A stretch of DNA of 13,357 bases, taken from Candidatus Aenigmatarchaeota archaeon (GTDB taxonomy: Archaea > Aenigmatarchaeota > Aenigmatarchaeia > QMZP01 > QMZT01). Positions 1-13,357 of the stretch are shown piece after piece. The stretch spans positions 1-13,357 of the forward strand of contig JBGPQP010000019.1 of the NCBI GenBank assembly GCA_041489155.1, in the 5' to 3' direction. The notes beneath the pieces were generated by a model. The model worked only from the letters and a program-made list of their open reading frames with translations, was not told where the DNA came from and did no database searches. The first letter of the stretch is position 1, and every line of letters begins with the position of its first letter. The translations under genes were made by a program, and so were the position numbers.

Positions 1-2
1 AA

Positions 3-725
3 ATAGGTGTGCAAATTTTGGAAAATCCTATATTTTCACCAGCAAATAGTTTTGCTTTTGTTCCGGATAAAACCACTATTGTAGACGGTGGTGAGAAGAA
101 AGTTGATCTATGTATAGAGAAAAATATAATCGTTGGTAAAGAAATACAATTAGCTCAACAAAATCCAATAAATTGTGCTGGTAAATGGATGCTACCAGAC
201 ACGAAAAATCTTGAAACAAAAATAATTAAAAATATTCTAAAAGAAGAAATTCCAATTAAAGTTAAAGGAACAGGTCATATAGGAGAAAAAGCAACAATAA
301 CTGCAACTTATGAAGGTAAAACAAGCACTTTAAACACAACTGTTGTCCCAGAGCCATCTTTTGGTGGTCCATTTAGAGACATTAGACTATCGGGAAAGGA
401 TACAAAAAAGATTTCTGCTTTTATTGAAGAAGAAGGGATCCTTGAGATATACTACAAGCATTCTTTAATCAAAAAATATATGCGAAAAAACTTTAATAAT
501 AAACTCGATTTTTTAGTATTCGTCGCAGATATTATAACAAGAGAAGCGGTAAAAAGTGCGGTATTATCTGTAATCAAAGAAAGTTCGTCAAGATTTGCTA
601 TATTTAACTTTGACCACCCAGAACCAGAAATTGAAAATTATGTAATCACTGAATATTATGAACAGGGACCAAAAATGCACGAGATGTTCATAAAACTCGC
701 AAGAACATTCAAAATAGAAGAATAA
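3..725 (+). CDS. Hypothetical protein, probably 5'-truncated (C-terminal part of a larger protein, possibly GHKL/HtpG-like ATP-binding protein)
   Basis: The frame is open to the window edge (ATA GGT GTG...) and stops at TAA 723-725. AT-rich codon usage. ILEIYYKHSLIKKY resembles the LEINxxHPLI segment of Hsp90/GHKL C-terminal regions (weak). Confidence 0.7.
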   Translation: MGVQILENPIFSPANSFAFVPDKTTIVDGGEKKVDLCIEKNIIVGKEIQLAQQNPINCAGKWMLPDTKNLETKIIKNILKEEIPIKVKGTGHIGEKATITATYEGKTSTLNTTVVPEPSFGGPFRDIRLSGKDTKKISAFIEEEGILEIYYKHSLIKKYMRKNFNNKLDFLVFVADIITREAVKSAVLSVIKESSSRFAIFNFDHPEPEIENYVITEYYEQGPKMHEMFIKLARTFKIEE

Positions 726-830
726 TCTTAACGGCGGCGGCTTCTAGTTTATCGTCGAAAGAGGTGAGGCTGGCTATTGCGTTGAACAATCATTAAACGA
801 ATTTATTAATCGCCAATCACCTGCACCGGC

Positions 831-883
831 TTTGCCCAATAAGTAGCGTTTGCCTAAAAAGTCGGAATTCTGCCCAAAAAGTC
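831..883 (+). repeat. Three degenerate direct 15-bp repeats (TYTGCCYAAWAAGTM)
   Basis: 831 tttgcccaataagta; 849 tttgcctaaaaagtc; 869 tctgcccaaaaagtc (spacing 18 and 20 bp). Confidence 0.75.
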
Positions 884-941
884 CAATGTTTAAACAAATG
901 TATAAACATAATAATTTAAGCCAAATTTCGAATTCTAAATC

Positions 942-1073
942 ATGAAAGGAACAAATCCCTTCGAAGCCGTAGTAGTGGTAATAGTCGTAATAGTAATTAT
1001 TGCGATTGTTTTTGGCCTTTATTTCCCGCAATTCTGTGCTTCAACAGAAGCTCAAACGTGGCCCTGTAGCTAA
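942..1073 (+). CDS. 43-aa membrane microprotein with a class III (type IV pilin-like) signal peptide
   Basis: Manual translation MKGTNPFEAVVVVIVVIVIIAIVFGLYFPQFCASTEAQTWPCS*: KG| cleavage-like site, Glu at +5, about 20-aa hydrophobic stretch. AT-rich TATA-like elements at 889-920. Absent from the ORF track, probably because it is short. Confidence 0.65.
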   Translation: MKGTNPFEAVVVVIVVIVIIAIVFGLYFPQFCASTEAQTWPCS

Positions 1074-1102
1074 ATCATGCAGGGAAACCGTCCGAGGCTA
1101 AT

Positions 1103-1663
1103 ATGGGTAGGAAAACAACAGGCAAAAAGAAAATTACTGTTTTAGGAATTTCCGAAGAAGTTATTTTAAAGAAACCTAAAAACAAGAACGATTATTACGC
1201 GCAGAAACCTCCACTATCTCGAAATATACAAATGACGGAAAATTTTTTCACTTCGGATTATTTTACAGAAAAGGAAAGAGTGGCTATATTCCTGCACGAA
1301 TATTATCATAAAAATTCGGTCTTTTTAAAAGGAATAACGGTTCTTAACTTCTTGTATATTTCTTCAGCTAGTTCTATTGTAATATACTTTTTTCCTTATA
1401 GTTCTTTTCTTTACAATTTCATTTATATTCTGAGTGTTTTGATTATTGGTTTCATACTATTTTTAGCAATTACTACCCCGTTAAATAGAATAGAGGAGAG
1501 AGGTGCAGACGAATTTTCGGCAAAAAAAATAGATAAAGAAAATTTAATTTCTGCGCTTAAAAAATGTTATGCTATAAACAAGAGAGATGTTTTTTCTGAT
1601 TTTATTTATGATTGTTATCATTATCCAAAGGAAAAAAGATTGAAACATTTATCTTCGTTATAG
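1103..1663 (+). CDS. M48-family (HtpX/Ste24-like) membrane zinc metalloprotease
   Basis: HExxH (AIFLHEYYH), two hydrophobic helices, E-x-x-A-D motif (EERGADEFSA), C-terminal H-x-P-x-x-x-R-like motif (HYPKEKRL). Confidence 0.8.
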   Translation: MGRKTTGKKKITVLGISEEVILKKPKNKNDYYAQKPPLSRNIQMTENFFTSDYFTEKERVAIFLHEYYHKNSVFLKGITVLNFLYISSASSIVIYFFPYSSFLYNFIYILSVLIIGFILFLAITTPLNRIEERGADEFSAKKIDKENLISALKKCYAINKRDVFSDFIYDCYHYPKEKRLKHLSSL

Positions 1664-1692
1664 ATATTATATATTTCAAATGAGGGACAAGG

Positions 1693-2460
1693 ATGAAAAA
1701 CAACAACAATAAAATAAAGCAAGCCGTCCGTAAAAGATACTCGCGCTTCGCCAGAGATGGAACTAGCTGTTGTCCGACCTCGGCTTCTTGCTCTTGCAGT
1801 AACGCTGCCGTCCAAGCGAAGAAGATAGGCTATTCGAAAAAGGAGCTGGGGAAGATACCTAAAGAGGCGGTCATGGGTCTTGGCTGCGGGAATCCGACTG
1901 CGCTGGCCGGGCTTCGGAAGGGCGAGATTGTTCTGGACCTTGGAGCGGGCGCGGGGATCGACGTGTTCCTGGCCGCGGACAAAGTCGGATCGAAAGGCCG
2001 TGTCATAGGGGTTGACATGACGAAGGCGATGGTCGAGAAGGCGAACAGAACGGCGAAGAAGCACGGCTACAAAAACGTCGAATTCAGGCTCGGCGAGATT
2101 GAAAAACTCCCAGTCGAAGACGGCTCTGTCGATGTGATAATAAGCAACTGCGTGATTAATCTCTCCCCAGACAAGCTGCGCACGTACAGGGAAGCCCACA
2201 GGGTGCTGAAGCCGAATGGCAGAATTCTGATTTCTGATTTGGTGACAGAAGGCGAGCTGCCCGAAACAATCAAGAAAAACTTTGACGCCTGGGCGGGCTG
2301 CATAGCCGGCGCGCTGGAGAAAGGGAAATATCTGGACACGATAAAAAAGGCAGGCTTCAGGGACGTGAAAATCGTCTCCCAGAACACATATTCCGAAACC
2401 GGCCAGCATCGTTCGCTGGACGGAAAGATCACAAGCGTGAAAGTGAGCGCGCGCAAATGA
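1693..2460 (+). CDS. arsM: Arsenite S-adenosylmethionine methyltransferase
   Basis: SAM motif VLDLGAGAGID, GVDMT, ArsM cysteines in GLGCGNP, ISNCVINL and AGCIAGA, N-terminal SCC pair. SD-like GAGGG upstream. Confidence 0.93.
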   Translation: MKNNNNKIKQAVRKRYSRFARDGTSCCPTSASCSCSNAAVQAKKIGYSKKELGKIPKEAVMGLGCGNPTALAGLRKGEIVLDLGAGAGIDVFLAADKVGSKGRVIGVDMTKAMVEKANRTAKKHGYKNVEFRLGEIEKLPVEDGSVDVIISNCVINLSPDKLRTYREAHRVLKPNGRILISDLVTEGELPETIKKNFDAWAGCIAGALEKGKYLDTIKKAGFRDVKIVSQNTYSETGQHRSLDGKITSVKVSARK

Positions 2461-2470
2461 TATTGGCGAT

Positions 2471-2512
2471 TCATTCACCGACTAATTGTATAACTATCTC
2501 CCTCTCGCGCGG
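2471..2512 (-). pseudogene. Remnant 3' end of a yjbQ allele (13 codons plus stop)
   Basis: Minus strand reads PREREIVIQLVGE*, versus PREREVVVQIIGE* at the end of intact yjbQ (3185-3226). 33/42 nt identical, with 14 nt perfectly identical (2499-2512 = 3213-3226). Confidence 0.85.
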
Positions 2513-2574
2513 GAGCTTCCTCTCGGCCTTCAGGCTTTCGCTGCCATTTCAGGGGAAAGATGTAGGTGTTTGTG

Positions 2575-3072
2575 CTAGTCTACATCTGCACAGACAACGT
2601 AAATCTCCCACGGGTTCTTGCAGCAGGGCTGGCCTTCTTTACGGCAGTGGCATTCCCAGCCGTTTTGAGTGCCTGATAGCGGTCTTGTCCATAGGATGAA
2701 CTCGTTGTTCATGTTTTCGCAGTAGCACCCTCCGCCCAAGACCTTCTTATCATTTGATGAGCAGTAAACTGTCGTCGAGTTAAACACCTTTACTACTTCA
2801 TAGCCTGATAATCCTGTTGGGCCTGCTGGTCCCTGCGGACCCTGAGATCCCGTGACCCCTGTGTCTCCTTTAAGACCTTGCGGCCCTGCCAACCCCTGCG
2901 GACCCTGAGATCCCGTGACCCCTGTGTCTCCTTTAAGACCTTGCGGCCCTGCCAACCCCTGCGGACCTTGAGATCCTGCTTGTTGCACACATCCACTTAT
3001 CAAAACAACTCCAATTACAAGAGCTGCTAAAAGTGCTGGTGCCGGTAAATTTTTCATGTTCATTTTCATCAT
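2575..3072 (-). CDS. Collagen-like surface lipoprotein with an 8-Cys C-terminal domain
   Basis: Hydrophobic signal peptide ending in lipobox ISGC, about 20 uninterrupted Gly-X-Y triplets, C-terminal domain C..VLGGGCYC..GWECHC..CC..YVVC. G-rich SD-like site at 3083-3090. Confidence 0.85.
   Translation of the reverse strand: MMKMNMKNLPAPALLAALVIGVVLISGCVQQAGSQGPQGLAGPQGLKGDTGVTGSQGPQGLAGPQGLKGDTGVTGSQGPQGPAGPTGLSGYEVVKVFNSTTVYCSSNDKKVLGGGCYCENMNNEFILWTRPLSGTQNGWECHCRKEGQPCCKNPWEIYVVCADVD
2831..2976. repeat. 63-bp intragenic tandem repeat, about 2.3 copies (7 collagen triplets per unit)
   Basis: 2831-2893 and 2894-2956 are identical; the partial third copy 2957-2976 has 1 mismatch. Confidence 0.95.
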
Positions 3073-3184
3073 AATGTTTTAACCCCCCTTTATACATGGT
3101 TTATTCGATTTTTAAATAATTTACGAAATGTTTTGATTTTTAAAGGCGACTCGCAATTCGGGTTATAAAACGAACTTTTATCGT

Positions 3185-3610
3185 CTATTCCCCGATTATT
3201 TGTACCACTACTTCCCTCTCGCGCGGTCTTGTGTCAAAGTCGAGGAGCGCGATTTGCTGCCACGTGCCGAGGAGCAGGCGCTTGTTTTCGAATGGGACTG
3301 TGATGCTTGGCTTCATTAATGTCGCGCGCACGTGTGCGCTGCCGTTGTCGTCGCCCCAGGTTTCATGATGGTCGTATTTCGCGTTCTCTGGAGCGAGCTT
3401 TTCCAGCGTGCGTTTGATGTCTTTTATGAGATTGGGTTCATATTCGAGCGTTGATATGGAAGCGGTCGAGCCTACGACGAATACGCAGGCTATGCCATTC
3501 GCGATTTTCGATTTGTGGAGAATTTCTGCAATTTTGTTTGTGATGTCGACTATGTCTGTCCGGCCCTGGGTGCTTACCCGAATCCTGTGCGTCTCTGTCA
3601 TTGGCGGCAT
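3185..3610 (-). CDS. yjbQ: YjbQ / UPF0047 family protein (secondary thiamine-phosphate synthase)
   Basis: DIVDIT, GSTAS, YDHH..WGDDNGSAHVRA and LLLGTWQQI.LLDFD..PRER signature motifs. Confidence 0.92.
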   Translation of the reverse strand: MPPMTETHRIRVSTQGRTDIVDITNKIAEILHKSKIANGIACVFVVGSTASISTLEYEPNLIKDIKRTLEKLAPENAKYDHHETWGDDNGSAHVRATLMKPSITVPFENKRLLLGTWQQIALLDFDTRPREREVVVQIIGE

Positions 3611-3650
3611 AACATCTGTGAATTAATAGGAAGCAAGGAAATAATAAAAT

Positions 3651-4832
3651 ATGGATTCGCGAAATGAGCGCATGAATGTTGAAAATGCGGTGGATGCGCG
3701 GAAGCGCGAGATGATTTCGCTTCTTTCGAAGCTCATCGCTGCCAACACGTCAAATCCGCCAGGCAACGAATATCTGGCAGCGAATGTTGTGAAAAAGTTC
3801 TTCAGGAAAAACGCCATCAGGTACAAGGCCTTCGAGAAAGCGAAAGGCCGCGCTAACATTATAGGCTACATCGGAGAGGGAAGGCCGCGCCTGATTATTG
3901 CCTGCCACCTCGACACCGTGCCGCCGGGCAAGGGATGGGCGACTGACCCGTTCAAAGCGAAGGTGAAGGGAGGGAAGGTCTACGGCCGCGGAGCGGTCGA
4001 CAACAAGGGCCCTCTCGCCGGGATGCTCATCGCAGGGGCTGTCATGAAGAAGCTCGAGAAACGATTGAAAGGCCAGGTGATACTGGCATGCGTCGCAGAC
4101 GAGGAGCGCGGCTCGAAGCTCGGCATGCAGCATCTTCTGGAAGAAGGGAAGCTGCGCGGCGAATACGCGATTGTCCCGGACATCGAGCATGAACTGAAGA
4201 AAATCGATGTCGCCGAGAAAGGCCTGCTCTTCCTGGAGGTCACGTCCCTCGGCAGACAGGCGCACGGCTCCATGCCGGACCTAGGAGTAAATGCGGTTTG
4301 GAACATGATAGATTTCCTCGGGATTTTCAGGCGCTACAAAATGAAAGCGGGGAAGCATCCGCTGCTGTCCGCGCCTACCATCAACCTGGGAACGATAAAG
4401 GGCGGCGAAGCTCCGAACATCGTCCCGGACGAATGCACTGCGCGCATCGACATCCGCTACCTGCCGTCGCAGAAGGCGGAGGCGATAATAAGCGACGTCA
4501 GGAGGATGCTGGCCGCGGTTGAAAGAAGGAACAGGAAAGCGGAATTCAGGCTTGACGTTATCGATGATCAGAAGCCCGTCGAGGTCGATGGCGATAACGA
4601 GCTCGTCCGCTCGATAAGGAAAAACGTAAGAACTGTGACGAAGCACGACGCGGAGCTCATAGGCATCGCAGGGACGACGCTCGTCAAGCCGCTCGCGGCG
4701 AAAGGCATCAAGGCAGTCGGCTTCTCGCCGGGCGAGGGCCTCGCGCACACCTCGAACGAGAACATCTCGGTCAGCGAGCTTTCAGCCTTCGCAAAAATCC
4801 TCTGTCTCGTATGCCTCGACCTGCTGAGCTAA
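3651..4832 (+). CDS. M20-family metallopeptidase/deacylase (ArgE/DapE-like)
   Basis: NPPGNE, HLDTVP, GRGAVDNKG, DEERG, HGSMP..GVNA, PNIVP and AHTSNE motifs. Start may instead be ATG 3672. Confidence 0.92.
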   Translation: MDSRNERMNVENAVDARKREMISLLSKLIAANTSNPPGNEYLAANVVKKFFRKNAIRYKAFEKAKGRANIIGYIGEGRPRLIIACHLDTVPPGKGWATDPFKAKVKGGKVYGRGAVDNKGPLAGMLIAGAVMKKLEKRLKGQVILACVADEERGSKLGMQHLLEEGKLRGEYAIVPDIEHELKKIDVAEKGLLFLEVTSLGRQAHGSMPDLGVNAVWNMIDFLGIFRRYKMKAGKHPLLSAPTINLGTIKGGEAPNIVPDECTARIDIRYLPSQKAEAIISDVRRMLAAVERRNRKAEFRLDVIDDQKPVEVDGDNELVRSIRKNVRTVTKHDAELIGIAGTTLVKPLAAKGIKAVGFSPGEGLAHTSNENISVSELSAFAKILCLVCLDLLS

Positions 4833-4882
4833 AGGGATGGAGGGGTTAGCTTTATTAGCAACAATCAACAACATGTCAAAAA

Positions 4883-5473
4883 ATGATTCCTATGAAAATA
4901 CTTTGCGTTTCCGATTACCACAGGGACAAGGTCATCGCCGACAAGGTTGAGAAACTGGCGGCGAAGGAAAAGGTAGACGTTATTGTAAATGCCGGCGACT
5001 TCCTGTCGGAGGAATTCGCCAGGAAGGTTCTCGAGAACACGCAGTTCCGCACGTTCGTGGTGTGCGGCAACTGGGACCGCGAGCTGAAGGTGAGGAACAA
5101 GAAGGTTTCGTTTCTTATAAATCAAATTGTCGCATACAAGGGCTTCCACTTCCTCGGCGTCGACTGGGGCCATTACAGCGAGATAAAGAAGCTGGCGAAA
5201 GGCGTCGCATCCGACAAGCTTATTGTCATAAGCCACGACCCGCCCTACGACATCCTCGACGTCAGCTACTTCGGCAGCAACGCGGGCATGCCGGAACTGA
5301 GGGAAGCGATGGAGAACATAAAGCCTGCGATGCACGTCTTCGGCCACATACACGAATCCGCCGGCTTCATGATGCACAGGGGTACGCTTTATGTAAACGC
5401 GGCGCTGCCCGAATTCAGGAAAGCGGCGGTAGTCGAGCTGCCGCAAAAGAAGATAAAGGTTTTTGACGTCTGA
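4883..5473 (+). CDS. Calcineurin-like metallophosphoesterase
   Basis: SDYH, AGDF, GNWD, SHDPP and GHIHE motifs. Start may be ATG 4892 (MKILCVSD). Confidence 0.9.
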   Translation: MIPMKILCVSDYHRDKVIADKVEKLAAKEKVDVIVNAGDFLSEEFARKVLENTQFRTFVVCGNWDRELKVRNKKVSFLINQIVAYKGFHFLGVDWGHYSEIKKLAKGVASDKLIVISHDPPYDILDVSYFGSNAGMPELREAMENIKPAMHVFGHIHESAGFMMHRGTLYVNAALPEFRKAAVVELPQKKIKVFDV

Positions 5474-5666
5474 TTCCGAGCGCATCGAACCCACCGTCAG
5501 GTTTTTAAATAACGTTCATCATATTACGATAAAGTGATGTTATGTCCGGAATGATAAATTATTGGAAGAAGCGGATGGTTTTTGCTAGGCATAACGCGAT
5601 TTTTCATTGCACCGGCTTTTAATCGCGAACGCAGCTAGGGATTGCGTCCGCGTCATGGTGATTGTG

Positions 5667-5927
5667 ATGAGTCCAGAAAGCGAAATCGAGATAAAGGACA
5701 TGGAAGAGAAGGTAAGGAAGGTCGTACGGGAGGTCCTGAAAGAGGTCGACTTCGACCTAGAGGATCTCCTTGACAGCGGCAGGGATGAGCTGGAAGACCT
5801 GATAATGGAAGTAGTGCTTTCGCTTTTCGAGGACGACGACATCCCCTTCATCGAGCTGAGCCGCGCGGTTGAGGAAGACGATGTGGAAGCGCTGAAAGAC
5901 GATGACGGGAATTTCATGCTGAACTGA
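5667..5927 (+). CDS. Small, highly acidic hypothetical protein (86 aa)
   Basis: SD-like GGTGAT at 5657-5662 before ATG 5667. Codon usage like neighbouring genes. 31 D/E versus 9 K/R. Confidence 0.75.
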   Translation: MSPESEIEIKDMEEKVRKVVREVLKEVDFDLEDLLDSGRDELEDLIMEVVLSLFEDDDIPFIELSRAVEEDDVEALKDDDGNFMLN

Positions 5928-5997
5928 GGCGCCATGACTGAAATTAAATAACAGCTAAAACAAAATAATAATAAAGTGCTTGACATAGGCGATAAAA

Positions 5998-7290
5998 ATG
6001 CCAGAAAAAATAGAACTGATGAATGCGAGAGGAGTGAGGGACTTTTTGCCAGAGGAAGCGCTGGCGAGACAAAGAGCGATGGACACGATGCGCTCGGTCT
6101 TCGAGGCATACGGGTATTCGCCGCTCGAGACGCCGGCGATTGAAAGGAAGGACGTGCTCACCGCGAAGTTCGCAGGCGGCGCGGAGATAATGAACGAGAT
6201 ATTCAAGGTCGAGGACCAGGGCGGACGAGAACTCGCCTTGCGCTATGATTTGACCGTGCCGCTTTCGAAGGTCATGGGCATGAACCCCAATCTTCCGAAG
6301 CCTTTCAAGCGCTACCAGATGCAGCCAGTCTGGCGCGATGGTCCGGTGAAACTCGGCCGCTTCAGGGAGTTCATGCAGTGCGACGCGGACATCGTGGGAA
6401 CGAAATCGATGCTGGCCGACGCGGAGATTCTTGCGATTGCTGCCGAAATCTTCGAGAGGCTGGGCCTGAGCATTGTGATAAAGGTCAACAACCGCAAGCT
6501 CATGAACGGCATCCTCGATTACGCGGGCATAAAGGAAAAGAAGATGGAGGCTATCCTGGCGATAGACAAGCTGGAGAAGTTCGGAGCAGAAGCAGTGGAG
6601 AAAGAGCTCGCCGACAAGGGCATCGGCAAAAAGGAGACTGAGGCTGTGCTGAAGGTCATGTCAATCAAGGGCAGGAACGATGAAATCCTCGAAAAGCTTG
6701 GGACGATGCTGAAGTCGGATGAGGGGAAGGAGGGAGCGAAAGAGCTGAAAGAGCTGCTCGGATATTGCGAAGCGATGGACATTGATGTAAAACTCGATGT
6801 CTCGCTGGCGAGAGGGCTGGAGTATTACACGGGGCCGGTCTACGAGGTTTTCCTTAAGAGTTCGAAGATCACGTCGTCCGTCGCAGGCGGCGGACGCTAC
6901 GACAAGATGATAGGCATGTTTATAGGACGCGGGGAATACCCGGCGACAGGGATTTCCTTCGGCGTCGAGCCGATTTTCGAGGCGCTGAAAGAAAAGGGAA
7001 GCGCCGCTCCCAAAACGAACACGCAGGTCCTCGTCATTCCCATAGGCACGCTCAAAGAAGCGCTGCCGATAGCCAGGAAGCTCAGGGACCAGGGCATAAG
7101 GACCGAAATAGACATCATGGACCGCGGCATTTCGGCGAATCTCAATTACGCCAATTCGCTCGGCATTCCTTACGTCGTGTTCTTCGGCAACGAGGAGATG
7201 AAGCATGGCAAGGTCAAGCTGCGCGACATGAAATCAGGCAAGGAAAAGCTTATAGAAGCCGAAAAGGCAGGCCAGGAAATCACTGACTAA
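5998..7290 (+). CDS. hisS: Histidine--tRNA ligase
   Basis: RGVRDFLP, LRYDLTVP, WRDGPVKLGRFREFMQCDADIVG, LARGLEYYTG, GGGRYD and a C-terminal anticodon-binding domain. Confidence 0.98.
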   Translation: MPEKIELMNARGVRDFLPEEALARQRAMDTMRSVFEAYGYSPLETPAIERKDVLTAKFAGGAEIMNEIFKVEDQGGRELALRYDLTVPLSKVMGMNPNLPKPFKRYQMQPVWRDGPVKLGRFREFMQCDADIVGTKSMLADAEILAIAAEIFERLGLSIVIKVNNRKLMNGILDYAGIKEKKMEAILAIDKLEKFGAEAVEKELADKGIGKKETEAVLKVMSIKGRNDEILEKLGTMLKSDEGKEGAKELKELLGYCEAMDIDVKLDVSLARGLEYYTGPVYEVFLKSSKITSSVAGGGRYDKMIGMFIGRGEYPATGISFGVEPIFEALKEKGSAAPKTNTQVLVIPIGTLKEALPIARKLRDQGIRTEIDIMDRGISANLNYANSLGIPYVVFFGNEEMKHGKVKLRDMKSGKEKLIEAEKAGQEITD

Positions 7291-7359
7291 TGTTTTTAAA
7301 CCCGGCTTCACAATAAAAAAAGATAGCTGCTGGTTATAGTACAAAAAGAGGTTGATAAA

Positions 7360-9195
7360 ATGGTAATGAACAGCATACGCAACATAGCGAGCCCGGTCGC
7401 GCGGACGTTCGTCCCGGACACTTCCATTCTGATAAACAGGAAGCTTTCCGAGCTCATAGAAAGCGGGAAGCTTGACAACTCGAAGATAGTCATACCGCGC
7501 CTCGTGATTGACGAGCTCCAGGCGCAGGCTTCCAGGGGGAAGGACATCGGTTTTCGCGGGCTTGACGAGATAAAGAAGATACGAGCCGCCTGCGAGAAGC
7601 ACAAGATCAAGCTTTCATTCACTGGCGAGCGTCCGACGCAGGAGGACATAAGCCTCGCGAAGAAGGGACGTTTGGATGCGCTCATCCGCGACTTCGCCGT
7701 CAAGGAGAACGCCACGCTTCTGACCAGCGATTATGTGCAGGCGCTCGTTGGAGAGGCGGAGAACGTCGCCGTGAGCTACATTCCTTATGACATAAGCCAG
7801 AAGACGATAAAGATCGAAGGCTTTTTCACGCCGGACACGCAATCCGTCCACCTGAAAGCGGGGGTAAGGCCTTACGCCAAGAAGGGCAAGCCTGGCGAGG
7901 TCAGGCTCGTCCACCTGCGGGAAAAACTGATGGACGAGGAAGAGCTCAAGGCTATAACGTACGAGATCCTTTCGAAGACCCACCGCGACCCGAGCTCGTT
8001 CATAGAGATAGGCAAGCAGGGAGCGAGCGCGATAGTCGTGCAGATGGGGCGTTACAGAATCGCCATCACCAGGCCGCCGTTTTCCTCGGCGGCTGAAGTC
8101 ACGGCAGTAAGGCCGATCGTAAAGCTCGAACTGAAAGACTACAGGCTGCACAAGGACCTCGAGGAAATGATAGTTTCTGAATCAAAAGGAATCCTCATAG
8201 CAGGCCCGCCCGGCTCGGGCAAGTCAACCTTCGCTGGTAGCGTCGCTGACTTCCTTTCGAAGAAAGGCAAGGTCGTCAAGACCTTCGAGCAACCGAGGGA
8301 TCTCCAGGTCGGCCCGGAGATAACACAATACGCGCCGCTTGAGAACGACTGGGAGAAGACGGCGGAGCTGCTGCTTCTCGTCAGGCCCGATTACACAATT
8401 TTCGACGAGGTGCGCAAGACGAAGGATTTCCGCGTCTTCGCGGACATGCGCCTCGCCGGCGTCGGGATGATAGGCGTCGTGCATGCGACGGACATCATCT
8501 CCGCGATACAGAGGTTCATGGGACGCATCGAACTGGGCATGATCCCTCACGTGGTCGACACGGTGATTTACATAAAGAACGGCGTGGTGGAAAGGATTTA
8601 CACGCTCGGCCTGCTCGTTAAAGTTCCGAGTGGCATGATCGAGGCGGACCTTGCCAGACCCGTCGTTGAAGTGCGCGATTTCGAGACTAAACGCTTAGAA
8701 TACGAGATATACACCTTCGGCGAAGAGAACGTCGTCATTCCAATAAAAGAAGCGCCGAAACCTCTGAGAGACAAGGTCATGAAAATCATACTGAACGAAC
8801 TGGGAACGGTGGACAAGGACCTAGAAGTCGAGTTCCTTTCCGACAGCCGCGTCCTGCTGCGCGTGAGGAACGAGATCATCCCCAAGGTCATCGGCAGGAA
8901 AGGCCAGAACATCGAGGAGCTCGAGAGGAAGACGGGCATAAACATATCGGTCGAGCCGAGGGAAAGGACGCTGAAGGAGGAAATCAAATACCTGTTCGGC
9001 GAAAGGGGCTCGTCCTTCAACATAAAGATCGAGAAGAAATTCGCAGGCAAGCAGATCGATTTATACGACGGTGATGAATATCTCTTCTCGCCCGTGGTGG
9101 GCAGGGAAGGCGAGATCTGGGTCAAGAAGCGCTCAAGCGAGGGAGAAAAAATACTGCGCGCTGCCAGCTCGAGAACGCTGAAAGTGATGGTCTGA
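7360..9195 (+). CDS. PINA: PIN-domain / VirB11-like ATPase / KH-domain protein (archaeal Holliday-junction branch-migration ATPase family)
   Basis: PIN motif VPDTS..IN, Walker A GPPGSGKST, LLLVRPDYTIFDEVR, RLAGVGMIGVVHA, KH motif IPKVIGRKG. Confidence 0.93.
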   Translation: MVMNSIRNIASPVARTFVPDTSILINRKLSELIESGKLDNSKIVIPRLVIDELQAQASRGKDIGFRGLDEIKKIRAACEKHKIKLSFTGERPTQEDISLAKKGRLDALIRDFAVKENATLLTSDYVQALVGEAENVAVSYIPYDISQKTIKIEGFFTPDTQSVHLKAGVRPYAKKGKPGEVRLVHLREKLMDEEELKAITYEILSKTHRDPSSFIEIGKQGASAIVVQMGRYRIAITRPPFSSAAEVTAVRPIVKLELKDYRLHKDLEEMIVSESKGILIAGPPGSGKSTFAGSVADFLSKKGKVVKTFEQPRDLQVGPEITQYAPLENDWEKTAELLLLVRPDYTIFDEVRKTKDFRVFADMRLAGVGMIGVVHATDIISAIQRFMGRIELGMIPHVVDTVIYIKNGVVERIYTLGLLVKVPSGMIEADLARPVVEVRDFETKRLEYEIYTFGEENVVIPIKEAPKPLRDKVMKIILNELGTVDKDLEVEFLSDSRVLLRVRNEIIPKVIGRKGQNIEELERKTGINISVEPRERTLKEEIKYLFGERGSSFNIKIEKKFAGKQIDLYDGDEYLFSPVVGREGEIWVKKRSSEGEKILRAASSRTLKVMV

Positions 9196-9207
9196 ATTTC
9201 GTTCTAG

Positions 9208-10545
9208 CTACATGCCGCCTGCCATGCCGAACTGCTTCGCGAGTTTCGCGAATGGGCCGCGCTTGAAGGCCTTGCCGCCGCCCGCCATCTTGAGCAGCTT
9301 CTTTATCTGCTCGTAGTTCTTGATGAGTTCCCTGACCTCGGCCTGCGTCGTGCCCGAGCCTTTCGCGATTCTCTGGATGCGCGACTGCTTGATTATTTCA
9401 GGGTCCTCGCGCTCCTCTTTCGTCATCGAGCTGATCATGTGCTTCCACTTCTTCATCTTCCCCTCTTGTACGTCGGCGAAGTTTTCCGGCAGCTTCTTCC
9501 TGAGCGCTCCGCCGGAGAAGCCAGGGATCATGTCCATCACCTTCGACATCGAGCCCATCTTCTGCAGCGAGCCGAGCTGCTCGTAGAACTCGTTCATGGT
9601 GAAGCGGCCCTCAATGATTTTTTTCGCTGACTCTTCCGCTCCGGACTCTTTCGCCTTCTCGAGCAGGCCCTGCAGGTCGCCGTAGCCTATTAGCCGCGAG
9701 AAGAAGCGCTGCGGGTCGTATTCCTCGAAGTCACCTATCTTTTCTCCGACGCCGATCATGCGCACGTTCGAGCCGGAAACAGTCGAAGCAGCAAGTGCGC
9801 CGCCTCCTTTCGCCGTCCCGTCGAGCTTGGAAACTATGAGGCCGGTTATGCCGACGAGCTTGTTGAACTCCTCGGCCTGCCTGCGCGCGGCCTGGCCGAT
9901 GTCCGCGGGTATGACGAGGAAGACTTCGCTGGGCCTTATGATCTCGCCGAGCTTCCTCAGCTCCTTCGCGAGCTCGCCGTCTAGCGCGTCTCTTCCCGCG
10001 GTGTCGAATATGAGGACGTTCTCCTTCGCCTCTTTCAGAGCGTGCTTGGCGATGTCTTCGGGCTTATTGCCTTCTGAATAAACAGGGACTTCTATCTGCC
10101 TGCCTATCTGCCTCAGCTGCTCCTGCGCAGCTGCTCGATGAGTGTCGCATGCGATCAGCGCGACTGAGAGGCCGCGCTTCTTGAACCAGAAGCCAAGTTT
10201 GCCGGCGGTCGTAGTCTTGCCCGAGCCGAAAAGGCCGATGAGCAGTATGCGCTGGTCCGCCAGGGAAAGCTTCCCCTTTTCTTTGCCCAGCATGGCGACT
10301 ATCTCGTCATAGAGCGTCTTGATGAAGAATTCCTTGAGCGTCATGCCCTTCGGCGTCTCTTTGAGGACGCGATCCTTTATGTTCTGCGTTATCTTGAAGA
10401 CCAGCTTGACATCTACGTCGGACTGGATGAGTGTGCGCTGCAGGTCGCGGAGTATCGCTTCCACCGCTGCCTTGTCAACCACGCCGAGGCCCATGACCCT
10501 GCGAAATACGTCCTTTATGCCCGAGCCGAATTTATCCAAAGCCAT
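9208..10545 (-). CDS. srp54: Signal recognition particle protein SRP54
   Basis: GSGKTTT, DTHRAAA, DTAGR, KLDGTAKGGG, GVGEKI; Met-rich M domain with SMT.EER..P and SRIQRIAKGSG. Confidence 0.97.
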   Translation of the reverse strand: MALDKFGSGIKDVFRRVMGLGVVDKAAVEAILRDLQRTLIQSDVDVKLVFKITQNIKDRVLKETPKGMTLKEFFIKTLYDEIVAMLGKEKGKLSLADQRILLIGLFGSGKTTTAGKLGFWFKKRGLSVALIACDTHRAAAQEQLRQIGRQIEVPVYSEGNKPEDIAKHALKEAKENVLIFDTAGRDALDGELAKELRKLGEIIRPSEVFLVIPADIGQAARRQAEEFNKLVGITGLIVSKLDGTAKGGGALAASTVSGSNVRMIGVGEKIGDFEEYDPQRFFSRLIGYGDLQGLLEKAKESGAEESAKKIIEGRFTMNEFYEQLGSLQKMGSMSKVMDMIPGFSGGALRKKLPENFADVQEGKMKKWKHMISSMTKEEREDPEIIKQSRIQRIAKGSGTTQAEVRELIKNYEQIKKLLKMAGGGKAFKRGPFAKLAKQFGMAGGM

Positions 10546-10594
10546 TTTATCGCCTTTCCCGCTCCATGCGGTGAGATTATAATAGATTCATGGT

Positions 10595-10608
10595 TTTTAT
10601 ATATAAAA
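10595..10608 (-). promoter_or_regulatory. Putative TATA box for srp54 (perfect 14-bp palindrome TTTTATATATAAAA)
   Basis: About 50 bp upstream of the srp54 ATG; matches archaeal TTTAWA(T)A consensus. Confidence 0.55.
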
Positions 10609-10645
10609 CAGGCACAGGGAGGCATCTAGGCAGGCCTAGCTAACG

Positions 10646-10662
10646 AAAATAAAAAACAAAAA
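10646..10662 (-). terminator. Oligo-T archaeal terminator downstream of the RDD gene
   Basis: Minus strand TTTTTGTTTTTTATTTT starts about 14 nt after the stop codon. Confidence 0.6.
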
Positions 10663-10675
10663 GCGGAGGGAAGAA

Positions 10676-11131
10676 TCAAGCCCTCACTACAACGGTTTTT
10701 GCAGCAATGTCGCCTATCCTCTGCTTCTTCTCCGAGACCAGCACCACTATGAAGCCGAGCAGGTACACCGCGAGGCCGTCGATCATCCTGAGTATCGTCC
10801 TCAGGAAGGCTTCGGCGAAAGTCAGTTTCTTGCCGTCTTCCCTGACGACCTTTATGTTCACCATCTTCTTGCCGAGCGTTTGTCCAGTCGTGCTCTCGAA
10901 GTATGTGAAGTAAAGGATCCATATCACAAGGCTTATGACTACTAATGTGCTCATCAGGGCCATAACCGAAGCGAGGGTCACAGGATTGGCTACGCTGCCC
11001 ATTATGGAGAAGAGCGCACTGGTCATGCCGAAGGGAAGCGTTATGACCATCGTTATTATCATCAGTATGATGTGGTCTGTTATCACTGCGATAGCCCTGC
11101 TGCCGATACCCGCATAATCCTCTTTTGCCAT
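10676..11131 (-). CDS. RDD-family membrane protein (151 aa)
   Basis: YAGIGSRAIAVITD, GQTLGKK.VNIKVV, LR...R.ID and KQRIGDIAAKTVVV. GGAGGT SD supports the start at 11131 rather than 11293. Confidence 0.92.
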   Translation of the reverse strand: MAKEDYAGIGSRAIAVITDHIILMIITMVITLPFGMTSALFSIMGSVANPVTLASVMALMSTLVVISLVIWILYFTYFESTTGQTLGKKMVNIKVVREDGKKLTFAEAFLRTILRMIDGLAVYLLGFIVVLVSEKKQRIGDIAAKTVVVRA

Positions 11132-11216
11132 ACACCCAACCTCCGTTTTATATTGATTATTATTTTTGAACGGCCGCCTTAAAAACAGCAATATGCCTGG
11201 GTTCATGAAAAATGAG

Positions 11217-11243
11217 AAATAGAAAGAAAACAAAAAACAAAAA
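11217..11243 (-). terminator. Oligo-T archaeal terminator downstream of the SWIB-like gene
   Basis: Minus strand TTTTTGTTTTTTGTTTTCTTTCTATTT about 10 nt after the stop codon. Confidence 0.6.
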
Positions 11244-11253
11244 TCCGTCGCGT

Positions 11254-11409
11254 TTACCTGCCTGCGAGTCTCTTGCTCTTGACAACTACCCACAGTTTCT
11301 TTGTCATCTCGCTTGGCGTTATCTTGCCCTTGCCGAAAACGTCTTCAAGTGTTTCCTTCCTTCCGGCAAAACAAATCGTATAACCACCAAATGCTTTCTT
11401 CGCCGCCAT
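11254..11409 (-). CDS. 51-aa basic protein resembling half of a SWIB/MDM2 domain
   Basis: MAAKKAFGGYTICFAGRKETLEDVFGKGKITPSEMTKKLWVVVKSKRLAGR: L..VFG...I.PSEMTKKLW..VK...L matches the SWIB L..F.G....R.EV.K.LW.YIK...L pattern. SD AGGGGTG, upstream TATA-like elements and its own terminator. Confidence 0.75.
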   Translation of the reverse strand: MAAKKAFGGYTICFAGRKETLEDVFGKGKITPSEMTKKLWVVVKSKRLAGR

Positions 11410-11516
11410 AATTACACCCCTTAAAATTTTATAATAATGTTTGCGCATTCTGATTTATATATGTTTAGAGGGGAATTTTCGCAAACCGCGCTCGGGTAAA
11501 AGCCACTCCCGCCAGC

Positions 11517-11578
11517 TTTGTGTAATAAGTACCGATAAAGGGCGACTTAATACACAGAAAGGGGACTTTTTACACAGA
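11517..11578. repeat. Three copies of a 15-bp motif (one + strand, two - strand) forming an inverted plus 20-bp tandem arrangement
   Basis: 11517(+) tttgtgtaataagta; 11558-11544(-) tctgtgtattaagtc; 11578-11564(-) tctgtgtaaaaagtc. Confidence 0.75.
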
Positions 11579-13225
11579 ATCAACATTGAATTTGCCCACC
11601 GAAAAAACCCCGTTTTTGACCGTCTTGTTTGCCGAGAACGAGGACATATCGTCCGTCAGATACCATCTGAGCTTGTCCTTTCCCAGAGGGAAATAAACTT
11701 CCCTTGCAATTCCTTGCCTTGAGGTAATTATGAACGACAGTTCGGGGAGGGCGCCGAACGGCATCCCTTTGGTTTCAAGGTACTGACTTATCGGAACGCT
11801 GGTATTCGTTTCAGGTTTCATCAGATTGATGCTGCCTTCATTCCTTTCTGAGGACAAGCTCTTCTGGTCAACGACGAACACCTTCTTGTCTCTTATGTCT
11901 TGGAATGTCGGACAGCCCCTTCTCATGGAGCATAGGCTGCATGAAAGCGGGTTGGGCTTCCTGTTCTGGAGATCCTCTGAGTGAAGGATTCCAGTCTTGA
12001 CGCAGAACAGGATGTCGTTGAAGAACGGTTGATTTGTCTTCCTCAGTTGCGCACTGTTCCAAATGAGCCTCTCGAATTTCCCCAGATTGTTTCCTGAGGT
12101 TGGAATCTCCTCCGCCGGGGTCTGGAAGAGCTCCTCGAAGAATGATGTCACCCATGTGTCGACGGGTATACAGTCGTACCTCTTGAACGCCTGCTGGAGG
12201 AAGCATCCAAGAACCTTCGGATAGATGCCGCGGGGAGGGTCTTCGTATATTCCGGCGTAATCTTGGAGGGTCAGTCTGCGGAAGTCGAAACCCTTGAAAA
12301 GATTGTAGAAGTACGTGAGGAAGACGAATGGTCTCTGGTAGTTCCTGTTGAAGTCCTCCTTTATCTGCGTTATCAGCTGGCGTGTCCTTGCGCTGAGGGG
12401 TTCCATCAGCGCGTCCCAAGAACCTTCCTTGTTGGGTATGCCCTTCTCGGCATCCAATAGGTACATGGTCTGCTCCTGAAGTGCGAATTCTTTCGTGAGA
12501 TGCTTGTTGCCGTATTCCATTAGGGCCCTGCGGAAGTTCAGAAAACTCTCGAAATCATCATACCTCCCTGCCAGCAGCTCGTCGTAGGTGGGGAGCAGCC
12601 AAAGATTGATGCATTCGCCTGCAGGGGGGCTGCCCACCCTCTTTCCTATCGTCTGCAGCACGTTGCTGATCATTATGTATTCCTGCTTCCTGCCTCCAGG
12701 CGTGTTCCAAGCCGCAACGAAGCGTACGATTCCGTATAGCTCCGGGTAAAACTGCCCGCACGGGATTTTGGATCCGTAGTATTTTTCAAGCCTCGGAAAA
12801 ATGAGTTCCACTATCCTCTCCCACTTCTTGTGCCTTTCCGACCGGGTCCCGTCGGGAGAGCGGCAGCACTCCTTGAGGCGTTCAAGCGTCATCGCCTCGG
12901 AAAGCCCCAGCCTTTCCCTCATCTCATTTCCGAACAGTTCGTTCAGCCTTGTATTATCTGAAAGGTTGACATTGGAGAGGATGCGAACCCTCAGGGTGCA
13001 CTCCTCTCCGTGTCGCCTCTCGACTGAATGGCTGATTGGTACGCCGAAAACCCTCTGCCCGCCATGGATGAAGTGGATGCTTTTCAGCGGGAAGCCCGGC
13101 AGTTCCGGATCGAAGAAGTCAAGCAGGGAGACCCATCTCAGGGGGAAGCCCGGCATTGATATCTCACACTCATGCCTAAGCGAAAATTCGTCTGCCATCA
13201 TGTACAAAATTAATGTGGACGTCAT
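11570..13225 (-). CDS. Large HhH-GPD superfamily DNA glycosylase-like protein with a putative Fe-S cluster
   Basis: GIYPKVLGCFLQQAF..DCIPVDTWV parallels the OGG1/EndoIII GVGPKVA.C..L.A....PVD motif, with catalytic K and D retained. Cys pattern C-x20-C-x2-C-x5-C. Start may be 13201 or 13198. Confidence 0.65.
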   Translation of the reverse strand: MTSTLILYMMADEFSLRHECEISMPGFPLRWVSLLDFFDPELPGFPLKSIHFIHGGQRVFGVPISHSVERRHGEECTLRVRILSNVNLSDNTRLNELFGNEMRERLGLSEAMTLERLKECCRSPDGTRSERHKKWERIVELIFPRLEKYYGSKIPCGQFYPELYGIVRFVAAWNTPGGRKQEYIMISNVLQTIGKRVGSPPAGECINLWLLPTYDELLAGRYDDFESFLNFRRALMEYGNKHLTKEFALQEQTMYLLDAEKGIPNKEGSWDALMEPLSARTRQLITQIKEDFNRNYQRPFVFLTYFYNLFKGFDFRRLTLQDYAGIYEDPPRGIYPKVLGCFLQQAFKRYDCIPVDTWVTSFFEELFQTPAEEIPTSGNNLGKFERLIWNSAQLRKTNQPFFNDILFCVKTGILHSEDLQNRKPNPLSCSLCSMRRGCPTFQDIRDKKVFVVDQKSLSSERNEGSINLMKPETNTSVPISQYLETKGMPFGALPELSFIITSRQGIAREVYFPLGKDKLRWYLTDDMSSFSANKTVKNGVFSVGKFNVDSV

Positions 13226-13239
13226 TAAAAGGATACATT

Positions 13240-13290
13240 TACCATGGAAATTGAGCTTATATGTGAAAAAACCATGGTATTTTTAAATAC
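13240..13290. promoter_or_regulatory. Divergent promoter region with inverted repeat TACCATGG/CCATGGTA and TATA-like boxes
   Basis: taccatgg 13240-13247 and ccatggta 13272-13279; TTATAT near 13257; GTATTT-tt-AAATAC 13277-13290 containing TTTTTAAA. Confidence 0.45.
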
Positions 13291-13321
13291 GGCTGTCAAT
13301 TTAGACTTGGAGGTCAAAAAT

Positions 13322-13357
13322 ATGAAAAAATACAAAGTAATATCCATAATCAACATG
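13322..13357 (+). CDS. 5' fragment of a probable ParA/Soj-family ATPase (runs off the window)
   Basis: GGAGGT SD upstream. MKKYKVISIINM matches the ParA start M.K.IS..NMKGGVGKTT, but the Walker A itself lies outside the window. Confidence 0.6.
   Translation, partial: MKKYKVISIINM

Follow-up and report, generated by a model that had tools for sequence, protein, structure and literature searches.

Two clusters of a 15-bp motif in an archaeal contig are very probably the end arrays of two different IS903-like cargo transposons

Two clusters of a 15-bp motif lie in the window, the whole 13,357-nt stretch analysed, which is the entire contig C19. We conclude that each is very probably the repeat array at one end of a different IS903-like (IS5-family) cargo transposon, the 15-mers being likely transposase binding sites. 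The pattern TYTGYSYAWWAAGTM matched six times with no mismatch, at 831, 849, 869 and 11517 on the forward strand and at 11544 and 11564 on the reverse strand, and a scan of the window with one mismatch permitted added no copies; the initial annotation had reported these six and no others. In 200 dinucleotide shuffles of the window, the pattern appeared 0.12 times on average and twice at most, and none of the 200 reached six. Start-to-start spacings were 18 and 20 in cluster 1 and 27 (across strands) and 20 in cluster 2, so the 20-bp spacing described for both clusters was confirmed, and the reported flank matches of 19/25 and 15/18 were both reproduced when counted by hand. A genome-wide scan, which had been proposed as a check, gave eight strict matches in the 1.13-Mb, 89.65%-complete assembly, namely the six in the window and two at C15:15895-15927. 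All eight sit in clusters at element ends, and the reversed pattern used as a control matched once. A looser pattern revealed more triplets with the 18 and 20 spacing at C4:92435-92486 and C15:15876-15927, as well as a mixed-orientation cluster at C15:15013-15075.

Table 1. Positions in the window of the transposon ends, their repeat units and the neighbouring genes.
Feature	Position	Strand	Remarks
Presumptive target-site duplication position	819..827	+	9 bp, ACCTGCACC, directly outside cluster 1 terminus
Direct-type (D) transposon end (cluster 1)	828..885	+	interior to right
GGC terminus, cluster 1	828-830		
Direct units, cluster 1	831-845, 849-863, 869-883		cores CCC, CCT, CCC
43-aa hydrophobic ORF	942..1073	+	first ORF inside cluster-1 element; passenger gene
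186-aa membrane ORF	1103..1663	+	HEYYH (HExxH-type) motif; likely passenger gene
Small conserved host gene	11254..11448	-	64 aa from first ATG; outside element, adjoins insertion site
Target-site duplication copy	11505..11513	-	9 bp, GGCGGGAGT read on the - strand
Hairpin-type (H) transposon end (cluster 2)	11514..11578	+	interior to right
AGC terminus, cluster 2	11514-11516		
Terminal unit, cluster 2	11517-11531	+	
Inverted units, cluster 2	11544-11558, 11564-11578	-	
551-aa passenger gene	11570..13225	-	stop codon overlaps innermost unit
Interior of cluster-2 element	13226..13357	.	runs off contig end towards unassembled middle and C4

All three units of cluster 2 carry the core triplet TGT. 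By blastn, the similarity of cluster 2 to other ends spans 11499-11579, starting at 11512-11515 in three of four distinct loci and at 11499 in the fourth. The other copy of the GGCGGGAGT duplication was found at C4:92423-92431, and cluster 2 is the H end of an element whose D end is on contig C4, at 92432. The element exceeds 4.4 kb, and its part at the end of C4 contains the D end, an RHH-like gene, a 278-aa gene and an IS903-like transposase gene, the only one of its kind in the genome. Contigs C4 and C19 end without overlap and the middle of the element is not in the assembly; a 3705-nt contig of metagenome run X1 reaches beyond 13357. The Pfam DNA_methylase family was not found in the assembly.

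Comparison with congeners revealed the same site in its empty form. In G086 and G087 it reads ...AAAGCTTTC-N9-GGCTTTTA... with one 9-mer, and G088 likewise joins both flanks, which gives three congeners with an empty site; G000 has, at this position, a 9-mer, an element and a 9-mer. Metagenome run X3 yielded a contig across the cluster 2 terminus (depth 3.5) together with a 45-nt contig in which 11513 is joined directly to the 15 bases preceding the C4 duplication, with a single copy of the 9-mer; this empty-site allele is a minor one, seen as one 45-nt record at depth 2. The same comparison places the 551-aa gene within the insertion. This passenger had no Pfam, NCBIfam or PADLOC match and no paralogue, and in a protein atlas it matched nothing but unnamed clusters (0.88-0.89), with HhH-GPD as a weak lead. 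Positions 1-827 of the window had no match in any of the four congeners, and the earlier statement that both clusters lie next to accessory DNA was thus correct.

In the case of cluster 1, six of the nine listed blastn matches to other ends begin at 828 and the remaining three at 823-825, and the similarity stops at 864-897. Contigs of three metagenome runs cross 828, so this junction was not created by the assembly. Its terminus at 828 faces right, the reverse of the direction assumed in the initial annotation, and the 43-aa and 186-aa genes are therefore inside the element and the ORF to the left is outside. The 43-aa ORF had no Pfam match and no paralogue and is not conserved beside related ends; the 186-aa ORF, of low GC (0.29-0.35), had no Pfam or NCBIfam match. 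The 9-mer ACCTGCACC occurs once in contig C19 and had no second copy at the start of C2. Within 3 mismatches, no real-looking inverted terminus was present in C19 and the start of C2, and inspection by eye of 1500-1800 and 2440-3240 revealed none. No empty-site allele appeared in four metagenome runs mapped on 1-3400, where one loose end at 828 belongs to the C15 copy. Cluster 1 may be a truncated or orphan end. With its core CCC, it is a D end of a second subfamily; for ends of the CCC/CAC type, no cognate transposase was found in the 89.65%-complete assembly.

Beyond the window, the ends follow a regular plan. A D end has three direct units at offsets 6, 24 and 44, and an H end has a terminal unit followed by inner units in inverted orientation, at 32 and either 52 or 55; seven of the eight paired elements have one end of each type. 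The flanking 9-bp duplications agree at 9/9 positions in six paired elements and at 8/9 in two more, and the 9-mer differs at every site. The L025 and L027 pairs, whose 9-mers do not match, were left out of this count and are read as ends of different elements. The same architecture was found in 13 of the 91 genomes of the order and at 120 loci or more elsewhere, mostly archaeal and spread over many archaeal phyla and some bacteria, with similarity between loci limited to the ends. A search for viral carriers gave one match in 2.9 million viral contigs. Mini-elements of 57, 66 and 86 bp consist only of repeat units and have perfect 9-bp duplications, and of 21 candidate mini-elements in other phyla, ten showed perfect duplications and three had one mismatch. 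A whole mini-element is laid out just like the H end of a full element. Terminal unit and next unit have identical core triplets in 74 of 105 distinct ends (ends counted across relatives, which are not independent); in 2000 shuffles, such agreement occurred in 16.2 ends on average and in 29 at most.

The relationship to IS903 is seen in both the transposase and the termini. The C4 transposase gene matched Pfam DDE_Tnp_1 (1.5e-23, cut-off passed), and the NCBIfam IS5-family model NF033579 was the best model for all four transposases at 99-139 bits, in every case below its cut-off of 140 bits. The L026 transposase is 58% identical to that of C4, and among its best plasmid matches are annotated IS903 transposases (29% identity, 89% of the query covered). 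No private inverted repeat surrounds the transposase genes; the best one in L030 is the 24-nt terminus of the element itself. In three of three cases the transposase gene runs from the D end to the H end. Seven of 18 transposase loci have a terminus within their 1.5-kb flanks, with six different cores. The IS903 target duplication is 9 bp, as here. The terminal unit, (G/A)GCTTTG-NNN-A(A/T)(A/T)AAGT, matches the inverted repeat of IS903: the two termini in the window read GGCTTTGCCCAATAAGTA and AGCTTTGTGTAATAAGTA, an IS903 copy on plasmid CP123678.1 ends GGCTTTGTTGAATAAATCAG, and a passage of PMC8477213 quotes the repeat as GGCTTTGTTGAATA, with the GGCTTTG and following AATAA that also stand in the terminal inverted repeats of the present elements. 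The sequence of the terminal unit's inner part recurs in the inner units.

The elements also depart from IS903. The IS903 copy L153, whose left end is truncated, has a single repeat unit within 3 mismatches, whereas two to four stand at each end here; the fixed asymmetry of D and H ends, the range from 57 bp to more than 4.4 kb and the mostly archaeal hosts are further differences. Unlike insertion sequences in the strict sense, they carry passenger genes, occur as copies without a transposase and have several units per end; unit (cargo) transposons, with their MITEs, is a better name for them. The 57-86-bp copies resemble other IS-derived MITEs in having 9-bp duplications and no gene, but differ in that each is a unit stack alone, the layout of which recurs as the H end.

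The suggestion that the clusters mark the ends of two islands extending out of the window was right in kind, as the 9-bp target duplications, empty sites and internal DDE transposase attest, and the cluster 2 element does leave the window. The families named for it, integrase, TnsB and IS21, were wrong. In having several phased sites at each end, and left and right ends that differ, the arrays do resemble Tn7 and Mu, which would speak for Tn7-, Mu- or IS21-type end arrays or for arm-type sites of a tyrosine or serine integrase. However, the internal transposase is of the DDE_Tnp_1/IS5 family and its termini match IS903; no integrase, rve/TnsB or IstA/IstB was present in the scanned ORFs of the window, C4, C15 and four other loci (rve, as in TnsB/MuA, and IstA-IstB Pfam domains were absent from three scans of 20 ORFs each, and tyrosine or serine recombinase domains from the ORFs scanned around the clusters), and the inserts have 9-bp duplications and terminal inverted repeats rather than an att core. 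Such a reading is scarcely credible. A replication origin of an integrated plasmid or virus, with the repeats as iterons, would fit direct repeats about two helical turns apart beside AT-rich DNA, but its probability is negligible: the scanned ORFs included no Rep gene, the arrays stand at both ends of inserts with 9-bp duplications, matches in viral contigs amount to the one given above, and the empty site and duplications contradict it.

The initial annotation had also offered operators of one host regulator serving two adjacent microprotein genes. Both clusters are 60-130 bp upstream of a small ORF and beside AT-rich DNA, and to this extent its positional claim stands. The two ORFs do not share the same relation to the clusters, however, since the 43-aa ORF is inside an element and the conserved 11254-11448 gene is outside. 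Window positions 11210-11504, with that gene and its upstream DNA, are 79-82% identical in all four congeners, and in three of these the site is empty and has no cluster, which argues against control by cluster 2. At C4 and C15, genes have their 3' ends turned towards such arrays, the arrays are accompanied by duplications, transposase genes and variable cargo, and every strict match in the genome is at an element end, whereas an operator array would be tied to the promoters of a regulon and independent of mobile DNA. We regard the operators as very improbable. A mixed arrangement, in which the transposase binds the terminal unit and a small element-encoded DNA-binding protein (e.g., RHH-like) binds the subterminal units and would regulate transposition or passenger genes, is unlikely, though less so. 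An 83-aa ORF that is RHH-like by reading of its translation (its only family match being a weak one to the CdrS model, E 0.002) is 25 bp from the C4 D end, and the G019 array region contains an HTH_3 gene. Against this, the inner units are repeats of the terminal inverted repeat's own inner part, with the core triplet in common, no RHH or HTH family was identified in elements L026 and L030 (where the weak DNA-binder matches were only Csa3, E 0.0004, and zf-AN1), and gene-free mini-elements of 57-86 bp have perfect duplications.

In the preferred reading, of transposon end arrays, the repeated 15-mer is a likely, putative docking site of the DDE transposase. Its DNA-binding domain would occupy all units, with cleavage only at the terminal unit, the sole carrier of the GGC tip; assembly and orientation of the synaptic complex would be aided by the inner units and by the D/H asymmetry. 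Positions 8-10, the 3-bp core, would decide which transposase subfamily recognises which ends, and the elements would move like IS903, by cut-and-paste, with target cuts staggered by 9 bp. In Tn7, Mu, Tc1/mariner and hAT, there are several transposase sites per end and the outermost is cleaved. The present ends would resemble the ends of Tn7 (TnsB) and Mu (MuA) and the IR/DR or subterminal-repeat ends of Tc1/mariner and hAT in their phased transposase sites, in cleavage of the outermost site alone and in their unlike left and right ends. They differ from these systems in the transposase family, the lack of TnsB/MuA-type genes and the 9-bp duplication. Tn7-like ends are described as asymmetric in a preprint (10.64898/2026.07.09.737429).

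More tentatively, the arrays may define an undescribed branch of IS903 relatives across both domains, comprising unit transposons and 57-86-bp mini-elements of binding sites only, with asymmetric site stacks and a 3-bp 'address' that would separate subfamilies. Because the H end has the complete mini-element layout, a D end that pairs with the outer terminus of a mini-element or stacked copy beside it may thereby capture cargo. We found no description of this family in the literature searched, which took in few subscription journals, with ISfinder outside the comparison. A passage of a 2019 survey of thaumarchaeal mobile elements states that passenger-gene transposons had not been detected in archaea (PMC6563490). 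In the present tiny symbiont-type archaea, whole genes, and probably a restriction-modification-type module too, are moved by an element related to a textbook bacterial insertion sequence. The stacked asymmetric ends and the co-varying triplet offer a testable model of how a simple DDE transposase could discriminate left from right and own from foreign ends. In metagenome-assembled genomes of this kind, the ends account for breaks between contigs and for variable islands, and they provide a sequence signature for locating accessory DNA; cargo capture, if true, would be a simple route for small-genome archaea to build and exchange gene islands.

Insertion beside a resident end was considered as a rule for the family and rejected, as AAAGCY-N9-terminus was found in only three of 118 ends elsewhere; such insertion appears to be occasional, not general.

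Six copies of TYTGYSYAWWAAGTM, each with 0 mismatches, lie where the initial annotation placed them, and allowing 1 mismatch added none; its unit spacings were likewise reproduced, as were the 19/25 and 15/18 matches between flanks. In 200 shuffles the motif occurred by chance 0.12 times on average, and six copies were never reached. Across the entire archaeal assembly (G000; 1.13 Mb in 39 contigs, of which the window is one complete contig, C19, of 13,357 bp), the strict pattern gave 8 matches, all of them clustered, compared to 1 for the reversed control. A looser pattern also detected direct triplets with 18+20 spacing on contigs C4 and C15 and a cluster of mixed orientation on C15. Every cluster opens with (G/A)GCTTTG, immediately preceding the first unit. 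The window resembles related loci only in the two cluster regions, with interior content varying by locus. This likeness begins at 828 in six of nine matches to cluster 1; for cluster 2, the four distinct loci include three in which it begins at 11512-11515.

The two clusters are very probably the ends of two IS903-like cargo transposons. IS903 makes 9-bp target duplications, and the outer nine bases of facing termini were identical in six elements and matched at eight positions in two others. The outer 9-mers differ in two apparent pairs (loci L025 and L027), which we read as ends belonging to different elements. Ends are either direct-type (D) or hairpin-type (H). One of each was present in 7/8 paired elements, the eighth having a D end and a single-unit end, and the transposase gene is directed from the D end to the H end in all three autonomous copies. 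Cluster 1 is a D end and cluster 2 an H end, which accounts for unit orientations of +,+,+ in the former and +,-,- in the latter. In 74 of 105 distinct ends, the terminal unit and the unit beside it have the same core triplet (positions 8-10); in shuffles this number averaged 16.2 and never exceeded 29. Because the ends are inter-related, the comparison is not a probability. These data show that the elements are IS903-type DDE transposons with 9-bp duplications and asymmetric stacked ends. The initial annotation had proposed recombinase or transposase arrays at island ends; the kind of system was correctly recognized, but the families named (integrase arm sites, TnsB- or IS21-type repeats) were wrong, as was the direction given to cluster 1, whose terminus at 828 points right.

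Coordinates of repeat clusters, elements and neighboring features (L, related loci; other G-numbers, related genomes)
Feature	Location	Description
Cluster 1	window 828-885	units at 831, 849, 869, all (+); cores CCC, CCT, CCC
Cluster 2	window 11514-11578	units at 11517 (+), 11544 (-), 11564 (-); core TGT
Likeness to related loci	window 823-897, 11499-11579	
Direct triplets, looser pattern	C4:92435-92486; C15:15876-15927	
Mixed-orientation cluster, looser pattern	C15:15013-15075	
D end	offsets 6, 24, 44 inward from terminus	all units direct
H end	offset 6, then 32 and 52 (sometimes also 70), or 32 and 55	terminal unit, then inverted units, or 32 inverted and 55 direct
Complete element, 923 bp	G000:C15:15008-15930	9/9 duplication, CGGTTTTGC
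Cluster 2 element ends	C4:92432 / C19:11514	9/9 duplication
Other elements, 9/9 duplications	L026; L030; L031 (two stacked)	
Elements, 8/9 duplications	L017; L024	
Tail-to-head elements	L031:953-3132 (G082:C27); L023:6699-6710 (G019:C2)	shared duplications CGCCTCAAC; GGTCCTGGG
Mini-elements, 57 bp	L070, L092, L120	gene-free, repeat units only, perfect 9-bp duplications
Mini-elements, 86 bp	L056, L066, L084, L150	gene-free, repeat units only, perfect 9-bp duplications
186-aa ORF	window 1103-1663 (+)	
165-aa ORF	window 2575-3072 (-)	internal duplication visible at 2830-2960
Region apparently specific to G000	window 1-3185; G000:C2:1-1787	
Small gene near cluster 2	window 11254-11448	
Host flank	window 11485-11504; empty sites in G086:C3, G087:C35	
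Contig-end ORF	G000:C4:94985-95029	
Transposase with extension	L030:4925-6172 (G066:C30)	

The complete 923-bp element appears to be non-autonomous, carries a single 237-aa gene and is located between an eIF2-gamma gene and a CYTH-domain gene. In each of two loci, two elements lie tail to head with one 9-bp duplication in common, at an AAAGCC-N9-GGCTTTG junction that recurs at 3 of 118 ends elsewhere.

In the case of cluster 2, the partner end was found on C4, where AAAGCTTTC and GGCGGGAGT are followed across the boundary by GGCTTTGTGTA; on C19, read on the reverse strand, TACACAAAGCT is followed across the boundary by GGCGGGAGT and GGCTTTTACCC. Both flanks are adjacent in three congeners. G086 and G087 have AAAGCTTTC, 9 bases and then GGCTTTTA, an empty site with a single 9-mer, and in G088 the two flanks are joined ~30 bases apart. 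The common duplication and the empty sites identify cluster 2 as one end of a >4.4-kb element split across two contig ends, its middle being absent from the assembly. One contig of metagenome run X3 spans the terminus, and a second (45 nt, depth 2) passes from 11513 directly into the 15 bases preceding the C4 duplication. Occupied and empty junctions thus occur in the same run and, on this single short record, the insertion is polymorphic in nature. The clusters had alternatively been proposed to be operators of adjacent microprotein genes. For cluster 2 this reading fails because the small gene and its upstream DNA persist, 79-82% conserved, in the congeners with an empty site.

The host flank beside cluster 2 starts GGCTTTTA(C/A)CC; it is terminus-like, is retained by congeners and may represent a relic element end. 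Within the family, one insertion position, after G(C/G)TTTC and flanked by the eIF2-alpha and SRP54 genes, is occupied by differing elements in G000, G084, G089 and G082. The ORF at the C4 contig end, directly after the transposase gene, begins 'MNKLFAMIDLFAGIG', which we take to resemble motif I of C5 DNA methyltransferases and which may point to restriction-modification cargo; elsewhere in the G000 assembly, no match to Pfam DNA_methylase was found.

The assembly's only IS903-like transposase gene lies on the C4 part of the cluster 2 element. Its product matched Pfam DDE_Tnp_1 (1.5e-23) and, like three relatives, scored best against the NCBIfam IS5-family model NF033579, just missing the cut-off of 140 bits (99-139 bits). 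A tblastn search of plasmids with the L026 transposase, 58% identical to that of C4, returned annotated IS903 transposases (29% identity, query coverage 89%). Related transposase genes lie within the L026 and L030 elements without inverted repeats of their own, and that of L023 stops 14 bases short of a terminus. An IS903 copy on plasmid CP123678.1 ends in GGCTTTGTTGAATAAATCAG, and the IS903 repeat is given as GGCTTTGTTGAATA in one paper (PMC8477213). The same type is seen in the window termini, GGCTTTGCCCAATAAGTA and AGCTTTGTGTAATAAGTA, which differ mainly at positions 8-10. However, the IS903 copy examined contains the unit only once (≤3 mismatches), whereas units are stacked here. In the L030 transposase, the N terminus is extended by ~100 aa that weakly match a SWIM zinc finger (E 0.0014), and several related transposases in the order occupy open frames of comparable length (399-460 aa, in one case 554).

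Within the order, the direct triplet was present in 13/91 genomes at 20 places (control matches, 0) and the transposase in 14/91. A wider scan, with one genome per species, gave at least 120 loci; among the 80 matches listed, ~62 were archaeal by title (Woese-, Pace-, Nano-, Hadarchaeota, Methanosarcinales, Methanoperedens, Nitrososphaera, Micrarchaeota and others) and 17 bacterial. These loci include 21 candidate mini-elements of 57-324 bp, 10 with perfect 9-bp duplications and 3 with one mismatch, in Nitrososphaera, Methanocellaceae, Woese- and Nanoarchaeota and one Chloroflexia bacterium; the repeat-only 57- and 86-bp forms, taken together, span these archaeal groups. In the 86-bp form, three direct units and one inverted terminal unit make up the entire element, a layout shared with the H end. 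The literature searched, most subscription journals being outside it, contained no account of archaeal IS903-like cargo transposons or stacked IS903-group ends. One paper states that passenger-gene transposons had not been detected in archaea (PMC6563490), and the accessible text of a survey of archaeal insertion sequences mentions neither IS903 nor cargo (PMC13343696). What this analysis newly describes is the D/H asymmetry, co-variation of the triplet, mini-elements of predicted binding sites only and the empty-site allele.

Multi-site ends of Tn7, Mu and some eukaryotic transposons help assemble and orient the synaptic complex. In the elements described here, the transposase would bind all units and cleave at the terminal unit alone, the sole carrier of the GGC tip. 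Inner units and the D/H asymmetry may likewise aid assembly and orientation of the synaptic complex, and the triplet would determine subfamily specificity. The inner units could instead be read by a small DNA-binding protein encoded by the element, but this is less likely because the inner units are copies of the terminal repeat and because even mini-elements without genes have perfect target duplications.

Since the cluster 1 terminus points right, the 43-aa and 186-aa ORFs lie inside the element. The latter is a membrane ORF with no family match; its HEYYH motif makes a small HExxH metalloprotease possible. Contigs from three runs span position 828, and the junction is therefore real. No partner end was found for cluster 1, nor a second copy of ACCTGCACC in C19 or the start of C2, and the end may be truncated. 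No CCC/CAC-type transposase was found in the 89.65%-complete assembly; thus, the cluster 1 copy and the 923-bp C15 element appear non-autonomous. Synteny places the start of C19 next to that of C2; with the four congeners it is conserved only from near window 3190. None of the four had a match to window 1-827, and only G087 had one to 1664-2700, on another contig. The GC content is 0.28-0.36 in C19:1-1690 and C2:1-500, compared to ~0.5-0.57 in the core. Given these genome-variable surroundings, cluster 1 is an end set within a variable island. The 165-aa ORF nearby, absent in three of four congeners, matches the collagen triple-helix repeat (Pfam Collagen, 3.2e-10) and contains an internally duplicated stretch of ~60 bp.

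What the first reader, a model, noticed from the sequence alone, without database searches (positions are those of the whole stretch)
11570..13357. Oversized HhH-GPD glycosylase with an expanded Fe-S loop, divergent from a ParA-like gene: candidate modified-base defence or epigenetic module
Seen: about 545 aa, with an HhH-like GIYPKV (Lys), PVDTWV (Asp) and C-x20-C-x2-C-x5-C. There are more than 300 aa of unassigned N-terminal sequence and about 110 aa of C-terminal extension. It shares a ~100-bp divergent promoter with a ParA-like start. Established: EndoIII/OGG1-type repair enzymes are about 200-350 aa and the FCL motif is C-x6-C-x2-C-x5-C. Enlarged HhH-GPD proteins such as DEMETER/ROS1 excise modified bases. 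Inference: this is not a housekeeping repair enzyme but a possibly bifunctional glycosylase/lyase acting on modified (e.g. viral) DNA, at the edge of an accessory island.
Basis: partly seen in the sequence, partly recalled or inferred. Interest (0 to 1): 0.7.

Follow-up and report, generated by a model that had tools for sequence, protein, structure and literature searches.

The report
Methylase-linked oversized DNA base-excision enzyme
This archaeal gene encodes a rare, horizontally spread, unusually large enzyme with the predicted fold of DNA base-excision repair glycosylases; in other microbes its relatives sit beside cytosine-methylating restriction systems, so it likely removes damage linked to that methylation, though its substrate is untested.

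Summary
Window 11570-13225 (minus strand) is an intact 551-codon ORF. It carries GIYPKV (K337), PVDTWV (D356) and C408-x20-C429-x2-C432-x5-C438, and all six residues are invariant in 40 homologues.

Pfam and NCBIfam find nothing. A confident AlphaFold model (pLDDT 93.5) matches OGG1, AlkA and CacOgg over residues 20-400 (Z 12.8-14.8). EndoIII, MutY and Mig align through the Cys loop. The last ~105 residues form a separate beta domain with only weak resemblance to EVE/YTH base readers (Z at most 4.1).

The family is rare: 105 representatives among 1.84 billion. It is patchy across archaea and bacteria, was not found in 90 genomes of the window's own order, and is missing at the syntenic site in two same-genus genomes.

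The gene neighbourhood is informative. In 23 of 25 distinct homologous loci it lies within 4.5 kb of a C5-cytosine DNA methyltransferase. A LlaMI/MvaI-type restriction enzyme is present in 18 loci, Vsr in 5 and a Mig-like glycosylase in 2. No locus has a ParA.

Best reading (about 0.45): an accessory glycosylase/lyase of m5C restriction-modification modules that clears m5C-linked lesions. The rivals are a restriction-type or a 5mC-excising glycosylase. No methylase is seen in this window or genome bin; the contig ends 132 bp upstream.

The parts
11570..13225 (-). Whole ORF 'X' (551 aa from the first ATG; the likely start is Met9/10 at 13196-13201). It belongs to a rare, unannotated glycosylase family.
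12974..13174 (-). N-terminal beta-sheet domain (aa ~18-84), equivalent to the N-domain of OGG1/AlkA.
   Evidence: Strands E18-28, E50-84 in the model. The OGG1, AfAlkA, CacOgg and EcAlkA alignments start at model residues 16-20.
12026..12952 (-). HhH-GPD helical core with insertions (aa ~92-400). It includes the hairpin-Lys motif RGIYPKV (K337, 12215-12217) and the catalytic-Asp motif PVDTWV (D356, 12158-12160).
11912..12004 (-). Four-Cys loop C408-x20-C429-x2-C432-x5-C438, a predicted [4Fe-4S] cluster loop with an expanded first interval.
   Evidence: The four Cys are invariant. The EndoIII, NTHL1, Mig and MutY alignments run to model residues 420-446. No metal evidence exists.
11573..11887 (-). 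C-terminal beta domain (aa 447-551) with invariant D525 and S528. It resembles EVE/YTH/ASCH base-reader folds only weakly.
13226..13321 (.). 96-bp divergent intergenic region, with GGAGGT at 13309-13314 ahead of the next ORF.
13322..13357 (+). First 12 codons (MKKYKVISIINM) of a divergent gene cut by the contig end. It is compatible with a ParA/Soj N-terminus, but this is unverifiable.
   Evidence: No remainder lies at any contig end of the bin.

Best explanation
The ORF at 11570-13225 (minus strand) encodes a member of a rare, unannotated protein family with the predicted fold of OGG1/AlkA-type HhH-GPD DNA glycosylases. It likely acts as a Lys/Asp glycosylase-AP lyase with a predicted four-Cys iron-sulfur loop. 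It would serve as an accessory base-excision enzyme of 5-methylcytosine restriction-modification modules, removing an m5C-linked lesion opposite G: thymine, or an oxidised or deaminated derivative such as 5-hydroxymethyluracil or thymine glycol.

Shown: the conserved residues, the confident model and its structural matches, the patchy mobile distribution, and the near-constant adjacency of homologues to C5-cytosine methyltransferases.

Inferred: that K337 forms the Schiff base and D356 activates it. This rests on alignment to the CacOgg motif GVGPKV...PVDTWV, where the DNA-trapping PDB variants carry Gln at that Lys. Also inferred: that the Cys loop binds a [4Fe-4S] cluster. Further inferred: that the C-terminal domain helps find methylated sites, by analogy to the reader domain of MBD4. 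Finally inferred: that the substrate is an m5C-derived lesion rather than 8-oxoG.

In this genome the copy sits alone in a variable insertion next to a truncated, possibly ParA-like gene. Its methyltransferase partner, if any, lies beyond the contig end.
For: Fold: the AlphaFold model has pLDDT 93.5 and pTM 0.90. Foldseek top hits are CacOgg and human or mouse OGG1, E 5e-6 over about 400 columns.
VIA-align gives OGG1 8vx4 Z 14.8 (262 aligned, rmsd 3.8), AfAlkA Z 14.5, CacOgg Z 14.4 and EcAlkA Z 12.8. NTHL1, EndoIII, MutY, ROS1 and Mig score Z 6.5-7.9 and run through the Cys loop.
Catalytic pair: phmmer and profile hits reach only the Ogg motif region (E 0.011 and 0.0028). K337 aligns to the Lys that reads Q in 3i0w/3i0x, and D356 aligns to the Asp of PVDTWV. 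K337, D356 and the four Cys are invariant in 40 sequences.
Context: C5-MTase (PF00145) lies within 4.5 kb in 16 of 17 species-representative loci. It does so in 6 of 7 distinct viral-contig loci and in the one plasmid hit. The two exceptions end 101 bp and 12 bp after the gene.
Most partner MTases fall in SsoII/ScrFI-like groups, next to LlaMI/MvaI-BcnI enzymes in 18 of 25 loci.
Other neighbours share a damage-control theme. Vsr occurs in 5 loci and a Mig/MutY-like glycosylase in 2. An AlkA-like glycosylase occurs in 2, NUDIX in 3 and MazG-like in 1.
Not housekeeping: two standard HhH-GPD genes lie elsewhere in the genome. The family was found in 0 of 90 other genomes of the order and in 1 of 401 genomes of a haloarchaeal class. 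It is absent at the syntenic site in two same-genus genomes.
Against: No substrate evidence exists at all. Every T:G mismatch glycosylase I can recall (Mig, MBD4, TDG, MUG) is monofunctional, whereas this family keeps the Lys. For Mig, the abstract of PMC9945173 says a Y126K change converts glycosylase to lyase activity.
In 7 of 25 loci a dedicated T:G repair gene (Vsr or Mig-like) is already present, so a plain T:G role would be redundant there.
The gene is co-transcribed with, or overlaps, restriction genes in several loci, which also fits a restriction role.
In the window's own genome bin (89.65% complete) no PF00145 methyltransferase and no Vsr were found. The proposed partner is therefore unseen here.
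Only two loci of the window's own archaeal clade have known context (L002, L003).
The loci are not independent, because several are related mobile elements.
Confidence: 0.45

Rival explanations
1. It is a methylation-inhibited restriction glycosylase/lyase. It would excise an unmethylated base from the recognition site of the neighbouring C5-methyltransferase and nick by beta-elimination. That would make it an HhH-GPD counterpart of the PabI (HALFPIPE) restriction glycosylases.
For: It is nearly always next to a C5-MTase. In L004, L006, L015 and L035 the set is Vsr + X + MTase, the layout of V-R-M systems, and X converges on or overlaps the MTase gene. The conserved Lys predicts strand cleavage. 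The Methanobrevibacter copy is disrupted while its MTase is intact, as often happens to restriction genes. Base-excision restriction enzymes are known, but only in the PabI family. The 2023 review PMC10273834 has no occurrence of HhH, OGG or endonuclease III (term search of its text).
Against: In 18 of 25 loci a bona fide LlaMI/MvaI-type endonuclease is already present in the same operon. L004 and L006 also hold PD-(D/E)XK nucleases that could be the R gene. The NUDIX, MazG and AlkA-like neighbours fit housekeeping better. No MTase is seen in the window's genome bin although the gene is intact.
Confidence: 0.15
2. It is a modification-directed excision enzyme. One form would be a DEMETER/ROS1-like 5-methylcytosine glycosylase that edits or erases methylation. 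The other would be a type-IV-like glycosylase that attacks foreign DNA carrying other cytosine modifications and uses the C-terminal domain as the reader.
For: It combines Lys/Asp with a four-Cys loop, as in DME/ROS1; ROS1 7yho scores Z 7.1. The top weak hits of the C-terminal domain are mostly EVE/YTH/ASCH readers. They include THYN1 bound to 5mC DNA (Z 3.2), VcaM4I (Z 3.3) and a 5hmC-specific enzyme (Z 2.6). It lies in defence-type islands next to GmrSD, McrB-like, ABC-3C and TOTE genes in some loci. HhH-fold sensors of hypermodified phage DNA exist in END nucleases (PMC12191111, passages read).
Against: Excising the very mark written by the adjacent methyltransferase would be self-damaging. 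ROS1 is no closer than EndoIII or MutY. There is no PADLOC match. END sensors have lost the catalytic residues and are not MTase-linked, unlike this family.
Confidence: 0.12
3. It is an ordinary oxidative-damage enzyme of OGG/Nth type, acting on 8-oxoG or oxidised pyrimidines. It would merely ride on mobile elements, with no functional tie to methylation.
For: The only sequence-level similarity is to Ogg enzymes, and the best structural matches are OGG1 and CacOgg.
Against: The C5-MTase adjacency in 23 of 25 loci spans several operon architectures and both domains of life. The family is extremely rare and patchy. The genome already holds two standard HhH-GPD genes.
Confidence: 0.08
4. One reading: a glycosylase functionally paired with the divergent ParA-like gene, forming a two-gene defence or epigenetic module.
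For: A divergent ORF start lies 96 bp away, and its 12 residues fit a ParA/Soj N-terminus.
Against: No ORF with a KGGxGK[ST] box occurs in any frame of the 25 distinct homologous loci, with up to 8 kb of flank each. No Pfam ParA/CbiA hit appears among the 143 + 42 neighbours scanned. ParA is a common plasmid or integrated-element gene, so it may just mark the element.
Confidence: 0.03

Closest known systems
OGG1 / Clostridium acetobutylicum Ogg (8-oxoguanine DNA glycosylase/lyase)
   Same: They share the two-domain architecture of an N-terminal beta domain plus an HhH-GPD core (Z 14.4-14.8). They share the Lys...Asp motif PKV...PVDTW with 19-residue spacing.
   Different: There is no Pfam or TIGR00588 match. 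X has about 110 residues of insertions, an added invariant four-Cys loop and a C-terminal domain. To my recollection OGG1 has no Fe-S cluster. X is linked to an m5C methyltransferase context rather than being a core gene.
AlkA (3-methyladenine DNA glycosylase II; E. coli 3ogd, A. fulgidus 2jhj)
   Same: The same N-domain plus HhH-GPD fold (Z 12.8-14.5).
   Different: AlkA is monofunctional and lacks the catalytic Lys (recalled). It has no Cys loop and no C-terminal domain.
Endonuclease III / MutY / Mig.MthI clade (Fe-S HhH-GPD glycosylases)
   Same: A Cys cluster lies at the C-terminal end of the HhH-GPD core, with the same C-x2-C-x5-C tail, and the structural alignments run through it (Z 6.5-7.9). 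Mig is the known case of an HhH-GPD glycosylase that serves an m5C restriction-modification system by repairing T:G (recalled; 1kea is titled a thermostable thymine-DNA glycosylase). Mig/MutY-like genes sit beside X in L002 and L003.
   Different: The first Cys interval is x18-x22 rather than x6. X has an OGG1/AlkA-type N-domain that, to my recollection, this clade lacks. X is more than twice the size. Mig has Tyr where X has Lys (abstract of PMC9945173).
Vsr very-short-patch repair endonuclease
   Same: It is an accessory repair gene carried with C5-cytosine methyltransferases. X occupies the same kind of genomic niche.
   Different: Vsr has an unrelated fold and chemistry (an endonuclease). 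Vsr co-occurs with X in 5 loci, so X is probably not a simple substitute.
MBD4 (methyl-CpG-binding domain + HhH-GPD T:G glycosylase)
   Same: The proposed logic is alike: a glycosylase core joined to a separate domain that may read methylated DNA. The MBD4 core is a weak structural match (Z 4.5-4.7).
   Different: The extra domain of X is not an MBD, and its reader role is only a weak structural lead. MBD4 lacks the Lys and the Cys loop (recalled).
DEMETER / ROS1 5-methylcytosine glycosylases
   Same: Enlarged HhH-GPD enzymes with Lys/Asp and an Fe-S cluster. ROS1 has a discontinuous glycosylase domain (title and abstract of PMC3045615). ROS1 7yho scores Z 7.1.
   Different: ROS1 is no closer than other Fe-S members. 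X has the OGG1/AlkA N-domain. 5mC excision is untested.
R.PabI-family restriction glycosylases and END nucleases
   Same: PabI shows that base excision plus AP-lyase activity can serve as the restriction arm of an R-M system (PMC4357717 and PMC10273834 abstracts). END nucleases show EndoIII/OGG-like domains used in defence (PMC12191111 passages).
   Different: PabI enzymes belong to the HALFPIPE superfamily, not the HhH-GPD one (abstract of PMC7806768). END sensor domains are catalytically dead, fused to PLD nucleases and not methylase-linked.

Membership tests
HhH-GPD superfamily | Helical two-lobe fold with a helix-hairpin-helix | tested here: met
   Model pLDDT 93.5. Foldseek gives 90 PDB matches at E<=1e-3, led by OGG enzymes. 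VIA Z up to 14.8, with 18 chains at Z>=5, nearly all HhH-GPD glycosylases.
HhH-GPD superfamily | Invariant catalytic Asp after the hairpin (the GPD region) | tested here: met
   D356 in PVDTWV is invariant in 40 sequences and aligns to PVDTWV of CacOgg.
HhH-GPD superfamily | Match to the Pfam model PF00730 | tested here: not met
   No PF00730 hit even at E<=1. The same model finds two other genes in this genome. Membership is therefore by fold and motif, not by the curated sequence model.
OGG1 family (bifunctional 8-oxoG glycosylase) | Catalytic Lys in the hairpin helix | tested here: met
   K337 is invariant. It aligns to the CacOgg Lys that is Gln in entries 3i0w/3i0x.
OGG1 family (bifunctional 8-oxoG glycosylase) | N-terminal beta domain of OGG_N type | tested here: met
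   OGG1, CacOgg and AlkA alignments begin at model residues 16-20 and cover the beta strands 18-84. There is no Pfam OGG_N hit.
OGG1 family (bifunctional 8-oxoG glycosylase) | Curated family model (NCBIfam TIGR00588 ogg) and 8-oxoG pocket residues | tested here: not met
   No NCBIfam hit at E<=1. The pocket residues were not compared because no coordinates were available to me. An added four-Cys loop and a C-terminal domain are foreign to OGG1.
Endonuclease III / MutY / Mig Fe-S clade | Cluster loop C-x6-C-x2-C-x5-C | tested here: not met
   The spacing is C-x20-C-x2-C-x5-C here and x18-x22 in the family. There is no PF10576 hit. The last three Cys keep the canonical spacing.
Endonuclease III / MutY / Mig Fe-S clade | Bound [4Fe-4S] cluster | not testable with these tools
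   Needs UV-visible or EPR spectroscopy of purified protein.
DEMETER/ROS1 5mC glycosylases | Specific structural kinship and 5mC excision | tested here: inconclusive
   ROS1 7yho Z 7.1 ties with EndoIII, MutY and NTHL1 at Z 6.9-7.9. The activity is not testable here.
PabI (HALFPIPE) restriction glycosylases | HALFPIPE fold | tested here: inconclusive
   No PabI-family chain appears among the listed matches. The model's listed matches are HhH-GPD enzymes.
EVE/YTH/ASCH (PUA-like) modified-base readers, for the C-terminal domain only | PUA-like pseudo-barrel with a base-binding pocket | tested here: inconclusive
   Domain model pLDDT 82.8. Foldseek finds nothing at E<=1e-3. The best VIA Z is 4.1, but about 19 of the top 32 rows are YTH, EVE, ASCH or McrB-N domains. 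0 of 29 members hit such Pfam families.
ParA/Soj (for the divergent neighbour) | Deviant Walker A KGGxGK[ST] | not testable with these tools
   Only 12 codons lie on the contig. No continuation exists in the bin.

The most novel reading that the evidence does not exclude
This family is a second, independent invention of base-excision chemistry as an active arm of restriction-modification. It would be an HhH-GPD glycosylase/lyase that either restricts DNA lacking the partner's m5C mark or excises 5-methylcytosine itself. The latter would be a prokaryotic DEMETER-like enzyme with its own modified-base reader domain.
Probability: 0.22. Interest if true: 0.85.

Novelty: new variant of a known kind. 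Interest (0 to 1): 0.6.

Why it matters
Cytosine-5 methylation is mutagenic. The only well-known dedicated countermeasures carried by methylase modules are Vsr and the small Mig glycosylase.

This family has no Pfam, NCBIfam or PADLOC model. I found no paper on it in seven full-text searches. It would add a third, much larger and differently built enzyme to that toolkit.

It joins the OGG1/AlkA two-domain body to an EndoIII-like Cys loop and an extra domain, a combination absent from the characterised glycosylases it matched.

If it repairs m5C-linked lesions, it tells us which damage beyond T:G matters to methylating cells. If it cuts unmethylated or modified DNA, it would be a new enzyme class for restriction and a possible tool for mapping cytosine modifications. 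In either case it gives a testable function to about a hundred 'hypothetical protein' clusters found in archaea, gut Firmicutes, prophages and plasmids.

Tried and rejected
Sequence libraries
- Pfam at E<=1 gave only a chance GalP_UDP_transf hit.
- NCBIfam gave nothing, and PADLOC gave nothing for X.
- The ESM Atlas gave only unnamed clusters, all below 0.9, and nothing for the C-terminal part.

Extending beyond the contig end
- No k-mer overlap with other contig ends, and no Walker-A ORF at any contig end.
- The metagenome scan returned one weak, irrelevant locus (L019, 23% identity over 163 residues).
- The tool that fetches the contigs of P0001-P0008 is closed, so the contexts of the closest relatives (77-50% identity) stay unknown.

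Searches that found little
- 0 of 90 other genomes of the order hold the gene.
- 0 of 400 further genomes of the class around G092 hold it.
- 0 of 50,697 phage records hold it.
- No tRNA lies in the window as an integration mark.

C-terminal domain
- Foldseek's best match was ribosomal protein L25/TL5 at E 0.025 and TM about 0.3, which I judged meaningless.
- No EVE, YTH or ASCH Pfam signal appeared in any of 29 members.

Ideas considered and set aside
- X as a plain Vsr substitute: it co-occurs with Vsr or Mig in 7 loci and keeps a Lys.
- The 155-aa partner of LlaMI-type loci as a hidden Vsr: it has no Pfam hit at E<=1 and only the PADLOC candidate PDC-M11B.
- X as a member of the END nucleases: those lack the catalytic residues and carry a PLD nuclease.

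Earlier scan notes: a look-up by sequence found nothing.
Full report
THE OBJECT

Window 11570-13225 on the minus strand is one open frame of 551 codons. I checked the coordinates by script. Homologues start at about its Met9/Met10, and residues 1-9 are modelled with pLDDT below 50. The true protein is therefore probably about 542 aa.

Upstream lies a 96-bp spacer, followed on the other strand by GGAGGT and the codons MKKYKVISIINM. The contig ends there. The window is the whole of contig C19 of a 1.13-Mb, 39-contig genome bin that is 89.65% complete. Its neighbours are archaeal-type core genes: HisRS, a PIN-KH ATPase and SRP54.

IS IT A REAL, CONSERVED PROTEIN?

Yes. A word-indexed search of 5.8 billion clusters gave 50 relatives, nearly all 500-555 aa and none with a Pfam domain on record. 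An exhaustive phmmer search of 1.84 billion representatives gave only 105 hits, 33 of them below 1e-30.

I aligned 40 of the 50; the ten left out were mostly shorter or partial. Thirty-six columns are invariant. They include K337, D356, all four Cys, an LQQ triplet after the Lys, and D525 and S528 in the C-terminal part.

WHAT IT IS BY SEQUENCE AND FOLD

Pfam and NCBIfam find nothing. Against PDB sequences, only the 40 residues around the Lys...Asp motif match, and they match Ogg enzymes. The scores are E 0.011-0.037 for the single sequence and 0.0028 for the profile.

K337 lies opposite the Lys of CacOgg GVGPKV, which reads Q in entries 3i0w and 3i0x. D356 lies opposite the Asp of PVDTWV. That this Lys is the Schiff-base nucleophile, and that the Gln variants are trapping mutants, is my recollection and not a tool result.

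AlphaFold on the 40-sequence alignment gave a confident model, with pLDDT 93.5 and pTM 0.90. Foldseek ranks CacOgg and human or mouse OGG1 first, at E 5e-6 to 1e-4 over about 400 columns.

The Foldseek-independent aligner gave these scores:
- OGG1: Z 14.8 (262 aligned, rmsd 3.8, model residues 20-395)
- A. fulgidus AlkA: Z 14.5
- CacOgg: Z 14.4
- E. coli AlkA: Z 12.8
- Mag1, DrAlkA and MagIII: Z about 9
- NTHL1, EndoIII, MutY, ROS1 and Mig: Z 6.5-7.9, with alignments running to residues 420-446, that is, through the Cys loop

The 'unassigned' N-terminal 300 residues are therefore the OGG1/AlkA-type beta domain plus an HhH-GPD core with about 110 residues of insertions. The Cys loop sits where the EndoIII clade has its cluster, with the canonical C-x2-C-x5-C tail and an expanded first interval. 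To my knowledge, joining an OGG1/AlkA body to a four-Cys loop is not found in characterised enzymes.

THE C-TERMINAL DOMAIN

I folded residues 440-551 alone on a 29-sequence alignment. The model has pLDDT 82.8. Foldseek found nothing at E<=1e-3.

The wide aligner gave at best Z 4.1, which is below its own noise guide. Even so, about 19 of the top 32 rows are PUA-like base readers:
- YTH domains
- EVE proteins, including THYN1 bound to 5mC DNA and the EVE-HNH enzyme VcaM4I
- ASCH domains
- an archaeal McrB N-domain
- a 5hmC-specific enzyme

No member hits such a Pfam family. I treat this as a lead only.

DISTRIBUTION

A pattern scan of one genome per GTDB species found 17 loci. The archaeal ones are Methanophagales, Haloarchaeobius, two DPANN-like archaea and Methanobrevibacter. 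The bacterial ones are Bacillaceae, Streptococcus, Clostridia, Bacteroidales, a spirochaete and an alphaproteobacterium. That scan used a single peptide pattern, so it undercounts.

IMG/VR gave 9 loci, two of them identical to genome loci. PLSDB gave one Bacillus plasmid, where the gene is annotated as hypothetical. The 50,697 phage records gave none.

The gene was found in 0 of 90 other genomes of the window's order. It was found in 1 of 401 genomes of the class around the Haloarchaeobius genome.

In two same-genus genomes the synteny HisRS...SRP54 plus a 64-codon gene is kept. It then continues to eIF2-alpha, ribosomal-protein, RpoE and V-ATPase genes. Neither this ORF nor the RDD gene at 10676-11293 is present there.

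I built a tree of 25 copies, leaving out the broken L015 copy and the two duplicate loci. It puts the window with the Methanophagales and Haloarchaeobius copies (100/100). It nests two DPANN-like archaeal copies inside the bacterial clade, beside Bacillaceae copies.

The genome also has two ordinary HhH-GPD genes. This is therefore an accessory, laterally moving gene and not a core repair gene.

NEIGHBOURHOOD

I called ORFs by a simple longest-ORF rule. I scanned 143 ORFs lying within 4.5 kb of the gene in the 17 genome loci. I also scanned 42 of the 74 ORFs listed for the viral loci. The duplicates L030 and L034, and some distal ORFs, were left out.

- C5-cytosine methyltransferase (PF00145) is present in 16 of 17 genome loci, 6 of 7 distinct viral loci and the plasmid, so 23 of 25. 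The two exceptions (L005, L031) end 101 bp and 12 bp after the gene.
- A LlaMI/MvaI-BcnI-type endonuclease, free or fused to a methylase, is present in 18 of 25 loci.
- Vsr is present in 5 loci (L004, L005, L006, L015, L035).
- A small Mig/MutY-like glycosylase is present in 2 loci (L002, L003). It matches PADLOC's 'type II nicking endonuclease' model.
- An AlkA-like glycosylase is present in 2 loci (L007 and the plasmid).
- NUDIX is present in 3 loci and a MazG-like protein in 1.
- A 155-aa protein matching only the PADLOC candidate PDC-M11B accompanies many LlaMI-type loci.

Most partner methylases fall into two SsoII/ScrFI-like groups. The L004/L006 methylases are 56-57% identical to the methylase half of a methylase-LlaMI fusion. 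That these groups mean CCNGG specificity is my inference from the names of the Pfam restriction families.

No locus has an ORF with a ParA-type Walker A box.

In the window's genome bin no PF00145 gene and no Vsr were found. The bin is incomplete, and the contig stops 132 bp upstream of the gene. I could not extend it.

MECHANISM

I take as shown the HhH-GPD fold, the conserved Lys/Asp/Cys set and the methylase linkage.

I infer a bifunctional glycosylase/AP lyase with an Fe-S cluster that works for m5C restriction-modification modules. Among possible jobs, I favour repair of an m5C-linked lesion opposite G, for three reasons:
- A true endonuclease is usually already present in the locus.
- The other add-on genes are damage-control genes: Vsr, Mig, AlkA-like, NUDIX and MazG.
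- The gene travels with the methylase.

Two observations suggest the substrate is not simply T:G. The Lys is conserved, and Vsr or Mig co-occurs in 7 loci. An oxidised or deaminated m5C product, or a methylase side-product, is more likely. This step is inference with no direct support.

The restriction-glycosylase reading draws on the V-X-M layouts and on the PabI precedent. I saw the PabI papers as listings and abstracts, and the 2023 review by term search. The modification-directed reading draws on the DME/ROS1-like chemistry, the weak reader-like domain, and END nucleases as a precedent for HhH sensors (passages read). Both readings remain open.

PRIOR DESCRIPTION

Seven full-text searches found no paper on a large OGG1-like, Cys-loop glycosylase linked to C5-methylases. 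Subscription literature and REBASE were not searchable.

Two earlier notes of this scan describe Mig/EndoIII-like domains fused to C5-methylases in other genomes. They fit the general theme, but I did not check them.

VERDICT

The gene is a new architectural variant of HhH-GPD glycosylases with a strong, previously unremarked tie to m5C methyltransferase modules. Its function is untested, and the partner methylase is unseen in this genome.

Noticed in passing
window 10626-11293 (minus): An RDD-family membrane protein gene (PF06271, E 3e-27) lies between SRP54 and the conserved 64-codon gene. It is absent at this position in two same-genus genomes. It is thus a second small insertion next to the glycosylase gene.
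   Followed up: partly
window 1-2000: G+C is 33-39% here against 50-58% in the rest of the window. The ORFs 3-725 and 1103-1663 have no Pfam hit. This may be another foreign or fast-evolving stretch at the other contig end.
   Followed up: no
window 2575-3072 (minus): A 165-aa ORF matches the collagen triple-helix repeat (E 3e-10). It may be a real Gly-X-Y repeat protein or a by-product of composition.
   Followed up: no
L015 7998-9540 (Methanobrevibacter MAG): This copy of the glycosylase gene is 63% identical to the Oscillospiraceae copy. It is broken by an out-of-frame stretch with six stops (codons 193-245) and a frameshift near codon 467. The adjacent C5-methylase is intact and 79-81% identical to Firmicute ones. 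This suggests a recent bacteria-to-archaeon transfer followed by decay, unless these are assembly errors.
   Followed up: partly
L009 789-1256, L013 5095-5562, L008 10402-10869 and viral loci L027-L033: A conserved 155-158-aa protein with no Pfam or NCBIfam match accompanies the LlaMI-type methylase/endonuclease/glycosylase clusters. It hits only the PADLOC candidate model PDC-M11B (E 1e-8 to 1e-12).
   Followed up: partly
L012 5623-6084, L028 6651-7106, L032 7532-7987, L007 7449-7832: NUDIX or MazG-like nucleotide pyrophosphohydrolase genes sit directly beside the glycosylase or its operon. They may sanitise modified dCTP pools, which I did not examine.
   Followed up: no
L011 6067-7980, L012 6089-7984, L017 2011-3882, L027 6062-7972: These are single ORFs that fuse a C5-cytosine methyltransferase to a LlaMI-type restriction endonuclease (623-637 aa). 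Each lies immediately next to the glycosylase gene.
   Followed up: no
window 7360-9195 (plus): A 611-aa protein combines PIN, a T2SSE-like ATPase and KH domains. It is conserved in the same-genus genomes.
   Followed up: no
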